Source: Candidatus Woesearchaeota archaeon (lineage in GTDB: Archaea; Nanobdellota; Nanobdellia; SCGC-AAA011-G17; GW2011-AR20). Taken from it: a stretch of DNA of 63,980 nucleotides. Positions 1 through 63,980 of this stretch are shown here, piece by piece. The notes beneath the pieces were generated by a model, which searched no databases, had not been told where the DNA came from, and saw only the letters and a program-made list of their open reading frames with translations. Position numbers and translations under genes: made by a program. The DNA lies in contig JAGVZQ010000003.1 in assembly GCA_018302465.1 (NCBI GenBank), positions 1-63,980 on the forward strand, read 5' to 3'. Every line of letters begins with the position of its first letter. Within the stretch, counting starts at the first letter, position 1.

Positions 1-1037
1 TAATGCATAAGCTTTATTCTTCCCATGTTTGAAGTGCAGAACAGAGAACATGGTTTCTCCTTTGTTAATTTTACTCTTTAACCTGACAGAAAAGACAACC
101 CCTGGATGCTCTGCTTTTATTTCCTTTACAAAATCCTTCTCAGGATCATACAATGTTGCTATAACCTCTCCTTCATCAACTGCATCTCCCAAATTAACCT
201 TTACATCAACCAATCCTGAAAACGGAGCAGCATAACCATGTCTATAATCTAAAATAAATTGCCTGATAGGAACATCAATAATGCCATTAATCATTTTCTT
301 ATAAACAAGAATGTTCATTATTCCCTTAACACCCTCTTCAACAAACTCATCCCAGATCTTCACACCTCCCCCAATTTCAATTGTCAAAACAGGCACTTTT
401 AATTTTCTATAAGCTTCAATAGCAAGCATTCCTTTTTTCCCATTTCTTTCCATTATCAAGTCAGTTCCAAATATCCTGCTTAATGCTGTAACTTCAGGAG
501 CTTCATTATTGCTTAATATTCTAGGATGTGTTAACAAAACATTTTCAGCATTAGAATCATGGCAGTCTATTCCAAAATCACATTTTTTAACAACTTCATC
601 AAATATAGCCTTTGCTACTTTTTCTGAAGGAAAATTTACATTTTTCTTTCCAAATTGCCTGTTTAAATCTTTATTATCCAAAGGAAAAAGCCTTGAGCAC
701 TCCTTAAAGCCTAGAATATTTATAGCAGGGATAAATATAATTCTGCCGCTTAAAGAATCAGGATTTATCATATCCCTCAAAATCTTTACAACCTGGATTC
801 CGTTAAGCTCATCACCGTGCATTCCTGCAGAAATAAAAGCAGTAGGCCCTTCTTCTTTACCAGATACTATAAAAACAGGAATCTTTAATTCATTATTTAA
901 TTTAACAACTATACTCCCTTTAGTTATCTTCCCTATTTCTTCCTTGCAGTTTCCAAATTATTTAATTTAACAACTATACTCCCTTTAGTTATCTTCCCTA
1001 TTTCTTCCTTGCAGTTTCCAATTCTCAAAAGTTCCAT
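1..1037 (-). pseudogene. AstE/AspA-family (succinylglutamate desuccinylase/aspartoacylase-like) Zn deacylase. The 3' end runs off the window and the 5' end is frameshifted by a 65-bp tandem duplication.
   Basis: Reverse-strand translation gives ...PVFIVSGKEEGPTAFISAGMHGDELNGIQV...FGIDCHDS...LTIEIGGG..., typical of this family. The ATG at 1037-1035 reads MELLRIGNCKEEIGKITKGSIVVKLNN, then shifts frame and stops. The main frame has a TAA directly upstream and no ATG/GTG/TTG before the GMHGDE motif. Confidence 0.6.
892..1021. repeat. Perfect tandem duplication, 2 x 65 bp (892-956 and 957-1021)
   Basis: Nucleotide comparison at offset 65 shows identity across all 65 positions. The flanking positions (891 vs 956, 957 vs 1022) differ. 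Confidence 0.9.
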
Positions 1038-1077
1038 AAAAATTACATTTAAAAATCCATATAATAACCTTTTGCTT

Positions 1078-1782
1078 ATGAAATTAGACCAGCATTTTAT
1101 GATTAATGAAGAATTATGTGAAAGAATAGTTTCTCATCTAAAAATAAAAAAAGATGAAACTGTGCTTGAAATAGGCCCCGGAAAAGGGGCATTGACAAAA
1201 TACATAATAAAGAAAACTGATAAATTAGTGGTAATAGAACTAAGTTATAAATTATCATCAGAATTAATCTCGAAATTTAAAAATGTAGAAGTCTTAAATG
1301 AGTCAATAACTAATTTCAAGGAATTAGATTTTGATAAAATAATAGGAAACCTACCTTATTCAGTGATAGAATCTTTAGTAAGGCCTTTAATTATAAGCAA
1401 GTTTAACCTAGCAGTATTTACAGTTCCAAATAATTTTATGAAAAAGGGCATGTTAAAACTATTGCTTCCTATGTTTTTTGAAATAGAAACATTAGAGGAA
1501 GTAAATAAAGACGCTTTTTTTCCAAAACCAAAAATAAAATCTAAAGTTATATCAATAAAGCATAAAGAAATGAATGAAAAAGAAAAAGTAATAAGGAAAA
1601 TTTATTTACAATCAGATAAGAAGCTAGAAAATGCTGTTCGTGAATCTTTCTGTAAAATATTAAAATTAACTAAAAAACAATCAAAAGAAAAAGTTCCAAA
1701 ATTAAGCTTTTTAGATAAAAGAGTTTATACTTTAAATTTAGATGAATGGAAGGAAATAGTTAAAGAAATTGAAAAAGAATAG
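1078..1782 (+). CDS. rsmA: 16S/18S rRNA (adenine-N6,N6)-dimethyltransferase KsgA/Dim1 (RsmA)
   Basis: LDQHFMINEE...VLEIGPGKGALT...IGNLPYS motifs. Start placed at the ATG at 1078, because the longer ORF-track start at 1009 lies inside the duplicated repeat. Confidence 0.8.
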   Translation: MKLDQHFMINEELCERIVSHLKIKKDETVLEIGPGKGALTKYIIKKTDKLVVIELSYKLSSELISKFKNVEVLNESITNFKELDFDKIIGNLPYSVIESLVRPLIISKFNLAVFTVPNNFMKKGMLKLLLPMFFEIETLEEVNKDAFFPKPKIKSKVISIKHKEMNEKEKVIRKIYLQSDKKLENAVRESFCKILKLTKKQSKEKVPKLSFLDKRVYTLNLDEWKEIVKEIEKE

Positions 1783-1800
1783 AGTTAGGTTAAACAACAA

Positions 1801-1887
1801 GCGCCAATAGTCTAGGGGTCAAGATAGGGCCTTCCCAATAATTAAAGGAATCAGGCTCTGACCGGGGTTCAAATCCCCGTTGGCGCA
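1801..1887 (+). tRNA. tRNA-Gly(CCC) with a 15-nt canonical 37/38 intron (1838-1852)
   Basis: Acceptor GCGCCAA/TTGGCGC, T-arm CGGGG-TTCAAAT-CCCCG, anticodon stem GGGCC/GGCTC, loop TTCCCA|..|A. BHB: TTCC(32-35) pairs with GGAA, with 3-nt bulges CAA and TCA. Confidence 0.85.
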
Positions 1888-1925
1888 TTCAAAAGGTTTA
1901 TAAACAAGTTATACTTAGTATAACT

Positions 1926-2141
1926 ATGATAGAAGCCAAATTAAAAATAAAGAAATGGGGAAATTCATTAGGAATAATCCTTCCGACTAATATAGTCAGA
2001 AAAAAGAATCTGAAAGAAGGAAGCACAATAGAATTTCTAGTTCCGGAAGGTAAGAATGTAGATTTAGAAAAAGTATTTGGAACATTTAAATTTAAAAAAT
2101 CTGCCCAACAAATGAAAGATGAAATGAAAGAAGGATGGTAA
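1926..2141 (+). CDS. AbrB/MazE (SpoVT)-family antitoxin
   Basis: KIKKWGNSLGIILP motif. 71 aa. Overlaps the downstream PIN gene by 7 nt. Confidence 0.65.
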   Translation: MIEAKLKIKKWGNSLGIILPTNIVRKKNLKEGSTIEFLVPEGKNVDLEKVFGTFKFKKSAQQMKDEMKEGW

Positions 2142-2512
2142 ACTACTTCTTTGATAGCTACGCATTAATAGAAATAATAAATGGTAATGAAAACTATAAA
2201 GGCTATACAAAATCGAAAGTAATAATAACAAAAATTAACCTAATTGAATGCTACAATAGTTGGATTTCAGAAATGGGAGAAGAAAAAGCAGACTACTATT
2301 TCAGTTTTTTCAAGCCCTGCTGCATAGAGATTTTAGATAAAGATATAAAAGACGGAGTTAAATTTAGAATACATTTAAAAAGTAAGAATAAAAAGATTAA
2401 TCCAAGTTATATAGATTGTATAGGATATGTAATCTCATTGAGATTAAACATAAAATTCCTAACAGGAGACAATGCATTTAAAGATTTACCAAACGTGGAG
2501 TTTGTAAAATAA
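2135..2512 (+). CDS. PIN-domain toxin (VapC-like)
   Basis: N-terminal YFFDSYALIEI, about 125 aa, translationally coupled to the antitoxin. Confidence 0.55.
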   Translation: MVNYFFDSYALIEIINGNENYKGYTKSKVIITKINLIECYNSWISEMGEEKADYYFSFFKPCCIEILDKDIKDGVKFRIHLKSKNKKINPSYIDCIGYVISLRLNIKFLTGDNAFKDLPNVEFVK

Positions 2513-2528
2513 ACTTAAGGTACTGAAT

Positions 2529-4367
2529 ATGAAAAAATTCTATATCACAACAGCAATTGATTATGTTAATGGTCGCCCGCATATAGGCCATGCATATGAA
2601 AAAATAATAGCAGATGTTTTGGCTAGATGGCATAGGATAAAAGGAGAAGATGTTTTTTTCTTAACAGGAACTGATGATAATGCGCAGAAAAATGCAGAGG
2701 CTGCAAAAGAAGCAAGGAAGCCAATAAAACAGTTTGTAAATGATAACGCTAAAATCTTCCAGGAGTTATGTAAAGTTTTCAACATCTCAAATGATTATTT
2801 CATAAGGACCACAGAAAAAAGACATATTAAATTCTCACAGGAAATATTCAGCAAATCATTCAAAAAAGGAGATATCTACAAGGGCAAATACGAAGGGTAT
2901 TACTGTCTGGGTTGCGAAGCTTTCCTGACAGAAAAAGATTTAGTAGATGAAAAATGTCCAGAGCACAATAAAAAGCCTGAATGGAGAGAAGAAGAGAGTT
3001 ATTTTTTTAAACTAAGTAAATACAAAGATAAAATAATAAGTTTAGTTTCTTCAAAAGATTTCATAATTCCAAAAGATAAAAAAAATGAAATATTAGCAAG
3101 ACTAAAAAGTGAAGAGTTAAAAGATCTGTCAGTTAGCAGGAAAAACACTGAATGGGGTATAATCACACCAATAGACAAAGAGCATTCAATCTATGTATGG
3201 TATGATGCCTTAGGGAATTATGTTTCTGCATTAGACTATCCAAAAGGCAAAAAATTCAAGAAATATTGGCCTGCAGATGTACATGTGATAGGAAAAGGAA
3301 TTAATTGGTTCCATTCTGTGATATGGCCTGCAATATTATTTTCAGCAAATATAACTCAGCCAAAAAGAATTTTAGTGCATGGTTATTTAACAGTCAATGG
3401 AAGTAAAATATCAAAATCTCTTGGAAATAGTATAGATCCAATTGAACTGGCAACAAAATATCCTGCCGATTCTATAAGGTATGTATTATTAAGAGAAGTA
3501 TCTTTAGGCGATGATGGAGACTTCTCAGAAGAAGCATTAACCTCAAGACACAATAATGAGCTGGCAAATGATTTAGGAAACTTAGTCAGCAGGGTATTAA
3601 CTTTAGCAGAAAAAAATTTTTCAAAAGGTCTAAAAAAATCACAAGTAGATAAAAAATTATTCTCAAAATTAAATATTAAAAAAATAGATTCTTTAATGGA
3701 GAACTTTGAAATAAATAATGCATTAAGCGAAGTATGGAAATTCATAAATGAATGCAACAAGCACATAAACCAGGAAAAGCCTTGGGAGATGAAAGGAAAA
3801 GAATTAGAAAAACATATTTATTCTTTATTAGAATCAATAAGAATCCTTTCAATCCTATTAAGTCCTTTTCTTCCGGAAACTTCAAATAAGATATTAAAAC
3901 AATTAAATCAAAAACCCGGAAACTTAAAAGAAGCAAAACCAGGTTTAGTAAAAATTTATAAAGTAAAGAAAGAAGGAATATTATTCAATAAAATAGAGGA
4001 AAAAATGCTTAAACCGGATAAAATAGAAAACAATTTGGATAAGATAGATATAAAAGAATTTAGCAAATTAGACTTAAGGGTAGCAAGAATAAAAGAAGTA
4101 GGAGATCATCCTGATGCAAAAAAACTCTACATTCTAATATTAGATTTAGGGAAAGGGGAGCATGAACTGCAGGTTGTCTCAGGTTTAAAAGAAAATTATA
4201 AAAAAGAAGAACTAATAAATAAAAGAGTCATAGTCATTAGAAATTTAAAACATGCAGTTATCAGGGGCATTGAAAGTCAGGGCATGTTATTAGCCGCAGT
4301 ATTCAAGGATAAAGTCAGTTTAGCCCAGCCAGATAAAGACATAGAAATTGGAGCAAAAGTAATGTAA
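2529..4367 (+). CDS. metG: Methionyl-tRNA synthetase with a C-terminal tRNA-binding (Trbp111/EMAP-like) domain
   Basis: HIGH motif (RPHIGHAY), KMSKS-type motif (KISKSLGN), Zn knuckle CLGCEAF..CPEH, C-terminal DLRVARIKEV..HPDAKKLY. Confidence 0.95.
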   Translation: MKKFYITTAIDYVNGRPHIGHAYEKIIADVLARWHRIKGEDVFFLTGTDDNAQKNAEAAKEARKPIKQFVNDNAKIFQELCKVFNISNDYFIRTTEKRHIKFSQEIFSKSFKKGDIYKGKYEGYYCLGCEAFLTEKDLVDEKCPEHNKKPEWREEESYFFKLSKYKDKIISLVSSKDFIIPKDKKNEILARLKSEELKDLSVSRKNTEWGIITPIDKEHSIYVWYDALGNYVSALDYPKGKKFKKYWPADVHVIGKGINWFHSVIWPAILFSANITQPKRILVHGYLTVNGSKISKSLGNSIDPIELATKYPADSIRYVLLREVSLGDDGDFSEEALTSRHNNELANDLGNLVSRVLTLAEKNFSKGLKKSQVDKKLFSKLNIKKIDSLMENFEINNALSEVWKFINECNKHINQEKPWEMKGKELEKHIYSLLESIRILSILLSPFLPETSNKILKQLNQKPGNLKEAKPGLVKIYKVKKEGILFNKIEEKMLKPDKIENNLDKIDIKEFSKLDLRVARIKEVGDHPDAKKLYILILDLGKGEHELQVVSGLKENYKKEELINKRVIVIRNLKHAVIRGIESQGMLLAAVFKDKVSLAQPDKDIEIGAKVM

Positions 4368-4368
4368 G

Positions 4369-4755
4369 ATGAAAAAATATTCAACTTTAATATTAAGATT
4401 AGGATTAGGCATCGTAGTATTATGGTTCTCAATAAACCAGTTTATGAATCCAGATTCCTGGACAAGACTAGTTCCTGGATATATTTCTTTTTTAACTCCT
4501 GCAACAGCAATCTACATAAATGCTGCAATTGAATTAATAATTGGGATTTTATTAATTCTAGGTTTGTTTACAAGAATAGCAGCTTTAATCTTTTCATTAC
4601 ATCTAATCCCAATAATAATCTCATTAGGTTATGGTCCAACAGCAGTTAGAGACTTTGGATTATCCTTAGCTTCACTATCTCTTGCTTTATCAGGAAGCAA
4701 TTACCTAAGTTTAGATAGCAAAATAAAAAAGAGTTTTTTTACAAAAGAGAATTAA
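4369..4755 (+). CDS. DoxX-like small membrane protein
   Basis: About 4 TM helices, N-terminal LILRLGLGIVVLWFSINQF pattern. Confidence 0.45.
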   Translation: MKKYSTLILRLGLGIVVLWFSINQFMNPDSWTRLVPGYISFLTPATAIYINAAIELIIGILLILGLFTRIAALIFSLHLIPIIISLGYGPTAVRDFGLSLASLSLALSGSNYLSLDSKIKKSFFTKEN

Positions 4756-4756
4756 A

Positions 4757-5200
4757 ATGAAAAAATTAATTTTTTTAATTCTTGTATCATTACTAATAAC
4801 TAGTTGTGGGTCAGATAATCCTCAGAATATTAAAGAACAGGATAACTTAGAAATAATTGTTCCAGAAACTACAGAAGTTGGTAGTGTAGATATAACTATT
4901 CCTGAAGCAGAAACAATTGAAGTAAGGAATATGATGAATTCCAACAAGGGAACAGGGATGATGACTTTATTAAACATGGAAGAAGTTAAAAAACATAATT
5001 CAAGAGAAAGCTGTTATTCAGTAGTTGATGATAAGGTATATGATTTAACATCATGGATAGACCAGCATCCTGGAGGAGCAAGTAACATTCTAAAAATATG
5101 TGGTATAGATGGAACTTCCGCCTTTAGGGGAAAGCATGATAACAACCCCAAACAAGCGAATCAGTTAGAAGAATTCTTTATTGGTGATTTAGTAAAATAA
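4757..5200 (+). CDS. Lipoprotein with a cytochrome b5-like heme/steroid-binding domain
   Basis: Lipobox LLITSCGS. CYSVVDDKVYDLTSWIDQHPGG motif. Confidence 0.7.
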   Translation: MKKLIFLILVSLLITSCGSDNPQNIKEQDNLEIIVPETTEVGSVDITIPEAETIEVRNMMNSNKGTGMMTLLNMEEVKKHNSRESCYSVVDDKVYDLTSWIDQHPGGASNILKICGIDGTSAFRGKHDNNPKQANQLEEFFIGDLVK

Positions 5201-5203
5201 GTA

Positions 5204-5325
5204 TGGGCCTGATCAGATTTGAATTCGTCGATAATTTCTTACCTCTGACGACCCCCACCTTATCAGACTCACCTTCTCTTTATCTAGGAAAATGTGGTGC
5301 TCTAACCAGGCTGAGCCACAGGCCC
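5204..5325 (-). tRNA. tRNA-Ile(GAT) with two non-canonical BHB introns: 30/31 (26 nt, 5268-5293) and 53/54 (21 nt, 5224-5244)
   Basis: Acceptor GGGCCTG/CAGGCCC with A73, D-arm GCTC-AGCCTGGTTA-GAGC, loop CTGATAA. Intron 1 BHB: CACC/GGTG, bulges ACA/AGT, inner helix TTTTC/GAGAA. Intron 2 BHB: CGTC/GACG, bulges AGA/AAT, inner helix GGTAA-GAAA-TTATC. The spliced product is a 75-nt cloverleaf. Confidence 0.8.
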
Positions 5326-6129
5326 ATAGTAAGAATTAATATCAACAACACCTTTTAAAATCTTTCGCCTTTCAATTATATTTGTGTTAGGCGGACAAAA
5401 TCCAAATTTCTTCCATACATCATATTTAGTAAGGTGTTTAGATGAACTAAAACCAATTTTATCCATCCAAATATCCAGATTTTTCCTACCACTAATATCA
5501 ATCTGGTGTTCGAAATTTATCTTTCCATTTCTATAGTTTCTTAAATTATAACATACACAAGAATTTATTTTTAAATTATCTAAAATGAACTTGACAAATA
5601 TAATTAAACTTTTACTCTGACTATTGATCCCTATAGAGGGATAGTAATTCCTTCGTTTGTATCTTTTCTTAAAGCTTATGCAACCATCCGTGTCAGTTAA
5701 ACCTTTCAAAAAAGCCTTCTTAATTCTAAAATTTGAACTTTTTATTAGGCTAGGAACATTCATATCTCTTTTAGAACCAGCAGGAAGGCCTATTACCCGA
5801 TTTAAAAAATAAAAAACAGCTTTTGATCTAAAACTAGTTCTTATTGTTGTTTTATTTCCAGCGTAAACCCATACTTTAATATTAAATAAATCCTTGATTA
5901 AGGGTGCTATGTAATCTTTATGAAATTCTGCTTCGTCAATTTCATGTCCATAGTATTCAACATTGTAATCAATAGTATTACAGGTTTTCCGTTTATACGC
6001 ATTAAGACAACCATCGCCAACATGGACACCAATAAAATAAGCCAATTTTTGAGTCATTTTAGTAGGAATAGTAACTTTTCTGTTAATATCAGATTTATTA
6101 AAATCAATCTTAGGAATATCCAGTTTCAT
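5302..6129 (-). CDS. Free-standing double-motif LAGLIDADG homing endonuclease-like protein
   Basis: LAYFIGVHVGDGCL and FLKGLTDTDGCI motifs. The C-terminal region is homologous to ORF 29480-30169. The last 8 codons (YGPVAQPG*) are read from the tRNA-Ile 5' exon. Confidence 0.85.
   Translation of the reverse strand: MKLDIPKIDFNKSDINRKVTIPTKMTQKLAYFIGVHVGDGCLNAYKRKTCNTIDYNVEYYGHEIDEAEFHKDYIAPLIKDLFNIKVWVYAGNKTTIRTSFRSKAVFYFLNRVIGLPAGSKRDMNVPSLIKSSNFRIKKAFLKGLTDTDGCISFKKRYKRRNYYPSIGINSQSKSLIIFVKFILDNLKINSCVCYNLRNYRNGKINFEHQIDISGRKNLDIWMDKIGFSSSKHLTKYDVWKKFGFCPPNTNIIERRKILKGVVDINSYYGPVAQPG
5353..5360 (-). promoter_or_regulatory. Candidate TATA box (TTTTAAAA) of tRNA-Ile, embedded in the LAGLIDADG coding sequence (codons I-L-K)
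   Basis: 27 nt separate the box from the mature tRNA 5' end. The same octamer sits at the equivalent codons upstream of the tRNA at 30185. Confidence 0.5.
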
Positions 6130-6150
6130 AAAAAATTAACAAAATTAGTA

Positions 6151-6193
6151 TTTATAAGTCTCGCGCGAGAGGTTGTCCGATGGACTAGTGAGT
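6151..6193 (-). promoter_or_regulatory. Conserved promoter module, copy A: 28-nt core (6166-6193), 7-nt spacer, TATA (6151-6158)
   Basis: Minus-strand reading: ACTCACTAGTCCATCGGACAACCTCTCG-N7-CTTATAAA, with 21 nt to the ATG. Near-identical to the copies at 22148 and 29415. Confidence 0.7.
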
Positions 6194-6257
6194 TGAATAT
6201 ATATTTTAAATTATACAAAATGAGATAGACTTTTTTGTTTTAAAATACTATTCATCA

Positions 6258-6869
6258 TTATGCTTCTTTTTCAGGAGTTTCTTCATCCTCTCCAATTTCT
6301 TGATTTATTGAAAGAGAATATATACTATAAGGTATTCTGATGAAGAATTCTAGCAGCACTACAACAAGTAAATAATTAAAAATTTTGCCTAAAAACTGGG
6401 GAACCTCATTGAATCTGGTGATTATATCAGGTACTGATATTGTAGGTGAATTTATCAATAAAACTCCAAGAACAGTAAATGGAATAACTCTTGCAAGATC
6501 CCTTGCTAGCTCTCTGTTAAAATAAGCAACTATCCTTGTAGATGCAACAACAGCCATAGTCAATAATAATATTTGGTTTAAACTTTGCTCTCCGCTTAAA
6601 AATAATACAAATAGAGATAATGCCCCAAACCAGATAAAAGTCAGCAATGGAAATATAACTGCATAAGTATAGATATACAATCCTATTGTAATGCTTTTCT
6701 TAAGCAGAAGATGAGAACCCCAGTAATATTTGCGTAAATCAAGAGCAATTAAATCCCTTTTTGAAAGAGAATTGCAGAGATAAAATATAAATATCCCATA
6801 AAGAACAATTCCTAGTGTATAAAGCAATAATGGATAAACTGTAGCATATCCTCCGAATAAGCTCACCAT
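6258..6869 (-). CDS. Polytopic membrane protein, function unknown
   Basis: About 6 predicted TM segments and an acidic C-terminus. No recognisable motif. Confidence 0.4.
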   Translation of the reverse strand: MVSLFGGYATVYPLLLYTLGIVLYGIFIFYLCNSLSKRDLIALDLRKYYWGSHLLLKKSITIGLYIYTYAVIFPLLTFIWFGALSLFVLFLSGEQSLNQILLLTMAVVASTRIVAYFNRELARDLARVIPFTVLGVLLINSPTISVPDIITRFNEVPQFLGKIFNYLLVVVLLEFFIRIPYSIYSLSINQEIGEDEETPEKEA

Positions 6870-6956
6870 AAATCTATAGATTATTTAATCCTTTATAATG
6901 TTTTTGAAGTAGATGTTAGAAAATAAAAAAGAACTAAAAGCTTAGAAAAGATAAGT

Positions 6957-7029
6957 CGCCCCAACGAGGACTTGAACCTCGGACCTTTTGGTTAACAGCC
7001 AAACGCTCTACCAACTGAGCTATTGGGGC
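6957..7029 (-). tRNA. tRNA-Asn(GTT), intron-less
   Basis: GCCCCAA-TA-GCTC-AGTTGGTA-GAGC-G-TTTGG-CTGTTAA-CCAAA-AGGTC-CGAGG-TTCAAGT-CCTCG-TTGGGGC-G. Confidence 0.9.
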
Positions 7030-7067
7030 ACATCAATATAGAGTTAGAATACAATTTAAAAGAATTT

Positions 7068-7598
7068 CTATCTCTTCTCCACAACAACTTTTCCAGCTTT
7101 ATCTGGGTTTATCGTTAATTTAGAGTCCTTAAATTTGTGGTCAAATTCTTCTCCATTTTTCAGCATATGTAAAAAAACAGCCAATGCAGCCACTTCACTA
7201 TGTGGTTGATTGGTAACACTTACGTTATAATCAGATAATTCATAAAATCCAGGTTCAACCCTCTCGCTCCCAATTATTATTAAAATGTTTTTAGAGGCTT
7301 TTATTTTGTTAATAACACCATCCAGTTTTAAACCATACATGGTTGTGTGGATTATAAGGAATCCATTTTCCTTTCTTTTTTTAACAAACTTTAAAGCATC
7401 CTCAACATATAAAATTTCAAAAGGCCCTCCAAACCTGTTAACAGTGTTGTTTATTGAAGATTCAAATTTGCTGTCTCTATCGCCAGAATAATATATTTTA
7501 TCAGCTAAAAAAGCTCTTGCAGTCAAGGCAACATGAGAACTTAATCTGGGATCTCTTCTTATTCTATGGGTTAATCTTAAAACTTCTATCATAGCCAA
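7068..7598 (-). CDS. tRNA (cytidine56-2'-O)-methyltransferase aTrm56 (SPOUT)
   Basis: VLRLTHRIRRDPRLSSHVALTARAF...TMYGL...NQPHSEVAALAVFL matches my recollection of the aTrm56 family pattern. Confidence 0.75.
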   Translation of the reverse strand: MAMIEVLRLTHRIRRDPRLSSHVALTARAFLADKIYYSGDRDSKFESSINNTVNRFGGPFEILYVEDALKFVKKRKENGFLIIHTTMYGLKLDGVINKIKASKNILIIIGSERVEPGFYELSDYNVSVTNQPHSEVAALAVFLHMLKNGEEFDHKFKDSKLTINPDKAGKVVVEKR

Positions 7599-7643
7599 AT
7601 TTAAACAATAAACTATTTAAATGCTATTTTAAGCTAATTTAAC

Positions 7644-8519
7644 ATGGGAGAAAATGTAGAAAAATTTTATGATATTCATTATAAGAAATTAATGATAATT
7701 CCTATTTTAATCTTATTATTGAGTATAGGATTTCTAACTTTTAATTACATAAACACAGGAGAAATAATCCAAAGAGATGTAGAGCTAAAAGGAGGTATAG
7801 AAGTAACAATTGACAAACCCGGTTTAACATCAACAGAAGTAGAATCCATTCTTGGAACAAAATATGAGGATTTTTCAGTAAGAGAGTTAAGTGATTTTTC
7901 ATCCAGAAAAAGTTTAGGAGTTACAATAAAGATAAGTAATGTAGATGAAGATGAATTAAAAGAGTTTCTAAGTTCAGAGATAGGTTTCGAAAATTCTCAG
8001 TATAATACAAGAATAATAAATGCAGCATTTGCAGAAAGCTTCTATAAATCTCTAATAATAGTATTAATCATCTCATTCATTTTAATGGCTTTAACAGTTT
8101 TGATATCTTTCAGAACTTTCATACCTTCTGTTGCAGTAATAATCGCAGCATTAATAGATATAATCTCAACATTGGCAATTGTTAGTTTTTTAGGAATGAA
8201 ATTAAGCGCGCCAAGTATCACTGCATTTCTTTTAGTTATAGGTTACAGCATAGATACTGATGTTTTATTGACAACAAGAATGTTAAAAAGGCAGAATTCA
8301 AATTTATTGTCTAGAATGGTGGGAGCAATAAAAACAGGCCTTACCATGAGCATAACAACAATAGCAGCAATGATAGCAGCAATCTTATTTGCTGTAAATC
8401 CAGTATTAAAAGAGATTTTCCTTATCATTGCAATAGCTGTAACAATAGACATAATAGCAACATATCTTGGAAACGCTCCAATATTGATGTGGTACGCTAA
8501 GAAGAGGAATATAAAATGA
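7644..8519 (+). CDS. secF: Protein-export membrane protein SecF
   Basis: 291 aa with an N-terminal TM, a periplasmic domain and a C-terminal 5-TM RND-like block. Overlaps secD by 4 nt. Confidence 0.8.
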   Translation: MGENVEKFYDIHYKKLMIIPILILLLSIGFLTFNYINTGEIIQRDVELKGGIEVTIDKPGLTSTEVESILGTKYEDFSVRELSDFSSRKSLGVTIKISNVDEDELKEFLSSEIGFENSQYNTRIINAAFAESFYKSLIIVLIISFILMALTVLISFRTFIPSVAVIIAALIDIISTLAIVSFLGMKLSAPSITAFLLVIGYSIDTDVLLTTRMLKRQNSNLLSRMVGAIKTGLTMSITTIAAMIAAILFAVNPVLKEIFLIIAIAVTIDIIATYLGNAPILMWYAKKRNIK

Positions 8520-10054
8520 ATTGGACACTTCTGAAAAGGCCCAGAATATTAATCTTATTATTTTTCTTGCTCATAGCCTTATTATCAATAAATCCAAGTT
8601 TTGGAAGAGAAGGCATTGCAATAAAAAGTATTGAACCACTTAGTGATGCAGCAAATGCAGGAATAATAGTGCCTGCAAACTTAAATCCAAAAAACAGGGA
8701 AATTATCCAATCTATAAATAATGTTGAAGTAAAAGATATTGATTCATACCTTGCTGAATTAGAAAAAGTAAACTACAATAAAACTGTAAGGTTGACAACT
8801 GATAAAAATTCTTACATCATTGTAAAAAATTCTGAACATTTAGGAATATCAATTGATAAAATAGTCAATTCAAACATAAGAAAAGGTCTTGATCTAGAGG
8901 GAGGAACAAGGGTAATTCTGGAACCAGAAGAAAAGTTGACAGATGCAGAATTTACAACATTAATGCAGGTAATGGAGAACCGTCTTAATGCATATGGTCT
9001 GTCTGATGTTCCAATAAGAAAAGCATCTGATCTCTCAGGAAATAATTTTGTCATAGTTGAAGTTGCAGGAGCTACAAGAGAGGATGTTGAAGATTTAATA
9101 GCATCGCAAGGAAAGTTCGAAGCTAAAATAGGAAATGAAACAGTCTTCACAGGAAGTAAGGAAGATATAGTTTCAGTATGTAAAGATGATGGAACCTGCT
9201 CTGGCATAACCAACTGTAGACAGGCAGAAGGTGCTCAATATCAATGCACTTTTGAGTTTGCAGTTCAGTTAAGTCCTAAAGCAGCTAAAAGCCATGCAGA
9301 AGTAACTTCAAAGTTAGAAGTAAACTCAACATTTGCTAATTATCTAAGCAAACCCCTAGATCTTTATGTAGATGGAAAATACATGAGCAGTTTGCAGATA
9401 GCCTCCTCACTTAAAGGAGTGGAAGCTCCAAGGATAAGCATTAGCGGCCCTGGAGCTGGAGCAACAGAAAAAGAAGCTATAGACAACACAATAAGAGAAA
9501 TGAATTCTCTCCAGACAATATTATTGACTGGCTCTCTGCCGACAACATTGAAGATAATAGAAATAAAATCCATAAGTCCGTCTCTTGGAGAATCTTTCTT
9601 TAAGAATGCATTACTGGCAGGATTAGCAGCATTGGTTACTGTTTGCATTGTAATCTACATAAGATACAGAAGAATAAAAGTAATAATTCCCATGATAATT
9701 ACATTATTATCCGAATTATTTATAATAGTTGGTTTAGCTTCCTTATTTAAACAAAGTATTGACGTGGCAGCAATTGCAGGAATAATCGCTGCAGTAGGAA
9801 CTGGAATAGATGACCAGATAGTAATTGCAGATGAAATAATAAAAGGAGACCAGACTCCATTAAAGCAGAGTATAAAGAAAGCATTCTTCATAATTATGGT
9901 TGCTTATGTAGCAACATTTGCTTCAATGTTCCCATTATTATGGGCTGGTGCTGGCTTGTTAAAAGGATTTGCTTTAGCCACAATTGCAGGGGTTACAATA
10001 GGGGTATTCATAACTCGTCCTGCTTATGCAGCAATGTTAGAAGAAATTATGTAG
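8516..10054 (+). CDS. secD: Protein-export membrane protein SecD
   Basis: 512 aa. LDLEGGTRVILEP motif, large extracytoplasmic domain, C-terminal TM block. Confidence 0.8.
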   Translation: MNWTLLKRPRILILLFFLLIALLSINPSFGREGIAIKSIEPLSDAANAGIIVPANLNPKNREIIQSINNVEVKDIDSYLAELEKVNYNKTVRLTTDKNSYIIVKNSEHLGISIDKIVNSNIRKGLDLEGGTRVILEPEEKLTDAEFTTLMQVMENRLNAYGLSDVPIRKASDLSGNNFVIVEVAGATREDVEDLIASQGKFEAKIGNETVFTGSKEDIVSVCKDDGTCSGITNCRQAEGAQYQCTFEFAVQLSPKAAKSHAEVTSKLEVNSTFANYLSKPLDLYVDGKYMSSLQIASSLKGVEAPRISISGPGAGATEKEAIDNTIREMNSLQTILLTGSLPTTLKIIEIKSISPSLGESFFKNALLAGLAALVTVCIVIYIRYRRIKVIIPMIITLLSELFIIVGLASLFKQSIDVAAIAGIIAAVGTGIDDQIVIADEIIKGDQTPLKQSIKKAFFIIMVAYVATFASMFPLLWAGAGLLKGFALATIAGVTIGVFITRPAYAAMLEEIM

Positions 10055-10787
10055 TCCAGCTTTTTATTGCTTCATTATATGTAAATTCTGTGCCAATATC
10101 AAACCATTTATATGCTTCTCCATAAACATAAGAAAAAACTTTTTCTCTGCCAACTATCCAGGAATTAAAATCACCCATCCTGTCAAGGTTATTTCCCTCT
10201 TCTTTATATTCTTTAAATTTATGCAAAAGATGTTTTGGGAATAAATAGATACCTATAGATGCCAATGTAGACTCAGGATTTTCAGGTTTTTCTTTAAGCT
10301 CAGTAATAACATCATCATTAACCTTTACAACACCCAAGGTTTTTGCTATTTTTTTATCTTTAACGTCATAACAAACAAGTAAAGGGGCTTTTAATTCTAA
10401 GAATTTTGATATCATATTTCTTAATTTAAAATTATGCAGATTATCAGGAAAGAAAATTCCAACATCATCATTGATTTTCTCATCTTCAATTACTTTTAGA
10501 ATATCCCCGACCGTTCCTAACCTTTCTTCTGGTTTATTTGTTCCATTGTTAATTAAATGGATTTGTTTTTTAAAATTTCTAGAATCTAAATATTCTTTAA
10601 ATAAATTAAAAAAGAGATTATTTGTCACAAGATAAATTTCCATTACTTCAGGGACATTATCTAGTTTTTCTAAAGTAAAATCAATAAGCGGTTTATCATT
10701 TATCTTTAAAAGGTGTTTCGGAAGCCCATTTGTTATATTATTAGATAATCTTGTACCATAACCTGCACACCCAAGTATCACCTTCAT
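10047..10787 (-). CDS. Sugar-phosphate nucleotidyltransferase (G1P thymidylyl/uridylyltransferase-like)
   Basis: N-terminal ILGCAGYGTRL (GxGTRL) signature. Confidence 0.75.
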   Translation of the reverse strand: MKVILGCAGYGTRLSNNITNGLPKHLLKINDKPLIDFTLEKLDNVPEVMEIYLVTNNLFFNLFKEYLDSRNFKKQIHLINNGTNKPEERLGTVGDILKVIEDEKINDDVGIFFPDNLHNFKLRNMISKFLELKAPLLVCYDVKDKKIAKTLGVVKVNDDVITELKEKPENPESTLASIGIYLFPKHLLHKFKEYKEEGNNLDRMGDFNSWIVGREKVFSYVYGEAYKWFDIGTEFTYNEAIKSWTT

Positions 10788-10832
10788 GTGTATTATAATT
10801 AACAGAAATAATTTAAATGTTACTTAAAGATT

Positions 10833-10941
10833 CGCGGGGACTGGGATTTGAACCCAGATATCCTAATGGAAACCGGTTTTCACAACCCAATTCGAGATTC
10901 GCCTATAAATCCGGCGCAGTACCGAGTTGTGCCATCCCCGC
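10833..10941 (-). tRNA. Class II tRNA-Ser(CGA) with two introns: 30/31 (13 nt, 10898-10910) and 37/38 (12 nt, 10879-10890)
   Basis: Acceptor GCGGGGA/TCCCCGC with G73, T-arm CTGGG-TTCAAAT-CCCAG, 15-nt variable arm (TCC-ATTA-GGA). After removing the two segments the anticodon arm is CCGGT-CTCGAAA-ACCGG. Intron 1 BHB: CGCC/GGCG with bulges GGA/AAT. Intron 2 has bulges AAT/AAA and a central helix with a U33 mismatch. Confidence 0.65.
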
Positions 10942-10974
10942 TTGTTTTTTATAAATTTCTATAATCTTTTAATC

Positions 10975-11379
10975 ATGGATATATCCAAGCATTTGATAAT
11001 ATGTATAATTTTAACTATTTTATTATTTCCTTCTTACAGTTATTCCTCTTTTTTAGTTTTCCTCTTAGGCTTATTAATCGATATAGACCACTATTTATGG
11101 TACTCTATAAAATATAAGGATTTCAACCCCAAAAGCACTTATTTTTTCCACAAAAAAAGATTAAAATTAAAAACAGTGGACAGATTGCATATTTTCCACA
11201 CATCAGAATTCTGGTTAATAATCTTAATTTTAAGCTTAAATTACTATATTTTTCCATTAGTCATAGGTTTAGTATTCCATTTAATCATGGATTTTTCAGA
11301 AATGCCGTTAAATAGCAAAAACCTAAGATCTACATCCTTTATTTTTTGGATATACAAGAACAGCTTTAGAAACCTTTAA
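10975..11379 (+). CDS. Small polytopic membrane protein (possible YdjM/DUF457-like membrane hydrolase)
   Basis: TM-rich, LIDIDHYLW motif. Start moved to the ATG at 10975 because the track start overlaps tRNA-Ser. Confidence 0.35.
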   Translation: MDISKHLIICIILTILLFPSYSYSSFLVFLLGLLIDIDHYLWYSIKYKDFNPKSTYFFHKKRLKLKTVDRLHIFHTSEFWLIILILSLNYYIFPLVIGLVFHLIMDFSEMPLNSKNLRSTSFIFWIYKNSFRNL

Positions 11380-11403
11380 AAGACACAAAACAAGATAATT
11401 AGT

Positions 11404-11733
11404 ATGAAAAGACCCACTATTGGCTTGTCTGAAAAAGTCAAAATCCAAGGCAGGGAAGTGGCAGCTAAGGTCGATACAGGAGCAAGCAGATGTTCTATAG
11501 ATCTTAATTTAGCCGCAGTGCTTCACCTAGGTCCTATAATAGGTATAAGGGACTATAGAAACGCTCATGGCACAACAACAAGGCCTGTTATAAGGGCTAA
11601 ATTAGAAGTAGGGGGAAAAAGGTTTAATGCAATCTTCAATGTTGTGGACAGGAAAAGATTAAAATATAAGGTGTTAATAGGGGAATCTATCATAAGAAGG
11701 GGAAAATTCATTATTGATCCAATAAGAAAATGA
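11404..11733 (+). CDS. Retropepsin-like aspartic protease (RimK-associated, Zn_protease/DUF785-like)
   Basis: AKVDTGASRCSID motif. Overlaps rimK by 4 nt. Confidence 0.65.
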   Translation: MKRPTIGLSEKVKIQGREVAAKVDTGASRCSIDLNLAAVLHLGPIIGIRDYRNAHGTTTRPVIRAKLEVGGKRFNAIFNVVDRKRLKYKVLIGESIIRRGKFIIDPIRK

Positions 11734-12806
11734 AATTAGCAATACTAAGTCTTACTAGCATTAGCAGCCAGATGGTGGCTGAAAAAGCCAAGTCTTTCTT
11801 CAAAGAAGTGGATATGTTAGATATAAGAAAAGTAGAAGTCCATTTAGGCGATAAAAAAGGACCTCAAGTCATATATGACGGGAAGCCTTTAGAAGAATAT
11901 GATTGTATTTATTGCAAAGGTTCCTATAAGTACGCACTTTTAGGCAGAGGAATAACAGCAGCATTAAAAGATAAATGCTATATGCCTCTTTCTCCTGAGT
12001 CTTTTACAGTAGGCCATGATAAATTTCTTACATTAGTTAATTTACAGAAAGAAGGAATCCCAATGCCTAAAACTTATCTGGCAGGAACTGTAAAAGAAGC
12101 TAAAAAACTTATTGAAAAATCCCATTTCCCAGCTATAATAAAAATTCCTTCAGGAACTCACGGGAAAGGTGTCATGTTTGCAGATTCTGCAGAGAGCGGA
12201 AAATCAATCCTAGATGCTTTAGAGGTTTTCAAACAGCCTTACATTATTCAGGAATATGTAGAAACAGGAGCTACAGACATAAGAGTTCTGGTTCTCGGAG
12301 ATCATGTTGTTGCAGCAATGCAGAGAAAAGCCCAGAAAGGGGAGTTAAGGGCAAATATCCATTCAGGTGGAAAAGGGAAAAAAGTAAAATTAGACGCTGA
12401 TACAGAGCACTTAGCTGTAAAAAGCGCAAATGCAATTAATGCAGACATCTGCGCTATTGATGTTCTAAAAGGATTAAGGTCTTATGTTATTGAGGTTAAT
12501 GTCTCTCCAGGAATACAGGGATTAACACAAGCAACAAAAATAGATATTGCTGGAAAAATAGCAGAATTCCTCTTTGAAAAAACAAAAGAATTTAAAGCCA
12601 TGAAAACAAATAAAGATTACAAGAAAGTTATCTCAGACTTAGATGAAAAAGAGGATGAATTCTTAGCAAATTTAAACATCAAAGCAGGAATAATTAAACT
12701 GCCTGAATCCGTTACTAAAGCTACAAAGTTCAAACCTGATGACGAAGTGGTTATCAAGGTGGATAAAGGCCAGGTTATAATAAAAAAACATGATATAGGA
12801 AACTAA
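11730..12806 (+). CDS. rimK: RimK-family ATP-grasp alpha-L-glutamate ligase
   Basis: ATP-grasp pattern: PAIIKIPSGTHGKGVMF..QEYVE..DIRVLVLG..EVNVSPG. Confidence 0.8.
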   Translation: MKLAILSLTSISSQMVAEKAKSFFKEVDMLDIRKVEVHLGDKKGPQVIYDGKPLEEYDCIYCKGSYKYALLGRGITAALKDKCYMPLSPESFTVGHDKFLTLVNLQKEGIPMPKTYLAGTVKEAKKLIEKSHFPAIIKIPSGTHGKGVMFADSAESGKSILDALEVFKQPYIIQEYVETGATDIRVLVLGDHVVAAMQRKAQKGELRANIHSGGKGKKVKLDADTEHLAVKSANAINADICAIDVLKGLRSYVIEVNVSPGIQGLTQATKIDIAGKIAEFLFEKTKEFKAMKTNKDYKKVISDLDEKEDEFLANLNIKAGIIKLPESVTKATKFKPDDEVVIKVDKGQVIIKKHDIGN

Positions 12807-12807
12807 G

Positions 12808-13497
12808 ATGATCTTAGAAAACCTTAACGTCAAAATAAAAGAAATAAAAGAAGTAGCAGAACTAACAAAATCTTTTGTTCTTGAAAAGCCAGAAAACTTT
12901 GTTTATGAACCCGGCCAGCATGTTTTTATTGAGTTATCAATAGATAATGGAAAGCCTTTTTCTTTAGCTTCTTCGCCTCATGAAGATGTTTTAGAATTTG
13001 CAACAATTATAAGAGATTCAAGTGAATGGAAGCAGGAATTAAACGATAAACAAGAAGGAGATGAATTAATATTATCTGGCCCATATGGGGCATTCAAGTA
13101 TGAAGATTCTGAAAAGGATATATCTTTCATTGCTGGCGGAATAGGCATTACGCCTTTTATAGGAATTCTAAGATACTTAACAGAAAAAGAAATGGATACA
13201 AAAGTTGTCTTGCTTTATTCCAATAAAAACAGGAAAAGAACCGCTTTTAGAAAAGAGTTAGATGATTTATCTGAAAAAAATAAAAATATAAATATCATCT
13301 ATACAATGACAGATGATCCAGAATATGAAGGGAATAAAGGAAGGATTGATAAGTCATTTATTAAAAAGCATGTAGAGAATATAACCAATAAAGTTTGGTA
13401 TATTGCTGGCCCGCCTTTCATGGTTGATTCTTTTAAATTAGTGTTGAAAGAGCTTGGTGTCGAAAAAATTAAAATAGATTCATTTAAAGGCTATTAA
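12808..13497 (+). CDS. Ferredoxin-reductase-type FAD/NAD(P)-binding oxidoreductase
   Basis: PGQHVFI..FSLASSP..GGIGITPF motifs. Paralog of 25949-26641. Confidence 0.7.
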   Translation: MILENLNVKIKEIKEVAELTKSFVLEKPENFVYEPGQHVFIELSIDNGKPFSLASSPHEDVLEFATIIRDSSEWKQELNDKQEGDELILSGPYGAFKYEDSEKDISFIAGGIGITPFIGILRYLTEKEMDTKVVLLYSNKNRKRTAFRKELDDLSEKNKNINIIYTMTDDPEYEGNKGRIDKSFIKKHVENITNKVWYIAGPPFMVDSFKLVLKELGVEKIKIDSFKGY

Positions 13498-13911
13498 GAT
13501 ATTTTTGTTCAAAACCTCAGGATGATAGATATAGCCCGTAAAATTATTCTCTTTTAATTCATCTTTCTTAAAACTAAAGCTATGTAAATAATATTTATTG
13601 TCAAAAACTCCAATTCTCTTGTTTTTAATTAATTCTTTTCCTAAAATCAAGCCAATTATCTGCATCCCAGCGCAAATTCCTAAAACGGGTTTTTTAAATT
13701 CTTTCAGCCATGAAAACTTATCTAAATTTTCTAAATAATCATTATCTTTCAAAGCAGTTCCGCATATTATCACTTTATCACATTTATCTAAATCCTCTTT
13801 CTTTACTTTTCTATAATCAACAACTTTAAAGTTTTCTAATAGATCCGTAACTGGTCTGACAAACTCTTCATCATGCAGTTTCATCTTATTTACTTTAATT
13901 ACTAGTATCAT
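13480..13911 (-). CDS. Class I glutamine amidotransferase-like protein
   Basis: PVLGICAGMQIIG nucleophile-elbow motif. Confidence 0.6.
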   Translation of the reverse strand: MILVIKVNKMKLHDEEFVRPVTDLLENFKVVDYRKVKKEDLDKCDKVIICGTALKDNDYLENLDKFSWLKEFKKPVLGICAGMQIIGLILGKELIKNKRIGVFDNKYYLHSFSFKKDELKENNFTGYIYHPEVLNKNILIAFK

Positions 13912-14150
13912 TCTACTCCGCTCACCCCAAACAAAACCTTGATTTTATTCTTATTTCTGTTTCTTAAAATAAACCCCTTATTGGAAGATATAATTAATTC
14001 TTTTTTTAAAACCCATATCCTGATATAAATTCCTGTTACTAGTTTAGGGAGGAAAAATCGCTTTATCCTAATCTCCCTATTTTTATCTTCTATTTCTGTC
14101 GAAAAGAAGCTGTCATTTCCAATACCAATCTCAGTATAAATTTTTTTCAT
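13908..14150 (-). CDS. Hypothetical small protein
   Basis: ORF with 4-nt overlaps to both neighbours. No recognisable motif. Confidence 0.3.
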   Translation of the reverse strand: MKKIYTEIGIGNDSFFSTEIEDKNREIRIKRFFLPKLVTGIYIRIWVLKKELIISSNKGFILRNRNKNKIKVLFGVSGVE

Positions 14151-14740
14151 TTTCTAAACAAAGGAGATTCAACAACTTCAGATTCGTACTCTCCCCCTTC
14201 TCCATTTATATTTATTCCATACTTTTCTTTTAATTTAATCAATTCCTCAACAGCTTTTTTGTCAATTATCCTGTTAATCCACAAATCATCAAGACCATCA
14301 GCAGCAACTTTCACAATCTTAAATTTAAATCCATCTTTAATTAAATCTCTCAATAATTTTTCCTGATCCATCTGCCATAAAGGATTAAAGCACCATAAAT
14401 CTAATTCATCGCAAATTTTTTGAACTCTGGAAGCCTGATAAGTAGAAGCCACAGCTCCAGTAACAACACCTTTAATCTTAAACTCTTTCTTTGCTTTTTC
14501 TATAGTCTTTTTTAAATCCTTTAATTCCTCTTCTTTTTCTCCTTTTGTTTTAAATTTGATCAAAGAAATTTTCAATTTCTTAGCTTGTTTCTCAACTGCA
14601 TTAATTGGTGTATGAAACATATAGCTTTCTTCATTCTCAGAATCCAAAGTAATTAACACTTGAACTTCATCAGTCTTATCAGCCTTATACAAAGCATAAT
14701 TACTATCCTTCCCACCGGAAAATAAAACACCTAGTTTCAT
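14147..14740 (-). CDS. Dph6-like ATP pyrophosphatase (diphthine-ammonia ligase / MJ0570 family)
   Basis: MKLGVLFSGGKDSNYAL PP-loop motif. About 197 aa. Confidence 0.75.
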   Translation of the reverse strand: MKLGVLFSGGKDSNYALYKADKTDEVQVLITLDSENEESYMFHTPINAVEKQAKKLKISLIKFKTKGEKEEELKDLKKTIEKAKKEFKIKGVVTGAVASTYQASRVQKICDELDLWCFNPLWQMDQEKLLRDLIKDGFKFKIVKVAADGLDDLWINRIIDKKAVEELIKLKEKYGININGEGGEYESEVVESPLFRK

Positions 14741-14830
14741 AATATATTTTATAGAAGATACTTTTTTAAATCTAACTCTAGAAGTAGGTGTCTACATTTT
14801 ATATAGTTTTTGTTTTTTGTAGACCCCTAT

Positions 14831-15475
14831 TCAAACACCTAAAAACTCAGGCAATTCAGCAACAGATTTCAACACAGCAACAGGGTTATATTCTAGTAAA
14901 CTCTTCTTGCTATAATGCCCTGTTAATACTCCTATAGATTTAACTTTTGCATGTTTGGCAGCCATTAAATCATAAATAGAGTCTCCAATCATGTATTCTG
15001 GTTTATGTTTCAATAGTTTCTCAACTTTAATAATTTCATCTGGATAAGGTTTTGAATGCTTGACTTCATCACTTCCAACTATTAATTTAAAATACCTAGA
15101 GCTTAATCCGCTCCCCTTTAATAAGTAGTTAATATCCTTATGTCTTGTATTTGAAAGAACCGCTATATTATACTTATTTTTTATTATATTAAGCATCTCT
15201 TCAACCCCATTAACTTTTTTTGCATATCTATAGGTTTTCCTTACAAGATGGCTATGATGCAGTTTCAATAGCTCACATATTTCTTCAGTAGACTCCCCCT
15301 CTGTTAAAAGTTTAGCTATCTCAAATTTAGGCCTTCCAAATAACCTGACTAGTTTAGCATGCTCCCACATCTTATACCCCATTTTTCTTAAAGCATAATT
15401 ATAAGCTTCCATATGGGACCTATCAGAGAGTATTAATGTGTTATCAAGATCAAAACAGATTAATTTCTTAGACAT
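14831..15475 (-). CDS. HAD-superfamily hydrolase (phosphatase)
   Basis: CFDLDNTL motif I. ..GDSIYD motif. Start set at the internal ATG (MSKKLICFDLDNTL). Confidence 0.8.
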   Translation of the reverse strand: MSKKLICFDLDNTLILSDRSHMEAYNYALRKMGYKMWEHAKLVRLFGRPKFEIAKLLTEGESTEEICELLKLHHSHLVRKTYRYAKKVNGVEEMLNIIKNKYNIAVLSNTRHKDINYLLKGSGLSSRYFKLIVGSDEVKHSKPYPDEIIKVEKLLKHKPEYMIGDSIYDLMAAKHAKVKSIGVLTGHYSKKSLLEYNPVAVLKSVAELPEFLGV

Positions 15476-15509
15476 TTTATATGGATAGAATCTAATTAAT
15501 ATATAAACC

Positions 15510-16361
15510 TTAGTATGTAAGTATAAAATTAATAACACCTAATGCAAATAAAATCAATAATACTCCAAGAGCAATCATAACTAATCCAGCAGCAAGTCTC
15601 ATCCATTTCTTTCCTTCCTGCTTCATTTCCTTTATTTTTTTAATATTCATTCCAAAATAAACTAAAGCCAGTATTACAATTAAAGGCAGTACAAATATGA
15701 AGTTATATAATAACAGATAAGATACAATAGTGGCATCAAAGCCAATTTTAGATAATAATGTTGTAATGGTTAAATAAGGTCCTCCAGTACAGGGCAGTTC
15801 AACTCCAGCAACAAATACCCCTAAGAAAATAGTTCCAGGTATAGTTAAATGCTTCATAGATTTTTTTATTTTTTCAGCGTGTTTTGGAGAAATACTCAAT
15901 GAAAATCCCTTTCCATACCAGAAAAAATCCTTAACCTCTATCAATCCCCCAATTATGACAATTACAGCAACAATAATCCCAATTAAATTCGCTACTGCTA
16001 TAGACCCTAACAAAGGCAAATCAATTATAGAAGCGCCTATATTCTGTAAGAAAAATAATAGTCCAATACCCGCTAAGAAATAAGTGACATAAACAGCTAT
16101 TATGTATATAGATCCAGTAAACAACATCTTTCCTTTGTCTTTGGATAAAAACAATAAAGTTCCAATCAGCAATATCAAAACACCAATAGCGCAGGGATTT
16201 ATACTGTCTACTAAAGCAGTCAAAATAACAACAGGTAAGGTAGGTAATTGTATGTTTGTTATAGCATTACCAGTCAATCCATTTATGCTATTGCCTAATA
16301 AGAATCCAAAAAATGCAAGAACCATCCCTATTACATATTCTGATTTATTCATAATGTACAA
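15510..16361 (-). CDS. ccdA: CcdA/DsbD-family thiol-disulfide electron transporter
   Basis: Polytopic. DSINPCAIGVL and ELPCTGGP motifs. Confidence 0.75.
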   Translation of the reverse strand: MYIMNKSEYVIGMVLAFFGFLLGNSINGLTGNAITNIQLPTLPVVILTALVDSINPCAIGVLILLIGTLLFLSKDKGKMLFTGSIYIIAVYVTYFLAGIGLLFFLQNIGASIIDLPLLGSIAVANLIGIIVAVIVIIGGLIEVKDFFWYGKGFSLSISPKHAEKIKKSMKHLTIPGTIFLGVFVAGVELPCTGGPYLTITTLLSKIGFDATIVSYLLLYNFIFVLPLIVILALVYFGMNIKKIKEMKQEGKKWMRLAAGLVMIALGVLLILFALGVINFILTY

Positions 16362-16714
16362 CCGCTCTTTTCAGCTAAAACTTCAAATTGCTGAACTCCA
16401 ATCAGTCTTTCTCCATTAGGAAAATCCCATGTAGGATATTTATCCACTTCTTTTTCAATACACAACTCTGCCTGTGAATCATCCCCTCTAGGATCGCATT
16501 CTACATAAACTCCATCTTTTATAATATCATAAGAGCTTCCAAACATCTTTTGTTGCTTGGCACAGTTAGGGCACCAAAAAGCTCCATACTCCTTAACTCC
16601 TTTTTCTTTTAAACAGGAAGCTAAACCATCTAATTGCTCTTTTGTATAATCACTCCCACTACATCCAGAAATAACTAAGATTACAATTAATAAGATTCCA
16701 AGTAAAACTTTCAT
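16349..16714 (-). CDS. Secreted thioredoxin-like lipoprotein (CxxC)
   Basis: Lipobox VISGCSG, YGAFWCPNCAKQ active site. Its ATG overlaps the VKOR stop (ATGA). Confidence 0.7.
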   Translation of the reverse strand: MKVLLGILLIVILVISGCSGSDYTKEQLDGLASCLKEKGVKEYGAFWCPNCAKQQKMFGSSYDIIKDGVYVECDPRGDDSQAELCIEKEVDKYPTWDFPNGERLIGVQQFEVLAEKSGCTL

Positions 16715-17190
16715 TTCTTCCCCCCTTTCATTAGAATGTATGAAACTACCAATGTTGTAATTATTAATATATCCCCCATTAAACAAAAAATACAAAAACT
16801 ATACAATACAAATGCTTCAATATAAATTAAATATAAAGCAAACAACAAGCTAGCAGCAGAAATCCAGAATATAAGTTTAATCATTAATTCACTATTTACA
16901 CTTAAACTATTTATTTTGGTTTTAAAATTATTCAAGGATAAACTGCTCAAAATCAAAACTCCGATAAATGTCAATGCTCCTAACAAAGAAACTGGAATTC
17001 CAATTATTTCAGAGTATATACTCTTGTTAACAATATCGCAGTTAAAACCTTCTCCCAAATTACAAAACTTGCTATCTGTAGGCTTATAGTGCAAGTACAA
17101 TAGATAAGAAAAAACTAGCACAGCTAAAATAGAACAAGCTATAATAATTTTCAAACCCTTTTTCTTATCCATAAATTTATAGTGATTCAT
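16711..17190 (-). CDS. Vitamin K epoxide reductase (VKOR) family protein
   Basis: 4-5 TM. Loop cysteines CNLGEGFNCD, SEIIGIPVSLLG, C-terminal CIFC. Confidence 0.75.
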   Translation of the reverse strand: MNHYKFMDKKKGLKIIIACSILAVLVFSYLLYLHYKPTDSKFCNLGEGFNCDIVNKSIYSEIIGIPVSLLGALTFIGVLILSSLSLNNFKTKINSLSVNSELMIKLIFWISAASLLFALYLIYIEAFVLYSFCIFCLMGDILIITTLVVSYILMKGGKK

Positions 17191-17249
17191 TTATTTAAAT
17201 AAGTTCTTATAATCAAAACCAATATAAAACTTGTTTATTATCTAATCTC

Positions 17250-17618
17250 ATGAAAAAATATTCTCAAATCTTAAAATCAAAGAAGTATAAAAGAGGTAAA
17301 GATTTATGCGGTTACAAGCCCATTTACATAATTAAAAATATAAAAACAATAAAAGCCAGATCCTGGAATGAAGATGATATAAAACTCGATCCAAAAGGCT
17401 ATTTTTTGATAAGAATCCATAAAAACAGAATCCAGGTAGGATTAGTAAATAAAAAAAATGAAATGATCAAGATAATAGAAGGAAAAAAAGCAACAGATAT
17501 CCTTCATGAAATAATAAAAAGAAAAATGATTTCAAGACTGGACCATGCATATTATATGGGTATAAAACTGGAAAGAGCTGAATATTGCTTAAAAAATAAA
17601 AAGAATTTTATTCAATAA
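17250..17618 (+). CDS. Conserved hypothetical protein (DUF4346-like?)
   Basis: DPKGYFLI...LDHAYYMGIKLERAE resembles DUF4346. This is a weak call. Confidence 0.3.
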   Translation: MKKYSQILKSKKYKRGKDLCGYKPIYIIKNIKTIKARSWNEDDIKLDPKGYFLIRIHKNRIQVGLVNKKNEMIKIIEGKKATDILHEIIKRKMISRLDHAYYMGIKLERAEYCLKNKKNFIQ

Positions 17619-17649
17619 ATATATAAACTAAAAAGAAATCTAATTCTTA

Positions 17650-18474
17650 ATGGTTTTAGAATCTTTAATAGGGCCAGTAAAGGCAGAGAAAAACAAGAAG
17701 TGGTTATTTGTCTATGGCTTAGTTTACGCAGTAATTGGGGTAGTAATGGCACTATGGGTTTTCAGATCTCAAGCTTCAATGGTGATGGTGTTTCTTACAG
17801 TAATAGCAGCCTTCCCGCTATTTTATAAAACATTAAGATATGAGGAAAAAAAAGATTTAAGAAAAAATATCACAGAGAGTGTTTTAATAAAAGAGCACGG
17901 AGAAGCATTAAAATATCTGATGTTTATGTTCATGGGATTTGTAGTTGCCTATACTTTATTATTCCTTGTTCTTCCTAAAGATTTGACTCAGTCTTTATTT
18001 TCCTCACAATTAACAACAATAGAGTCTATAAACTCAAATATAACAGGTAATACAGCAAGCTTAGATATATTTTTTAAAGTTCTTGCAAATAATCTCAGAG
18101 TGATGTTCTTTTGTATATTCTTTGCATTCTTCTATGGAGCAGGGGCTTTGTTTATTTTAGCATGGAATGCTTCTGTGATAGGAGCAGCAGCAGGGGGTTT
18201 TGTTCAGAGTAAAGTATCAGAATATGGGAGCTATCTGTTAGCATTTCCTATTTCTATTATGAGGTATATGACCCATGGAATATTTGAAATATTGGCCTAT
18301 TTTATAGCAGGACTGGCAGGAGGAATAATCTCGGTAGCTGTAATAAATCACAAAACAACATCAGAGCAGTTTAAACATATAATAATAGACAGTTTAGACT
18401 TGATGTTGCTAGGCTTTGTAGTTTTAATATTCGCAGCATTTGTAGAAGTTTATATTACTCCAATATTTTTTTAA
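17650..18474 (+). CDS. SpoIIM/DUF95-family membrane protein
   Basis: YGAGALFILAWNASVIG...HGIFEILAYFIAGLAG motifs. Confidence 0.65.
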   Translation: MVLESLIGPVKAEKNKKWLFVYGLVYAVIGVVMALWVFRSQASMVMVFLTVIAAFPLFYKTLRYEEKKDLRKNITESVLIKEHGEALKYLMFMFMGFVVAYTLLFLVLPKDLTQSLFSSQLTTIESINSNITGNTASLDIFFKVLANNLRVMFFCIFFAFFYGAGALFILAWNASVIGAAAGGFVQSKVSEYGSYLLAFPISIMRYMTHGIFEILAYFIAGLAGGIISVAVINHKTTSEQFKHIIIDSLDLMLLGFVVLIFAAFVEVYITPIFF

Positions 18475-18475
18475 A

Positions 18476-18760
18476 TCATTTTCTTCCAGGCTTATATCCT
18501 ACCACCTCTTCAATAACTTTGGATAAATCTATTCTTGTCCATTCTCCTGTTGCAACTCTTTCACGAAACTCACATTTTCTAGGTTTATCAACGGGTTTTA
18601 AGCTCTTAAGCCACATACCCCACAAACATACTTCCTCAATATCTATCAATGAAGCCCCCCTATATCCACTCACATCTTCAAGATAAGGGCACCCATCACA
18701 ATCCTTTGTTCTTTGTTTTACAATCATTTTATACATAAAAAATAAGAATATAAAAAGCAT
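18476..18760 (-). CDS. Small 4-Cys protein, paralog of 18760-19062 (start uncertain; internal MYKMIVK possible)
   Basis: DCDGC...C...RKCEF pattern shared with the upstream ORF. 1-nt overlap. Confidence 0.45.
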   Translation of the reverse strand: MLFIFLFFMYKMIVKQRTKDCDGCPYLEDVSGYRGASLIDIEEVCLWGMWLKSLKPVDKPRKCEFRERVATGEWTRIDLSKVIEEVVGYKPGRK

Positions 18761-19062
18761 TAAAATAATTGTGTTTGAAGACTTACAGCCTCTCTTCTTT
18801 CTTCTCTTCTAGATTCTGCTGCTTCAATTTGAAATAATTCTGCACTAATCTCATCATCAGACCATGTTCTGGCAGGTCTAAGTCTATGGTTAAAAATCTC
18901 ACAATGCCTTCTATGGTAGTTTAGATTTTCATCCAGAAGTTTTAACCCTTTACCGTATACACAAAGAGGAACATCAGAACCATGATAAGAACCAATCCTA
19001 CGCAAGTCACATTCTTCACAATCAAGTGTTGGTTTTTTAGGCTCAAGGCTTTTGTACGTCAT
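18760..19062 (-). CDS. Small 4-Cys protein (putative Zn-ribbon-like), unknown family
   Basis: DCEEC...C...RHCEIF pattern with a charged C-terminal tail. Confidence 0.45.
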   Translation of the reverse strand: MTYKSLEPKKPTLDCEECDLRRIGSYHGSDVPLCVYGKGLKLLDENLNYHRRHCEIFNHRLRPARTWSDDEISAELFQIEAAESRREERREAVSLQTQLF

Positions 19063-19080
19063 AAAAACTAACTTTAAAAA

Positions 19081-20823
19081 TTATTCTAAAACAGCCTTTA
19101 TCCTTCTAACCCCTGCTGCAACGCCTTCCTCTTTAACAATTTTAAACCTGCCTAATTCAGCAGTATTCTCAACATGGGGTCCAGTGCAGAATTCCTTTGA
19201 AAAATTTCCAATGGAATAGACTCTGACCTTATCAGGATACTTCTGGTCAAAGAAATGCAGTGCCCCGCTTTTTTTAGCTTTCTCAAAAGGCATTTCTTCA
19301 TAACTAACTTCTATTTGATTTTTAATTTGCTCATTTACAATATTCTCCACTTTCTTTATTTCTTCATCTGTCATCTTGCTATCATGAGAAAAATCAAACC
19401 TTAATCTTTCAGGAGTTATATTTGATCCTTTCTGCTCTACATGCTCTCCTAATACTTTTCTCAGAGCCTGATGCAATAAATGAGTAGCAGTATGCAATTT
19501 TCTGGTATCATGAGATTGATCAGCCAAACCAGAAGCAAATCTTTTCTCGCTTGAACTTCTGCTTAACTTCTGGTGCTTTCTTAATTCTTCTCCAAATTCA
19601 TTCTCATCAACTTTTAGATTATTTTCTTTTGCTAAATCTTTTGTTATTTCAATTGGAAATCCAAAACTCTGGTATAAGTCAAAGCTTAATTTTCCAGGAA
19701 TTATTTTCTTTACATCTTTAATCTTTCTTTCAAATACTCTCAATCCTTTCTCTAATGCAGATTTAAATTTCTCTTCCTCATTCATTATTTCTTCTAAAAC
19801 AAAACTCTCATTAATTTTTAATTCAGGATATATCTCAGAATATGTTTCTATAACAACCTCAGCAACACTTGATAAAGATGTTTGCATTTCTAATTTTTGT
19901 GCATGAATATAAGCTCTTCTTATTAATTTTCTTAAAACATATCCCTGTTCAACATTGCTGGGCATTACTCTCTCAGCAAGTATAAAAACAGAAGCCCTTA
20001 CATGGTCTGCAATAATTCTTTCAGAATTTTTATTTTCCTTTTTAATTAACATACTTATTCTTTTCATTATTGGCAAGAATAAATCAGTTTCATAAACAGA
20101 ACTTTTACCCTCTAAAACAGCAACAGTTCTCTCTACCCCCATTCCAGTATCAACATTTTTTTGTTTTAATTGCTCAAACTTTCCATCTTCATTTTTGTTA
20201 TACTGCATAAATACATCATTCCAGATTTCTACAAATTTCTTGCAATTAGAAGGGTTTTCATCTTTCTTTGGTTTATTATCAGAATTCCAGTAAAACATTT
20301 CAGAATCTGGTCCGCAAGGCCCTGTTTTTCCAGCAGGTCCCCACCAATTATCTTTCTTGCCTAAAAAGAAGATATGATCCTCTTTAATCCCCAATCCTCT
20401 CCATATACCTGCAGCTTCTTCATCTTTAGGAGCATCTTCATCTCCGATAAAGCAGGTAACATATATTTTTTCCTTAGGAATATTAAGATATTTAGTTAGA
20501 AACTCATAAGACCAGCTTAAAGCCTCCTTCTTAAAATAATCTCCTAAACTCCAGTTCCCAAGCATCTGGAAAAAAGTTAAATGAGTTTCATCTCCAACCT
20601 CCGAAATATCAGTAGTTCTTATACATTTCTGGACATTAACTATCCTCTTCCCCTTAGGATGCGGTTCTCCAAGTAAGAAAGGAACTAAAGGATGCATTCC
20701 AGCAGTTGTAAATAGCACAGTAGGGTCATTTTCAGGAACTAAAGGAGAGTTGGGAATAACAGCATGATTTTTACTTTTAAAAAATTCTAAATACTTTTTA
20801 ATTAATTCATTAGATTTCATCAT
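19081..20823 (-). CDS. alaS: Alanyl-tRNA synthetase, bacterial-type, lacking the C-Ala domain
   Basis: LVPENDPTVLFTTAGMHPLVPF..QKCIRT.D..VGD.THLTFFQMLGNWSLGDYFK. Editing-domain motif HTATHLLHQAL. Ends right after the editing domain (about 580 aa). Start set at MMKSNEL. Confidence 0.9.
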   Translation of the reverse strand: MMKSNELIKKYLEFFKSKNHAVIPNSPLVPENDPTVLFTTAGMHPLVPFLLGEPHPKGKRIVNVQKCIRTTDISEVGDETHLTFFQMLGNWSLGDYFKKEALSWSYEFLTKYLNIPKEKIYVTCFIGDEDAPKDEEAAGIWRGLGIKEDHIFFLGKKDNWWGPAGKTGPCGPDSEMFYWNSDNKPKKDENPSNCKKFVEIWNDVFMQYNKNEDGKFEQLKQKNVDTGMGVERTVAVLEGKSSVYETDLFLPIMKRISMLIKKENKNSERIIADHVRASVFILAERVMPSNVEQGYVLRKLIRRAYIHAQKLEMQTSLSSVAEVVIETYSEIYPELKINESFVLEEIMNEEEKFKSALEKGLRVFERKIKDVKKIIPGKLSFDLYQSFGFPIEITKDLAKENNLKVDENEFGEELRKHQKLSRSSSEKRFASGLADQSHDTRKLHTATHLLHQALRKVLGEHVEQKGSNITPERLRFDFSHDSKMTDEEIKKVENIVNEQIKNQIEVSYEEMPFEKAKKSGALHFFDQKYPDKVRVYSIGNFSKEFCTGPHVENTAELGRFKIVKEEGVAAGVRRIKAVLE

Positions 20824-20897
20824 TGTGAAGTACATAAAAGTCTTTAAATATCTTATGCACGGAAACATCTAAATACTTTCTTATCTTATATTACAAA

Positions 20898-22130
20898 ATG
20901 CCTGTTAATCCTAAATTCATATCCAAGAATGAGTTAAGGAAAATAATACAGGAGAATTACATAGGTTTTGAAAAAATAACTAAATTAGACAAGCAGGATT
21001 TCTTCGGCTCTTCCCCCCCTACAATATTTATTGGCTCTAAATTGCGCTATCCTCAGGTAAATGTAGGTATTCTAAGCCCGCCAGAAGAAACAGAAAGTGC
21101 ATGGATTCATGATGCTCAGACCTACTGGCCTCAAACAGATTTTACAATAGGAGATATTATAAAATTAAGATCAGCTTTAATCAATTCAAGGTTCACAACA
21201 ACTGTAAAATCTTTTTCTTCAGATAATAAGTTCTTAGACATAGCCCAGGAGATTGGAATTGGTTCTAAACCTGTAGATATAGAAATATCATTAAAAAAGA
21301 AACCAAAATTTTCCACAAGTTTTGATAATATAAGACTACCCATGGGACCAGGAGTTAGGTTAGAAAAGGTAAGAATCACAGAAAATGTTAAAGTAAATCC
21401 AACAGTTGACAAAATAATCTCTGATGTTGATCTAAAAGCAAATGACGCCTCTAATTATTTATTTTCAAAAGGTATAGATGAGCATACAATTTCTCAATTG
21501 CTTACGATTGGAGTTCTAGGATTAAAAAAGAACAGAAAACTAGTTCCAACTAGATTTTCAATAACCGCAACAGATGACAATATAGGGAAAAATATAATAA
21601 AGGAAATAAAAGATTATAATCCAATAGATGATTTCAGAATTTACGAAGGGAATTATTTTGGAAATTATTATTACATTCTGATGTTTCCGGGCGTTTTCAA
21701 TTATGAATTATTTGAAGGTTATATGCCAAGGAGCAGTTGGAATTCTCATTCGGGAGAGATAAAATGGGCAACAGATTCTGAAACTCATTTTGGGAGAAAA
21801 ACCTACGCTTCTAATACTGTTGGAGGTTATTATGCTGCTAGACTTCCAATTTTACATCATTTAAAACAAATGAAAAGACAAGCATTAGTTTTAGTTATAC
21901 GATTTGAAACAGAGGAATATTATGCTGCACTTGGAGTCTGGGTTGTAAGGTCAGCAGCAAGAAAAGCTTTAAGCAACAAAGAAAGAACTTTTGATTCAAA
22001 AGAAAACATGTTAAAGTATCTAAGGGCAGTTATCTATGGAAAGTTTAATTATGATATTGATATTATTCTTAAAAGAAGTGTTATGATGAATAGTATATTA
22101 AAACAAAAAAATCTTTCCCAATTTATATAA
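20898..22130 (+). CDS. nreA: NreA-like archaeal DNA repair protein (DUF650/DUF651)
   Basis: FFGSSPPTIFIGSKLRYPQVNVGILSPP N-terminal pattern and a size of about 410 aa, as recalled for the Nre family. Confidence 0.55.
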   Translation: MPVNPKFISKNELRKIIQENYIGFEKITKLDKQDFFGSSPPTIFIGSKLRYPQVNVGILSPPEETESAWIHDAQTYWPQTDFTIGDIIKLRSALINSRFTTTVKSFSSDNKFLDIAQEIGIGSKPVDIEISLKKKPKFSTSFDNIRLPMGPGVRLEKVRITENVKVNPTVDKIISDVDLKANDASNYLFSKGIDEHTISQLLTIGVLGLKKNRKLVPTRFSITATDDNIGKNIIKEIKDYNPIDDFRIYEGNYFGNYYYILMFPGVFNYELFEGYMPRSSWNSHSGEIKWATDSETHFGRKTYASNTVGGYYAARLPILHHLKQMKRQALVLVIRFETEEYYAALGVWVVRSAARKALSNKERTFDSKENMLKYLRAVIYGKFNYDIDIILKRSVMMNSILKQKNLSQFI

Positions 22131-22147
22131 TATAAAATATATTTTCC

Positions 22148-22190
22148 ACTCACTAGTCCATCGGACAACCCCTCGCACCAACTTTATAAA
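22148..22190 (+). promoter_or_regulatory. Conserved promoter module, copy B: 28-nt core (22148-22175), 7-nt spacer, TATA (22183-22190)
   Basis: ACTCACTAGTCCATCGGACAACCCCTCG-N7-TTTATAAA, with 23 nt to the ATG at 22214. Confidence 0.7.
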
Positions 22191-22213
22191 CGCCAGAATG
22201 TTATAATCAAAAA

Positions 22214-23013
22214 ATGGATTCAAACAAGGCTCTGGTTGTTTTTCAGGGAAAACAGGTAAGAAGAAAATGGTTTAATGATGAATGGTGGTTTTCTGTAGTT
22301 GATATAGTAGGAGCATTAACTCAAACAGATAGAGCCAGAAAATATTGGTCTGATCTAAAAACCAAGCTTCAGGATGAGGGTTTTGAAGTGTCCGAAAAAA
22401 TCGGACAGTTGAAATTAATGGCAGAAGATGGTAAATTAAGGCTCACCGATTGTGCCAACACAAAAAATATGTTTAGGATTATCCAATCTATCCCATCCCC
22501 CAAAGCAGAACCTTTCAAGATGTGGCTGGCACAAGTTGGTTATGACAGAGTAAAAGAAATAGAAAACCCAGAATTAGCCCAAAAAAGAATGAAAGAAATC
22601 TATAAGCAAAAAGGCTATTCTGATGAATGGATAGAAAAGAGAGTAAGAGGCATAGCTATAAGAGATGAGTTAACAGATGAATGGGATAAAAGAGGAGTTA
22701 AAACAGACAAAGAATTCTCAATTTTAACAGCTGAAATTTCAAAAGCAACTTTTTTAATAAAGAAAATCTAAGAGACCACATGAATGATTTAGAATTAATT
22801 TTCACAATGTTAGGGGAAAGAGTGTCTACTGAAATAACAAGAACAGAAGACAAGCAGGGATTTAAGGAGGCAGAGGATGCAGCTAAAAGAGGAGGAAAAA
22901 TCGCAGGTAATGCAAGAAAAGAAACAGAAAAAGAGTTAAGAAAACCAATAACCTCAAAAGAAAATTATCTTGAAGAGCCGGAAATTTATAAGAAAAAAAG
23001 ATTAAGCAAGTGA
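22214..23013 (+). pseudogene. Bro-N / DinD-like (phage antirepressor-type) gene split into two ORFs (22214-22771 and 22780-23013) by a -1 frame change at a T6 run
   Basis: The N-terminal part, VFQGKQVRRKWFNDEWWFSVVDIVGALT, is a Bro-N domain. The second ORF frame reads ..FFNKENLRDHMNDLELIFTMLGE..KRGGKIAGNARKE, the usual C-terminal half of DinD-like proteins. The frames join at T TTT TTA (22750-22756). Confidence 0.7.
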
Positions 23014-23016
23014 TAA

Positions 23017-23259
23017 TTATTTAATTTCTATTAATTTCTCTCTACTTCTTAATCCAGAAATAATCCTTGCTTTTTTCTTAGTTAATTTGCTTAAAAATTT
23101 AATAATTTCCTTATTTGCTTTATTATCTTCCGCTCTCTCTTTTATATTAAATCTATAAAATTTCTTAACCTCATCGTAAACAATCTCACTCTTTTTAGAA
23201 TTAGCTTTTACAATAATTTTAAATTTATTAGGAAACTCTATATCAAATAAAACAGAAAT
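23017..23259 (-). CDS. DUF167 (YggU/UPF0235)-like protein, with no canonical start codon in the open frame
   Basis: Reverse-strand translation: FDIEFPNKFKIIVKANSKKSEIV...ERAEDNKANKEIIKFLSKLTKKKARIISGLRSREKLIEIK*. Not in the ORF track because it lacks an ATG. Confidence 0.5.
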   Translation of the reverse strand: MSVLFDIEFPNKFKIIVKANSKKSEIVYDEVKKFYRFNIKERAEDNKANKEIIKFLSKLTKKKARIISGLRSREKLIEIK

Positions 23260-23305
23260 CTACTTAAATAAGGTTTCTATAAGGAAATAAAGGGGGTTTA
23301 CAAAG

Positions 23306-23707
23306 ATGAGTCTAAAAAATTTAAATAAGTACAATGACTGGGCTCCTCTATTGTTAAGACTAGCCTTAGGAGCAGTTTTCATAGTGCATGGTGCACAAAA
23401 ACTGTTTGGAGGCATAACAGGAACAACAGGGTTTTTTGACAGTGTAGGAATACCTTTAGCAGGAGTTTTTGCTGTTGTAGTAGCTTTAGTAGAGTTCCTT
23501 GGCGGTATAGCCTTAGTTCTAGGGGTCTTAACAAGATATGCTAGTCTGCTATTGGCAATTAACATGCTTGTAGCATTGTTAGTAGTACATCTAAAAAATG
23601 GATTTTTTGTCAGTAATTCTGGCTTTGAGTTTGTTTTAGTACTGTTAGCAGGATCACTAGCTCTATTGATTAGAGGACCCGGAAAAATAGCAATACAGAA
23701 AGAGTGA
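23306..23707 (+). CDS. DoxX-family membrane protein
   Basis: WAPLLLRLALGAVFIVHGAQKLFG motif, 4 TM. Confidence 0.8.
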   Translation: MSLKNLNKYNDWAPLLLRLALGAVFIVHGAQKLFGGITGTTGFFDSVGIPLAGVFAVVVALVEFLGGIALVLGVLTRYASLLLAINMLVALLVVHLKNGFFVSNSGFEFVLVLLAGSLALLIRGPGKIAIQKE

Positions 23708-23743
23708 ATTTAGCAAAATTCACAAACATTTTTTTTCTTTTTT
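23707..23743 (+). repeat. 37-bp direct repeat, copy 1 (starts at the last base of the DoxX stop codon)
   Basis: AATTTAGCAAAATTCACAAACATTTTTTTTCTTTTTT is identical to 24428-24464. Confidence 0.9.
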
Positions 23744-23788
23744 CATAAACAGAAAGGTTTTTATATGTGAAAACACATTAATCCACAT

Positions 23789-24016
23789 ATGGGGAATATA
23801 ACCTTATCAATACCAGAAGAACTCCAAAAAAAGATGAAAAAACATAGTGATATCAGATGGAGTGAAGTAATTAGAAAAACAATCCAAAGAAGAATTGAAG
23901 ACCTGGAGTTATTAGACAGCTTAACTACAAGAAGTGAATTAACTCAGGAAGGCGCTCTTGAAATAAGCAAAAAAATTGATGCCAGCGTAGCTAAAAAATT
24001 AGGGTTAGTGAGATGA
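23789..24016 (+). CDS. Antitoxin-like small protein partnered with the PIN gene
   Basis: 75 aa, ITLSIPEELQKKMKK... Homologous to 53614-53850. 4-nt overlap with the PIN gene. Confidence 0.55.
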   Translation: MGNITLSIPEELQKKMKKHSDIRWSEVIRKTIQRRIEDLELLDSLTTRSELTQEGALEISKKIDASVAKKLGLVR

Positions 24017-24429
24017 TTGTAGTAATAGATACAAACATTATTATTTCTGCATTAATCAAAGATTCTATAACAAGAGAAATTCTCATTAATTCAAATTTAA
24101 CTTTCAAATATCCAGAAATATCAATGCAGGAGATATTTAAGTATAAGAATTACATTATGGAAAAATCAGGATATAATAAAGAAAAATTAGAAAAAATACT
24201 AAACAAGCTTTTGGAACATATTGATCTCATACCACTAGAACTTGTTAAACCATGGCTGAACAGCTCAAAAGAGATTATGGAAGAAATCGATATAAATGAC
24301 ACAATTTTCATAGCAACATCTTTAGCTCTGGATAAAGCAGTTATCTGGAGTGATGATGCAGATTTTGAAAGGCAAAAAATAGTAAAAATTCTTAAAACAA
24401 AAGATCTAATTCAAATGTTTAAGAAATAA
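24013..24429 (+). CDS. PIN-domain toxin
   Basis: MIVVIDTNIIISALI...IWSDDADF acidic residues typical of PIN. Confidence 0.7.
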   Translation: MIVVIDTNIIISALIKDSITREILINSNLTFKYPEISMQEIFKYKNYIMEKSGYNKEKLEKILNKLLEHIDLIPLELVKPWLNSSKEIMEEIDINDTIFIATSLALDKAVIWSDDADFERQKIVKILKTKDLIQMFKK

Positions 24430-24464
24430 TTTAGCAAAATTCACAAACATTTTTTTTCTTTTTT
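24428..24464 (+). repeat. 37-bp direct repeat, copy 2 (starts inside the PIN stop codon)
   Basis: Identical to 23707-23743. Confidence 0.9.
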
Positions 24465-24538
24465 GTTGATTTTTTTGGTTTAACCATTAAATTCACCCCA
24501 TTAATTTTAAATAAAAGAAGTATAAAAATATTATTCTT

Positions 24539-25267
24539 TTAGGCTGTTAAATCCCATGTAAGTTCTTCAACCACTTCTCCAGTATAAGCATGTATAATAA
24601 GGCTTTTACCATTTTCATAATAAGTCCCGCCAGAACCGCCTTTATCAAGAGTATTGCTTACCTGCCATGTCCAAATATCTTTATACAAGCGTAACTCCGT
24701 CTTATAACCATTTATACCTCCTTCTAATCCGTTCTCCATAGCAATCTTAACAGCTTCTTCCTCACTTATACTGCCCGAATAAAACACAGGAGACAAAGTT
24801 TGATTATTAGGTTCAAATTTTTTTTCATAAATAATAGTTCCAGTTTCATCTTCACATACCATTACTTCTTTAACCTTATATCCTTCAAATAAGAAATTAC
24901 AGGTGTATCCTTCTTCAATTAGGTCTAAACCAGAATATGGGAAATTTTCTAAAATCAAACTAAATGTTGCTGTATAATCTTCTTTAGTATCTTTTAAAAT
25001 TACGTTATATTCATTAAATATACCACAGTCATTAGAAGCACCTTCAGGTAATTCTACATCATTACAATTGATAGGTGTCTCTATAACTACTGCCCTAACA
25101 AGTCGTGCATTTGGAGGAAAAATATCTTCAGGATTCATGTTAGGCAAATCACTTTCTAAATATCCTTTAAGTGAGCTAGGTCCCCCTATGTTATCAATAA
25201 TTTGATAATTACATCCACTAATAACAAAAAGTGAAATTACAAGCATTCCAAATAATATTTTTTTCAT
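24539..25267 (-). CDS. Lipoprotein with a PepSY-like C-terminal region, unknown function
   Basis: Lipobox FVISGCNY. C-terminal EEAVKIAMENGL...HAYTGEVVE. Confidence 0.4.
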   Translation of the reverse strand: MKKILFGMLVISLFVISGCNYQIIDNIGGPSSLKGYLESDLPNMNPEDIFPPNARLVRAVVIETPINCNDVELPEGASNDCGIFNEYNVILKDTKEDYTATFSLILENFPYSGLDLIEEGYTCNFLFEGYKVKEVMVCEDETGTIIYEKKFEPNNQTLSPVFYSGSISEEEAVKIAMENGLEGGINGYKTELRLYKDIWTWQVSNTLDKGGSGGTYYENGKSLIIHAYTGEVVEELTWDLTA

Positions 25268-25373
25268 TTTATCTCAGAAGTAATAATCTTAACAGCTATA
25301 TAAATAATACTTTCACTTCAATCCTACTTGAACAAATAAAAAGTATTTAAAACAATTAATAATTATAAAATTC

Positions 25374-25952
25374 ATGTCTAAATCAGAAAAATACATCCTA
25401 GTAAACCTAGAAGATGAAAAATCAAAGAAAATAGCAGAATCTATTTCAAATAAAACAGCAAGGAAAATTCTGGACTATTTAAGCAATAAAGAAGAATCAG
25501 GAGCAGAGGAAATTTCAAAAGAACTAAAACTGCCAATTTCAACTATAGATTATAATCTTAAAAACTTAAAAAAAGCAGGATTAATAGAGACAAAGCATTT
25601 CGAATGGAGCCAAAGAGGAAAAAGAATAATTCTTTACAGTTTAGCAAGAAAGTTCATAGTCATAGCCCCTAAATTTTCAAATATAAAAAAGGAATTAAAA
25701 AATATCCTTCCATTAGTAGGAATAACAGGAATAATATCAATAATTATACAATATTTAACAAAACCAAGACCAATTTTACAGGCAGCAAAATCAATGCAGG
25801 ATTCAGTATTGGCAGAACAAAGCATGGCATTTGATGCATCACAAACAGATCTAATAGTGCAAAATCATAATTATGGGTTATGGTTCTTTTTTGGAGCTTT
25901 ATTTATCATAGTAATATATTTCTTAATAAAAATAGTAAGAAGTAAAGACTAG
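25374..25952 (+). CDS. Membrane-anchored ArsR-type winged-helix protein
   Basis: ARKILDYLSNKEESGAEEISKELKLPISTIDYNLKNLKKAGLIE followed by 2 TM segments. Confidence 0.55.
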   Translation: MSKSEKYILVNLEDEKSKKIAESISNKTARKILDYLSNKEESGAEEISKELKLPISTIDYNLKNLKKAGLIETKHFEWSQRGKRIILYSLARKFIVIAPKFSNIKKELKNILPLVGITGIISIIIQYLTKPRPILQAAKSMQDSVLAEQSMAFDASQTDLIVQNHNYGLWFFFGALFIIVIYFLIKIVRSKD

Positions 25953-26641
25953 CCCCATCTTTCAAACTTAATGTTTTCTTTGCTAACACCAATAGAGTCT
26001 AAAACTTCTTTTAACCCATTGACCATTTCAGTAGGCCCACATAAATAAAATACAGAATTCTTATCCACATTACAATTTATCATTTCCTCGTTTATCCTTC
26101 CTGTACATCCATTCCATTTCTCTTCAGAAGTCTCAGGTCTTGTTATAGTAATTATATTCTTAATCTTCCATTTACTCATTTCTTCCTTGTAAATAATATC
26201 CTCTGGTTTTTTATAGCAGCCGATTAGTGTTATTTCAGTATCCCATTTATTATCTGCAACAGTTTTTATTATGCTTCTAAACGGAGCAATTCCCGTTCCC
26301 CCATAAATAAGCACTATCTTGTCTCCCATATCTTTTCTGTAATTAAAATGACCAAAAGGACCGTTAATAACTAATATATCTCCAACTTTAGATTTATCAA
26401 GTAAAGGAGAAAATTTTCCATTAGAATAAATCTTGACTGTAATTTCTAAAAACTCTTTATCCTCAGAAGAAGATGATATTGAATAAGCCTTTGCATTCTT
26501 TGGATTTTCTTCTAAAGCAACCATAACAAATTGTCCTGGCAGGAATGGCATGCTCCCTCCTTTATTAAACTTTAACCTAAATGTCTTTACATCACTTGTT
26601 TCTTTAATAATTTCAGATATTGTAACATTTAGCTTAACCAT
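25949..26641 (-). CDS. Ferredoxin-reductase-type FAD/NAD(P)-binding oxidoreductase
   Basis: PGQFVMV..YSISSS..GGTGIAPF motifs. Confidence 0.7.
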   Translation of the reverse strand: MVKLNVTISEIIKETSDVKTFRLKFNKGGSMPFLPGQFVMVALEENPKNAKAYSISSSSEDKEFLEITVKIYSNGKFSPLLDKSKVGDILVINGPFGHFNYRKDMGDKIVLIYGGTGIAPFRSIIKTVADNKWDTEITLIGCYKKPEDIIYKEEMSKWKIKNIITITRPETSEEKWNGCTGRINEEMINCNVDKNSVFYLCGPTEMVNGLKEVLDSIGVSKENIKFERWG

Positions 26642-26777
26642 AAAATGAAAGAAAAATGAAAGTTTTTAAGGGTTATTATTTCTTGAGCTGTAAAGTAAAC
26701 GTCACCCAAAAAGAAAATTTTTTGAAATTTGAAAAGAATAAAAGTAGAGATTAACATCCGTAAGGTATTTAAATATA

Positions 26778-26787
26778 AGAATATTCT
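26778..26787. promoter_or_regulatory. Perfect 10-bp palindrome AGAATATTCT between a TATA-like box and the ArsR start (candidate operator)
   Basis: Read directly. It lies 11 nt upstream of the ATG at 26799 and downstream of TATTTAAATA. Confidence 0.35.
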
Positions 26788-26798
26788 AATATATTATT

Positions 26799-27119
26799 AT
26801 GAAAGAACTATATGAAATCCACGCTGAAATGTGTAAGGTTTTTTCAAATTCAACTAGGTTGGAGATTTTGAACCTATTGAGAGATAAAGAACTTTCGGTC
26901 ACTGAATTGATAGAGAAAACAAAATTAGGTCAAACAAATATTTCCCAGCATTTATCTATTATGAAGTCTAAAGGCATTGTTACATCAAGCAGAAAGGGCA
27001 AGAACATCTATTACAGGCTTACGAACCCAAAAATCATCAAAGCATTTGATATAATTCGTGAGGTTCTAAGCGAGAGATTAGAGAAAAACAGAAGTATCCT
27101 CGCAAAGGTAAAAACATGA
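26799..27119 (+). CDS. ArsR/SmtB-family transcriptional regulator
   Basis: FSNSTRLEILNLLRDKELSVTELIEKTKLGQTNISQHLSIMKSKGIV. Confidence 0.85.
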   Translation: MKELYEIHAEMCKVFSNSTRLEILNLLRDKELSVTELIEKTKLGQTNISQHLSIMKSKGIVTSSRKGKNIYYRLTNPKIIKAFDIIREVLSERLEKNRSILAKVKT

Positions 27120-27682
27120 AAGTAAGAGAAAGTGGTATGCCTGATGAAGAAGTTTGGAGTGAGTTCTTTGAGCCAAAAAGTATTCTTAAAATATTGGGAA
27201 TAAACAAAACAGTTAGGGATATAGCAGATTTTGGTTGCGGTTATGGTACTTTTACTATCCCTGTTGCCCAGACTGTAAGAGGAAAAGTACATGCTATTGA
27301 TATTGAGCCAGAGATGATTGAAGAGACAAAAAGAAAAGCAGAAAAAAGGAAGTTAGGAAATGTGGAAACAATTACCAGAGATTTTGTTTCTGATGGAAGC
27401 GGTCTTGAAAATGAGAGCGTTGATTATGTAATGTTATTTAATATTCTCCATCTGAATAATCCAGAAAAGCTCTTAAGAGAGGCTTATAGAATTCTGAGAA
27501 GGGGTGGGAGACTTGGAATTATTCATTGGAACTATGATTCCACAACTCCGCGCGGGCCTCCAATAGAAATCAGACCAAACTCTGAACAGTGTATTGAATG
27601 GGCAAGAGGTGCTGGATTTAATCATCTTATTAGATATGATCTCAAGCCCTATCATTATGGAATTGTGGGGGTAAAAGAATGA
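27116..27682 (+). CDS. Class I SAM-dependent methyltransferase
   Basis: IADFGCGYGTF motif I. LRRGGRLGIIHW. Confidence 0.8.
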   Translation: MKVRESGMPDEEVWSEFFEPKSILKILGINKTVRDIADFGCGYGTFTIPVAQTVRGKVHAIDIEPEMIEETKRKAEKRKLGNVETITRDFVSDGSGLENESVDYVMLFNILHLNNPEKLLREAYRILRRGGRLGIIHWNYDSTTPRGPPIEIRPNSEQCIEWARGAGFNHLIRYDLKPYHYGIVGVKE

Positions 27683-28230
27683 AAAAGGATTTATTAGTTA
27701 TAGTTGTTTTGCTCTTGACTCTTGGTTTAGTTAATGCAGTTAGCCAAGAAGAACTGAATGAAGCTAAAGCATTGATAGATTCAAAAATAAATTGCGATAA
27801 ATTAACTAATGAACAGCTCGAAGGGATTGGCGAATATTATATGGAACAAATGATGCCAGGAGAATCTCATGAAAGAGCACATGAAATGATGGGACTAACT
27901 GAAGGCTCTAATGCAGAAAAGCAGTTTCATATAGATTTAGCAAGAAGGTCTTATTGCGGTGAAACTTCGGCAGGATTTGGCATGATGGGAAGAGGAATGA
28001 TGGGCAATTATTACCCTGCAAGTTATGATTATAGCAATTATGGATACTTTAATATTTTCTGGATATTGCTTTTTGCAACAGTCATTTTTTTAATAGTATG
28101 GATTATTTATAAATTTGGAATAAAAAATACTTCCTCTGAAACACCTCTTAATATCTTGAGAAAGAGATTTGCTAAAGGGGAAATAACAAAAAAAGAATTT
28201 GAAAACATGAAAAAAGAGATGGAGGTGTGA
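27679..28230 (+). CDS. Secreted/membrane Met- and His-rich protein with a C-terminal SHOCT domain
   Basis: Signal peptide. MEQMMPGESHERAHEMMG and GFGMMGRGMMGN tracts. One TM. LRKRFAKGEITKKEFENMKKEM. Confidence 0.6.
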   Translation: MKKDLLVIVVLLLTLGLVNAVSQEELNEAKALIDSKINCDKLTNEQLEGIGEYYMEQMMPGESHERAHEMMGLTEGSNAEKQFHIDLARRSYCGETSAGFGMMGRGMMGNYYPASYDYSNYGYFNIFWILLFATVIFLIVWIIYKFGIKNTSSETPLNILRKRFAKGEITKKEFENMKKEMEV

Positions 28231-28526
28231 CATTTATGGAAGAAAATAAAAATATTTGGGTCTGGACTCTTGCAGTTATAGTATTATTTTTCCTATTTGG
28301 TAGTTTGGGAATGGGAAGCTACGGTATGATGGGCTTTGGAATTGGCTTTGGATTTATTTTTATGTTGCTTTTTTGGGGAGTTTTAATCTGGCTGGTTGTT
28401 ACTCTTATCAATGCAGGTCAGTCAGGCAGAAAAGAAGAAGACGCATTAATCATACTTAAAAAAAGATATGCTTCTGGAAAAATATCCAAAAAGCAGTATG
28501 AGGAAATAAAAAAAGAACTGAAGTGA
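28227..28526 (+). CDS. Small membrane protein with a SHOCT domain
   Basis: 2 TM with GMGSYGMMGFG. LKKRYASGKISKKQYEEIKKEL. Confidence 0.6.
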   Translation: MTFMEENKNIWVWTLAVIVLFFLFGSLGMGSYGMMGFGIGFGFIFMLLFWGVLIWLVVTLINAGQSGRKEEDALIILKKRYASGKISKKQYEEIKKELK

Positions 28527-28529
28527 GGT

Positions 28530-28925
28530 ATGACAATGAAAACTGATGATTTCGCTTATATTGTTGAAACTAACAAAACTTTCGATAATGCAGTTGTTTC
28601 TGTATTGAAAGCTGTTGAACAAAAAGGTTGGACATTGTTTCAGATTTATGATGTAAAGGAAAGGTTAGCAGCAAAGGGGTTTAACCAAAGGCCATTGAAA
28701 ATAATTGAGATATGCTCAGGCAAATATGCAAATCAATTCCTGAATAAAAATAGGTTAATATCTCTTTGTATGCCATGTAAAATTAATGTTTTGGAAGAAG
28801 ATGGAAAGATAAAAATTATTGGAATGAAACCGACTATGATTTCTCAATTCTTTCCAGAAGTAAACAAGAAAGAAGCTGAAGAAGTGGAAAAAGATATTAA
28901 AGAAATTGTTGATAATGCCAAGTGA
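28530..28925 (+). CDS. DUF302-domain protein
   Basis: About 130 aa, ...FDNAVVSVLKAVEQKGWTLFQIYDV...LISLCMPCKI pattern. Confidence 0.7.
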   Translation: MTMKTDDFAYIVETNKTFDNAVVSVLKAVEQKGWTLFQIYDVKERLAAKGFNQRPLKIIEICSGKYANQFLNKNRLISLCMPCKINVLEEDGKIKIIGMKPTMISQFFPEVNKKEAEEVEKDIKEIVDNAK

Positions 28926-29038
28926 TAAAATGAGATTCCTTTATTATTAATTTTCTATCCTTAAATTCTGCTTCTAATTCTTTAGTAGTCTTTTCTTCGC
29001 TTAATTAAAATCTAATCTGTTGTCTGCTTAACACCCCA

Positions 29039-29188
29039 TTATTTTCCAGCAAACACAGCCTTCTTAATTCCCCACAATATAATAACTAGAGCAAATACAA
29101 TACCTAAGCTGAGCATTCCTATTAAAAGGAATATCCCTAACAGCATCAAAACAACCCCCACAAAGATATCTTCCATGATCTTAGCCAT
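29039..29188 (-). CDS. Possible 49-aa two-TM micro-protein
   Basis: Reverse-strand ORF MAKIMEDIFVGVVLMLLGIFLLIGMLSLGIVFALVIILWGIKKAVFAGK*. Not in the track (too short). Confidence 0.3.
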   Translation of the reverse strand: MAKIMEDIFVGVVLMLLGIFLLIGMLSLGIVFALVIILWGIKKAVFAGK

Positions 29189-29296
29189 TAAAATCCCCCC
29201 TCATCAGTATCTATCTTGTTAACTGTGATAATATTCCTTATTTCTCTGAAGCATTTAAAAAGCTTTTTAAAGATGACTTATTAGATTATTTTGTGT

Positions 29297-29383
29297 GGGC
29301 TCGTAACTCAGCTTGGATAGAGTGCTAGCCTTCTAAGCTAGAAGTCGTGGGTTCAAAATTCAATGAAAATCCCATCGGGCCCG
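29297..29383 (+). tRNA. tRNA-Arg(TCT) with a 12-nt BHB mini-intron in the T-loop (59/60; 29358-29369)
   Basis: Acceptor GGGCTCG/CGGGCCC with G73, anticodon arm CTAGC-CTTCTAA-GCTAG. T-arm GTGGG-TTCA-AAA-TTCAA-TGAA-AAT-CCCAT. Splicing after the 2nd bulge nucleotide yields the T-loop TTCAAAT. Confidence 0.85.
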
Positions 29384-29414
29384 CATTTTTATTATTATTT
29401 AATATATATTTTTC

Positions 29415-29457
29415 ACTCACTAGCCCATCGGACAATCTCTCGGGTGAGGTTTATATA
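29415..29457 (+). promoter_or_regulatory. Conserved promoter module, copy C: 28-nt core (29415-29442), 7-nt spacer, TATA (29450-29457)
   Basis: ACTCACTAGCCCATCGGACAATCTCTCG-N7-TTTATATA, with 22 nt to the GTG at 29480. Confidence 0.7.
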
Positions 29458-29479
29458 TTGAAGGTTAAAGAATACTATT

Positions 29480-30169
29480 GTGAGAAAGACAAATATCTAT
29501 GAATTCATTGGAGTGATAATTGGAGACGGTTCCCTCCTGTATAACCCAAAGAGGAGAGTTTACAGACTTGAAATAGCGGGAAATGCCACAGAAGATTATC
29601 CTTATTTTTTAAAGTTAAAACAGTTTATGGTGAAAAGTATGGGATATACACCAAAAATAAGATTCAGGACACACAAAAAAGGAAGAAGCATTTGCTTATA
29701 TTTGGATAATAAAAAGTTTTTAGAGTTTATGAAGAGTCTAGACTTACCATTTGGGAAAAAAACTTTTACAATAACTATCCCTAGTAATTTTCTTAACTGG
29801 AAATATTCAAAACACATAATAAGGGGAATCTTTGAAAGTGATGGTTCACTTTACTTTTCAAAAAGTAAGATAACTACAAATAAACCAACCTATCCCCGAA
29901 TAGAGATAAAAACTTCAAGTGAAAAACTAGTGTATCAAATAAAAAGTATCTTAAGTGAGAATGGTTTTAGTGTACAAACTATAGCTCCAAAAAGAGATAA
30001 AGCTACTAAGATTTACATTTCAGGGGAAAGAATGTTGAATAAGTGGATTGATGAGATCGGATTTAGCAGTAGAAAAAATTTGACCAAATATCTGTATTGG
30101 GATAAATTAGGATACTACACACCTCGTTCTACACTAAGGCAAAGAGAAACCCTTTTAAAATCTCCTTAG
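29480..30169 (+). CDS. Free-standing double-motif LAGLIDADG homing endonuclease-like protein (GTG start)
   Basis: YEFIGVIIGDGSL and IIRGIFESDGSL motifs. C-terminal ISGERMLNKWIDEIGFSSRKNLTKY is homologous to 5302-6129. Confidence 0.85.
   Translation: MRKTNIYEFIGVIIGDGSLLYNPKRRVYRLEIAGNATEDYPYFLKLKQFMVKSMGYTPKIRFRTHKKGRSICLYLDNKKFLEFMKSLDLPFGKKTFTITIPSNFLNWKYSKHIIRGIFESDGSLYFSKSKITTNKPTYPRIEIKTSSEKLVYQIKSILSENGFSVQTIAPKRDKATKIYISGERMLNKWIDEIGFSSRKNLTKYLYWDKLGYYTPRSTLRQRETLLKSP
30153..30160 (+). promoter_or_regulatory. Candidate TATA box (TTTTAAAA) of the downstream tRNA, embedded in the last codons (L-L-K) of the LAGLIDADG gene
   Basis: 24 nt separate the box from the tRNA 5' end at 30185. 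Confidence 0.5.
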
Positions 30170-30184
30170 TTAATTTCATATAAG

Positions 30185-30322
30185 GGGCACATCGCCAAGA
30201 TGAGTTATTCATGGCAACGGTTAAGGCAGTCGATATTCCAAAAGAATAGCTGAACCTGCAGACCATTTGGCCGAGAGCGACTATCGCAGGTTCGAAATTT
30301 AACGAAAATCCTGCTGTGCCCT
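30185..30322 (+). tRNA. tRNA-Cys(GCA)-like gene with four predicted introns: D-loop (30200-30217), 30/31 (30233-30254), 37/38 (30262-30275), 59/60 (30297-30308)
   Basis: Acceptor GGGCACA/TGTGCCC with U73. Three introns have clean BHBs (GCCA/TGGC, CAGT/GCTG, TTCG/CGAA, each with 3-nt bulges and inner hairpins). The 37/38 intron has bulges AGA/AGA and a central helix with a U33 mismatch. The spliced 72-nt product folds as GCCA-AGCGGTTA-AGGC, GTCGC-CTGCAGA-GCGAC, GCAGG-TTCGAAT-CCTGC. Confidence 0.6.
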
Positions 30323-30334
30323 TTTTTAATTAAA

Positions 30335-30664
30335 ATGAAAAGTCTAAAGTTTCACACTATTTTAATTCCTCTAATTTTATCGAAAAGAAAAACATCAACT
30401 TGGAGATTGTTTGATGATAAGGAATTGAAGGAAGGGGATATTGTAAATTTTATCAACAATAAAACCCTAGGAAAATTTGCAAAAGCAGAGCTAACAAACA
30501 TAAAAATTAAAAAATTCAAGGATTTAACAGAGAACGATTGGAAAGGTCATGAGGAATACAGTTCTGATAAAGAGATGTACAAAAAGTACACTAAATACTA
30601 TAAAAAACCAATAAATGGAGAAACAGAACTAAAAATAATCTCTTTCAGATTAATCACTTCTTAA
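30335..30664 (+). CDS. ASCH (PUA-like) domain protein
   Basis: KRKTSTWRLFDDKELKEGDIV...AKAELTNIKIKKF pattern. Confidence 0.55.
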   Translation: MKSLKFHTILIPLILSKRKTSTWRLFDDKELKEGDIVNFINNKTLGKFAKAELTNIKIKKFKDLTENDWKGHEEYSSDKEMYKKYTKYYKKPINGETELKIISFRLITS

Positions 30665-30763
30665 ACTTCTTCTTATAATTTTCAATGCCTTTCTTCAACT
30701 TAGGTCATGATTTGTAAAACTTACGATAAGGAATAAAAAATAAATAAAAAAAGAAAAAAGTGT

Positions 30764-32749
30764 TTATTCTTTTGCAAAAATTAATCTTGCAAAGAATACT
30801 ATCAACACTAATAGCACCACAATTCCAAGTACCCAGAATATTCTTCCTGAGTCAACCCAGTCTCTATAGAAAGATCCTGATGTTGAACTTGGCTGGAATA
30901 TTGAATTTCCAGTAGCGCCATTTCCTGCTGCAATCTCAGCATTAAATGCTTGTGTAGTAACTACATTACCGCCTTGCTTTAATTCAACAGTACCAGCATA
31001 TTTACCTGTGGTCAATCCTGTATTTGGTGTTACATATACAAATACGGTTGAAGTTTGACCAGGTCCAACTGAAAGGTCTTGTGACTCAGTCTTTCCCCAT
31101 CCTCCAACTGCATTTGCTTCTAATGAATATGTAACAGCTGAACTTCCAGAGTTTTGCACTGTAACTGGAATTGCAAATACATTTCCAACTGCGCCTGTGA
31201 AGGAGCTCTGTAACAAGTTAAGTGAAGTAGTCTTTACTGCTCCACATCCTTGTATATTTAATGTCTTAGTCTCTATCACAGATTTTCCCTTGTTATCAAA
31301 CAATGTTAAGGCCTCTATGTTGTACTCTCCTTCCTTGATGTTATCAGGTATTCTGAATGAAAATGTTTTTACAGCGCTATTATCATTCTTGTCAAACTTA
31401 TCTAGTATAAACTCATTTGATATTAAGTCATTTACACCAAATAAATCTGGATTTCTAACACTCACTTGAACATTTTCTTCTTCTTTCTTACCTATGTTTA
31501 ATACAGAAATTCTGAAGTTTGCATTATCCCCACATGTTAATGTAACTGGGTTTACAGCAAATTCTTGTATCACAATATCGTGATTTTCTCTCTCTACATC
31601 AATAGGTATTGAAGCTTCAGCGCATTGAACATCTTCATCAAAGTCATCAAATACAACCTTCGCAAATATTGCAATCTTGTCACTTGATCCGATTTCATCA
31701 CCTAAAGGAAGAGTGAAGTCAAAATCAACTGTTTCAGTATCGCCATTATCTACACTTACATCAGCATCCTGAGATAGTATTTCATCATTCTCATCAAGGT
31801 TCCAAATAGAAACTTCTACTGTAGCATCTTGATCCTCACCATCTTTATTATCAACCTCAACACTAACTGTTAAAGTTTCTCCAGGCTTGAAATTGTCATT
31901 CTTGTCTGGATCTTCTATCTTGACCTTTATTTTGTTTCCAACTGGACCAACTTCACAAAGTTCAGGAGTAACATCTACTTTAAATGTTGCTGTGTCTGAA
32001 ATTTTTGTAGTCTGTCCTTGGACACTGGATTCAACTGTTAATATTCCTGATTTTGCTCCAAGATCAAATCCGTCATCTACAATTGTCTTAACCTTTAAGG
32101 TCTTTGTTTCTCCAGGGTTTAACACAACTGTTGAAGGATCCTTATCATCTAATTTGAAGTCAAGAACCATTTTGTCTTCATTATCTTTATCAAAGATTAC
32201 AGAAGGACTGTTTTGTACAAAGTCATGTGTTACCTTAAAATTACTTAATACAGCGCTTCCTGTATTCTTTAATGTAAGTTCAGTTGTTTTTGTCTGACCT
32301 TCAAATGTGCTTATTTCAACAGAATCCTGCTCTAAGTTAAATGATTGAACATCACTAACAATCAGAGAATAACTTGCTGTTCCTTTAACAGCAGTATTTG
32401 CTGTATCTGTAGCAGTCAATGTTGCAGTATATGTTCCTTTAAGTACAGTAGGAACTGATGCTTGAACTGCTGCAGTTCCTGTTGCACCTGCTGCAACAGT
32501 TACACTTCCTAAATTACTCACTGGAAACTTATTTGTTCCCTGTGTCATATCAGTGCTTGTCAAAGAAGCAGTAACTGCACTTGCTCCTGTATTCTGCACT
32601 GAAACAGTGTATGTAACTACATCTCCCGGATTAGCAGATGTCTGCGCTCCAGAATATGTAGGGCTTGAGACACTAACTAATAGAGCCGCACTAGCAAAAC
32701 TTAGGCTCAATAGAAAAGCCGCAATAAATCCTAACAATAATTTTTTCAT
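30764..32749 (-). CDS. Large secreted surface protein with repeated Ig/CARDB-like modules and a C-terminal TM anchor
   Basis: Signal peptide MKKLLLGFIAAFLL.., T/S/V-rich beta modules, C-terminal WVLGIVVLLVLIVFFARLIF. Its central module is paralogous to the C-terminal part of 32831-36262. Confidence 0.65.
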   Translation of the reverse strand: MKKLLLGFIAAFLLSLSFASAALLVSVSSPTYSGAQTSANPGDVVTYTVSVQNTGASAVTASLTSTDMTQGTNKFPVSNLGSVTVAAGATGTAAVQASVPTVLKGTYTATLTATDTANTAVKGTASYSLIVSDVQSFNLEQDSVEISTFEGQTKTTELTLKNTGSAVLSNFKVTHDFVQNSPSVIFDKDNEDKMVLDFKLDDKDPSTVVLNPGETKTLKVKTIVDDGFDLGAKSGILTVESSVQGQTTKISDTATFKVDVTPELCEVGPVGNKIKVKIEDPDKNDNFKPGETLTVSVEVDNKDGEDQDATVEVSIWNLDENDEILSQDADVSVDNGDTETVDFDFTLPLGDEIGSSDKIAIFAKVVFDDFDEDVQCAEASIPIDVERENHDIVIQEFAVNPVTLTCGDNANFRISVLNIGKKEEENVQVSVRNPDLFGVNDLISNEFILDKFDKNDNSAVKTFSFRIPDNIKEGEYNIEALTLFDNKGKSVIETKTLNIQGCGAVKTTSLNLLQSSFTGAVGNVFAIPVTVQNSGSSAVTYSLEANAVGGWGKTESQDLSVGPGQTSTVFVYVTPNTGLTTGKYAGTVELKQGGNVVTTQAFNAEIAAGNGATGNSIFQPSSTSGSFYRDWVDSGRIFWVLGIVVLLVLIVFFARLIFAKE

Positions 32750-32830
32750 TTTATTTCTAACCCCCATATATGGTTTATAATTATGTTGCTATTTTATAGT
32801 CATAAAAACATATTTAAACCTTTCGGTGAC

Positions 32831-35800
32831 TCATTTTTTCATTAAAATGTACATTTTAAGCAAATAGGAAAGTATTCCTAACCCAAGCATAGCAGCCAAA
32901 AATGCAGATGTATTTACAAGCAAATTGTTGCTTATTTCTCTCTGGGTTGATTGGATAACCTCTCCATTAATTCCATTATCTTTGCTACCTACTCCAGACT
33001 GTTGTGTTATTGTCTGAGAACCATTCTCATCACATAAAATCATAACTTCCTTATCTAAATTATTCCTTTCAGCGCCTTCCTTATACACCACTTCTAACAC
33101 AAAAGTTGTTTTTTCAACTTCTGTATCGGGAACATCAAACGAGATTGTTTTAGTGATGGAATCTCCATTCTTATCAAACTCCTTAAGTTCAAATACCTCA
33201 GAATTTAGATCTATCCCTAAATCTTGGTTTGTAACCCTAAAATAAACACTCTCATCATTATCCTTTCCAAAATTCCTCGCGCTTAATTTCAAAGAAGCTT
33301 TAGAGTTGCAGATCAAACTTTCCGGAATAACCACACTTGTGACCCTAACATCATTCTTATCTCTTTTTACATCCAGCCCATTGCTTTCAATGATACATTG
33401 AGCATCTTCATCACCATCATCATAAGCTTTTAAGTACAAAACGATCTTATCATTCTCTACATCTTCAGGAACTGTTATTTCAAAATCAAAATCGTCTTTC
33501 TCAGAATCCCCACTATCAAGTTCAACAGAGTCTGCATCTACAGATTCAACTTCATCATTAGCATCAACATTCCATAATACCCCTTCTACTGTAACATCCC
33601 TGGTTTTGCCTTTATTTCTCACAGTTAAATCAACACTTATGGTTTCTCCAGGCTTGAAATCCTCATTCCTGTTAGGTTCATCTACTGTAATAGATATATC
33701 CTCCCCATTTATTCCATTACTACAAAGATCTGGGAAAACTTCAATCTCAACAGGAACAATTTCAGACTGTATATTTGTCTCTATCTTAAATGTGCCTGTA
33801 TAAACTCCAGGTTTAAATTCCGAAGGAACTGCAGTTTTTATCTCTATATCCGAGGATTTAGATGGCAGAATACTTAAAAATGCAGGGAAGTCAAGAGATA
33901 TTTTTTTGTCTTCAAAAGAAATCTCACCATTAAAAATTTGTTTTGTGCCTATTGAACTATTACCTTTATTCGTTATCTTTAACTTAGAGATGATTGAGCT
34001 TCCTTCCTGAACAAGTAGCTTAATTTGGGCTAAATCCAAAGAAAATCCCTCCCCAATACTAGTAGGAGTTTGTTCATTATTCCCATTATCAGAAGTTGTA
34101 GTTGAGCATCCTCTGCCGAAGACATCAGATAAATGAAAAAAATCATCAGCATCGATTACATTATTCCTAACAATATCAAATTTACTGTCAAATCCAGCAT
34201 TCGAACTCCTTAACCCCATCTTCGAAACAAATAAATCAATATCATTCTGGTTTACACATGCATCCCCGTTAAAATCGCCTTTTTCTGTGCATGACTGAAA
34301 ATTCTCTAATGTTTCTGAATTTGAACTTTGTCCATTATTATAGATAACAGTCGCAGTAATATTATGAATTCCAGGAGCATTTGTAAAATCTATAACTTGC
34401 TTGCTGTTTTCACCTGATGAAATCTGGCCTATATTAATTAAAGAGTCTATGTTTAGAGGAAGATAATTAACCCTTAATTGTGCATTTCTTTCTGTCCTCG
34501 TTCCTGAGTTTTGGATACTAACCTCCAATTTGGAATTTGCACTGCATACCTGACCGTCATTAACTCTTATATTTGAAATGAATATGTCATGTCTTGATTG
34601 CTGAACATCAAGCATTAATTCAAACTCTCTGGACTGAGGTATTATAACATCTCTAAAGTTCTCATCGATATCAAATAAATCTCCCTCAACTTCTAGTGTT
34701 AATTTATAAATTCCTGGTTGTAAATCACGAGGCAAAACAAAACTATAATCCAGTTGTCTGGTCTCTAAACTGCTTAATGAAAATCCTGAGTCTATAATAT
34801 CATTAAATACAATATTTCCATTTCTTTCCAGTTTTATACTAACTTCAATATCATCAACAACAATGTCCGTGCCTTCTTTAGCCGGTTGTCTGTTTAATAA
34901 TGTAGGCATGATATTGAACTCAGATGCAGTAAATACCCTCTGTATTGATTGAGTATTATTTACTGAACTCAAACTTCCGCCAGAATAATCAACATCAACA
35001 TTTAAAAATCCAAATATTGGCTGAACATAAATTGTAAAGCTTTGAGAAGAACTTTTTGCATTAGGTACATTATCCCTTACTCTAACCTCTACATTATTAT
35101 TGCCTATTTGTCCTTCATTTGGAATCCATTTTATTAAACCAGTAGAAGAATTAATGCTCATTCCACTAGGCGAGCTTAATAAACTATAATCAATTTCATT
35201 ACCTTCTAAGTCACTAGCATTTACATCATAATTATACTCTAAGCCAGCTACAGCATTTTCAACAGCTGTTGAAATAACCGAAGGAGCATCATTAACAGGA
35301 TTTACAATTATAGAAAAGGACTTATCATCGCTTCCAGAGCCATCGCTTGCGCTTATTGTTAAATCTGCCTTTCCATTAAGGTCTTTTCCTAAACTAGTGC
35401 AGTTCAAAAAGAAAGTTTTAGCAATATCTGTCTCATTCCCTATTAGACCGCATGTTATTAAATTAGAAGTGTTTGCACTAAAACTGCTTATAGAAAATAC
35501 TAAATCATCGTCATTTGTGTCAGTATCAGTAACAAAACTCCTAAAATCTAACAATCTTGACTGTAAATTCTGGTCTTCATTCAAATTAATATTAGGAATA
35601 CTTGAAAAATTCGGAGATGCGCTTCTTCCCTTACCCGGAGAACCGCCTAAACTCAAGCTTTGTACAAAATTTCCATTAACGTCTTTTTCCATAGAATATC
35701 CATTGCTCTTCTGTACAAAATATGTAGGGCCATTAAAATGAGCTTGGAAGAAAACAATATTGACTTCAGAACCACCTCCATCAAGAAGTCTTATTTCTAC

Positions 35801-36262
35801 ATCAGGATTGCCGTCTGGTCCAACATTAGGTGTTTTTATAAAAGGGATATCAGAATCAGCAGCTATAAAACCATCTACATTAGAATTCCATATTCCATCT
35901 TTATTTCCGTATAATGTAGAAAAGCTAAAACCATCAGAATCTTCATCCCCTAGCTGTGTAACAATTACAATATATCCATTAGGCTGAACAACTACGTCTG
36001 AGAAATCATAAACCTCATTTCCATTAGTCTTAGTATTGACTCTAATTTTCCAGGTAGACAAGTCCATAACAGTATTTTCTTTATTATGCAGCTCTATCCA
36101 CTGGCAGCTGGAATCATTCACACATCTAAATGCATCCTTTGCTGCTCCGCTCACAATATTAGTGGGATCATACATTATCTCACTTATTTCCACATTTGGG
36201 GCAGCATAGACTACATCTAATAAGAACAAAAATACAAGTAACAACAATATTTTTTCCCTCAT
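32831..36262 (-). CDS. Giant (1143 aa) surface protein: lamin-tail (LTD)-like N-domain, cadherin-like/He_PIG-like Ig domain, dockerin-like Ca-binding repeat, CARDB-like modules, C-terminal TM anchor
   Basis: NVEISEIMYDP...WIELHN (LTD-like). VNPVNDAPSV..YNYDVNASDLEGNEIDYSL..GLIKWIP. GDFNGDACVNQNDIDLFV. C-terminal TM segment. Confidence 0.7.
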   Translation of the reverse strand: MREKILLLLVFLFLLDVVYAAPNVEISEIMYDPTNIVSGAAKDAFRCVNDSSCQWIELHNKENTVMDLSTWKIRVNTKTNGNEVYDFSDVVVQPNGYIVIVTQLGDEDSDGFSFSTLYGNKDGIWNSNVDGFIAADSDIPFIKTPNVGPDGNPDVEIRLLDGGGSEVNIVFFQAHFNGPTYFVQKSNGYSMEKDVNGNFVQSLSLGGSPGKGRSASPNFSSIPNINLNEDQNLQSRLLDFRSFVTDTDTNDDDLVFSISSFSANTSNLITCGLIGNETDIAKTFFLNCTSLGKDLNGKADLTISASDGSGSDDKSFSIIVNPVNDAPSVISTAVENAVAGLEYNYDVNASDLEGNEIDYSLLSSPSGMSINSSTGLIKWIPNEGQIGNNNVEVRVRDNVPNAKSSSQSFTIYVQPIFGFLNVDVDYSGGSLSSVNNTQSIQRVFTASEFNIMPTLLNRQPAKEGTDIVVDDIEVSIKLERNGNIVFNDIIDSGFSLSSLETRQLDYSFVLPRDLQPGIYKLTLEVEGDLFDIDENFRDVIIPQSREFELMLDVQQSRHDIFISNIRVNDGQVCSANSKLEVSIQNSGTRTERNAQLRVNYLPLNIDSLINIGQISSGENSKQVIDFTNAPGIHNITATVIYNNGQSSNSETLENFQSCTEKGDFNGDACVNQNDIDLFVSKMGLRSSNAGFDSKFDIVRNNVIDADDFFHLSDVFGRGCSTTTSDNGNNEQTPTSIGEGFSLDLAQIKLLVQEGSSIISKLKITNKGNSSIGTKQIFNGEISFEDKKISLDFPAFLSILPSKSSDIEIKTAVPSEFKPGVYTGTFKIETNIQSEIVPVEIEVFPDLCSNGINGEDISITVDEPNRNEDFKPGETISVDLTVRNKGKTRDVTVEGVLWNVDANDEVESVDADSVELDSGDSEKDDFDFEITVPEDVENDKIVLYLKAYDDGDEDAQCIIESNGLDVKRDKNDVRVTSVVIPESLICNSKASLKLSARNFGKDNDESVYFRVTNQDLGIDLNSEVFELKEFDKNGDSITKTISFDVPDTEVEKTTFVLEVVYKEGAERNNLDKEVMILCDENGSQTITQQSGVGSKDNGINGEVIQSTQREISNNLLVNTSAFLAAMLGLGILSYLLKMYILMKK

Positions 36263-36329
36263 TAAAACCCCTCAATAGTGGTTATATTACAGTAAACTAT
36301 TTAAAGTTTATTATAAAAATAACATATTG

Positions 36330-36917
36330 TTAGAAAGCAATCTTTTTTCTATATTTAAAATAAATGTAAAGAACAACAGCTAGGACAAGTATAAGCAAAA
36401 ACCTTGGGTCTAACACGATATTGTCTACCGAGCTTACAACAGAATCACCATAATAGTATACAGAAATAGCAACAGCAAAGAATCTTATTCCTCTTCCTAA
36501 AGTTGAAGCAATAATAAACTTTTTGAAATTAATATAAAAAACCCCTGCGCCTATGGTAAATATTTTGTAAGGCAGTGGAGTCACGCCGGAAATGAAAACT
36601 GCCAATGCCCCATGTTTATCGAATAATTTATGCATTCTTTCTATCTTTCTCTTAGAAAACGTTTTTTCAAGTATTGCTTTCTCACCAATATACCCTAAGT
36701 AATATCCCACCATTCCGCCAAGAACGCTTCCAATCGTAGCCACTGTTCCTATAATCAAGAAATTAGAAGGGTCATTTAAAATCAAAATAGCAATTAGTAT
36801 ATCTGGTGGAACAGGAAAGAAAATAGATTCAATAAAAGATAATGTAAAGAGCCCGAATAATCCGAAGGGAGCAAACTTTTCTTGTGTCCATATTATCAGC
36901 TCGCCAAAGGAAATCAT
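36330..36917 (-). CDS. DedA/SNARE-associated (YqaA-like) membrane protein
   Basis: VTPLPYKIFTIGAGVF motif, 4-5 TM. Confidence 0.65.
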   Translation of the reverse strand: MISFGELIIWTQEKFAPFGLFGLFTLSFIESIFFPVPPDILIAILILNDPSNFLIIGTVATIGSVLGGMVGYYLGYIGEKAILEKTFSKRKIERMHKLFDKHGALAVFISGVTPLPYKIFTIGAGVFYINFKKFIIASTLGRGIRFFAVAISVYYYGDSVVSSVDNIVLDPRFLLILVLAVVLYIYFKYRKKIAF

Positions 36918-37741
36918 TTTTGTGCTTGAAATGCCAACAGGTCATCAGTAGTAATCTTTTCTTTCTTCTTAAGCTTGTCTTCAACTTCCTTAGCCATCTC
37001 ATTTATCTTAGTGACATTTAGAGAATCAATTCTCTTTTTCTCCTTATTTTTTTTCACTTTATCCCTTTTATTTCCTTGATTTAATTTTTTTAGATTATCT
37101 CTAAAACTTTCATTTGCGCCAATATACTCTTTCTTGGTTTCAACAAATTCCTTGTACATCTCTTTATGTTTTTTTCTCAATATAATTATCTCTTTTGATA
37201 GCTTTTTATATTCATCATAACCCCCATCCTTTCTCAGTCCCTGCAGTTTATTGTGGAATTCATCCGCTCTTTTTTTTGTCTCTCTAAGATTTTTGGATGT
37301 CTCTTTTATCTCTTTTGTTATCTTTTCTAAATCGCTGTTCTTTCCAAAAATTTTTTTCAGGTCATTTATTTCTTTCATTACTTTCTTTTCCTGTGAAGGA
37401 GAAAGGGCTTCTGTCTCAATTTTTCTTTCTAATGCTTCTATCCTTTTATGTTCTATCTCAGGATCTTTAATATTGTATTTTTTAAGAATAAGGCTTTTTT
37501 TATCTCTAAGTAGTTTTATTTTTGTTATAAGCTCTTTTACCAGATCATTTTCTTTATCCCTCTCTTTTTTAAGATTCCTGGCTTCATCACCGAGCTTATC
37601 ATTCTCACCCTTCATTGGTTTTATTTTTTCTATCTTTTCTTTGATAGCCTTTCTTATTTCATCCTGTTTTTTAAATAAATCTTCCTTCTTTTCATTAAGA
37701 GAATTAACTTTCTTTTTTAATTCAGATATTATATTTTGCAT
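36914..37741 (-). CDS. Lys/Glu-rich coiled-coil protein (archaeal COG1340-like)
   Basis: Heptad-rich sequence of low complexity throughout. Confidence 0.45.
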   Translation of the reverse strand: MQNIISELKKKVNSLNEKKEDLFKKQDEIRKAIKEKIEKIKPMKGENDKLGDEARNLKKERDKENDLVKELITKIKLLRDKKSLILKKYNIKDPEIEHKRIEALERKIETEALSPSQEKKVMKEINDLKKIFGKNSDLEKITKEIKETSKNLRETKKRADEFHNKLQGLRKDGGYDEYKKLSKEIIILRKKHKEMYKEFVETKKEYIGANESFRDNLKKLNQGNKRDKVKKNKEKKRIDSLNVTKINEMAKEVEDKLKKKEKITTDDLLAFQAQK

Positions 37742-37785
37742 TTTTTAATTTAAATAAAAGAAGAAAAAGAAAAAAAGATAAGGTT

Positions 37786-38088
37786 TCAGCCGAAAAGTGC
37801 GCCAAGACCTGCTGCAGCTTGTTCTTCGCTCTTCTTCTCTTCTTCTGCATCCTTCTTCTCTTCCTTCTTGTCTGCTGAAGGAGATCCTCCGCTGGAAGCT
37901 GCTACTGGAGCAACTGCTGCTTCTTTAATCTCCTTTTCAATATCAACATCTTTCAAAGCAGCTATCAAAGCCTTAATTTTTCCTTCATCTGCCTCTACCC
38001 CCGCTGCTTCTAAGACCTTCTTTACATTTCTATCATTGATTTCCTTTCTAGCTTTATGCAATAAAAGTGCTGCGTATATGTATTCCAT
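37786..38088 (-). CDS. rpl12: Ribosomal stalk protein P1 (aL12)
   Basis: [11 protein letters not shown]... acidic tail ...[18 protein letters not shown]. Confidence 0.85.
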
Positions 38089-38109
38089 TTTATAAACCTC
38101 CAATGAACA

Positions 38110-39123
38110 TTATCTTTTATATTTTTTTTTATTTATATCAGCTTCTTTTAGTTTATTTAAAATTTCTTGTGCCTTTGTCTCTGCTTCTTTTGAAAAAACT
38201 GAGCTGCTCTTTTCTTTCTTTGGCTCTTCAGCTTTTTCTTTTGGCTTCATCTCTGCAGAAGCTTCTCTAATTTCTTCCTTAATCTCTATTTTTAACTCTT
38301 CTGGTTTTTGTTCTTTCCCTTCTGGTTTATCTGCTTTTTCATCCAACTTAATATTTTTTGAAAGGGCAAGCATCTCTCTCTGTGCCTTTCCTAGCAGTAA
38401 TTTTATAGAGCCTATGCTAATGTATGAAACCCCAACTGCAAGTGAAACAGCCTCGAAATGTGCTTTCCTTAGATTATTCAAATATTCTTTCTCATCTACA
38501 TCCAATACACTCTTTTCATAAATTATACCATCATCTATAGCAACCACAACATTAAGACCAACTTCAATAGGCTCAACGCCAAGCTTAGCCAGTATTCCAG
38601 CTGCTTTAGCTGTTATTTCCTGCCCTTCCTTTGCTAGCACAGATTTTCTCTTTATTACAACTTTTCCGCCTTCAACAGCAGCAACAATTCCTGCTTGCCC
38701 TAGCTCTCCGATAATAGGACCAGGTGGGAAATTAGTAGGCCCAGGTTCAACAGTCAAATCACTCGGAGCGATTTGTCCTGGTTTTGCAGCTATATAAGAT
38801 TTTGACTTCTTTATGGATTTGTAAATGGTAAAAGGATCTTCATTTGTTACAAGTAAAGCAGGCATGCATTCGTCTAAATAAGAGTCTAATCTTGTTAAAT
38901 CTTTTTTATCTTTCAGTTGTTGTATTGCTATTCTCATCAATCTTTTTTTTGTAACTCTGATTATCATATCTTTTTTTAACTTCGTCTTGATTGACTGTAA
39001 TTGAGCAGAAGGTAAATTTGTTAAGTCAGCTATAAGAATCACTTTATAAGTCTGCATAAGTTTCTTTATATAATCAACTTCATTCTTCTTATTCTGTGAA
39101 ACATGAGCTGTACGCTTATTCAT
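38110..39123 (-). CDS. rplP0: Ribosomal stalk protein P0 (uL10)
   Basis: Located between L1 and P1, 337 aa, charged C-terminal extension. Confidence 0.8.
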   Translation of the reverse strand: MNKRTAHVSQNKKNEVDYIKKLMQTYKVILIADLTNLPSAQLQSIKTKLKKDMIIRVTKKRLMRIAIQQLKDKKDLTRLDSYLDECMPALLVTNEDPFTIYKSIKKSKSYIAAKPGQIAPSDLTVEPGPTNFPPGPIIGELGQAGIVAAVEGGKVVIKRKSVLAKEGQEITAKAAGILAKLGVEPIEVGLNVVVAIDDGIIYEKSVLDVDEKEYLNNLRKAHFEAVSLAVGVSYISIGSIKLLLGKAQREMLALSKNIKLDEKADKPEGKEQKPEELKIEIKEEIREASAEMKPKEKAEEPKKEKSSSVFSKEAETKAQEILNKLKEADINKKKYKR

Positions 39124-39847
39124 TTTTCATCTCCTTCTTAGTCTCTTTCTTCTTAGGTTTCTCTTTTACTAATCTCTTTTCAATTTCTTTTTTATCTTCT
39201 CCAATTCTTATAGCAGGGCTCATTGTAGTTTTTAATAAAACATTTTTAATGCTCCCTTCTTCCTGAGGCAATGAATGTATAAGGCTGTTATAAGCAGAAA
39301 GTATATTGTCAGTTAAAGATTCATCACACATATCCTCGCTTCCAATAGATGCTTTGATTATAGGCTCCTTCTTTGCCTGCAATCTTACAATTCTCTGTAA
39401 TCTTTGCACCACAGCATTTAAATCAAGACCAGGAGCAATAACACATCCTGCTTTAGGATTAGGCATTAACCCTCTAGGTCCAAGAGTTCTACCAAAAGTT
39501 GTCGCTATCTGCGCCATTATATTTCCCTGAGCCACAAACAAATCATATTTTTTAATTAAATCACTTATAAGTTTAGGATTAGCTTGGTATTTTGGAAAAT
39601 CCCTTTGCAGCACTACTTCATCAAAAACTTTTGCAGAATCAGCTAATTCAGAACCGACTAAAGCGCATATTTTTAATTTCCTGCTCTTAGGATGAGGTAA
39701 AACAACATACTGGTCTATCTGGCTTTCTTGTTTTTTTACATTAATTTCTTTTAGATTAATAACAATATCAACACTCTGTTTAAACTTGCGTATTTTAGAA
39801 AATTCCCTTAAATTCTTTACAGCTTCCAGTATCTTGATTTTTTCCAT
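39116..39847 (-). CDS. rpl1: 50S ribosomal protein L1 (uL1)
   Basis: FKQSVDIVINLK...GRTLGPRGLMPNPKAG motif. Confidence 0.9.
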   Translation of the reverse strand: MEKIKILEAVKNLREFSKIRKFKQSVDIVINLKEINVKKQESQIDQYVVLPHPKSRKLKICALVGSELADSAKVFDEVVLQRDFPKYQANPKLISDLIKKYDLFVAQGNIMAQIATTFGRTLGPRGLMPNPKAGCVIAPGLDLNAVVQRLQRIVRLQAKKEPIIKASIGSEDMCDESLTDNILSAYNSLIHSLPQEEGSIKNVLLKTTMSPAIRIGEDKKEIEKRLVKEKPKKKETKKEMKNE

Positions 39848-39927
39848 TTATTCCCTCCTACATAAAGTAGTATTAGTGGGTAAGGTAAGCTGAATAAATA
39901 GGATTTATAAAGATTTCTAATTCAATC

Positions 39928-40302
39928 CTACTTTAATCCTTGAGAAACTCTTTCTCTTAAAATAGCATATCTTTCATTAACACCTTCTGGCATGCTAAGT
40001 ATATGTCCTTTTTCCATAATTCTTTCTTCAACAAACACAGTTCCATCTGGAAACTGCCTTCTTGTAAAATCTACATTTCTATATCTTAGTCTGTTAAAGA
40101 AATGAGATTCTCTATCTCCATTAGGCGTAACAGCAAAGCAAAAAACAATATCACCCCCAAAATAATCTTTTACAACTAAAGAAGTAGCAGTGCACTGCCC
40201 TATAGTTGGATTATCCCTGCTCCATTTTTCTCTCATAGGAGAATAACAGGTATCTCTATTCCAAGATCTTTCAAGGCATAATTCTAATTCTCTTAAATTC
40301 AT
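39928..40302 (-). CDS. YunG-like conserved hypothetical protein
   Basis: WSRDNPTIGQCTATSLVVKDYFGG resembles the YunG family as I recall it. Confidence 0.35.
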   Translation of the reverse strand: MNLRELELCLERSWNRDTCYSPMREKWSRDNPTIGQCTATSLVVKDYFGGDIVFCFAVTPNGDRESHFFNRLRYRNVDFTRRQFPDGTVFVEERIMEKGHILSMPEGVNERYAILRERVSQGLK

Positions 40303-40337
40303 AAAAAAATAAAGAAATAAAAATATTTAAGACTACA

Positions 40338-40613
40338 TTATTTCTTTTTCTTATCGTATCTTCTCCAAGATTTTACAGTAGCTTTAGATCTTGTTTCAAG
40401 TCTTCTCAAAACTCTTGTTCTCAGTTCAGAAGCGCTTATAGAACTCCTTCTTTTCAAACTTTCAACAATGCCATTAGCAACATCTTTTACAATTTCTTTT
40501 CTTTTTACTGCAGAAACTCCAGCTTCTTTTGCCGCTTTGTCAATTGCTCTTTCAATCTTAGCCTTGCTAAAATTTTGTCTTTTGCCATTCTTTTTTACAA
40601 CAACATTAACCAT
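40338..40613 (-). CDS. Stand-alone ATP-cone domain protein
   Basis: VVKKNGKRQNFSKAKIERAIDKAAKEAGV. Confidence 0.6.
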   Translation of the reverse strand: MVNVVVKKNGKRQNFSKAKIERAIDKAAKEAGVSAVKRKEIVKDVANGIVESLKRRSSISASELRTRVLRRLETRSKATVKSWRRYDKKKK

Positions 40614-40655
40614 TAAACCACCTCTAAAATATATAGGTTTAAGTAATATATAAAC

Positions 40656-41186
40656 TTAATCTCTGGATATCAGATAAACATACAGTTCCTCAAAAAATAA
40701 TTTCTTCTTCTCTAAACATTCAAATTTATACTTATTTTCTTTTAACACTTCATCAATCTTATTTTTATCAGTTAATGAACTAAAGACAATTAATATTTTA
40801 CCATTCTTATTCAGATAATCTTTGGAGTCTATAATGAATTTCTCTAATATCTCATATCCATTTTTTCCACCTGTAGTTATCCTTCTTGTTTCCTCATCTT
40901 CTAATTCATCCTCAGGCAGATAGGGGGGATTAAATACTATCAAATCAAATTTTTCATCAACACTAGAAAACAAATCAGATAATTTTGCTTTAATCCCTTT
41001 AGACCTGACATAACTAACAACTTCCTTGTTAATATCCACAGCTAAAATATCCATTGCTCCTGATTTTAAAGCAGTCTCAGCCAATATACCAAATCCAGTC
41101 CCCATATCCAGAACTTTTTTGCCTTTAGCTAATTTTTTAATTTGCTTAACCAACAAAAAAGAATCATCATCAGGCTCATAAATCAT
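40656..41186 (-). CDS. HemK/PrmC-related (Mtq2-like) N5-glutamine methyltransferase
   Basis: VLDMGTGFGILA motif I and VFNPPYLP catalytic motif. Confidence 0.75.
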   Translation of the reverse strand: MIYEPDDDSFLLVKQIKKLAKGKKVLDMGTGFGILAETALKSGAMDILAVDINKEVVSYVRSKGIKAKLSDLFSSVDEKFDLIVFNPPYLPEDELEDEETRRITTGGKNGYEILEKFIIDSKDYLNKNGKILIVFSSLTDKNKIDEVLKENKYKFECLEKKKLFFEELYVYLISRD

Positions 41187-41629
41187 TTTATTGCGTTGAA
41201 ATATTCTCTAACTCTTTCAACTATGGAGTTTAAGTAATATCTTTCTATCTTTTCCTTGAATATCTTGTCTAAACTCTCATTCTCGCTAATTCTGTATTTA
41301 TTCTGCACATTTTCAATCAAAAACATGTCTTTTAGCCTTTTTAACTGTCTTCTTATATTAGAAGAAGCAACGCCCCTTGCAGGTAATTTTTTTTCTTTTC
41401 TAAGTTTTATCACAATCTCTTCTACCTGTTTTGAATCCAAAGGCTCATTAGAATCAACAATAGCATGAAAAACATCTACAATAACATCTCTTGAATCCCC
41501 TGGCTGCAAAAGCCCAATAGACAGGCATAACTTTTTTATTAAATCTCTTTTATCTGTATTAGATGGTTTCTCATACTTTCTTAAGGTTATTTCAGCTAGA
41601 GGAGCATCTTTAGAAATTGTCTTAGCCAT
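41183..41629 (-). CDS. Conserved archaeal hypothetical protein (possible wHTH regulator)
   Basis: 148 aa. 4-nt overlap with the methyltransferase gene. Weak HTH-like pattern only. Confidence 0.3.
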   Translation of the reverse strand: MAKTISKDAPLAEITLRKYEKPSNTDKRDLIKKLCLSIGLLQPGDSRDVIVDVFHAIVDSNEPLDSKQVEEIVIKLRKEKKLPARGVASSNIRRQLKRLKDMFLIENVQNKYRISENESLDKIFKEKIERYYLNSIVERVREYFNAIK

Positions 41630-41704
41630 AATCAGAACTATCCTTCCTTATATTTAAATCTTTATTTTAGAAAGTTTTTTAAATTTCTCAGTAAGAGACC
41701 TCAT

Positions 41705-44572
41705 ATGTCAGAGGTTGTCAACGAAAGGCTTGAAAAATTAAAAGGTGTTTTTAGTAATTCTGAAAACAGCTCAAATTTGAGGTATGTGGGTTATTATCTC
41801 TTAGCAGTTTTTATAATCTATTTAGTCTTTCAAAAGCAGTTTGTAGTATGGAAAAACATTCTTTTTATTTTAATCCCGATTGCTTCAATAGTATTAATAC
41901 TGATAAAAAGATATTCAGCAGCAATACTAACAACAGTAATAGGTTTCTCTTCTATATTAAGGATACAGATAATCCCGAATTTAATAGATGCAACAACTGG
42001 AAAGTATATGCCTGCAGATCCTGATGCATTAGCCTTTTTAAGATATGTAAAAGTAATTCTGGAAAACGGTTCATTGCCTTCTATTGATCCATTAAGGTAC
42101 TTTCCTCAGGGTTATAGCAACCTGGCGGAATTCAGCTTTCTTTCTTACGTTATAGCATACTGGTTCAAGATTGTGAGTTTTTTCAGCTCAAAAGTTACAA
42201 TAGAATTGATAGACATTACATATCCTGCAGTTGCTTTTGCAATAGCCATGGTCTTTTTCTATCTTCTGGCAAAACGGCTTACAAATACAAATATTGCCTT
42301 GCTCTCAACAACAATATTATCAGTAATTCCTGCATTTTTATTTAGAACAATGTCTGGCGTTTCAGATAAAGAAGCATTAGGTATGGCATTAATGTTTGGG
42401 GCAATGTACTTTTACATTTGTTCATGGCAAAATAAGAATCAAAAAAAATCATCTTTCTTAGCTGCCTTATCAGGAATATTTACAGGAATGTTAGGTTTGA
42501 CATGGGGGGGAGTTAGTTTCCTGTTCATAATATTTGCTGTCTTTAATTTAACACAAATAATAATAAACAGATTTAATAAAAAGGACTTCTACTCCTATTC
42601 CTTATGGGCGATAGTTTCCATAATAATACTAAATATGTTTTATCCTTCAAGATTCTCATTTAATGTATTTTTAACATCCTTAACAACATTAATCATGATA
42701 GGGGTATTCTTCTTCAGCTTGATCCATTTCTTGTTGATTCATTTGAAACTCTTTGGTTTGTATAACAAGTTCAAAGAAAAATTTCCTCCATGGGTTATTA
42801 GTGGTGCAATAACTGTAGTTTTTGGATTTGCTGCTTTAACCTTAATGTATGGTTCGACATTTATAACAGACAGAGTAGCAGATACATTGCATTCCTTATC
42901 AAAGCCATTTGGAGGAAGCAGATGGGCTTTAACTGTTGCAGAATCAAATCAGCCTTATTTTACAGGAGGTTCATTTTCATTAGTAAATGAACTTAATAAT
43001 AGTAAATACTTTATTGTGCTGTTTATAGCAGGATTAATTGCTATGTTTTATAGTATTATAAAAGATTTAAAGAATTACAAAATAGTATCTGCAATACTCT
43101 TCACATTATTCACCTTAGGAGTATTATTAAGCAGGTACTCAGCAAATTCAAAGTTTAATGGAGAAACCACAATCTCACAAATAACTTATTTTGGATCTTT
43201 AGCTGGATTGTTTATAATGCTATGTCTTGCTTCATTTTTATTATTCAGAAAAAATAAAGAGTTATTTGAAAAATTGCAAAACTCAAACAGGGAATACATG
43301 TTTATCATAGTATTATTTTTCCTTATGGCAATAGCAGCAAGAAGCGCAATAAGGCTGTTTATCGTATTTGCTCCTGTAATCTCATTAACCGCATCTTTTA
43401 TGATGCTGGAAATATATAATTATCTAAAAGAAAAATTAAAAGACCAAAAAGATAGTTTTTTCAAAATAATAATAACAGTAGTGCTTATACTTTTTATCTT
43501 AACAATAACCTGGCCATTTGGTTCAAATGTCTCATCTATTCCTGTTGTTGGCAAATTGCCAATAATAAATCAGGATGGATTAATAATTAAGAGTGCAAAA
43601 ATATCTCTTGGCAACTCTAGAGGAACAGGCTCAGTATTCAATGGTCAATGGCAGTCAGCAGGAGATTGGGTAAGGAAAAATCTTCCTGAAGATGCTGTCT
43701 TTGCTCACTGGTGGGATTATGGTTATTTAGTTCAGACTGGATTTGAAAGAGCTACATTAACAGATGGAGGTAATGCCATAGGGTCAAGGAATTACTTCTC
43801 AGGTAGGCATCTAATGACCGCACAAAATAGTACAGAAGCTCTTGAATACATGAAAACATATGGAGCAACGCATTTATTGTTTATTGCAGATGAGATTGGA
43901 AAATATCCTGCTTACTCTTCAATAGGATCAGATGCAAATTATGACAGGTACTCTCAGATAACTTCATTTAGTCTAGACCAGTCACAAACTCAGGAAACAA
44001 GAGATACAACCATCTTAGTATACAAAGGAGCAGCATTAGTTGAAGATGATCTTAATGTTAACGGTCAGACATATTCCGCATGCACAGCAGGAGTCGCTTT
44101 GGTAAAACTTCCAATATCTAATGATGGGGAATCTATAGGTGCTCCAACAGCAGTAATTGCATATCAGGGCAGGCCTATAGAAGTTCCTCTTGGATGTGTT
44201 TCAATAGGAGATAAAGCCTACAAATTTGAAGATGCCCCATTAAAAGGCTGTTTAAAATTGATGCCAGTAATACAGAATAATAAAGTTGTAGACCAGTTAG
44301 GAAGCGCGTTATACTTATCCCCTAGAGTAGCAAATTCATTATTTGGTAGATTATACTTGCTAAATGAAGATATTGAAGGTTTCAAATTAGTGTATAAAGA
44401 TGAAGGAATTCCTCTATCATTCTATGAAGGCAGGCTTATAGGTCCATTAAAAATATGGGAAGTGGACTATAGCGATGACAATATTAGAATAGTCCCTGAA
44501 TATTTAAGACCTGAATTACCAGATCCAAGAGTAAACCTGGTAAGGAGGGATTTCTGTGAAAACAAGATTTAG
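41705..44572 (+). CDS. aglB: Oligosaccharyltransferase AglB (STT3 family)
   Basis: About 13 TM N-terminal half plus the WWDYG motif (VFAHWWDYGYLV). Confidence 0.85.
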   Translation: MSEVVNERLEKLKGVFSNSENSSNLRYVGYYLLAVFIIYLVFQKQFVVWKNILFILIPIASIVLILIKRYSAAILTTVIGFSSILRIQIIPNLIDATTGKYMPADPDALAFLRYVKVILENGSLPSIDPLRYFPQGYSNLAEFSFLSYVIAYWFKIVSFFSSKVTIELIDITYPAVAFAIAMVFFYLLAKRLTNTNIALLSTTILSVIPAFLFRTMSGVSDKEALGMALMFGAMYFYICSWQNKNQKKSSFLAALSGIFTGMLGLTWGGVSFLFIIFAVFNLTQIIINRFNKKDFYSYSLWAIVSIIILNMFYPSRFSFNVFLTSLTTLIMIGVFFFSLIHFLLIHLKLFGLYNKFKEKFPPWVISGAITVVFGFAALTLMYGSTFITDRVADTLHSLSKPFGGSRWALTVAESNQPYFTGGSFSLVNELNNSKYFIVLFIAGLIAMFYSIIKDLKNYKIVSAILFTLFTLGVLLSRYSANSKFNGETTISQITYFGSLAGLFIMLCLASFLLFRKNKELFEKLQNSNREYMFIIVLFFLMAIAARSAIRLFIVFAPVISLTASFMMLEIYNYLKEKLKDQKDSFFKIIITVVLILFILTITWPFGSNVSSIPVVGKLPIINQDGLIIKSAKISLGNSRGTGSVFNGQWQSAGDWVRKNLPEDAVFAHWWDYGYLVQTGFERATLTDGGNAIGSRNYFSGRHLMTAQNSTEALEYMKTYGATHLLFIADEIGKYPAYSSIGSDANYDRYSQITSFSLDQSQTQETRDTTILVYKGAALVEDDLNVNGQTYSACTAGVALVKLPISNDGESIGAPTAVIAYQGRPIEVPLGCVSIGDKAYKFEDAPLKGCLKLMPVIQNNKVVDQLGSALYLSPRVANSLFGRLYLLNEDIEGFKLVYKDEGIPLSFYEGRLIGPLKIWEVDYSDDNIRIVPEYLRPELPDPRVNLVRRDFCENKI

Positions 44573-46064
44573 AGATAAAGCGCTAATAGTGCCGGTAATT
44601 CTTTTATTTTTCTATTTAGTTTTCAGATTAATAGACACATCAGCAATGATTAATAATTTTCCATTTGATTATGCAAATGATTTATCTGCTCATTTAGCAA
44701 AATTATTTTTTTTAAACAACTATGGATTTTATGATATAATTCCATATTGGTATAATGGATTTAATTACACTTTGTTCCAGTCTTATCCACCAGGTTATTA
44801 TTACGCAGCACTTCCTTTGTTAAAAATTATAAAAGATGTGCAGTTAGCAGGATATATCTCGTTATTATTAATCTACATATTTGGTTTTATAGCAGTATAT
44901 TTCTTGTTAAAGGATTTGAGCAGAATAAGAAGAATCGCTCTCTACTTGTTTTTCTTTGCAAATCCAATATCAATAGGTTATCTTTTAAGACTTGGAAAAC
45001 TCCCGGAGATGACAGGATGGTTGTTAAACTTAATAATATTTGGAATATTAATCTACTATAAAGACAGACCATTAGACAAAAAGTTTCTGTTCTTCATACC
45101 TTCATATGCAGCTTCATTGCTTTCAAACGTATCCTCCTTCATAGTAATGTCTCCGTTAATCTTAGGTTTTTTTCTCATTAAAACAAAGAAGGAAAAAGTA
45201 TACATTTTCTTAAGCATATTAATTTCTTTAATCATAACTTCATTTTGGTGGATTCCTTTTTATAAAAGCTCATTAACAAAAAGTCTGGGAACAGAAGCTA
45301 TATACACTCAATGGCTGATTGAAAACGCGCCAAATCAGTTTTTCACATATACAAATGATAAATTAACTGCAGTCTTATCTTCTTTATTGCTGATAGTTTT
45401 GTTATACTTGTACTGGAAAGGCAATAATTCAAAAAAAGATTTATTATTTTTCCTGCCTATTGCAATAGAAGCATTTTTAATATTTATAACCCCTTTAACA
45501 AAAGCAATAGTTTTCATTCCTGTTTACAACAGGCCGCCAGTAGATACTTTTAATATAGGATTTTTATTAATCTCATCTTATTTATTCCTAAGAACAGAGT
45601 TTCCATTAAAAATAAAAAAAGTCTTGGAGATTTCATTAACACTATTAATAATAATAAGCATAATTGTATCTTTTAGCATAACTCCCATGTACCAAAAAGT
45701 AGGAAATATAGAAAGAGAGACATTTGAATTACTGCCTTTAGTCAAAGGAAATTTCTTAGTCTTGGAAAATAATACTAATACTTATAATTCATCTTATTCC
45801 AGAGCTTATTATTCCTATGCTCCGATTTATTATAATCTTACAACAGTTTCAGGATGGATAGACCAGACATTAACTGTAGAGGATGAAAGAAGGATAAGCA
45901 GATTAACCAGAGATTACAGGTCTTTTACATCAAAAGAAGTATTAGCAATGGCAATGGATCTGAATGTTAAAAGCATTATAATGTATAACGAAGACTGTGA
46001 TGTTATGGAAGAATCTTCCGTAATAATTAAAAAAACACAAAATACCTGTTTATTTTACATATGA
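44556..46064 (+). CDS. Large polytopic membrane protein (possible GT-C-type glycosyltransferase)
   Basis: More than 10 TM. Overlaps aglB by 17 nt and the next gene by 4 nt. Confidence 0.35.
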   Translation: MKTRFRDKALIVPVILLFFYLVFRLIDTSAMINNFPFDYANDLSAHLAKLFFLNNYGFYDIIPYWYNGFNYTLFQSYPPGYYYAALPLLKIIKDVQLAGYISLLLIYIFGFIAVYFLLKDLSRIRRIALYLFFFANPISIGYLLRLGKLPEMTGWLLNLIIFGILIYYKDRPLDKKFLFFIPSYAASLLSNVSSFIVMSPLILGFFLIKTKKEKVYIFLSILISLIITSFWWIPFYKSSLTKSLGTEAIYTQWLIENAPNQFFTYTNDKLTAVLSSLLLIVLLYLYWKGNNSKKDLLFFLPIAIEAFLIFITPLTKAIVFIPVYNRPPVDTFNIGFLLISSYLFLRTEFPLKIKKVLEISLTLLIIISIIVSFSITPMYQKVGNIERETFELLPLVKGNFLVLENNTNTYNSSYSRAYYSYAPIYYNLTTVSGWIDQTLTVEDERRISRLTRDYRSFTSKEVLAMAMDLNVKSIIMYNEDCDVMEESSVIIKKTQNTCLFYI

Positions 46065-46909
46065 AATGCGACAATTGTAGCTCAGAAAATATAAGAAGAT
46101 TATACCATCTTAGTTACATGAATATAAATGAATGTAAAAACTGCGGTTTAAGATTCACAGACCAGGCTACAGTTCCAAGAATAACTTACACAGAAAATTA
46201 TTTCAAAAATACAAACAAAGAATTCTTTAAAGACTCATGGGCAGATTATGAAAATTATATTTCTAAAAGTAAAAAATTAAAAAGATTCAGAACTACATTA
46301 AAAAAACTTGAAAACTATGCAGATAAAGGAAATATCCTGGACTTAGGGTGCGCCACAGGTGTATTTTTAGACATGGCCCAGAAAAATGGCTGGCATTCTT
46401 ATGGTGTGGAAATCTCAAAATTTGCTTCAGACTATGGAAGGAAGAACTTTAATCTGGATATAAAAACTGGAGATTTAATGAATGTAAAATTCAAGGATAA
46501 CTTCTTTGATTTAGTAACCATGTGGGATTTCTTTGAGCATGTAGGAAGCCCTTCAGAAATATTAAAAAAAGTAAATAAAATAACAAAGAAAGATGGAGTA
46601 TTATTCTTATTAACAATAAATGATGCCAGTTTAATGGGTTATTTAGCTCATTTATTCTATAAGTTAAAAATAAAAAAATTCGCTGAATTAGTTCATCCAA
46701 AACACCATAATTACCACTTCACAAAAAAAGTTTTAATTGATATGTTGAATAAGAATGGTTTTGAAGTCATCTATACTAAAAAAAGTGAAATGCCTCTGGA
46801 AAATATACTCCAGGGACCAATTGTAAAAGCCATGGCTTTTATCTTATATTTATTTTCAAATCTACTTAACCAGCAGCATGAAATTATAATAATCGCAAGG
46901 AAAAAATGA
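46061..46909 (+). CDS. Class I SAM-dependent methyltransferase with an N-terminal Zn ribbon
   Basis: CDNCSS..CKNCG. ILDLGCATGVF motif I. Confidence 0.75.
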   Translation: MKCDNCSSENIRRLYHLSYMNINECKNCGLRFTDQATVPRITYTENYFKNTNKEFFKDSWADYENYISKSKKLKRFRTTLKKLENYADKGNILDLGCATGVFLDMAQKNGWHSYGVEISKFASDYGRKNFNLDIKTGDLMNVKFKDNFFDLVTMWDFFEHVGSPSEILKKVNKITKKDGVLFLLTINDASLMGYLAHLFYKLKIKKFAELVHPKHHNYHFTKKVLIDMLNKNGFEVIYTKKSEMPLENILQGPIVKAMAFILYLFSNLLNQQHEIIIIARKK

Positions 46910-47505
46910 GCCTGAAAGAATTCAAAAATAATCTATTGAACACACCTTTATTGTTTAATATAGTGAGAAGCATCTTAGTTGGCGGAAAAAGAAGAATGTA
47001 CAATGAAATAAGAACTGCAGTCAATGCACAATCAGGAGATGAAATATTAGATATAGGCTGCGGAACAGGGGAGTTTGCTTTCCTATTCAATGATTCTATT
47101 AATTACACTGGAATAGATATGAACAAAGATTTCCTGGACCACGCTTCTTCTGTTTACAAAAATAAAAAATTTATATTAATGGATGCAACTAAAATGAACT
47201 TTAAAAAAAATGAATTTGACACAGTTCTATTGTTGAGCTTTATACATCATTTTCCTGAAGATTTGCTGGATAAAATACTAAAAGAAGTAAACAGAGTAGG
47301 AAAGAAAGTTATCATTCTAGACCCAATACCAAGGAAGTATAACCCATTAAGCAGATTATTCTATGCTTTAGACAGAGGAGACTTCATAAGAAAGAAAGAA
47401 GAGCAGTTAAGAATTCTAAGCAAGCATTTAACCTTAGATGATTATAAAGAATTTAAAACAGGATTATATACCCTTTCTATTATCAAATGCTCTCAAAAGC
47501 GTTAA
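46906..47505 (+). CDS. Class I SAM-dependent methyltransferase
   Basis: ILDIGCGTGEF motif I. Confidence 0.7.
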   Translation: MSLKEFKNNLLNTPLLFNIVRSILVGGKRRMYNEIRTAVNAQSGDEILDIGCGTGEFAFLFNDSINYTGIDMNKDFLDHASSVYKNKKFILMDATKMNFKKNEFDTVLLLSFIHHFPEDLLDKILKEVNRVGKKVIILDPIPRKYNPLSRLFYALDRGDFIRKKEEQLRILSKHLTLDDYKEFKTGLYTLSIIKCSQKR

Positions 47506-47553
47506 AATACAAATTCCAAAAAGCTTTAAAAAACCTCTTTCTCTTTTTTATTT

Positions 47554-48276
47554 ATGAAAATCTCAGTAGATATAGTAGTCCCAGTTTATAATGAAGAAAA
47601 AATACTGGAAAAAAGCATCTCTACATTATACAATTTCCTAGAAAAAAATTTCAAATATAACTGGAGCATTATAATAGCAGATAATGCCTCAAAAGATAAT
47701 ACATTAGATGTAGCAAATTCTTTATCTGAAAAATATAAAAAAGTAAAAGTTTTACATTTAAATCAAAAAGGAAGAGGCAGAGCTTTAAGAATTGCCTGGA
47801 CAAAATCAGATGCAGACATAGTAAGCTACATGGATGTAGATTTATCCACAGACCTAAGCTTCTTTCCAATAATGATAGATTCTTTAATTCAGGGTTATGA
47901 TGTAGCAACTGGCTCAAGATTAATGAAAGGAGCAGAAATTAAAAGGTCATTCAAAAGAGAATTATTATCCAGAGGCTATAATGTTTTAGTAAGATTAATT
48001 CTGGGAGTTAACTATAAAGACAGCCAATGTGGATTTAAGGCAGTTAAAAGGGAGATAGTAAATGATGTAGTCCCAGAAGTAAGGGACAATAACTGGTTCT
48101 TCGACTCAGAATTATTATTCAGAGCGCATATGAAGGGATATAAAATAAAAGAAATACCTGTTAAATGGATAGAAGATGAAGATTCTAGAGTAAGAATATT
48201 CTCAACAGTGACAAACTACATAAAGTCAATAGTAGTTCTAAGATTGGAATATTTATTCACCAGAAGAAAAAAGTAA
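47554..48276 (+). CDS. GT2 glycosyltransferase (dolichyl-phosphate hexose synthase-like)
   Basis: VVPVYNEE...IIADNASKDNT...YMDVDLSTD motifs. Confidence 0.85.
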   Translation: MKISVDIVVPVYNEEKILEKSISTLYNFLEKNFKYNWSIIIADNASKDNTLDVANSLSEKYKKVKVLHLNQKGRGRALRIAWTKSDADIVSYMDVDLSTDLSFFPIMIDSLIQGYDVATGSRLMKGAEIKRSFKRELLSRGYNVLVRLILGVNYKDSQCGFKAVKREIVNDVVPEVRDNNWFFDSELLFRAHMKGYKIKEIPVKWIEDEDSRVRIFSTVTNYIKSIVVLRLEYLFTRRKK

Positions 48277-48309
48277 AGCTTTATTAATGATTTTCTTTAG
48301 CTTTATTTC

Positions 48310-48990
48310 ATGTTAAAAGCAGATATGCATATGCACTCAAGAGAAGATCAAAAAGACATTGTGGATTATACAGCAAAAGAATTAATTGATCATTTAGCTT
48401 CTCTAAACTTCAATGTAATGGCCCTTACTTTCCATGATCAAAGCTTTAAATCTGAAGAAGCAGAAAAATATGCTAAATCCAAAGGCATCATTATTATTCC
48501 AGGCATAGAAAGGAGAATAGAAGGAGTTGATATTCTCATCTATAATGTGCCTCATGAAAAAGTAATAGGAATGAAAACACTAGATGATTTGAAAAAAATA
48601 AAAAGCAGAACTTCATTAATCATAACTCCCCATCCTTTTTTTGGCATAGCTTCAATTGGAAAGAAGCTGGAAAAATACATAGATGTTATAGATGGAATAG
48701 AGCATTCTTCATATTACTCTAAGTTAATTAATAGAAATAAACAGGCAGTAAAGATAGCAAAGAAATTTAACAAACCATTAGTTGGAAATTCAGATGCTCA
48801 TTATTTATACCAGATAGGAAGCAATTATACTTTAATAGATGCAGAAAAAACTATAGACTCAGTAATTAAGGCAATAAAAGAAAATAAAATAAAATTAGAA
48901 ACAAATCCTATTCCTATGTCTAAGTTCATAAAAATCTTTGTTAATTTAATTTTCCTTGCCCCATTTAAAGAACTCAAAAGAAAATTTTAA
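48310..48990 (+). CDS. PHP-domain metal-dependent phosphoesterase
   Basis: ADMHMHS...TFHD...NSDAH motifs. Confidence 0.7.
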   Translation: MLKADMHMHSREDQKDIVDYTAKELIDHLASLNFNVMALTFHDQSFKSEEAEKYAKSKGIIIIPGIERRIEGVDILIYNVPHEKVIGMKTLDDLKKIKSRTSLIITPHPFFGIASIGKKLEKYIDVIDGIEHSSYYSKLINRNKQAVKIAKKFNKPLVGNSDAHYLYQIGSNYTLIDAEKTIDSVIKAIKENKIKLETNPIPMSKFIKIFVNLIFLAPFKELKRKF

Positions 48991-49006
48991 TTTAATAGAT
49001 ATCTTT

Positions 49007-49453
49007 TTAATTCTTAGAAGTATAAATAATTTTAACTTTATGTTTTCTCTCTAAAGCTTCTATTCTGCAAGTGTCAAATATCTCAGCATCTAAATTTTCT
49101 CTTATTTTACTTTTGCTATAACCCCTCTTTTCTAGTCTTCTCTTTAATTCTTTTAGATTGCATTTAGTAATTATGCATAATTTAACATATTCCTTGTCTA
49201 AATAATGGCTTAAATGCCCGTCTATAATTAATGTTTCTTTAGAATTCTTTATTAAACCAATTAAAACTTTATTTAATTTTTTTGTATCTACAATCAAAGA
49301 CTTTCTTTTTTTGTCATATCCTTCAGATAAATTATACTTTTTAATTAATTTAGTTATGTCTACATACTTGTAGTTTTTTTCTTTAGAAATCTTCTTAGCA
49401 ATCTTACTTTTACCAGTTCCAACACATCCAGAAACAATAATTGCCTTTTTCAT
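49007..49453 (-). CDS. Fap7/AK6-like P-loop kinase (COG1936)
   Basis: IIVSGCVGTGKSKIA Walker A. IIDGHLSHY. Start set at MKKAII. Confidence 0.6.
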   Translation of the reverse strand: MKKAIIVSGCVGTGKSKIAKKISKEKNYKYVDITKLIKKYNLSEGYDKKRKSLIVDTKKLNKVLIGLIKNSKETLIIDGHLSHYLDKEYVKLCIITKCNLKELKRRLEKRGYSKSKIRENLDAEIFDTCRIEALERKHKVKIIYTSKN

Positions 49454-49454
49454 T

Positions 49455-49736
49455 TTAGTCCACAGTAAATAATTTTGAGTCATGAACATCCCATAACCCA
49501 ATTCTTGCTCCAGCATCCAGCCATCCATGAGCGTAGCTTAAAGCGGCAAATGCATTAACTATATCTCCTTTATCATAAAAATGTCTTGCATCTTTAATAT
49601 ACCTCTCAATCATGTCTAAGCAGTCTTCTCTTTCATTTTTTAGTTTAGTCCTATTTCCAGCCTTCTTAGCCTTTTCAAAAGCCTTTTCAGTAACTAAAAA
49701 GTATTTTTTTATCTTCTCTTCTGTTATTTCTCTCAT
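49455..49736 (-). CDS. DUF357-family protein
   Basis: NAFAALSYAHGWLDAGARIGLWDV motif. Confidence 0.6.
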   Translation of the reverse strand: MREITEEKIKKYFLVTEKAFEKAKKAGNRTKLKNEREDCLDMIERYIKDARHFYDKGDIVNAFAALSYAHGWLDAGARIGLWDVHDSKLFTVD

Positions 49737-49761
49737 TATAGAAAACTAAGAAAATGGGTTT

Positions 49762-50601
49762 TTAAACATTAGCATAAATCCCCAGAACATAAGCCAAAGC
49801 CTGATTCCCTTTCATTGGTTTTACTTTATCTTTTCCAAGGCTAAAAGAAGCATCTAAATCATCTCTTACTTTCTGGCTTAATCCAAATGTATCATTCCCA
49901 AAAATAAACAGTAAATTCTTCTTTCCTTTAACAAATTTAATAAAATCTTTCTCATTTCTTTTAGCATGTTTTGAAAAGCCAATTTTAACATAATTAAGTT
50001 CTTTTAAATCTTTAACAACTTCAACATTAAACTCAGATAATCTCCCTTTAGTTATTTTTTTAGCTTTATTCAGTAAGTTTTCAAATTCTTTTTTATTATT
50101 ATGAATAACTTTAAAGTTTAACTTAAATATTAAGCATAACCTCAAAAAATCACTGATTTCTTCAACTAATCTGGGATTTTCAATTAAAATAGTTATATTA
50201 TTTGTATGTTCAGTTTTATCTTCTTTATAAGAAAATATTCTATATTTTATCTTCCCTTCTTTAAACAGCTCAATTAAAATATTATTCTCAGAATTTTCAT
50301 TTAATTTTTTATTTACCCTAGGATATAATTTCTTCTTTATAGAACCAGCAGGAATCTTAACATAGCTTTTAACCCTTAAATTAAACTCATTAAATTTTAT
50401 TTTACTAATATCTTTCCTTAAACCTTCTAAACTAAAGAAATTTTCATTCTCCAAGACTAATACTTTATCAACTTCCTCTAATTCAACTTTCTCATCTGTA
50501 TTAATTCTTCCAGTTAATTTGTCAATTTCAAAAGATTTTAATTTTCTTTTTAACTTATTTAAGTCAATTTCAAACTTATTCAAAATAAGGCTGTATTTCA
50601 T
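49762..50601 (-). CDS. Hypothetical protein with a SPOUT-like C-terminal region
   Basis: C-terminal LLFIFGNDTFGLSQ...GNQALAYVLGI resembles a SPOUT knot. This is a weak call. Confidence 0.3.
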   Translation of the reverse strand: MKYSLILNKFEIDLNKLKRKLKSFEIDKLTGRINTDEKVELEEVDKVLVLENENFFSLEGLRKDISKIKFNEFNLRVKSYVKIPAGSIKKKLYPRVNKKLNENSENNILIELFKEGKIKYRIFSYKEDKTEHTNNITILIENPRLVEEISDFLRLCLIFKLNFKVIHNNKKEFENLLNKAKKITKGRLSEFNVEVVKDLKELNYVKIGFSKHAKRNEKDFIKFVKGKKNLLFIFGNDTFGLSQKVRDDLDASFSLGKDKVKPMKGNQALAYVLGIYANV

Positions 50602-50667
50602 AATCTAATTAGTATTATTCTATTTTTAATATTATCTCAAAAAGTTTTTCAGCAATAAAAAGTATTC

Positions 50668-51057
50668 TTAATTTAACTTACTGAGCAAATTTTCAATTAT
50701 TTCTTCAATTTTTTCCTTATTAGATTTTATAAAATCTTTTTTTACCATAAAACCCTCATAAGAAATTCTATTCCTAAGATCTCTTAATTGCTGTAAAAAT
50801 CTTCTTGTTTGCTCTGTAAGCTTATACTTTTTAGAAACATAATCAATAAGCTCTTGGTGGGCGCCTTCTCCTCTGGCTTTAACCCCCCATTTAAAAGCAA
50901 TAGCTTCTAATAACTGGTGGATTATCCCATAATAATCTAACAATGTATTTGTAGGATATTCTTCCATATTGGTTTTATTCAATCTCTCTAAAGTTATCTC
51001 AGCCATATTCATTAAAGATTTTGATTTTTCTTTATTTTCTCTAATTTTTATTATCAT
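50668..51057 (-). CDS. HEPN-domain protein
   Basis: 129 aa, RDLRNRISYEG (R-x4-6-H-like region). Paired with an upstream nucleotidyltransferase. Confidence 0.6.
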   Translation of the reverse strand: MIIKIRENKEKSKSLMNMAEITLERLNKTNMEEYPTNTLLDYYGIIHQLLEAIAFKWGVKARGEGAHQELIDYVSKKYKLTEQTRRFLQQLRDLRNRISYEGFMVKKDFIKSNKEKIEEIIENLLSKLN

Positions 51058-51576
51058 TTAATACCCCTCTAAAAAGCCCGATAAGACAATCCCATTTATA
51101 ATATTATTTTTTAATTCTTTACTTAAATCTTTAAAATTCTCCTTGAAGAATAAATGAATTTTCCTGTTTAACATTTTTTCAAATTTGCTTAAGTCTAAAT
51201 CTATATCTTTAGATTCTATAAATAAGTCTATATCACTTTCTTCATCATCCTCACCGATTGAAGCAGAGCCATACAAAACAATTGATTTTGGCATTATTTC
51301 ATCTTCAATATATCTTACACACCCTAGATTAAGAATTAAAACAGTGTTTTGCTGCTTTAATAGCTTAAAATTCTTATTTATATCTGCTTTATACCCTCCA
51401 TATAGCCCTTCTTTTAATTTTAAAACTAAATTCTCTTTTATTAGCTCGTCTAAATGGATTCTTACAGAAGGAGCAGCTAGTTTGCTTAACCTTGAAATTT
51501 CTCTTATATGAAATATTTTCTTAGGGCATTTAAAAAATAATTCAAGTATTTTATATCTGCTATATTTTTGTATCAT
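51058..51576 (-). CDS. Minimal nucleotidyltransferase (MNT) with an N-terminal wHTH
   Basis: LYGSASIGEDDEESDIDLFI (GS-x..-D-x-D). The stop abuts the HEPN start. Confidence 0.7.
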   Translation of the reverse strand: MIQKYSRYKILELFFKCPKKIFHIREISRLSKLAAPSVRIHLDELIKENLVLKLKEGLYGGYKADINKNFKLLKQQNTVLILNLGCVRYIEDEIMPKSIVLYGSASIGEDDEESDIDLFIESKDIDLDLSKFEKMLNRKIHLFFKENFKDLSKELKNNIINGIVLSGFLEGY

Positions 51577-51670
51577 ATGATATATTAATATTACAGGTGA
51601 TATATAAATGTTACTGTTTTATTAAATTACCCCCAAAAGCCTTAAAAGTCTGTTTTTTCGAGTTTCTACC

Positions 51671-52360
51671 ATGAGATATGCAAGACAAGAAAAATTAATA
51701 GGTAAACAGGCCCAGAAAGAACTATCTAAAAAAACAGTAACTATTGTAGGCTTAGGAGCTTTAGGAACTAATGTTTCATCTTTATTAGCCAGAGCTGGTA
51801 TAAACTTAAGATTAATAGATTTTGATAAGATAGATTTAACTAATTTACAAAGGCAATCTTTATACACAGAAAAAGACATAAACAAGCAAAAAGCAATTAT
51901 TTCAAAAACTAGATTAAAAGAAATAAACTCTGAAATCTCAATAACATCTTTTAATGAAAAATTAAATGATTCTAATTTACATTTGCTAGACTCAGACTTA
52001 GTCATAGATTGCACAGATAACTTAACTACCAGGTTTTTAATTAATGATTACTGTTATAATAAAATACCCTGGATTCATACAGCAGCTATTAAAGAAACAG
52101 GTGTTTTATTTAATATTTTACCAAACAAGCCATGTCTAAAATGTATTTACAAAAAAAACATAGACTTAGACAGATGTGAGGAATTTGGAGTCCTAAACTC
52201 AATAGTCTCTCTTATAGCTTCCTTAGCCTTAACCCAATCAATAAAAATATTATTAAATAAAGACCCAGAAGCTAATTTACTAAGGTTTAATATCTGGAAT
52301 AATAGTTTAGAAAAGATAAAAGTAAACAAAACTTGTGAAAAATGCCAAAAGTCTTTATAG
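51671..52360 (+). CDS. E1-like ThiF/MoeB/UbaA adenylyltransferase
   Basis: IVGLGALGTNVSSLLARAG..IDFDKIDLTNLQRQ. C-terminal CLKC..CEKC. Confidence 0.8.
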   Translation: MRYARQEKLIGKQAQKELSKKTVTIVGLGALGTNVSSLLARAGINLRLIDFDKIDLTNLQRQSLYTEKDINKQKAIISKTRLKEINSEISITSFNEKLNDSNLHLLDSDLVIDCTDNLTTRFLINDYCYNKIPWIHTAAIKETGVLFNILPNKPCLKCIYKKNIDLDRCEEFGVLNSIVSLIASLALTQSIKILLNKDPEANLLRFNIWNNSLEKIKVNKTCEKCQKSL

Positions 52361-52536
52361 AAAGAGAAAATAAACATGTAGAAGTAAAAGCTTCCTCAGT
52401 TAGAGAAATACTTCAGAAATTAAAAATTAACCCAGAAGTTGTTATTATATCTAAAAATAATGAATTAGTAACAGAAGATTCAAAAGTTTCTGAAAAAGAT
52501 GAAATAAAATTATTAAGCGTTATTTCTGGTGGATAA
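52342..52536 (+). CDS. Ubiquitin-like small archaeal modifier/sulfur carrier (ThiS/MoaD/SAMP) ending in GG
   Basis: 64 aa, C-terminus ...LSVISGG*. Overlaps the E1 gene by 19 nt and the next gene by 8 nt. Confidence 0.7.
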   Translation: MPKVFIERENKHVEVKASSVREILQKLKINPEVVIISKNNELVTEDSKVSEKDEIKLLSVISGG

Positions 52537-53449
52537 AATGCCATGTAAAAATTGTCAGGAAAAACCCGTAATAAAATTAACCAATGTTAATATTAGCTTA
52601 TGCAAGCAGCATTTTCTTAGATATTTCGAGAAAAAAGTAAAAAAAACAATAAGAACTTTTAACTTACTAGAAAAAGGGGATAAAATTGGGATCGCGCTCT
52701 CTGGCGGAAAAGATTCTTTTACTGTTTTAAGTATTTTAAAGCAGTTCCAGGATAAAAAAATTATAACCTTGGAAGCATTAGCTATAGATGAAGGCATTAA
52801 AAATTACCGGGATTTATCAAATGCTAAAAAATTCTGTAAAGATAATAATATTATATTGCATATTTTAAAGTATGAAGATTTTTTTAATAATACTTTAGAT
52901 AAAATGGTCAAGAAGTTTAAAGATAAAACACCTTGCTCCTTTTGTGGAGTTTTCAGAAGATACTTATTAAACTACGGCTCTAAAAAATTTAAATTTGATA
53001 AACTAGCTACAGGTCATAACTTAGATGATGAATCCCAGTCTATCTTAATGAATCAGTTCAGGAATAACCCGGAAGTTTCAGCTCGTTTAGGTCCAATAAC
53101 TGGGGTAATGCTTGATAAAAAATTTGTCAGAAGAATAAAGCCTTTGTATTTTGTAACAGAAAAAGAAACAACAACTTACTCTTTTTTAAAAAAATTTCCA
53201 GTTGAATACTCAGAATGCCCCTATGCAAGCTTTGGCTACAGAAATTCAGTAAGAGACATGTTAAACGATTTTGAATCAAAATATCCAGGAACTAAGCATT
53301 CAATTATAGATTCTTTTGTTAAAATCCTTCCTTCTTTAAAATCTCAGTTTAAAGAATCTAAAGCCTTGTCTTCCTGTAAATTATGCGGTGAACCTACTTC
53401 AAAAGAAATTTGTCAGGCTTGTGAATATGTTAAAGAGTTAAAAAAATAA
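52529..53449 (+). CDS. NcsA/TtuA/Ctu1-type tRNA 2-thiolation PP-loop ATPase
   Basis: CKNCQ..C Zn finger, IALSGGKDS PP-loop, C-terminal CKLCGE..CQAC. Confidence 0.8.
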   Translation: MDKMPCKNCQEKPVIKLTNVNISLCKQHFLRYFEKKVKKTIRTFNLLEKGDKIGIALSGGKDSFTVLSILKQFQDKKIITLEALAIDEGIKNYRDLSNAKKFCKDNNIILHILKYEDFFNNTLDKMVKKFKDKTPCSFCGVFRRYLLNYGSKKFKFDKLATGHNLDDESQSILMNQFRNNPEVSARLGPITGVMLDKKFVRRIKPLYFVTEKETTTYSFLKKFPVEYSECPYASFGYRNSVRDMLNDFESKYPGTKHSIIDSFVKILPSLKSQFKESKALSSCKLCGEPTSKEICQACEYVKELKK

Positions 53450-53613
53450 AAAATAATAGAAGGAAAAAGAAAGAAGAAATATTAAAAGTAAAAAGACATA
53501 AGTTTGCCACGTTACTATTATTTTCCTACAAAATTAAAATATAGTGTTTTTAATATAAAAAAGTTCAAGTAGAAACATTTAAATATTAAAACGTAATATA
53601 CATATTAAACATA

Positions 53614-53850
53614 ATGGAGGTAATAAAAATGGTAAGCATAACATTATCAGTCCCAAAGGAAATGAAGAATGAAATGAACAACTTTCAGGACATAAACTGG
53701 AGTGCAGTAGCAAGGCAGGCAATAAAGAGTAAATTGTTAATGTTGGAGAGATTTAGAGAATTTACAAAAGATAGTACATTAACCGAGAGAGAAGCATTAG
53801 AACTGGGAAGAAAAGTCAGTGAAAAAGCTATGAAGAGACATAAAATATGA
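53614..53850 (+). CDS. Antitoxin-like protein, paralog of 23789-24016 (alternative start at 53629)
   Basis: VSITLSVPKEMKNEM..INWSAVARQAIKSKL aligns with ITLSIPEELQKKMKK..IRWSEVIRKTIQRRI. Confidence 0.55.
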   Translation: MEVIKMVSITLSVPKEMKNEMNNFQDINWSAVARQAIKSKLLMLERFREFTKDSTLTEREALELGRKVSEKAMKRHKI

Positions 53851-54250
53851 TAACTTTAGTAATTGATGCTAACATTTTATTTTCTGCTTTAATTAGGGAT
53901 AATGTAACTGCTAAAATTATTTTTGAAGATGAAATTATTTTATATACCCCTAATTTATAGTAGAAGAGTTTTTGAAACATAAGGATTTGATATTAGGAAA
54001 AACCTCAAGGACTAATGAAGAATTTATTCAGATCATGCATGCTTTAAAAGACGTAATTGCAATCATTCCAAAAGAGGAATACTCTAAATTTATGAAAGAA
54101 GCTGAGAAAATCACTCCTGATAAAAAGGATGTTTTGTATTTTGCTTTAGCTTTGAAATTAAGGTGTGGAATCTGGTCAAATGACAAGAAATTAAAAACCC
54201 AGAATAAAATTAAAATTTATTCTACTGAAGATTTGTTGAAAAATATTTAA
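53847..54250 (+). pseudogene. PIN-domain toxin gene inactivated by a frameshift (stop at 53958-53960; the frame resumes at -1)
   Basis: MITLVIDANILFSALIRDNV...LYTPNL* then (F)IVEEFLKHKDLILGK...IWSNDKKL. Adding one T to the TTT run at 53954-53956 restores a full-length paralog of 24013-24429. Confidence 0.65.
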
Positions 54251-54329
54251 AAGCTTATACAGAAACAGAAATTTGAACATTTCTACAACCAATAACTAAA
54301 TAAATCAAAACTGTTTTTATAATTAAATT

Positions 54330-54893
54330 ATGAATAAGCACAAAATAAAGTATCCTAAGCTTTTATTGCTTTTACTAACATTTGTAATCTCAATTATATT
54401 GTTCTATGAAGGCAAAACCTATCCTCCATTTAATGGTTTTCTTACATCATTAGGATATATTGGAGTGTTCTTAGGGGGCATATTCTATGCTTATGGATTT
54501 ACAGCAGCGCCAGCAACTGCAGCTTTGTTAGTTTTAGCAAAAGAACAGAATATTCTTCTTGCTGGATTAATAGGTGGTTTTGGAGCTTTAGTTAGTGATA
54601 TTATTATTTTTCTTTTCATAAAATACTCTTTTGCTGATGAAATAAAGAGATTAGAAAAAGAAAAAGTTGTAAAATTCTTAGAAAAAGAAGAAGAAAAATT
54701 CTTCGGCCATCATCATAAATATGTATTAGCAAGCTTAGCTGGTTTTTTAATAGCCTCTCCCCTCCCGTCAGAGATAGGCGTTACATTAATGGCCGCTTTG
54801 AAAAATATGTCAATAAAAAAATTCATGATAATTGCTTATTCACTTCATACAGTTGGGATAATTTTAATATTACTGATTGGTAATTTTATATAA
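54330..54893 (+). CDS. Polytopic membrane protein, unknown function
   Basis: 5 TM segments with a charged central loop. Confidence 0.35.
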   Translation: MNKHKIKYPKLLLLLLTFVISIILFYEGKTYPPFNGFLTSLGYIGVFLGGIFYAYGFTAAPATAALLVLAKEQNILLAGLIGGFGALVSDIIIFLFIKYSFADEIKRLEKEKVVKFLEKEEEKFFGHHHKYVLASLAGFLIASPLPSEIGVTLMAALKNMSIKKFMIIAYSLHTVGIILILLIGNFI

Positions 54894-54900
54894 ATTAAAT

Positions 54901-55365
54901 TTATTTATCAGAGAAATTTATAGTGCTAATATCAGGAAGTTCATCCACTTTCAAAACCTTATACCCTTCTAATTGCAGTTTTTTAACATAAGGATATAAT
55001 AGATTATTCTTTACCGCTAAGCATCTTGGGGATAATAAAACAGTTTTTGATTCTTTTCTTAAAAAAATAGGAAAATCTCCACAAACTTTTGGCCTTTCAG
55101 GATTAGAATGGATTCCACATTTAAAATCTTCTCTTAAACTAGGGCAGGGTTTGCCAGAACTACCTAAAAACAAAGACATTTTACCATTTTTCAGCTCTTT
55201 TATCTCATTTTTATACTCCTCTTTCTTATTATTAACCACAACATCCAGCTGTTTTTTGCTCATAACTAGATAGCCTTTTCTGCAGCAATATGACTTGCAG
55301 TCATTTATACAATAAGAGCTGATGCTCTTCCTCCCTTCATTTGCTATCTTATCTGCTTTATCCAT
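54901..55365 (-). CDS. YkgJ-family (UPF0153) Cys-cluster protein
   Basis: CINDCKSYCCRKG and CPSL..CGIH cysteine clusters. Confidence 0.55.
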   Translation of the reverse strand: MDKADKIANEGRKSISSYCINDCKSYCCRKGYLVMSKKQLDVVVNNKKEEYKNEIKELKNGKMSLFLGSSGKPCPSLREDFKCGIHSNPERPKVCGDFPIFLRKESKTVLLSPRCLAVKNNLLYPYVKKLQLEGYKVLKVDELPDISTINFSDK

Positions 55366-55395
55366 AAAAATATTCTAAAAATCAGGATTATAAGC

Positions 55396-55818
55396 TTATC
55401 TAACTAATTCCAAACAATCAGTTTTCATAGCTTCTATAGTTATCTGCTCGCATAAACCAGAGTCTTTAGAGTTTAAAGCCTTACTTAACCTAACAGAATT
55501 CATACAATTTTCATCAGTACAACTGGTTTCATCTTCATTGCTTAAAGCGCTTTTCAGATTAACATTCCTCAGACATTCATCTCTTTTCTCTAAATTATTA
55601 ATTTTTTCACATTCAGAAGCATCATTATTTAATGTAGCCATATTTGCCCTTATATTCGCGCATTCCAATAAACAGGATTCAACACCATTGCATTTTTCCT
55701 CGCACGTTTTCTCCCCTTCAATTACCTCAGCCTCTTTTGGAGAAAAAGCTATTGAAATTATAAATAGAATAACTAAAACAAAAATAGCTGCAAAAGATAT
55801 AATATACCTCTTATCCAT
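55396..55818 (-). CDS. Secreted or anchored Cys-rich protein (12 Cys), unknown function
   Basis: N-terminal TM/signal segment, repeated C-x3-C-like spacing (CEEKCNGVESCLLEC...). Confidence 0.4.
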   Translation of the reverse strand: MDKRYIISFAAIFVLVILFIISIAFSPKEAEVIEGEKTCEEKCNGVESCLLECANIRANMATLNNDASECEKINNLEKRDECLRNVNLKSALSNEDETSCTDENCMNSVRLSKALNSKDSGLCEQITIEAMKTDCLELVR

Positions 55819-55935
55819 TAAAATTCAATTAATCTTCTACTATTAAAAACATTACTTACCACGAAAAAATAGCAAATTTGCAATTTTACAATATCAAACC
55901 AAAAGTTTATATAAACAGATAGTAAAAAATATATT

Positions 55936-56475
55936 ATGAATAATCAAGCTAGTGTGAACATTACCACTGCAGTTGATTCATTAGTCTCTTTAGTGAATGA
56001 AAGAAAGAGAATCTCCATGGAAGAAGCAGCCCAAACTTTAGGTTTACCTGAAAGTATAATCAATGAATGGGCCTCATTTCTTGAAGAAGAGCATATCTTA
56101 GGCATTGAATATCAGATAACAACACCTTTTCTTGTAGCAGCAGAAGATTCAAAAGTAAAAGAAGAAAGGAGTACAGATGCAGGGATTGAAAAAGATCTTT
56201 TAATCAGAAAAATACAGTTCATGCTGGCTTCATTGGAAAAATTTAAAACAGATCCCACAATGGTTATAAGAAACAAAGAAGAATTATTAAAAGCAATAAA
56301 ATCAGGAGATACTTCAAGGGAAAATAAGTTATATATTCAAAAAATGTACTTACAGATAAAGCTTAAAGAACTCCTTGATGAGATTAGGAACAATAAAACA
56401 GAGGATTTATTCAAGATGAGCCAGGATGTAATGGTCCTGGAAAAAAGAAAAAAAGCATTTGAAAGCAATTTTTAA
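55936..56475 (+). CDS. Hypothetical protein with an N-terminal wHTH-like segment, first gene of the pilus-like locus
   Basis: RISMEEAAQTLGLPESIINEWASFLEEEHILGIEY. Confidence 0.35.
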   Translation: MNNQASVNITTAVDSLVSLVNERKRISMEEAAQTLGLPESIINEWASFLEEEHILGIEYQITTPFLVAAEDSKVKEERSTDAGIEKDLLIRKIQFMLASLEKFKTDPTMVIRNKEELLKAIKSGDTSRENKLYIQKMYLQIKLKELLDEIRNNKTEDLFKMSQDVMVLEKRKKAFESNF

Positions 56476-56490
56476 AAAAAGAGGTGAATA

Positions 56491-59400
56491 ATGGCAATTG
56501 TAGATTCCTATAGTTTCTATTCAGGAAACATACCGGTAAAAATAGCTATAGAAAGCGATAGAAACGAATTTGTTCTAATCTACAAAGTTTCAATTTCTCA
56601 AATAAGTGCAAATACAGATATAGTTCTGGATAAAATAAGGGAAGAGCTGATAGAAAAGGTAAAGCTGGGGATTGGAGACATTACAGATCCCAAAAAATTA
56701 GATTTTGTTAAGGAGAAATTTAAAAAAACAATTATTAACCTGATAAAAAAATACTTCCCAGATATCTCAGATGAAACTTTAGATTTTTTTACAACCTATT
56801 TAATGCACAAAAGCTTTGGTCTTGGAAAAGTAGAAATATTAATGAAAGACAAGGATCTTGAAGAGATAGTAATAAACAATGCAGAAGAGCCTATATGGGT
56901 ATATCACCATAAATACGGCTGGTTAAAAACAAATGTTCTGTTAAAAGATGAAGGATTGGTAAAGCACTATTCAAGTTTAATCGGAAGGAAGGTTGGAAGA
57001 AGTATTACTTTGTTAACCCCATTATTGGATGCAACATTGGAAACAGGAGACAGAGTAAATGCAACACTAAACCCAATTTCATCAAAAGGAAACACAATAA
57101 CAATAAGAAAGTTTTCTTCAGACCCAATAACAATTACAAAATTCATACAGAACCAGGTAATGAGCTACTCAACAGCAGCTTTAATCTGGTTAGGTGTTGA
57201 ATATGAATCCTCAGTTTTGATAAGCGGAGGGACGGCTTCGGGAAAAACGAGTGTCCTAAACGCAGTAGGAGAATTCTTCCCTCCAAATCAAAGAATTATC
57301 TCAGTTGAAGACAGTGTTTCAGGGGATTCTGAAATTGTTTACAAAGATAAAGGAGTAATAAAAAAATCAACAATAGGAAACTTAATTGACAGTCAAATAA
57401 AAATTGAAAAGATAGTTTTGCATGATGGTACGGAAATTGCAGAAAACAAAGATGTAGAAATTTTGAGCATGGATAATTATGGAAAAATTTCTTTAGCTAA
57501 ACCCAGTTCTTTTATAAGGCATAAGGTAAAAAAACCACTTATTGAGATAAGATTGTCAAGTGGTAGAAAAATAACTGTTACCAAAGATCATTCTTTATTT
57601 AGTCTAGTTGATAATAAAATTAAGGAAGTAAGCGGTTCTGAAATTAAGGAAGGAACTTTTTTAGCCACTCCTAGAAAAATAGAGTATGAAGGAAGTTTTA
57701 AAATTATAGACCTAAGCATCCATCTCGATAAATTTGAAGATTGCATGGTTTCAGGAAATGTCATAAAGAGATTAATACAGGAACATGGACTTGATTTAGT
57801 TAGAAACAAAAGTAACAGACAATATTATAGAAGAGAAGGAATAGTCCCTGTTGCAGTTTTTAAGAAATTATTGTCTTATATTAAAGAAGAAGACAAGAAA
57901 TCCCTGAGTATAGTTACAAAGAGAAGCCATAAAGAGGGGAGGACCCAATTGCCTTTGTTGATTAATATCGATAATAACTTTGCAACTATAGTGGGTATGT
58001 GGCTTGCAGATGGATGTTATGATATTAGGTCTGTATTGATTAGTGATCCAGCAAAGGAGTCTTGGGAAATTTTACATAAATTTGCAAATATTTTTGGTGC
58101 TAGAGTAAGGCCACATAGTGATAAGGTAACTGCTGTAATAAACTCAAAGATAATAAAGGTTTTATTTAAGGATATCTTGGAATTAAAAGGAAATGCCTAC
58201 ACCAAAAGAATCCCTATATGGGCATTTAACTTAAACAAAGAACTTTCATCTTCATTGCTTAAAGGATACTTCAGCGGGGATGGTACTGTTAAAAAAAATG
58301 AAATATGTGTAAACAGCGCTTCCAGGGGATTATTAAATGATGTTCAGACCCTATTGCTGAGATTTGAAATCCTTTTAAGGGTTAGTTGGAAGCTAAATAA
58401 AGACAAAACTTATGAATCTAGAATCGGTTGCTCTAAATTTTTAAAGAAATTCAAAATAGATATAGGTTTTGTTCAGAATTATAAAAATGTAAAACTAAAC
58501 AAAATATGCGACAGAAAACCTAGTGATTCCAGCGACATTATTCCCTTAGCTAAGAATACATATTTAAAATTAAAACATATCCTTGGAAAAGGTTTCAAAG
58601 AAAATATGCCATACACATCTTGGAAATCCTGGCATGGAAATTATAAAAATTCACATATTGGGAGAAGTTACTTTTCATTATTAATGAAAACTCTTGATAT
58701 CTCTTCAATTTCTTTTGTGGATTCGGAAATAAAAAATATCGTAAGTTTAAGCAAAAATGATATTTTCTGGGATAAAGTAATAGGAATTAAAGAAATAGAT
58801 TTTGAAGGATATGTTTATGACTTAAGCGTCCCAGAAAGAGAAAATTTTATTTGTAATAATATAATCGCCCATAACACTAGAGAAATAACTTTGCCTAAAT
58901 ATCTCCACTGGGTTCCTATGATTACAAGATTACCAAACATAGAAGGAAAAGGTGGGGTTTCTATGCTTGACTTAATAATTAATTCATTAAGAATGAGACC
59001 TGATAGAATAATGGTAGGAGAGATAAGAAGAAAGGAAGAAGCAGAAACATTATTTGAAGCCATGCATACAGGTCACTCAGTTTATGCTACATTGCATGCA
59101 AATAGTGCAGAAGAAACAGTTAACAGGTTGACAAATCCCCCCATTAATGTTCCTAGAACTCTCCTTCCTGCAATAGGAATGGTATTAGTTATGTACAGAA
59201 ACAGAAGAACAGGAATCAGAAGAATTTTCCAGATAGCAGAGATAACAAATGAATCTAATCCAAACGTGCTTTTGCAGTATGATATCTCTCAGGATAAAAT
59301 TTTAACAGCAAATGAATCTGTGAAATTTATGCCTGACCTTGAGATTCAGACAGGTATGTCAAAGAATGAAATAAACTTGGATCTGACAAATAAAATAAAC

Positions 59401-59514
59401 ATCTTAAAATGGATGGTAAAAAAGAATATCACAGATCTTGATGAAATTGGCAGAGTTATTGCAACTTATTACACAAATAAAGAGGGCTTATTAAAGTTCA
59501 TAAGTAAAAATTAA
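56491..59514 (+). CDS. FlaI/PilB/VirB11-class type IV pilus or archaellum assembly ATPase, interrupted by an intein
   Basis: Walker A ISGGTASGKTS. RIISVED|intein|TREITLP. MVGEIRRKEEAETLFEAMHTGH. The extein is about 486 aa. Confidence 0.9.
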   Translation: MAIVDSYSFYSGNIPVKIAIESDRNEFVLIYKVSISQISANTDIVLDKIREELIEKVKLGIGDITDPKKLDFVKEKFKKTIINLIKKYFPDISDETLDFFTTYLMHKSFGLGKVEILMKDKDLEEIVINNAEEPIWVYHHKYGWLKTNVLLKDEGLVKHYSSLIGRKVGRSITLLTPLLDATLETGDRVNATLNPISSKGNTITIRKFSSDPITITKFIQNQVMSYSTAALIWLGVEYESSVLISGGTASGKTSVLNAVGEFFPPNQRIISVEDSVSGDSEIVYKDKGVIKKSTIGNLIDSQIKIEKIVLHDGTEIAENKDVEILSMDNYGKISLAKPSSFIRHKVKKPLIEIRLSSGRKITVTKDHSLFSLVDNKIKEVSGSEIKEGTFLATPRKIEYEGSFKIIDLSIHLDKFEDCMVSGNVIKRLIQEHGLDLVRNKSNRQYYRREGIVPVAVFKKLLSYIKEEDKKSLSIVTKRSHKEGRTQLPLLINIDNNFATIVGMWLADGCYDIRSVLISDPAKESWEILHKFANIFGARVRPHSDKVTAVINSKIIKVLFKDILELKGNAYTKRIPIWAFNLNKELSSSLLKGYFSGDGTVKKNEICVNSASRGLLNDVQTLLLRFEILLRVSWKLNKDKTYESRIGCSKFLKKFKIDIGFVQNYKNVKLNKICDRKPSDSSDIIPLAKNTYLKLKHILGKGFKENMPYTSWKSWHGNYKNSHIGRSYFSLLMKTLDISSISFVDSEIKNIVSLSKNDIFWDKVIGIKEIDFEGYVYDLSVPERENFICNNIIAHNTREITLPKYLHWVPMITRLPNIEGKGGVSMLDLIINSLRMRPDRIMVGEIRRKEEAETLFEAMHTGHSVYATLHANSAEETVNRLTNPPINVPRTLLPAIGMVLVMYRNRRTGIRRIFQIAEITNESNPNVLLQYDISQDKILTANESVKFMPDLEIQTGMSKNEINLDLTNKINILKWMVKKNITDLDEIGRVIATYYTNKEGLLKFISKN
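57313..58875 (+). mobile_element. 521-aa intein (Ser1 ... His-Asn / Thr+1) with an embedded LAGLIDADG homing endonuclease domain
   Basis: Block A SVSGDSEIV, block B VTKDH, LAGLIDADG motifs IVGMWLADGCYD and LLKGYFSGDGTV, block G VYDLSVPERENFICNNIIAHN|T. Removing it restores the ED-TRE motif of the ATPase. Confidence 0.85.
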
Positions 59515-59515
59515 A

Positions 59516-60325
59516 ATGCTTTACGATAAACTAGCTAAATCCTTCCCAAATTTGAAGCTTAATCTTGCACAAGCAGCTATAAACACAACTCCTGAAAAAT
59601 TTATCAAGCAAAATATAACCTTAGCAACTTATCTTTCAATTGCAGTAACATTTATTGCAGCCTTATTTCTATTTAGAATAAAAAAAGAATTATTAATCTT
59701 CTTAATATTTTTGTTTCCTATAATTTACATTTTATCTTTCTTGTTTTTCATGAATGTACCGGTAGCAAAAGCTAGAAAAGGAGTGAGGGAGATAGACAAA
59801 GAAATTGTTTATGCAGGAAGATTCCTTCTTGTTGAGTTGAGTTCAGGTGTTCCTCTTTTTGATGCCATGACAAATGTTTCTAAAAGCTATCCTGCAATAG
59901 GAAAATATTTCCAGGAAATAATAAACAGGTCAGAAGTTGGAACTCCTATAGATGACGCAATTACAGAAGTAATGGAATTAACTCCAAGTGATAACTTCAG
60001 GAAATTATTATGGCAGATAATGAACTCTTTAAGAACAGGAGCGGATATAAGCTCTGCTTTAGAATCAATATTAGACCAGATTGGCCGTGAACAATTATTG
60101 GAAATGAAAAATTATGGTAAAAAATTAAATCCAATGGTGATGTTCTATCTTATGATTGCTGTAATAGTCCCGTCATTAGGCGTCACAATGTTAAGTTTAT
60201 TAAGCTCCTTTATCGGTTTGAATGTAAGTTTTGGAACTCTGATAGCAATCGCTGTTGGCACTACATTAATCCAGCTAGTCTTCCTCATATCAATTAAACA
60301 GAGCAGGCCAGGTATTGGAACATGA
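59516..60325 (+). CDS. T2SS-F/TadB-like polytopic protein (N-terminal half of a PilC/FlaJ-type platform)
   Basis: 269 aa, TM-cytoplasmic domain-TM layout. 4-nt overlap with the next gene. Confidence 0.65.
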   Translation: MLYDKLAKSFPNLKLNLAQAAINTTPEKFIKQNITLATYLSIAVTFIAALFLFRIKKELLIFLIFLFPIIYILSFLFFMNVPVAKARKGVREIDKEIVYAGRFLLVELSSGVPLFDAMTNVSKSYPAIGKYFQEIINRSEVGTPIDDAITEVMELTPSDNFRKLLWQIMNSLRTGADISSALESILDQIGREQLLEMKNYGKKLNPMVMFYLMIAVIVPSLGVTMLSLLSSFIGLNVSFGTLIAIAVGTTLIQLVFLISIKQSRPGIGT

Positions 60326-61350
60326 TAGAAACCTTAGAAAAATTATTTCTGTCCAGGTCTTTATCTGAAAAATTAAGATATGGCTTGGCAAAATCTGGAA
60401 TAAAAATGCCTTTTGAAGTCCTGTTCAAAAGATCGCTTATAGCTACAATTGTATTAAGCGTTCTTGGTTTGTTAATTTTTGGGGCAGGAGCTGTAAAAGG
60501 ACAAAGTGCTGCTAAAATACCATTGATCCTGTTAAGTACATGGGTCTTATCTTTCTTTTTCTCTTTTCTAGCAGTAGCTTTCTTGTCTTATGCAGTATTA
60601 ACTTATAAGAGATTTCAAAGAACAAAAGCTCTTGAATCTGTTCTAGCAGATTATCTTCAATTGGTCTCAGCAAACCTAGGAGCAGGAATGCCGATTGATC
60701 AGGCATTGTGGTATGCTATTCGTGAAAGATTCGGAGTTCTTTCAGAAGAAATGGAGTTAGTAGCAAAAAAAACAATGGCGGGAGATGATCTAAAAGAGGC
60801 TTTATTCGAATTTACCCAGCAGTATGATTCTGAATTGTTAAAAAGAAGTATGATCTTGTTAATAGAAGGATTAGATGCAGGAGGAGAAGTTGCATCTTTA
60901 GTAAACAATATTGCATGGAACGTAAGAGAGACTCAATTGTTAAACAAAGAAATAAAAGCAGACATAGTTACATATTCAATATTTGTAGGCTTTGCTTCAC
61001 TGGTTGCAGCACCAATATTATTTGCGCTAAGCTTCAGAATTAACATTTTAATGAATACTATCCTGAGCAAAATAGATTTGAGCGATGCATCTTCTTCAGG
61101 AGCAGCACTCTCAGGAGGTATCTCTCTATCCAATATTGGAGGGGGCTTATCACCATCAGATTTCAAAAATTTCGCTTTCATATCTCTAGGTTTAACTTCA
61201 TTAATATCAGCAATCTTAATCTCAGTTATAAGAGAAGGGAGTGCAAAAGCAGGATTTAAATACATCCCTTTATTTGTTATATTTGCAATACTGCTGTTTT
61301 TAACAGCATCCGCAATAATGACAGGATTATTTTCAGGTATGGGACTATGA
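60322..61350 (+). CDS. T2SS-F/TadC-like polytopic protein (C-terminal half of a PilC/FlaJ-type platform)
   Basis: 342 aa with the same domain layout. 4-nt overlap with the pilin gene. Confidence 0.65.
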   Translation: MIETLEKLFLSRSLSEKLRYGLAKSGIKMPFEVLFKRSLIATIVLSVLGLLIFGAGAVKGQSAAKIPLILLSTWVLSFFFSFLAVAFLSYAVLTYKRFQRTKALESVLADYLQLVSANLGAGMPIDQALWYAIRERFGVLSEEMELVAKKTMAGDDLKEALFEFTQQYDSELLKRSMILLIEGLDAGGEVASLVNNIAWNVRETQLLNKEIKADIVTYSIFVGFASLVAAPILFALSFRINILMNTILSKIDLSDASSSGAALSGGISLSNIGGGLSPSDFKNFAFISLGLTSLISAILISVIREGSAKAGFKYIPLFVIFAILLFLTASAIMTGLFSGMGL

Positions 61351-61814
61351 AAAAAGCACAGGCCGCAATGGAATTTTTAATGACCTACGGTTGGGCCGTA
61401 TTAGCAATAGCAGTAGTTGTAGGGTTATTATTCACTCTGGGAATTTTTGATTTGCCTGTTCCATCTACATGTGACATTCCAAACCCTTACATTTGTAGAG
61501 ATATGAAGATTGATTCTTCAACTGACGTCTTTACAATAAAGTTAGAAGCAGTAAACATAGATAATTCAAGAGATGAGAATAGGATAAATAGTATCACAAT
61601 AAATGGAAAAACTTGTACCTTGCTATCTTACTCAAGTCCGTTAAAAACCTCTGCAGATGCTCCAGTAACAGCAACATGTGATTTCAAAAATCCAGGCTGG
61701 AGAACAGATTTTTCAAAAAGTTCTAGATTCGAAGGAACAATAGCTTTAAGCTACATTAAATACGGAGGTAGTGTAAGAGCAGTAACAGGGACTTTCTCTG
61801 GAAAAACAGAATAA
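61347..61814 (+). CDS. Archaeal type IV pilin-like protein (class III signal peptide)
   Basis: MKKA|QAAMEFLMTYGWAVLAIAVVVGLL, with Glu at +5 after the putative cleavage site. Confidence 0.7.
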   Translation: MKKAQAAMEFLMTYGWAVLAIAVVVGLLFTLGIFDLPVPSTCDIPNPYICRDMKIDSSTDVFTIKLEAVNIDNSRDENRINSITINGKTCTLLSYSSPLKTSADAPVTATCDFKNPGWRTDFSKSSRFEGTIALSYIKYGGSVRAVTGTFSGKTE

Positions 61815-61876
61815 AACATGTAATGTAAAGTTAAAGGCAGTATTAATAATAAAAGCTTATAACTGAGGAAAATTAA

Positions 61877-62071
61877 ATGTCTATCTTAAGCACAGTTAAA
61901 ATCTTCTTAGAAGGTTGGAATCCCATAAAAAGAGAGGATGTTCCAAATTGGGTCAAAAAAAGTAAAGGCAACTTTTGGAAAGGAAATGATTTCCTCTATA
62001 GATTAGAAGAAGGAAGGTATTACAGGAAGAATAGGAATTTAACCGATCATAATAAAATCAAAAGAGAATAA
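61877..62071 (+). CDS. Hypothetical small basic protein
   Basis: ORF only. Confidence 0.2.
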   Translation: MSILSTVKIFLEGWNPIKREDVPNWVKKSKGNFWKGNDFLYRLEEGRYYRKNRNLTDHNKIKRE

Positions 62072-62160
62072 AATGGATAAAAGGGAAGGAAGTGATTTAT
62101 ACACCAAAGAGGTTTAGAAATCCTTTTGAACCTTAATCTTTTAAAATGAAAACAACATTT

Positions 62161-62189
62161 AACTTAACAATGCAAATAATCGTTAAGTT
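62161..62189. promoter_or_regulatory. Inverted repeat AACTTAAC-N13-GTTAAGTT just upstream of a TATA-like TTTAAATATT, ahead of the second pilin gene
   Basis: Read directly. 8-bp arms at 62161-62168 and 62182-62189. Confidence 0.3.
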
Positions 62190-62229
62190 TAAATATTAAA
62201 CAAAGTTTAAAAGAATTAATAAAAAATAG

Positions 62230-62703
62230 GTGAAGATTTTGAGATTAATACATAATAAAAAAGCACAGGCCGCAATGGAATTTTTAATGACCTATGGTTG
62301 GGCTATTTTAATTGTTATAGTTGCTATCGCAGCATTATTCTTTTTAGGTGTTTTCAGCGGTTCTGCACCAAATACTTGTCAGATGGATGCACCATTTAAT
62401 TGTATAGACTCCAATTCAGTGGATACTGTAATAGATTTACAAGTAGGAGTATTAAACAGTGTAAAGGAAATAAATAGCGCAGATATCACATTAACCTTAA
62501 ATGGAGATCCTGCTGCTTGTGCTACAACAATGGTTCCTGATCCACTTCCTTCCGGAGGTAAAACAACAATTACCTGTGTTCACAATCTAGAAGTAGATGA
62601 AAAGTTTAATGGAGAAATTGTTATAAGTTATGCCAACAAACAAGGATTAAGTGGTAAAGTAGCCAAAGGAACATTTTCAGGCACAATAAAATCCAGCACT
62701 TAA
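62230..62703 (+). CDS. Second type IV pilin-like protein (start uncertain: GTG 62230 or TTG 62239)
   Basis: ..NKKA|QAAMEFLMTYGWAILIVIVAIAALFFL. The 5' coding sequence is 46/48 identical to the first pilin gene. Confidence 0.7.
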   Translation: MKILRLIHNKKAQAAMEFLMTYGWAILIVIVAIAALFFLGVFSGSAPNTCQMDAPFNCIDSNSVDTVIDLQVGVLNSVKEINSADITLTLNGDPAACATTMVPDPLPSGGKTTITCVHNLEVDEKFNGEIVISYANKQGLSGKVAKGTFSGTIKSST

Positions 62704-63068
62704 TCTTCTTTTATTTTTTTAAATTCTAAAACATCCCCAATACTCACATATTTTGCAGTATCCTTTGGGAGTTCAATAACATACTTTGCCGGGCTTTTAG
62801 GAATAATTAAGGGCGTAAAGGACATCACATCCCTTTTCTTATCCACAACTTTATATTCCTTGTCAAGCCATACAATATCTATAGTAAAGAACACAAAAAA
62901 CATATGTAAAGTAGTCTCGAAAATGCCTTCTTGGTCAGCAACCAAAACTAATGCCTCCCCCCTTTTTAATGGCCTGGAAAACATTAAACCCTTAAGTTTA
63001 GATAGAACATCTTCATTAAACTTTACCTTATCAGCTAATACAACCCCCTTATTGATTATCTCAATCAT
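62700..63068 (-). CDS. DUF192-family protein
   Basis: LKGLMFSRPLKRGEALVL...IDIVWLD pattern. Confidence 0.6.
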   Translation of the reverse strand: MIEIINKGVVLADKVKFNEDVLSKLKGLMFSRPLKRGEALVLVADQEGIFETTLHMFFVFFTIDIVWLDKEYKVVDKKRDVMSFTPLIIPKSPAKYVIELPKDTAKYVSIGDVLEFKKIKED

Positions 63069-63150
63069 TAATAATAGGCTCAGTATTAATCTTTATAAGT
63101 ATTTTCATAGAAACGTTTAAATATACTATTTACAGAGATTTCTATAGAAA

Positions 63151-63980
63151 ATGGAAATAATGACTCTAGGTGGTTACAATGAAGTAGGCAAGAATATGAC
63201 TGCAGTAAAAGTGCAGGATGAAATTGTTGTTTTTGATATGGGTTTATATCTGCCAAGTATTCTTAAATTTCAGGAAGAAGGAGATCCAAGAAATTTAGGA
63301 AAGAAAGAGCTAATAAAAATAGGTGCTATACCTAATGATGCTCAGATAGAAAAAGAGAGCTCAAAAGTAAAGGCAGTAATCTTAGGTCATGCCCATTTAG
63401 ATCATATAGGCGCTCTTCCTTCAATGATTTTAAACTACAGCTGCCCGGTTATCGGAACGCCTTATACTATAGGAATTCTAAAAACATTGTTAAGAGACAG
63501 AAAAATAGACATAGATAATAGATTAAAAGTTCTTAATGTTAATACCCTATTCAAGATTTCCAATAAATTAACTGTTGAATTCGTAAATATTACACATTCT
63601 ACAATACAAACTTCTATAGTAATCCTTCATACTCCGGAAGGTAAAGTAGTCTACACAAATGATTTCAAATTAGATAATCATCCTGTCATAGGCAAGAAGC
63701 CAGATTATGAAAAATTAAAATCATTAGGAGATGGTAGTGTAAAAGTATTGATCTTAGATTCTCTAAATTCAACATCTCAAATGAAAACACCTAGTGAAAA
63801 AGTTGCAAGAGAAATGCTTAAGGATGTAGTTCTTGGAGTTAATACAGAAAATAAAGCAATTGTTGTTACAACATTCTCCAGCCACATAGCAAGATTAAGA
63901 AGCATAATTGATTTTGGAAAACATTTGAACAGAAAAATAGTTTTTCTTGGAAGAAGTCTTGAGAAATATGTTGGAACTGC
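63151..63980 (+). CDS. rnj: Archaeal RNase J (metallo-beta-lactamase/beta-CASP), 3' end off the window
   Basis: MEIMTLGGYNEVGKNMTAV...ILGHAHLDHIGALP... open to the window end. Absent from the ORF track because there is no stop. Confidence 0.8.
   Translation, partial: MEIMTLGGYNEVGKNMTAVKVQDEIVVFDMGLYLPSILKFQEEGDPRNLGKKELIKIGAIPNDAQIEKESSKVKAVILGHAHLDHIGALPSMILNYSCPVIGTPYTIGILKTLLRDRKIDIDNRLKVLNVNTLFKISNKLTVEFVNITHSTIQTSIVILHTPEGKVVYTNDFKLDNHPVIGKKPDYEKLKSLGDGSVKVLILDSLNSTSQMKTPSEKVAREMLKDVVLGVNTENKAIVVTTFSSHIARLRSIIDFGKHLNRKIVFLGRSLEKYVGT

Follow-up and report, generated by a model that had tools for sequence, protein, structure and literature searches.

The window, that is, the whole stretch of 63,980 nucleotides analysed here, belongs to a Candidatus Woesearchaeota archaeon, a tiny groundwater archaeon. 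On its minus strand a LAGLIDADG gene runs directly into a tRNA-Ile(GAU) gene, and the locus comprises the following features.

6870–6909, minus strand: native promoter of tRNA-Ile, CTTCAAAAACATTATAAAGG and a spacer of 20 nt, which here stands ahead of memb203
6869–6258, minus strand: memb203 gene, inserted
6150–6208, minus strand: left end of the cassette, with a conserved upstream element and a TATA box
6190–6172, minus strand: core of the upstream element, CACTAGTCCATCGGACAAC
6157–6150, minus strand: putative TATA box of the ORF, TTATAAAT, 20 nt before the ATG
5302–6129, minus strand: ORF of 275 aa with an ATG start, a predicted free-standing double-motif LAGLIDADG endonuclease
aa 215–268 of the ORF product: family-specific C-terminal four-helix module
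residues 269–275 of the ORF product: disordered tail GPVAQPG (pLDDT 46), whose codons are tRNA sequence
5367–5362, minus strand: putative tRNA-Ile BRE, CGAAAG, in the R-K-I-L-K codons of the ORF
5360–5353, minus strand: putative tRNA-Ile TATA box, TTTTAAAA, in the I-L-K codons, −35 to −28 from the tRNA +1
5326–5352, minus strand: spacer of 27 nt between TATA box and tRNA +1, encoding the last nine structured residues, G-V-V-D-I-N-S-Y-Y
5325–5204, minus strand: tRNA-Ile(GAU) gene, 122 nt, two introns
5325–5294, 5267–5245 and 5223–5204, minus strand: tRNA-Ile exons 1, 2 and 3
5293–5268, minus strand: tRNA-Ile intron 1, 26 nt, position 30/31
5244–5224, minus strand: tRNA-Ile intron 2, 21 nt, position 53/54, in the T-arm
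5191–5203, minus strand: T-rich tract TACTTATTTTACT, directly 3' of tRNA-Ile

The tRNA-Ile gene was not called by ARAGORN or by an Rfam gathering search of the unspliced window because of its two non-canonical bulge-helix-bulge (BHB) introns, and it was recovered through enumeration of splice variants and BHB analysis. Splicing out both introns gives a 75-nt tRNA-Ile(GAU) that is accepted by ARAGORN and aligns with its intron-free orthologues in L003 and L057. Each intron has a BHB motif whose central helix is a perfect 4 bp and whose bulges are 3 nt long, namely CACC/GGTG with bulges ACA and AGT for intron 1, and CGTC/GACG with bulges AGA and AAT for intron 2, which lacks the outer helix and is therefore a relaxed motif. 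These helices covary across alleles (CACT/AGTG in L001; CCGC/GCGG in L088 and L089). Judged from its sequence, TACTTATTTTACT is the likely terminator for tRNA-Ile and for any read-through endonuclease transcript.

The ORF ends in the D-loop of this tRNA, as the original prediction held: its TAG stop (5304–5302) is nt 22–24 of the tRNA gene, and the coordinates 5325 and 5302 give the same 24-nt overlap. The predicted distance of 27 nt from the TTTTAAAA box to the tRNA 5' end is exact. A sequence error, named at the outset as a way in which the overlap could disappear, is ruled out by L082, L085, L091 and L092, where the same ORF 3' end enters the tRNA. The ORF of L091 contains an apparent frameshift near its middle.

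The ORF product is, as far as homology and structure prediction indicate, an I-DmoI-like LAGLIDADG endonuclease. It matches Pfam LAGLIDADG_3 (E 5.6e-10), and a PDB profile search matched the TliVMA intein, PI-PfuI and I-DmoI; NCBIfam returned intein-type matches only, all sub-threshold. The AlphaFold model (pLDDT 94, pTM 0.91) has the pseudo-dimeric alpha-beta-beta-alpha-beta-beta-alpha fold, and its top Foldseek matches are I-DmoI chains (TM 0.78; target TM range 0.72–0.79, rmsd about 3.5 Å). The chain has two LAGLIDADG helices, each ending in an acidic residue: LAYFIGVHVGD39G (D39-G40) and FLKGLTDTD148G (D148-G149). In all 38 homologues compared the catalytic acids are kept, D39 being invariant and position 148 being D or E. 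The C-terminal helical module is strongly conserved and terminal in each of the 348 cluster representatives, and the 7-residue tail behind it has no evident function. A dN/dS of about 0.17 against L001 indicates purifying selection on the ORF. LAGLIDADG enzymes cut a specific DNA site of 14–22 bp and leave 4-nt 3' overhangs, and the ORF product presumably has such a target site.

Neither an intron nor an intein encloses the ORF, whose expression signals are predicted to be its own. Its putative TATA box, 20 nt from the ATG, implies a leaderless or near-leaderless endonuclease mRNA. The upstream element recurs in the window at 22133–22190 and 29405–29458; an exact search for its core in 80 genome loci gave zero matches, and a looser CACTGGACA-type motif is the sole part of the element common among them. 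The repeat search around the ORF found no meaningful target-site duplication, flanking repeat or duplicated tRNA 5' exon, so a transposon-like reading of the region was dropped.

A putative second promoter, for tRNA-Ile, is embedded in the coding sequence. The unit CGAAAG-A-TTTTAAAA lies at −42 to −28 relative to the tRNA-Ile +1 and has the form of an archaeal BRE/TATA pair, i.e., an A/T-rich 8-mer about 25–35 nt upstream preceded by a purine-rich BRE; the transcription start sites used here, including that of tRNA-Ile downstream of TTTTAAAA, are predicted. Between the window and L088 the codons CGA AAG ATT TTA AAA GGT show no synonymous change while their neighbours vary freely, and the R-K-I-L-K codons are the only ones unchanged synonymously. 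TATA-like codons occur in 28 of 41 tightly joined co-directional family members versus 0 of 15 convergent ones (Fisher p = 5e-6); part of this contrast is phylogenetic, since most of the convergent members fall into a single clade. In L001, an orthologue without tRNA contact, the box is degraded and ILD is encoded by TTTTAGAT. The embedded TATA-like hexamers start at −35 to −32, compared with −33 to −30 for 43 ordinary tRNAs of the same contigs; the A/T block of ordinary tRNAs in related contigs spans −32 to −27, and the embedded boxes begin 2–3 nt further upstream. The genome is AT-rich, so I-L-K codons readily give AT runs. The promoter of an ordinary tRNA at 1801 in the same genome also overlaps the end of an upstream ORF, and overlap between ORF and promoter is therefore not special by itself.

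Comparison of relatives reveals an allelic series at the tRNA-Ile locus. The related genome with an uninterrupted tRNA-Ile upstream region that the original prediction had called for is L087, an empty site where tRNA-Asn and tRNA-Ile are separated by 65 nt that hold the native promoter in place of the cassette. L092 has the cassette without memb203 and is a mosaic allele, and memb203 and cassette occur together in the window, L082 and L085. An alignment block (TTCAAAA..TTTA.AAA) is common to the window, L087, L081 and L001, and its distance to the tRNA-Ile +1 in the latter three equals its distance to the memb203 ATG in the window. In the decayed alleles L086 and L089 the ORF is reduced to its final 72 and 48 nt, respectively, ahead of tRNA-Ile; these footprints are the BRE/TATA piece, and the endonuclease body and promoter are gone. 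The upstream neighbour in L089 is divergent, so read-through cannot supply tRNA-Ile there. Metagenome Ga0209541 holds both empty (L087) and filled (L094) alleles. The order tRNA-Asn, enzyme, tRNA-Ile is kept down to 40% protein identity (L006).

Identity between filled alleles is distributed in sharp blocks, which could also result from ordinary homologous recombination. The window and L085 are about 72% identical left of 6208 and 97–100% identical across cassette and tRNA. Homology between the window and L092 also begins at 6208; this pair shares 87.5% identity in the host flank, about 63% (pS 0.81) in the first two-thirds of the enzyme gene and 96–100% in the 3' 270 nt of the ORF plus the tRNA, placing a breakpoint inside the ORF. 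Every tRNA-Ile allele linked to an endonuclease (window, L085, L088, L089) has the T-arm intron and a compensated T6:A67 pair in the acceptor stem, and the alleles without an endonuclease (L087, L081, L001) have neither, the L087 type carrying C6:G67; this is a correlation only, which may come from shared ancestry.

The window contains a second cassette of the same family and layout.

29405–30323, plus strand: second cassette
29405–29458, plus strand: its upstream element
29480–30169, plus strand: its ORF, 229 aa, 30% identity
30153–30160, plus strand: its TATA-like TTTTAAAA
30184 to about 30323, plus strand: its tRNA, multi-intron

The protein of this cassette has a weak Pfam LAGLIDADG_WhiA match. 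Genomes hold several family paralogues, next to different tRNAs, and the window has two. The tie to tRNA ends was assessed in 80 DPANN-archaeal loci, picked by a peptide that is unrelated to the tRNA and lies 29 codons from the junction; 78 were informative. A tRNA lies within about 215 nt downstream of the ORF in 66 of the 78, and the ORF end touches a tRNA end in 54, where chance would give about 0.4% (binomial p about 1e-112). The distance from a conserved Trp to the tRNA end is 83–105 nt across the family and 87 nt in the window. In about one fifth of members the ORF meets a convergent tRNA at the tRNA's 3' end and supplies no promoter to it, and what holds generally is therefore the fusion of the ORF 3' end with one end of a tRNA rather than promoter donation. 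The original suggestion of an element that settles upstream of tRNAs and re-supplies their promoter is supported by the empty site, the native promoter found ahead of memb203, the footprints and the TATA-like codon choice, with the convergent fifth as a qualification. Occurrence of the same ORF far from any tRNA had been put forward as a refutation; 10–12 of the 78 members, including the syntenic orthologue L001, have no tRNA at the 3' end, against the 66 with a downstream tRNA, and in such members the ORF runs into the following protein gene (L009, L011).

Neighbour-joining clades of the enzyme follow tRNA identity and orientation (Ile, Leu, Arg-TCG and convergent clades), a sequence-based pattern that suggests one tRNA per endonuclease lineage. 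The adjoining tRNAs are often intron-rich, yet many are intron-free, so an intron is not required; ARAGORN is blind to non-canonical introns. A scan of viral contigs gave distant LAGLIDADG proteins only, most without the C-terminal module, and no sign of a viral family. The literature searched yielded no account of archaeal LAGLIDADG genes beside tRNA genes, an absence of evidence from incomplete coverage, and this large family of tRNA-end endonucleases is apparently undescribed.

We consider it probable, at roughly 70%, that the locus carries a free-standing homing-endonuclease cassette which resides beside tRNA genes and whose 3' coding end contains a replacement promoter for the tRNA. The cassette would be about 880 bp long (6208–5326), consisting of its own promoter and the I-DmoI-like ORF placed directly before tRNA-Ile(GAU), and members of its family would have their ORF 3' ends attached at a nearly invariant position to the 5' end of a co-directional tRNA or the 3' end of a convergent one. 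Its insertion would have parted tRNA-Ile from the native promoter, leaving the tRNA to be driven by the BRE/TATA unit in the codons of the enzyme's last helices, with the nine codons after the box serving as the spacer to the start site. The reading frame would simply continue into the tRNA to the first stop, adding the short tail. Homing, in which the predicted enzyme cuts the empty allele and the cassette is copied in, or ordinary gene conversion between related genomes would account for spread and persistence. Where the enzyme gene decays, the promoter-bearing end would stay because the tRNA needs a promoter. Purifying selection and the old synteny in L006 fit long vertical residence, possibly with a host function.

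Transcription through the junction probably also occurs, with RNase P processing, since the ORF stops within the tRNA and the first T-tract comes only after the tRNA. That such co-transcription is the only source of tRNA-Ile, which would be freed by RNase P and the splicing endonuclease from an endonuclease mRNA starting near 6129 while TTTTAAAA is incidental, we regard as unlikely. The mRNA must indeed reach into the tRNA to include its stop, no T-tract of at least 5 separates the ORF body from the tRNA, and the R-x-x-I-L protein motif is kept even in convergent members. However, L086 and L089 have lost the enzyme's promoter and body and yet retain precisely the BRE/TATA piece, in L089 below a divergent gene; the TATA-like codons are missing from the convergent members and degraded in L001; the box lies at a normal tRNA promoter distance; and an essential single-copy tRNA would be left dependent on the promoter of a selfish gene. 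Similarly low odds attach to a domesticated LAGLIDADG protein, vertically inherited without homing and acting on tRNA genes or pre-tRNAs as a WhiA-like DNA-binding factor or an RNA maturase. The purifying selection, the conserved and always terminal helical module, a WhiA complex and the bI3 maturase among the structural matches, the synteny in L001 and L006 and the often intron-rich partner tRNAs are consistent with such a role. WhiA and maturases have typically lost the catalytic acids, whereas both are kept in every member here; close relatives are polymorphic for presence, absence and footprint, with genomes such as L087 having no enzyme at the tRNA-Ile locus; the enzyme alleles (63% at the nucleotide level) are far more divergent than their flanks (87.5%) and sit beside a block of 98% identity; and paralogues in one genome accompany different tRNAs.

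Two further readings are very improbable. The tRNA contact could be a meaningless artefact of compaction, an ORF running into its neighbour, given the tiny intergenic spacers of the host genome, the tRNA at 1801 whose promoter also lies within an upstream ORF end, and the overlap with a protein gene in L009 and L011; but it is refuted by the family-wide statistics (54 of 78 touching), by a spacing constant to a few nt and by the correlation of lineage with tRNA identity. The ORF could also sit in a giant tRNA intron or leader, as in archaeal rRNA introns, and the tRNA-Lys of L007 does have an 839-nt anticodon-loop intron holding a LAGLIDADG ORF. That intronic protein, however, is 19% identical and without the C-terminal module, and at the tRNA-Ile locus the tRNA is complete from nt 1 with no need of an upstream exon, the repeat search found no tRNA fragment or repeat upstream of the ORF, and the ORF has its own predicted promoter, which refutes a giant intron. 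An extension of the preferred homing-cassette reading is that the target lies inside the tRNA gene itself, in the way that T4 SegB targets T-psi-C-arm DNA, with the T-arm intron and T6:A67 giving carriers immunity and with gene, resistant allele and intron co-converted into sensitive genomes; we offer it as a speculative idea with low odds. The origin of oddly placed tRNA introns and tRNA gene disruption is a long-standing puzzle. If the idea is true, these endonucleases would drive, at the DNA level, how such introns arise and spread and, more generally, tRNA gene disruption in DPANN and perhaps in other archaea.

Under the homing-cassette reading, the free-standing homing endonucleases of phages would have a LAGLIDADG counterpart on archaeal chromosomes, with the ends of tRNA genes as its niche. 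By taking over the promoter role of an essential tRNA, a selfish gene would become hard to remove, as the decayed alleles illustrate. The same codons would specify a protein helix and a BRE/TATA unit, an example of dual coding for which the convergent members are an internal control. Annotation misses this arrangement because the partner tRNAs are multi-intron and are not called by ARAGORN or Rfam. The family is also a natural set of enzymes that are probably specific for different tRNA-gene sequences, and it connects mobile endonucleases, in a concrete and testable way, with the unusually large number of non-canonical introns in the tRNA genes of DPANN archaea.

Known systems share parts of this arrangement. 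I-DmoI, I-Tsp061I, PI-PfuI and the TliVMA intein have the same two motifs per chain, the catalytic acids and an archaeal origin; enzymes of the I-DmoI type reside inside rRNA introns or inteins, whereas the present ORF is free-standing with its own predicted promoter, and its family has the extra four-helix module and the link to tRNA ends. WhiA, which is among the fold matches, has a LAGLIDADG scaffold followed by C-terminal helices, but it is bacterial, vertically inherited and without the catalytic acids, in contrast to the acid-bearing and polymorphic present family. The yeast retroelement Ty3 inserts within a few nt of tRNA transcription starts. Like Ty3, TRE5 of Dictyostelium and phage or ICE integrases, the family uses tRNA genes as conserved, safe landing marks; those elements depend on an integrase or reverse transcriptase and on Pol III factors or att sites, and they are not known to replace the tRNA promoter. 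Collaborative homing also pairs a free-standing endonuclease with an intron-containing gene, here tRNA-Ile, and the cyanophage F-CphI system reportedly targets psbA in this way. In T4, mobE and I-TevIII exemplify such collaborative or trans homing of a free-standing endonuclease with an ORF-less intron (PMC2790892); unlike in that case, the introns here are of the BHB type and not group I, and many family members adjoin intron-free tRNAs. A close parallel is SegB of phage T4, a GIY-YIG homing endonuclease whose free-standing gene lies within the phage's tRNA gene cluster; it is reported to promote inheritance of itself and the neighbouring tRNA genes and to have a 27-bp site that includes the conserved T-psi-C stem-loop of tRNA genes (PMC2330249). 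In both cases a free-standing endonuclease gene lies among tRNA genes and is absent from relatives; neither a welded ORF/tRNA junction nor an ORF-embedded promoter is described for SegB. SegB is a phage GIY-YIG enzyme, whereas the present family is LAGLIDADG, resides on a cellular chromosome and is predicted to cleave DNA.

The minus strand of 5204–6210 reads as originally described: it encodes a 275-aa protein (Pfam LAGLIDADG_3, E 5.6e-10), and the final eight codons of its ORF (GGG CCT GTG GCT CAG CCT GGT TAG) are at the same time the acceptor and D-arm of tRNA-Ile. The I-L-K codons had been proposed to form the tRNA's TATA box, and TTTTAAAA indeed lies at 5360–5353, exactly 27 nt 5' of tRNA +1. 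The objection that the overlap is a sequencing error falls, because the same ORF 3' end enters the tRNA in four relatives' loci: L082 and L085, with the full ORF intact; L091, with an apparent frameshift mid-ORF; and L092, a mosaic allele. ARAGORN and Rfam called no tRNA at 5325–5204 because the gene carries two non-canonical introns. What remains once these are excised (26 nt following position 30 and 21 nt following position 53) is a 75-nt tRNA-Ile(GAU) that ARAGORN accepts and that aligns end to end with relatives' intron-free tRNA-Ile genes. Both introns lie in bulge-helix-bulge (BHB) motifs with 3-nt bulges and perfect 4-bp central helices (CACC/GGTG, CGTC/GACG), and the helices covary between alleles (CACT/AGTG in the relative L001; CCGC/GCGG in L088 and L089). 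The window's features are as follows.

6157–6150, minus strand: endonuclease TATA box, 20 nt before the ATG
6129–5302, minus strand: endonuclease ORF
5325–5204, minus strand: tRNA-Ile(GAU) gene, 122 nt, two introns
6150–6257 (minus), 22071–22190 (plus) and 29405–29458 (plus): repeat copies of 58–120 nt, followed by a TATA box
22214–22771: Bro-N domain gene, downstream of the repeat copy at 22071–22190 (plus)
29297–29383: tRNA-Arg(TCT), 5' of the second ORF, with a 12-nt T-loop intron
29480–30169, plus strand: second family member ORF, 30% identical to the first
30184 to ~30323: multi-intron tRNA, 3' of the second ORF

Joining to tRNA genes extends throughout the family. We found 89 homologous proteins (26–99% identity), whose C-termini are tRNA 5' ends read as protein (GPVAQPG, GPVA, KGL, ...SRPRSSVGRAAK and AGMPERSNGTV, among others). 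Eighty reference-genome loci from Woese-, Pace-, Nano-, Iain-, Aenigm- and Micrarchaeota were collected by the peptide WK[KNR][FY]G[FY]CP[PS], a choice unbiased towards tRNAs because the peptide lies 29 codons from the junction. With adjacency scored by ARAGORN plus inspection, a tRNA stood just downstream in 66 of the 78 informative loci, and the ORF end touched or entered it in 54 of the 78. The ORF points tightly into the tRNA 5' end at 39 loci (41 counting the window's two copies), does so with an additional 25–125 nt at 12, and meets the tRNA 3' end convergently at 15, its stop lying 0–6 nt away or inside; 12 loci have no tRNA. The distance from a conserved Trp codon to the tRNA end is 83–105 nt (87 nt in the window). 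Partner tRNAs include Ile, Leu, Arg, Ser, Lys, Asn, Met, Cys, Trp, Phe and Ala, and in a rough NJ tree the enzymes cluster by partner tRNA and orientation. At least 12 loci have a second tRNA 70–100 nt 5' of the ORF start; often, then, the cassette takes up the whole tRNA–tRNA spacer. The window's second member is likewise flanked on both sides, and its L-L-K codons read TTTTAAAA, 23 nt 5' of the tRNA at 30184; Rfam returned only a 59-nt fragment of tRNA-Arg(TCT) at 29297–29383.

Archaeal tRNA genes require an upstream BRE/TATA, and in the tight co-directional class all the DNA in front of the tRNA is coding. Four observations point to the I-L-K codons as a putative TATA box for the tRNA. Of the tight co-directional members, 28/41 have a TATA-like hexamer at these codons, against 0/15 of the convergent ones (Fisher p 5e-6), a contrast that is partly phylogenetic; the convergent ones spell Leu with TTG, CTT or CTA and follow it with a non-Lys residue. 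Starts of the embedded hexamers peak at -35..-32, and those of ordinary tRNAs on the same contigs (n=43) at -33..-30, with an A/T block at -32..-27. Between the window and L088 (73% identical), the last 50 codons are rich in synonymous changes throughout, and CGA AAG ATT TTA AAA GGT has none; in L001, an orthologue whose tRNA contact has been lost, ILD is encoded by TTTTAGAT. Finally, L086 and L089 have lost the endonuclease gene and retain its last 72 and 48 nt, respectively, directly before tRNA-Ile, comprising the putative BRE/TATA and spacer; the tRNA-Ile of L089 has no other driver, since the upstream gene is divergent. In a sister class (L003, L005, L018, L043, L057, L004), the Trp-to-tRNA distance is ~139 nt and the ORF ends in an ordinary tRNA promoter; the C-terminal extension ...P-K-S-L-stop, in the region ~50 nt before the partner tRNA, is encoded by the tRNA BRE/TATA CCAAAATCTTTATAAA, with the TAA stop inside the TATA box. 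This state may have given rise to the tight class through compaction.

At an ordinary tRNA in the window (1801–1887), the promoter region 1770–1800 lies within the upstream ORF's last codons (...EWKEIVKEIEKE, then stop), so promoter/ORF overlap is common in this compact genome and not endonuclease-specific. What is distinctive is that the welding is systematic across the family and that conserved helix codons are reused.

Allele states were drawn from a metagenome scan with the tRNA-Ile 5' exon and from genome loci, over the block aTrm56 – tRNA-Asn ... tRNA-Ile – MetRS.

L087: empty; tRNA-Asn, a 65-nt spacer with promoter GTTCAAAACATTTATAAAA, tRNA-Ile
L092: spacer filled by the cassette alone
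Window, L082, L085: inserted gene memb203 (6869–6258, minus strand) plus cassette
L001: cassette beside tRNA-Asn; four genes in reverse orientation separate it from the native promoter and tRNA-Ile
L081: as L001, with a different ORF replacing the enzyme
L086, L089: footprints only

The native promoter block TTCAAAA..TTTA.AAA is kept in the window (alignment A3), 20–25 nt before the memb203 ATG, which is its distance to tRNA +1 in L087, L081 and L001. The insert 6869–5326 thus has the old promoter as its exact boundary on one side and tRNA +1 on the other. This arrangement supports the proposal of a re-supplied promoter: memb203 and the cassette part the native promoter from the tRNA, and the cassette would supply a new one. 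The spacer is a hotspot whose cargo genes differ between genomes. A Bro-N gene similar to 22214–22771 occupies this island in L086 (1950–2837).

Identity profiles suggest movement. The window and L085 share ~72% identity over aTrm56, tRNA-Asn and memb203, rising to 97–100% from ~6208, the cassette's left end, through the tRNA. In the comparison with L092, identity is 87.5% in the host flank, ~63% over the 5' two-thirds of the enzyme gene, where synonymous sites are saturated, and 96–100% over the last 270 nt of the ORF plus the tRNA. The enzyme alleles thus predate the split between the hosts, or were brought in from outside it, and the crossover between them falls within the ORF, towards the tRNA. 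One metagenome, Ga0209541, yields both empty and filled alleles. Similar patterns could come from ordinary recombination, and endonuclease-driven homing stays putative. L082 matches the window at 99.5% identity between 8227 and 4959, lacks 4959–4394 (a cytochrome-b5 N-terminus and a DoxX-like gene) and continues into MetRS at 79.5% identity, a recombination or deletion boundary just past tRNA-Ile.

The cassette also has its own promoter. A conserved element with core CACTAGTCCATCGGACAAC lies 5' of its TATA box, marks the left boundary of the shared block, and recurs upstream of the second endonuclease gene and the Bro-N gene. The surrounding repeat contains a small palindrome, GTCC-ATC-GGAC, and may be an operator or promoter module shared by mobile genes. 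A looser motif, CACTGGACA, precedes many family members elsewhere, including in other phyla.

In the PDB, a profile of 38 homologues matched I-DmoI and the endonuclease domains of archaeal inteins, and the AlphaFold model (pLDDT 94) superposes on I-DmoI at TM 0.72–0.79. The acidic residue closing each LAGLIDADG helix (D39, D/E148) is kept in 38/38 sequences and dN/dS is ~0.17 against the 60% identical L001 orthologue; the protein is thus maintained, and probably catalytic. C-terminal to the I-DmoI-like core, four extra helices (aa 215–268) form the family's most conserved part (KHLTKYxVWKKFGFCPPxT...R.KILKG). Searched alone against 1.8 billion representatives, this module matched 348 clusters, and in nearly all cases it sat at the very C-terminus of a protein of ~250–280 aa. 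The tRNA-encoded residues 269–275 are predicted to be disordered (pLDDT 46).

Our best account (probability roughly 0.7) is a free-standing cassette that encodes a homing endonuclease and is specialised for the flanks of tRNA genes. Such genes would offer a conserved recognition sequence adjoining dispensable DNA; the cassette's 3' end is fused to the tRNA end, and a cassette pointing into the tRNA would have to supply its promoter, as this one appears to do. Reading through into the tRNA would be a by-product that yields the disordered tail. Read-through transcripts probably also exist, given a stop codon within the tRNA and a first T-tract only beyond it; that RNase P processing would remove their stop codon is speculation. 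Co-transcription as the tRNA's only source, the other possibility originally raised, is unlikely beside the putative embedded promoter. We give equally little credence to a domesticated DNA- or RNA-binding LAGLIDADG protein, a reading to be set beside the acidic residues kept in every homologue. Coincidence is extremely improbable, with ORF–tRNA contact expected at ~0.4% (p ~1e-112). An intron-encoded gene is just as implausible: such a layout exists in L007, and its protein is only distantly related to the window's endonuclease. In that locus (1389–2301, minus strand), tRNA-Lys(CTT) is interrupted at the canonical anticodon-loop position by an 839-nt intron, whose LAGLIDADG_3 ORF has an apparent frameshift near its start; we are aware of no earlier description of a tRNA-gene BHB intron that bears an endonuclease.

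Among tRNA-Ile alleles, the T-arm intron goes with linkage to the endonuclease. All endonuclease-linked alleles (window, L085, L088, L089) combine an intron at 53/54, in the T-arm, with a compensated acceptor pair, T6:A67; the L086 and L092 contigs end before the T-arm and share at least T6. All endonuclease-free alleles (L087, L081, L001) lack the T-arm intron and carry C6:G67. The intron at 30/31, in the anticodon stem, occurs in both groups and is absent from L088. In the window, 3/3 endonuclease-flanking tRNAs contain introns in the T-arm or T-loop, and none of the other three does. The tRNA-Asn orthologue of L092 (230–370) has several short introns and that of the window (6955–7030) none, a fast turnover of tRNA intron content in this lineage.

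In the searchable literature, whose coverage is incomplete, we found no description of archaeal tRNA-flanking LAGLIDADG genes or of an endonuclease ORF carrying a tRNA promoter. Phage T4 SegB is a free-standing GIY-YIG endonuclease within the T4 tRNA cluster, whose site includes the T-psi-C arm of tRNA genes and which drives inheritance of itself and neighbouring tRNAs (PMC2330249). By analogy, the enzyme might cut tRNA-gene DNA like SegB, with the T-arm intron and T6:A67 as immunity marks co-converted with the cassette. We consider this doubtful: elsewhere, many of the partner tRNAs have no introns, and common ancestry may account for the correlation. If true, such co-conversion would be a route spreading non-canonical tRNA introns. 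The closest protein relatives of the cassette's enzyme are I-DmoI and archaeal intein endonucleases, and the closest concept is T4 SegB (PMC2330249).

Follow-up and report, generated by a model that had tools for sequence, protein, structure and literature searches.

The gene between tRNA-Arg(UCU) and tRNA-Cys(GCA) in the 63,980-nt stretch of DNA that we analyzed (the window), from a tiny groundwater archaeon of the Candidatus Woesearchaeota, is, by its sequence and predicted fold, an intact gene for a monomeric two-motif LAGLIDADG endonuclease whose cleavage activity is predicted. Phages are well known to encode free-standing homing endonucleases, and LAGLIDADG enzymes are known to occur in introns and inteins. 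With moderate confidence, we interpret the gene as one of a group of free-standing homing-endonuclease genes that would reside on the flanks of tRNA genes and be entangled with strictly placed tRNA promoters. The features on which this reading draws, at this locus and at a second one beside tRNA-Ile, are as follows.

29297–29383, + strand: tRNA-Arg(UCU), left flank of the cassette site (custom scanner, anticodon call)
about 29358–29369, + strand: T-loop insert of tRNA-Arg(UCU), 12 nt (fold: 4-bp helix and 3-nt bulge)
29398–29458, + strand: promoter module of ~62 nt, with upstream A/T run, core CACTCACTAGCCCATCGGACAATCTCTCG and TATA box TTTATATA
29480–30169, + strand: LAGLIDADG ORF, GTG start, 229 aa, TAG stop at 30167–30169 (Pfam)
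30153–30160, + strand: TTTTAAAA, likely TATA box of tRNA-Cys, in L-L-K codons of the ORF, starting at −32
30185–30322, + strand: tRNA-Cys(GCA), discriminator U73, four introns (scanner and comparison with relatives)
30200–30217, + strand: D-loop intron of tRNA-Cys, 18 nt, exactly missing in relatives L097 and L159, with a homologue in L001
30233–30254, + strand: tRNA-Cys intron at 30/31, 22 nt; most Cys-clade loci have an intron here
30262–30275, + strand: canonical 37/38 intron of tRNA-Cys, 14 nt (alignment of relatives)
30297–30308, + strand: T-loop (59/60) mini-intron of tRNA-Cys, 12 nt (fold: 4-bp helix UUCG/CGAA and AAU bulge)
5204–5325, − strand: tRNA-Ile(GAU), introns at 30/31 (26 nt) and 53/54 (21 nt), anticodon loop CTGATAA by inspection
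5353–5360, − strand: TTTTAAAA in I-L-K codons, starting at −35 from tRNA-Ile +1
6150–6212, − strand: second copy of the promoter module, with the recombination junction of relative L135 inside
22128–22191 (match 22148–22175), + strand: third copy of the module, before a frameshifted Bro-N gene (22214–23013)

The cassette protein and its promoter module

The 229-aa protein scored 31.7 bits with the Pfam model LAGLIDADG_3 (PF14528), for which the cut-off is 22.5. G15-D16-G17 and D121-G122, which contribute one catalytic Asp per motif, were invariant in family alignment A2, and across the family the catalytic Asp was present at D16 in 80 and at D121 in 78 of the 82 sequences. An AlphaFold2 model (pLDDT 92.2, pTM 0.90) showed the pseudo-dimeric alpha-beta-beta-alpha-beta-beta-alpha fold, for which Foldseek gave a probability of 1.0 against I-Tsp061I, I-DmoI, I-AniI and I-SceI; the best-matching folds were I-Tsp061I, I-DmoI and I-AniI, and the bI3 maturase was also among the closest structures. 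The cassette protein thus shares the monomeric two-motif fold with its closest sequence and structure matches (I-DmoI, I-Tsp061I, PI-PfuI and the TliVMA intein), but its gene is not part of an intron or intein and is preceded by a TATA box of its own. Unlike intron- or intein-encoded LAGLIDADG proteins, the family also carries a conserved extra helical tail at the C-terminus (IGFS..K..TKY..W.K.GYY.P....R...L). The ORF sits between a complete tRNA-Arg and a complete tRNA-Cys.

Several other identities for the gene were considered and rejected. Residence in a BHB intron, as for I-DmoI, was discarded because the flanking tRNAs are complete and fold separately, and residence in a group I intron because the Rfam scan of the window returned neither an rRNA nor a group I intron match and every published archaeal group I intron lies in an rRNA gene. 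A WhiA-like regulator was dismissed on the retained catalytic Asp residues, a LAGLIDADG_WhiA score (22.2 bits) under the 23.2-bit cut-off and the lack of an HTH domain in Pfam searches, and kinship to the intein-borne LAGLIDADG at 56491–59514 on the lack of significant BLASTP similarity. NCBIfam holds no dedicated model and matched only endonuclease domains of intein-containing proteins, and a search for viral carriers found that the best viral relatives are merely 21–30% identical. The homology that an earlier note on this DNA had claimed between this ORF and the LAGLIDADG ORF of 275 aa at 5302–6129 (− strand) was borne out by BLASTP (E=9e-21, 29% identity over 240 aa), and the stretch quoted there, ISGERMLNKWIDEIGFSS/ISGRKNLDIWMDKIGFSS, falls within the aligned region; on this similarity, the two ORFs are paralogous.

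The TATA box TTTATATA of the promoter module, at 29450–29457, begins 30 nt upstream of the GTG codon that opens the ORF, a spacing that implies a leaderless mRNA, and the transcript of the ORF is probably of this type. Homology to relatives L097 and L108 stops at 29458, at the end of the module, and homology to L159 stops at 29403. Module matches of 28/28 and 27/28 were found against 0 expected by chance. The proposal of a conserved promoter module at both loci was therefore correct as to its existence, but not as to a specific tie to LAGLIDADG or tRNA genes, since at least 12 unrelated gene families, mostly LAGLIDADG but also Bro-N and an RNase_H_2 protein, carry it upstream, many of them away from tRNAs, in this population only. 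The module occurs with at least nine LAGLIDADG families in the population, mostly in copies that lack a tRNA in their vicinity. The 11-mer core was missing from all 80 GTDB loci of the family and from IMG/VR. A reading of the module as C/D-box sRNA or tRNA fragment was dropped after inspection by eye, which revealed neither a D box nor consistent pairing.

A likely tRNA TATA box within the last codons

The octamer TTTTAAAA occurs in the aligned L-K codons of both ORFs, as had been claimed. At the tRNA-Cys locus it lies 24 nt before the tRNA +1 at 30185, and the ORF stops 15 nt before the tRNA; both distances agree with the earlier note. At the tRNA-Ile locus the octamer lies 27 nt, not 24 nt, before the tRNA +1 at 5325, and the ORF extends 24 nt into the tRNA gene. 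When the 144 tRNAs in these genomes were scored with octamers fitting TTTAWAWA at 7/8 positions or more, TATA-box starts peaked at −34 to −32, so that the embedded octamers (starting at −32 and −35) occupy the tRNA TATA position, as proposed. Because TATA-like octamers cover 1.0% of strand positions in the window, both loci would hit the 6-nt promoter window by chance in ~0.4% of cases. An ORF reaching up to the tRNA, together with a TATA box fixed at about −33, would place the tRNA-Cys promoter within the last codons of the endonuclease gene.

This embedding is common in the family but not universal: the TATA box lay inside the ORF for 24 of the 48 co-oriented partner tRNAs, and 20 of the 48 had no recognizable TATA box at −38 to −29, which implies that co-transcription may occur at some loci. 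A 283-aa gene unrelated to the 229-aa one, found at the same site in a related genome, also has a TATA box at −33 in its last codons. In Nanoarchaeum equitans, tRNA promoters are strictly placed and tRNAs are made leaderless (PMC10100707). Likewise, a TATA-like box ends about 25 nt before the +1 of most tRNAs in these DPANN genomes, but here, unlike in N. equitans, the box often lies within a protein-coding gene or, as in the 20 cases above, was not seen.

The earlier note had raised the question whether the TATA-containing segment is part of the mobile unit. Comparison with relatives indicated that it is not: L159, which lacks the ORF, keeps its last ~45 nt including TTTTAAAA next to tRNA-Cys, and L170, which lacks the ORF at the tRNA-Ile site, keeps the region corresponding to window positions 5326–5400, including the octamer, with one substitution. 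In both relatives the last 45–75 nt of the ORF thus remain beside the tRNA, and the segment stays with the tRNA instead of traveling with the cassette. Promoter entanglement would in this way protect the 3′ end of the ORF, which survives loss or exchange of the cassette. These remnants at two independent loci would clearly illustrate, in a natural setting, how a selfish gene becomes difficult to remove when it contains regulatory sequence of the host.

Association with tRNA genes and turnover among relatives

The arrangement of a LAGLIDADG gene followed by a tRNA gene turned out to be general: 62 of 80 homologues, from 80 DPANN genomes, have a tRNA gene no more than 140 nt beyond their 3′ end, and in most of the 80 loci the distance from the ORF 3′ end to the tRNA end is 0–60 nt. 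A tRNA was also found within 400 nt upstream at 31 of the 80 loci, against a background of about one tRNA per 12 kb. The family comprises 347 clusters at 50% identity, and the protein clade agrees with the tRNA isotype: about 32/33 for Cys and, with isotypes resting on anticodon-loop motifs and inspection, 5/5 for Arg-CCU, 7/7 for Thr-GGU, 9/9 for Ile-UAU and 7/7 for Leu-UAA. Both tRNA orientations occur, and in the Ile-UAU, Thr-GGU and Leu-UAA clades tRNA and ORF frequently converge; adjacency to the tRNA is independent of a shared promoter direction. We found no literature report of a large cellular family in which each clade is tied to one tRNA gene, nor of an endonuclease ORF harboring the promoter of an essential tRNA beside it.

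Among four related genomes, the site between tRNA-Arg and tRNA-Cys is occupied by the 229-aa gene (window), the 283-aa gene (L097), a 324-aa gene (L108/L118) or a 112-aa ORF (L159); the first three are LAGLIDADG genes and the 112-aa ORF is unrelated. These four different occupants indicate a replaceable cassette, in agreement with the idea of a cassette wedged between the two tRNAs, and the flanks around the 283-aa gene in L097 are 89–99% identical. At the tRNA-Ile site, L170 and L135 lack the paralogous gene. Eight of the 80 family copies are disrupted, the endonucleases of L008 and L013 are 86% identical while their AlaRS are 73% identical, and the alignment of L003 with L029 is limited to the endonuclease and tRNA block. 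This patchy presence, replacement and decay, seen by sequence comparison, suggests that the cassette is probably mobile. No target site and no true 'empty' target allele was found among the relatives; the gene-less alleles carry remnants and hence represent losses or replacements, not naive targets. The same two tRNA-flank sites also hold, in relatives, Bro-N genes, the 112-aa ORF and a Cas4-like/PRiA4-type element. The distant ASCH homologues P0248, P0246 and P0239 were looked up and are not syntenic.

In the resident homing-endonuclease reading, the cassette would belong to a large DPANN-archaeal family with each clade tied to one isotype (here Cys, and Ile for the paralogue), and would bring or use a local promoter module with its TATA box 30 nt before the start codon of a leaderless mRNA. 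Spread and turnover would proceed by double-strand-break repair or recombination with the conserved tRNA genes as homology arms, and in this lineage the shared promoter module may act as a further arm, as in the 'intronless homing' of phage T4 seg/mob genes. We infer DNA cleavage, a target site, homing and transcription start sites for the cassette.

Because the two sites accept non-endonuclease cargo, they may simply be permissive hot spots: tRNA flanks would be hypervariable islands for any selfish or accessory cassette, like integrase att sites, with LAGLIDADG genes as common cargo that does not recognize the tRNA locus. The sharing of the module by at least nine LAGLIDADG families, mostly away from tRNAs, fits this reading, and the L135 junction inside the module suggests plain homologous recombination. 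However, the 0–60 nt precision and the isotype specificity are unexpected under passive accumulation, and the Arg-CCU and Thr-GGU pairings recur in Woesearchaeota and Micrarchaeota genomes alike; we consider the hot-spot explanation unlikely. A domesticated protein with a host role at the tRNA gene, for example in controlling or insulating tRNA transcription as a locus-specific DNA-binding factor, would have a precedent in WhiA, a domesticated LAGLIDADG regulator. The Cys clade is 45–63% identical across an order with the Arg(UCU)-ORF-Cys order and partial synteny conserved, and its divergence is close to that of AlaRS in some pairs (62 vs 61%); it thus looks mostly vertically inherited, a pattern that would also fit a host function, as would the overlap of the ORF with the tRNA promoter. 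Conservation of both catalytic Asp residues, the missing HTH domain, the sub-threshold WhiA-type match and the disrupted copies argue against domestication, as does the fact that close relatives swap in a non-orthologous LAGLIDADG gene or lose the gene while tRNA-Cys stays identical, and we regard such a role as improbable. The structural matches to the bI3 maturase and the bifunctional I-AniI, together with the four and two introns in the window's partner tRNAs, could instead point to an RNA maturase-like helper that folds or processes the neighboring interrupted pre-tRNA. This is very hard to reconcile with the remaining data, since adjacent tRNAs show no intron enrichment, partner tRNA-Cys genes can be intron-free, L170 retains its tRNA-Ile introns without the gene, and the splicing endonuclease cuts BHB-type introns without the help of maturases.

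tRNA introns and comparison with known systems

The intron counts given earlier for the two partner tRNAs were upheld, with four in tRNA-Cys and, by inspection, two in tRNA-Ile. Three of the four tRNA-Cys introns are directly supported by alignment with two relatives (L097 and L159), in which the exons are 100% identical and the inserts exactly absent. The supposed association between endonuclease genes and intron richness failed in the larger sample: the median pre-tRNA length was 112 nt for adjacent tRNAs vs 105–110 nt for others (Mann-Whitney p=0.2–0.66), and among 33 partner tRNA-Cys genes, 8 are intron-free. The 30/31 intron is missing from at least 10 loci of the 229-aa family, eight of which are without any intron, and L170 has kept both tRNA-Ile introns although its LAGLIDADG gene is gone. 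Within the closest relatives, the window and L001, both with the 229-aa gene, have three extra tRNA-Cys introns that are missing in L097, L108 and L159, which have no 229-aa gene and identical exons; the window shares its T-loop mini-intron with L097, L108 and L159. This distribution would fit collaborative homing, in which an intron next to the endonuclease gene interrupts the target, whereas the loci of the family without the 30/31 intron, the tRNA-Ile introns of L170 and the missing general enrichment speak against it. It is conceivable, though doubtful, that endonucleases on tRNA flanks drive the neighboring tRNA gene to gain, lose or keep BHB introns, with the embedded promoter as an addiction device against clean deletion; break-induced gene conversion, or cutting of intron-less alleles, may be the route. 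If true, this would supply, for the first time, a concrete mechanism at the DNA level by which archaeal tRNA introns turn over and undergo 'transposition', processes so far unexplained. The natural allele sets, with identical tRNA-Cys exons, one or four introns and four different neighbors, make this turnover directly testable.

Phage T4 SegF/SegG and MobE and cyanophage F-CphI are free-standing endonucleases with 'intronless' or trans/collaborative homing (PMC2790892, PMC2988022, PMC6083498, PMC10448857). As in these systems, the endonuclease gene has its own promoter between conserved genes, varies among relatives by presence or absence and replacement, lies at the boundaries of exchanged segments, and by analogy is presumed to move by break repair on conserved flanks. 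In contrast to the GIY-YIG, HNH or Endo VII enzymes of phages, the protein here is a LAGLIDADG enzyme (with cleavage predicted) encoded on the chromosome of a cellular archaeon, its partners are tRNA genes in a clade- and isotype-specific manner, and its ORF carries the neighbor's promoter. SSV-type and pNOB8-type integrases target tRNA genes, and tRNA introns have been proposed as a protection by Randau & Soll (PMC3293823, PMC4090602). The cassette resembles such elements in the use of conserved tRNA genes as landing sites and in the interrupted tRNA genes beside mobile DNA, but it has no integrase and no att-type duplications, and it abuts the tRNA with no recombination within. The enzymes would provide new meganuclease scaffolds, possibly with targets in tRNA genes, given the predicted cleavage.

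Only one of the six tRNAs in the window, tRNA-Asn, was recovered by ARAGORN, which missed both tRNA-Arg and tRNA-Cys, and four by Rfam, one of them (tRNA-Arg) in part. Because ARAGORN found only tRNA-Asn and Rfam scans at gathering thresholds missed most interrupted tRNAs, we wrote a custom intron-tolerant scanner for acceptor stems and T-arms, which found both tRNA-Arg and tRNA-Cys and had 0 hits when run on shuffled sequence, compared with ~20 false ones per shuffle for its first version. For many multi-intron tRNAs, the anticodon could not be called automatically. Intron-aware tRNA annotation therefore appears necessary in DPANN genomes. In L096 and L118, tRNA-Arg is identical in kind but without the 12-nt T-loop insert, and a 9-nt tandem duplication inside the 30/31 intron of tRNA-Cys is polymorphic in the population.

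LAGLIDADG genes beside tRNA genes

Within the window (31% G+C), the site between tRNA-Arg(UCU) and tRNA-Cys(GCA), here the Arg-Cys site, contained the following features:

29297-29383 (+): tRNA-Arg(UCU), from our own tRNA scanner
29398-29458 (+): conserved upstream module, with the TATA box TTTATATA (29450-29457) at its end
29480-30169 (+): 229-aa LAGLIDADG ORF, Pfam LAGLIDADG_3
30153-30160 (+): octamer TTTTAAAA, within the last codons of the 229-aa ORF
30185-30322 (+): tRNA-Cys(GCA), discriminator U73, from our own tRNA scanner

The purpose-written scanner required U8, a T-arm and a G+C-rich 7-bp acceptor stem and allowed inserts; it detected six tRNAs in the window, and shuffled sequence gave no hit. 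ARAGORN called neither tRNA-Arg(UCU) nor tRNA-Cys(GCA) in the window, and Rfam recovered just part of tRNA-Arg at the Arg-Cys site. ARAGORN recovered one of the six window tRNAs and Rfam four, one of them partial; the genes at 1801-1886, 5204-5325, 10834-10941, 29297-29383 and 30185-30322 were mostly missed by standard tools, and interrupted tRNA genes are the majority in these genomes. The earlier note had described the same arrangement at this site and beside tRNA-Ile(GAU) (locus 1), a LAGLIDADG ORF with the TATA box of the next tRNA in its last codons. This observation was confirmed; the coordinates, distances and intron counts were right except at locus 1, where the distance from octamer to tRNA is 27 nt instead of 24 nt, and the overall interpretation was supported in part.

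The 229-aa ORF matched Pfam LAGLIDADG_3 over threshold, and its proposed homology to the 275-aa ORF at 5302-6129 (-) held (29% identity, E=9e-21). Sequence search revealed 85 homologues of ~230 aa each (41-63% identity) from Nanoarchaeota/Woesearchaeota metagenomes, and an exhaustive profile search (E<=1e-30) gave 347 family clusters at 50% identity. The catalytic aspartates of both LAGLIDADG motifs were retained (D16 in 80 and D121 in 78 of 82 sequences). The AlphaFold2 model (pLDDT 92) showed a monomeric double-domain LAGLIDADG fold, nearest to I-Tsp061I, I-DmoI, I-AniI, I-SceI and intein endonuclease domains, with an additional, conserved C-terminal helical tail. By type it is an archaeal I-DmoI/I-Tsp061I protein, and its gene lies outside any intron or intein. 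It is unlike WhiA, and no sign of a WhiA-type regulator was seen: it has no HTH domain and its WhiA match was under threshold. Elsewhere in the window, a T2SSE/FlaI-type ATPase gene (56491-59514) is split by an intein that contains a LAGLIDADG_3 domain of its own, for which no close kinship with the tRNA-flank family was found.

Analysis of 80 family loci from GTDB genomes (L001-L080) revealed that the pairing of LAGLIDADG gene and tRNA extends beyond the window, as the earlier note had anticipated: in 62 of them the start or end of a tRNA falls no more than 140 nt from the ORF 3' end, the tRNA often overlapping it, and in 31 a further tRNA lies <=400 nt upstream of the ORF. Away from the ORF, tRNA density in the same loci was ~1 per 12 kb. 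Clades of a neighbour-joining protein tree agreed with the partner tRNA, which matched in nearly all of 33 loci for the Cys(GCA) clade and in every locus for the Arg(CCU) (5/5), Thr(GGU) (7/7), Ile(UAU) (9/9) and Leu(UAA) (7/7) clades; members of one more clade follow tRNA-Leu(UAA) and often precede tRNA-Thr(GGU). The gene order tRNA-Arg(UCU), ORF, tRNA-Cys of the window was repeated across the Cys clade, and identical clade-isotype pairs occurred in Woesearchaeota-labelled and Micrarchaeota-labelled genomes. Partner tRNAs of the Ile, Thr and Leu clades frequently lay on the opposite strand, with the tRNA 3' end facing that of the ORF; what links the two is therefore position, not a common promoter direction. 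Adjacency of the family to tRNA genes is thus both general and specific. We likened this system to free-standing phage homing endonucleases (intronless, trans and collaborative homing; PMC2790892, PMC2988022, PMC6083498, PMC10448857); its cleavage activity, target site and homing are inferred. A literature search on LAGLIDADG or homing endonucleases with tRNA, DPANN, Woesearchaeota or Nanoarchaeota found nothing relevant; its coverage was incomplete, and an earlier description may exist.

TATA boxes and the upstream module

When 144 tRNAs (window and L001-L080) were aligned at their first base and octamers scored against TTTAWAWA (>=7 of 8 positions), matches occurred at 1-3% at most offsets, with a sharp peak at starts -34 to -32 that was common to endonuclease-adjacent and all other tRNAs. 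The two window copies of TTTTAAAA start at -32 and -35, which agrees with their proposed role as tRNA TATA boxes. The sharply fixed distance points to leaderless transcription of these tRNAs. Nanoarchaeum equitans has the same geometry, and its promoters, 26-27 nt upstream, yield leaderless tRNAs (PMC10100707). Among 48 co-oriented partner tRNAs, the box lay inside the ORF in 24 and at or after the stop codon in 4; it was absent in 20, and co-transcription is therefore possible in those. An embedded tRNA promoter is best supported by two natural deletions in related contigs. At the Arg-Cys site of L159, module and LAGLIDADG gene are both absent, and only the final ~45 nt of that ORF remain directly 5' of tRNA-Cys, keeping the TAG stop together with TTTTAAAA and the E-T-L-L-K-S codons. 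L170 has lost the 275-aa gene and keeps its last ~75 nt (window 5326-5400), including the octamer region, beside an unchanged tRNA-Ile. The unrelated 283-aa LAGLIDADG gene of L097 likewise has a TATA at -33, in its terminal L-K-I-Y codons. The LAGLIDADG ORFs' own TATA starts 29-31 nt ahead of the start codon, a spacing that implies probably leaderless mRNAs; transcription starts here are predicted positions.

The conserved segment that the earlier note called a promoter module is real but is not what was proposed: it precedes Bro-N and other genes and is tRNA-adjacent in some cases only. A third window copy (22128-23013 with its gene) lies 5' of a Bro-N gene that a frameshift interrupts:

22214-22771 and 22780-23013: Bro-N gene, preceded by the third module copy

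Related contigs carry intact Bro-N versions of 278-287 aa. The ~60 nt upstream of this copy resemble the stretch at 6213-6270 upstream of the second copy and overlap the terminal codons of an Nre-family gene (20898-22130). An exact-pattern metagenome scan found the module in 44 contigs, which represent 22 distinct contexts and come without exception from related groundwater samples (L081-L124; Ga0209541/Ga0209542/Ga0208375 and C687J series); neither the 80 GTDB loci nor viral contigs contained it. Across L081-L124 it extends over ~62 nt (>=90% identical), ends exactly at the TATA box and precedes at least 12 unrelated gene families, including at least nine LAGLIDADG families (221-439 aa), Bro-N, an RNase_H_2-superfamily protein and a 50-aa ORF. 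Start codons lie ~43-119 nt, mostly ~61 nt, past its core, and tRNAs neighbour only some of these genes. The module may be a lineage-specific shared promoter/operator, or a portable promoter, of selfish-looking genes, and could double as a recombination arm.

Occupants of the Arg-Cys and Ile sites

Comparison of related genomes from the same groundwater system revealed four different occupants of the Arg-Cys site:

Window: 229-aa LAGLIDADG gene
L097: 283-aa LAGLIDADG gene; flanks 89-99% identical to the window
L108/L118/L096: 324-aa HTH-LAGLIDADG gene; flanks 72-86% identical to the window
L159: 112-aa ORF, type unassigned; ASCH neighbour 88% identical to the window

BLASTP found no similarity between the 283-aa and 229-aa proteins. 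Homology to the window stops directly past the module TATA (29458) in L097 and L108/L118/L096 and at the module start (29403) in L159. All 23 contigs with an identical ASCH neighbour carried the 229-aa gene, so that the polymorphism separates close species and does not occur within the sampled strain. On the flank of tRNA-Ile(GAU), here the Ile site, contig L135 (3600-3760, corresponding to window 6171-6270 and onward) was 100% identical to the window up to mid-module and then ran on into another Bro-N gene; this recombination (or assembly) junction falls within the module. In the related strain L170 (3170-5444), Cas4-like, Bro-N and PRiA4_ORF3-type genes replace the LAGLIDADG gene, a stretch that looks like an integrated mobile element, and L173 has a local duplication of the cyt-b5/DoxX region.

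Frameshifts or stops were present in 8 of the 80 family members, and divergence relative to AlaRS was uneven (endonuclease vs AlaRS identity 86 vs 73% for L008/L013, 62 vs 61% for window/L001 and 48-51 vs 58-60% for other pairs). In the comparison of L003 with L029, the endonuclease and tRNA block was the only alignable part. Together with the occupant swaps, these data favour a selfish, replaceable gene over a fixed host gene, although long vertical stretches and partial synteny are present in the Cys clade.

Introns of the adjacent tRNAs

Alignment showed that three tRNA-Cys introns (18, 22 and 14 nt) are exactly absent in L097 and L159 with exons 100% identical, so that these introns rest on more than folding. 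A fourth, 12-nt insert in the T-loop (4-bp helix and 3-nt bulge) is common to window, L097, L108 and L159. Near-identical 12-nt T-loop (59/60) mini-introns occur in tRNA-Arg (29358-29369) and tRNA-Cys (30297-30308); tRNA-Arg of the sister species (L096/L118) lacks it.

Neither LAGLIDADG nor homing is mentioned in reviews of archaeal tRNA introns, which call the intron transposition mechanism unknown (PMC4090602, PMC3293823). The suggestion that endonuclease adjacency goes with intron number failed as a general association: over 80% of tRNAs found in the surveyed loci exceeded 78 nt, median length was 112 nt for adjacent tRNAs vs 105-110 nt for others (p=0.2-0.66), and 8 of 33 partner tRNA-Cys genes had no intron. 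One pattern in tRNA-Cys itself is intriguing: homologous introns occupy three positions in the window and in L001, each of which has the 229-aa gene, and the same three are missing, exons identical, from L097, L108 and L159, which lack the gene. L170 retains both tRNA-Ile introns without a LAGLIDADG gene, which counts against a causal link. An endonuclease-intron link is a low-probability hypothesis, though a valuable one.

A 9-nt tandem duplication (GAATAGCTG) in the tRNA-Cys 30/31 intron (window 30240-30254) was the sole difference over 1 kb among the window, L126, L128, L131, L132, L133 and L090, making it an intron length polymorphism at the population level. In L159 (2290-2450), tRNA-Arg(UCU) apparently carries several more inserts than the window copy and tRNA-Cys fewer; intron load appears to move between neighbouring tRNAs among close relatives.

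Follow-up and report, generated by a model that had tools for sequence, protein, structure and literature searches.

Predicted 12-nt T-loop introns in neighboring tRNA-Arg and tRNA-Cys genes of a Candidatus Woesearchaeota archaeon

The tRNA-Arg(TCT) and tRNA-Cys(GCA) genes of a Candidatus Woesearchaeota archaeon each carry a 12-nt insert in the T-loop, and both inserts are very probably protein-spliced archaeal tRNA introns at position 59/60 with a relaxed bulge-helix-bulge (BHB) motif of the bulge-helix-loop (BHL) type, hBH or HBh'. The genes lie in a stretch of 63,980 nucleotides of contig JAGVZQ010000003.1, here called the window, which has a GC content of about 31% and archaeal housekeeping genes (MetRS, AlaRS, aTrm56, Nre, AglB/STT3, ribosomal protein L10 and SecDF). 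This kind of intron is already known, so that the Arg and Cys inserts are a further example of it, and no new mechanism is revealed by them. The analysis adds a predicted four-intron tRNA-Cys gene with an orthologue that is missing three of the introns, a 12-nt cassette that is widespread in DPANN MAGs, and the observation that tRNA finders miss such genes. The two genes and their T-arms are composed as follows; L049 and L121 are two syntenic relatives of the locus.

29262-29273 (+): TATA-like box GCTTTTTAAAGA, about 30 nt upstream of tRNA-Arg, a putative promoter by its position
29297-29383 (+): tRNA-Arg(TCT) gene with one predicted intron; standard cloverleaf in ARAGORN after removal of 12 nt
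29347-29351 (+): 5' strand of the Arg T-stem, GTGGG
29352-29370 (+): 19-nt Arg T-loop, TTCAAAATTCAATGAAAAT
29352-29357 (+): Arg T-loop nucleotides 54-59, TTCAAA, in which TTCA is the exon strand of a 4-bp central helix
29358-29369 (+): predicted Arg mini-intron at 59/60, ATTCAATGAAAA, 12 nt, made up of A, the loop TTCAA, TGAA and AA, with TGAA pairing with TTCA
29371-29375 (+): 3' strand of the Arg T-stem, CCCAT
30150-30162 (+): TATA-like box CCCTTTTAAAATC, about 30 nt upstream of tRNA-Cys, in a segment that aligns with L049 and L121
30185-30322 (+): tRNA-Cys(GCA) gene, 138 nt, with four predicted introns; detected by ARAGORN only after in-silico splicing
30286-30290 (+): 5' strand of the Cys T-stem, GCAGG
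30291-30309 (+): 19-nt Cys T-loop, TTCGAAATTTAACGAAAAT
30291-30296 (+): Cys T-loop nucleotides 54-59, TTCGAA, from sequence and fold
30297-30308 (+): predicted Cys intron 4 at T-loop 59/60, ATTTAACGAAAA, 12 nt, made up of A, the loop TTTAA, CGAA and AA, with CGAA pairing with TTCG
30310-30314 (+): 3' strand of the Cys T-stem, CCTGC

The two T-arms read exactly as an earlier sequence-only reading had given them, and the two 19-mers differ at three places only: A or G at nucleotide 57, T or C at its partner in the intron, and C or T at one loop base. In both inserts, T54-T55-C56-R57 pairs with YGAA of the intron to form a 4-bp helix that extends the T-stem, and a 3-nt bulge, A-A-U60, lies on the 3' strand against the T-stem. 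The 5' site, A58-A59-A, follows directly after the helix inside an 8-nt apical loop (AAATTCAA in Arg, AAATTTAA in Cys); A58 and A59 of Arg form the exon portion of the bulge at the 5' cut site. This bulge-helix-loop was the minimum-free-energy fold of both T-arm minihelices, with ensemble frequencies of 0.60 and 0.87, and it was also the minimum-free-energy fold in both full precursors. The folds confirmed the reported lack of an outer intron helix: the strict hBHBh' motif has an intron-intron helix h' that closes the 5' bulge, and neither insert has one. Since h' is missing and the 5' site lies in the apical loop, the inserts belong to the relaxed class only, and they show the 4-bp exon-intron helix, the two 3-nt cut sites on opposite strands and the adjoining exon helix of a BHL. 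The cut site is ambiguous from the sequence, where three placements in the A-runs give the same product. BHB motifs are cut after the second base of the bulge, and this rule places the intron at 59/60.

Removal of the 12 nt from the Arg precursor yielded a standard tRNA-Arg(TCT) with the T-loop TTCAAAT in ARAGORN, and the Cys precursor yielded a standard tRNA-Cys(GCA) with the T-loop TTCGAAT only when the 12 nt and three further insertions were removed. The 7-nt T-loops expected from the sequence alone were thus recovered in silico, within standard cloverleaves. Before removal, ARAGORN detected neither precursor with its intron mode on or off; the Rfam tRNA model did not match the Cys precursor and gave only a partial, mis-aligned match to the Arg precursor (29.1 bits). 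Because ARAGORN misses both genes and Rfam misses the Cys gene, genomes of this clade would seem to be without tRNA-Cys and tRNA-Arg(TCT) in standard annotation. The motif GGTTCR-AAA-N5-YGAA-AAT-CC would be a simple handle to recover such genes.

We propose that in the precursor U54-U55-C56-R57 would be prevented from entering the normal T-loop and would instead pair with YGAA of the intron in a helix stacked on the T-stem. This pairing would leave A-A-U60 as a bulge on the 3' strand and the 5' site A58-A59-A in the 8-nt apical loop. EndA would cut after the second base of each site, and an RtcB-type ligase would join A59 to U60, giving the predicted junctions GGTTCAAATCC in Arg and GGTTCGAATCC in Cys. 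The 7-nt T-loop could then fold, become modified and dock on the D-loop. We infer EndA cleavage and RtcB-type ligation from the geometry, the covariation described below and precedent.

The three further insertions of the tRNA-Cys gene are also predicted to be introns, as follows.

30200-30217 (+): Cys intron 1, ATGAGTTATTCATGGCAA, 18 nt, D-loop 15/16; central helix GCCA/TGGC, bulges AGA and AAC, inner helix TGA/TCA; boundaries equal to an exact gap in L049
30233-30254 (+): Cys intron 2, ATATTCCAAAAGAATAGCTGAA, 22 nt, anticodon stem 30/31; central helix CAGT/GCTG, bulges CGA and AAC, inner helix TATTC/GAATA; placed by in-silico splicing, folding and the L049 alignment
30262-30275 (+): Cys intron 3, ACCATTTGGCCGAG, 14 nt, canonical 37/38; relaxed motif with central helix CTGC/GCCG and one U-C mismatch; called by ARAGORN as a canonical intron once the others are out, and missing in L049

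In the fold, the motif of intron 3 forms beside the anticodon stem only once intron 2 is out. The Cys orthologue of L049 has the T-loop intron only, and its sequence equals the predicted exons of the window base for base, so that an alignment of the two shows gaps exactly at the three predicted introns. The occurrence of orthologues with and without individual introns confirms the predicted exon boundaries. Published work, including reviews and the tRNAscan-SE 2.0 paper, puts the limit for one archaeal tRNA gene at three introns (PMC3239211, PMC4033280, PMC8450103), and a literature search that included DPANN tRNA-intron studies found nothing further on four-intron archaeal tRNA genes. Going by the predicted introns, four are apparently possible in one cis-spliced archaeal tRNA gene, one above the stated maximum.

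The locus occurs at about 99.7% identity in contigs of several assemblies, and some of the record names carry NCBI BioSample numbers; these samples are probably Rifle aquifer groundwater. In the assembly collection, 65 blocks index the ORF adjoining the locus. The locus is spanned by six independent contigs that are about 99.7% identical to the window, with the Arg gene identical in all six. The Cys gene was aligned in three of these contigs (L001, L004 and L006), and the sole difference was a 9-nt tandem duplication, GAATAGCTG, confined to intron 2. The syntenic relatives L049 (JACQNJ010000013.1) and L121 (CAZDKM010000001.1), both MAGs labelled Candidatus Woesearchaeota, have flanking genes with 73-81% nucleotide identity to the window. 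The six concordant contigs and the presence of the same T-loop intron in the syntenic relatives indicate that the locus is no assembly artefact.

There is next to no likelihood that the Arg and Cys genes are decaying pseudogenes or products of assembly. The failure of standard tools to detect either gene would fit such a view, but all stems are intact after in-silico splicing, both genes have a TATA-like box upstream and a T-run terminator downstream, orthologues in two other species keep identical exons, the contigs agree as described, and the lone difference in the Cys gene between the aligned contigs falls inside a predicted intron. We also think it very unlikely that the 12 nt are retained, with the tRNAs working with an expanded 19-nt T-loop or an extra mini-hairpin. 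Translation components of DPANN are often atypical, which would accommodate such tRNAs; removal of the insert, however, gives exactly the conserved 7-nt T-loop, and the other tRNAs of this genome, in the roughly 80 kb seen, have normal 7-nt T-loops. Moreover, the insert always shows the geometry on which EndA acts, a 4-bp helix with a 3-nt bulge, in which one pair covaries among the matches listed, and the same site and motif are cleaved in vitro in ARMAN-2 (PMC3239211).

The T-loop motif GGTTCRAAANNNNNYGAAAATCC occurs twice in the window and in none of 100 dinucleotide-preserving shuffles of it, even with one mismatch allowed. We scanned one genome per GTDB species for this motif and obtained at least 120 loci, most of which, among the matches listed, were chance matches in bacteria. 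At least 21 matches lay in tRNA genes whose T-stem pairs 5/5 and whose acceptor stem pairs 7/7 and, among the matches listed, all 21 were in MAGs labelled archaeal, mostly Woesearchaeota, Nanoarchaeota and Aenigmatarchaeota, with one Nitrososphaerota and several 'Methanosarcinales'. ARAGORN recognized 16 of these 21 after removal of the 12 nt; its calls, again among the matches listed, covered about ten amino acids, such as Pro, Tyr, Phe, Glu, Cys, Lys, Leu, Met and Gly. At least one of these calls was wrong: L080, called SeC, is a tRNA-Arg(TCT) by manual reading.

Length, bulge bases and three of the four pairs in the helix were given in the search pattern, so that conservation of length and bulges was preset and the covariation rests on one pair, between nucleotide 57 and the intron, at which the pattern permitted four combinations (G-C, A-U, G-U and A-C). 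This pair was G-C in 12 and A-U in nine of the 21 tRNA genes among the matches listed, and neither G-U nor A-C occurred. The chance matches outside tRNA genes gave AT 50, GT 20, AC 20 and GC 10, or about 60% Watson-Crick and 40% not. In the alignment of the 21 sequences, 189 of 189 cells pair, compared to a shuffled mean of 82%, and the observed covariation score was reached by none of 500 shuffles. The A-U to G-C difference between Arg and Cys, which the sequence-only reading had taken for a compensatory change, is therefore real covariation.

Longer T-loop insertions were also found, in two cases beside genes with the 12-nt type, and the L060 and L077 MAGs hold T-loop introns of several sizes.

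L060 7555-7691 (+): longer T-loop insertion, 33-35 nt after TTCGAAT, beside genes with the 12-nt type
L077 1590-1733 (+): longer T-loop insertion, 33-35 nt after TTCGAAT, beside genes with the 12-nt type

An orthologous pre-tRNA of 175-210 nt, with the acceptor stem GGGGACG and a mini-intron at 59/60, is shared by L014, L103 and L126. Its other insertions amount to at least 100 nt, and in L126 the loop of one intron-like hairpin holds an additional insertion of 32 nt. This pre-tRNA may hold more than four introns.

The similarity of the Arg and Cys introns had been attributed either to duplication or transposition or to strong constraint from the endonuclease. Structure or the search pattern dictates seven of the 12 bases in the intron, which leaves only the 5-nt loop informative on homology. 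Over these five bases the two loops match at four in the window (TTCAA and TTTAA) and at all five in L049 (TTCAA in both), and the identical loops of L049 indicate that the ancestral pair was probably identical except for the compensating base. The Cys intron of L049, ATTCAACGAAAA, has the TTCAA loop though its own T-loop starts TTCGA. Among the matches listed, the loops of other lineages are diverse (AGTTA, CAAAG, CCCTG, GGTTC, TGGTA, TCGAG and others), and 3.3% of the background loop pairs from other lineages reach 4/5 and 0.8% reach 5/5. Since the inner 5 nt vary freely between lineages, the loop is not set by endonuclease constraint, and the matches, though limited to five informative bases, point rather to a common origin; the first half of the earlier suggestion is thus favored and the second disfavored.

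We lean toward a shared origin of the two copies: an intron would have been duplicated or transposed, or copied by local gene conversion, and a T-to-C change would then have restored the pairing with G57. The copies are about 800 bp apart, and only two of the seven tRNA genes seen in about 80 kb (the window and its extension L133) carry a T-loop intron, namely the neighbors Arg and Cys. Independent convergence on similar 12-mers, through structural and enzymatic constraint together with an AT-rich composition, is a credible but less probable account, and selection for a TTCAA-like loop may also have played a part. With seven bases fixed, only five are free to differ, the genome has about 31% GC, and TTCAA-like loops recur elsewhere, as TTCAT in the tRNA-Tyr of L015, ATCAA in the tRNA-Pro of L063 and TTCAA in the tRNA-Arg(GCG) of L129, the last on a contig of 42% GC. 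Against convergence stand the diversity of the inner loops of other lineages, with so few background pairs at 4/5 among the matches listed, the adjacency of Arg and Cys as the sole carriers, and a further instance in which different tRNAs of related genomes have the same loop, namely CAAAG, shared by L014/L103 and L080. A metagenome scan of T-arms outside the Arg and Cys genes for the TTCAA-like cassette gave three loci, a number too small to map a family, of which one was a chance match and two were tRNA-like: the tRNA-Arg(GCG) of L129, and L127, which was judged by eye and went undetected by ARAGORN.

The pairing partner of the intron is the near-universal T-loop TTCR, and by this reasoning the cassette A-N5-YGAA-AA could fit any tRNA with one compensating base. 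We raise only tentatively, and as a rather unlikely idea, that the cassette is a portable element that copies itself or is copied, with Arg and Cys as a recent transfer and the TTCAA-like and CAAAG-like families as independent spreads across Woesearchaeota. If true, and taken with the four-intron tRNA-Cys and at least ten introns in seven tRNA genes, this DPANN lineage would equal or surpass the most intron-rich Thermoproteales in intron density, with a different EndA.

The T-arm and the 12-nt intron of tRNA-Arg(TCT) in L049 and L121 are identical to those of the window. The other Arg introns of these relatives differ from the window and from each other, as follows.

L121, reverse-complement coordinates 7626-7735: tRNA-Arg(TCT) with three predicted introns, 13 nt at 30/31, 11 nt at 37/38 and 12 nt at 59/60
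L049, reverse-complement coordinates 5381-5503: tRNA-Arg(TCT) with three predicted introns, about 16 nt after position 9, 21 nt at about 29/30 and 12 nt at 59/60

In this small sample, the comparison of predicted introns indicates that the T-loop intron is stable and that other introns turn over fast. The spacer between Arg and Cys also differs between these genomes, with a different small ORF in L049 and a length of about 240 nt in L121. The 11-nt intron of L121 has a perfect CTTC/GAAG helix, and manual reading of L080 gave a 9-nt intron, also at 37/38, with only three of four helix pairs. The Arg and Cys introns had been ranked among the shortest BHB introns: at 12 nt they are indeed short, but they are no record, since 11 bp has been published and 11 nt and 9 nt are the inferred lengths in these relatives.

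The window and its 7.5-kb extension L133, about 80 kb of this genome, show seven tRNA genes with at least ten predicted introns.

tRNA-Glu: no intron
tRNA-Asn: no intron
tRNA-Gly: one intron, 15 nt, at 37/38
tRNA-Gln(CTG), L133 4478-4576, about 3 kb left of the window start: missed by ARAGORN; two introns, including a 12-nt BHL at 37/38, by manual reading
tRNA-Arg: one intron
tRNA-Cys: four introns
10833-10941 (-): tRNA gene with at least two introns

The gene at 10833-10941 (-) has normal acceptor, D and T arms and about 35 extra nt between the D-arm and the T-arm. A brute-force search for one or two introns in this gene gave no consistent cloverleaf, and the ARAGORN model of the gene as Phe(GAA) leaves a 14-nt variable region. 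The tRNA-Gln of L133 has an apparent D-loop intron and a 12-nt BHL intron at 37/38, AGTACTGGAGAA, with the helix CTCT/GGAG. By this manual reading, the T-loop would not be the only place in this genome to hold mini-introns with an 8-nt apical loop.

A tblastn search with an approximate M. jannaschii EndA query found no EndA in the window or in the fetched loci, and none was present among 30 window ORFs scanned against Pfam. The type of enzyme thus rests on the literature. DPANN archaea, across diverse lineages, are reported to have mostly an alpha4-type EndA with an extra 'L3' loop (PMC5829648), and the strict alpha4 and alpha'2 enzymes are reported to be unable to cut substrates without h' (PMC3239211, PMC5829648). 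Kaneta et al. (2018) predicted the tRNA genes of a Pacearchaeota and a Woesearchaeota MAG, tied the marked disruption of DPANN tRNA genes to the L3-loop EndA, and noted that DPANN tRNA sets are incompletely predicted and call for manual curation (PMC5829648). On the reading given here, a mesophilic AT-rich DPANN lineage would join the organisms whose EndA must handle T-loop bulge-helix-loop substrates.

The closest known case is the pre-tRNA-Cys(GCA) of ARMAN-2 (Candidatus Micrarchaeum acidiphilum), which has a 13-nt intron at 59/60 with an hBH/BHL motif (Fujishima et al. 2011, PMC3239211) that the cognate epsilon2 EndA cuts in vitro; a tRNA-Pro with two T-loop introns, at 53/54 and 59/60, is described there too (PMC3239211). 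The two systems share DPANN membership, the tRNA-Cys identity, the 59/60 position and the relaxed hBH/BHL motif. They are likened by position, size and motif, and they differ in that ARMAN-2 belongs to the Micrarchaeota, in place of the Woesearchaeota, and the intron here is one base shorter (12 nt). The enzyme here is also probably different from the epsilon2 type, as an L3-loop alpha4 EndA is reported for several other DPANN lineages. Compared to the canonical hBHBh' intron at 37/38, the inserts share the 4-bp exon-intron central helix and are assigned to one enzyme family with it, with 3-nt bulges that would be cut behind the second base, but they lie in the T-loop, lack the outer helix h' and have the 5' site in a hairpin loop.

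In Thermoproteales, near-identical introns in different tRNAs have been read as transposition (Sugahara 2008 and Fujishima 2010, as reviewed in PMC4033280 and PMC4090602). The likeness extends to non-canonical sites, relaxed BHB motifs, several introns per gene, rapid gain and loss, and shared introns. Those organisms are, however, TACK hyperthermophiles with an (alpha-beta)2 EndA that has a Crenarchaea-specific loop, in contrast to an AT-rich mesophilic groundwater DPANN archaeon; the stated maximum for them is three introns per gene, compared to four in the Cys gene here, and the similarity signal here is only 5 nt. The nuclear tRNA introns of the eukaryote Cyanidioschyzon merolae are ectopic and 11-69 bp long (PMC3728597). 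They resemble the present introns in being short and of BHB type, with four in the T-loop and several per gene, and they differ in their eukaryotic host.

A free-standing ORF of the LAGLIDADG type lies between the two tRNA genes.

29480-30169 (+): free-standing double-motif LAGLIDADG ORF (Pfam LAGLIDADG_3), between tRNA-Arg and tRNA-Cys and outside both introns

We considered whether this ORF is encoded by an intron or drives intron mobility. Its place is in the spacer, beyond the ends of both tRNA genes, L049 and L121 lack it there, and no link to the introns emerged. A paralogous free-standing double-motif LAGLIDADG ORF lies at 5302-6129 (-), with 29% identity to the first (E = 9e-21). An RNase J-like beta-CASP gene at 12842-15559 of the related contig L131 contains an intein, and no such intein is present in L130 or L132. 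In the window, an intein with a LAGLIDADG domain interrupts the type II/IV secretion ATPase (T2SSE) at 56491-59514 (+). A conserved intergenic motif of about 50 nt, which includes ATATATTTTCNACTCACTAGYCCATCGGACAAYCYCTCG, was found at 29405-29445 (+), about 6150-6215 (-) and about 22122-22175 (+), directly upstream of three ORFs, namely the two LAGLIDADG genes and a gene with a Bro-N domain. The motif may be a common promoter or leader of possibly mobile genes.
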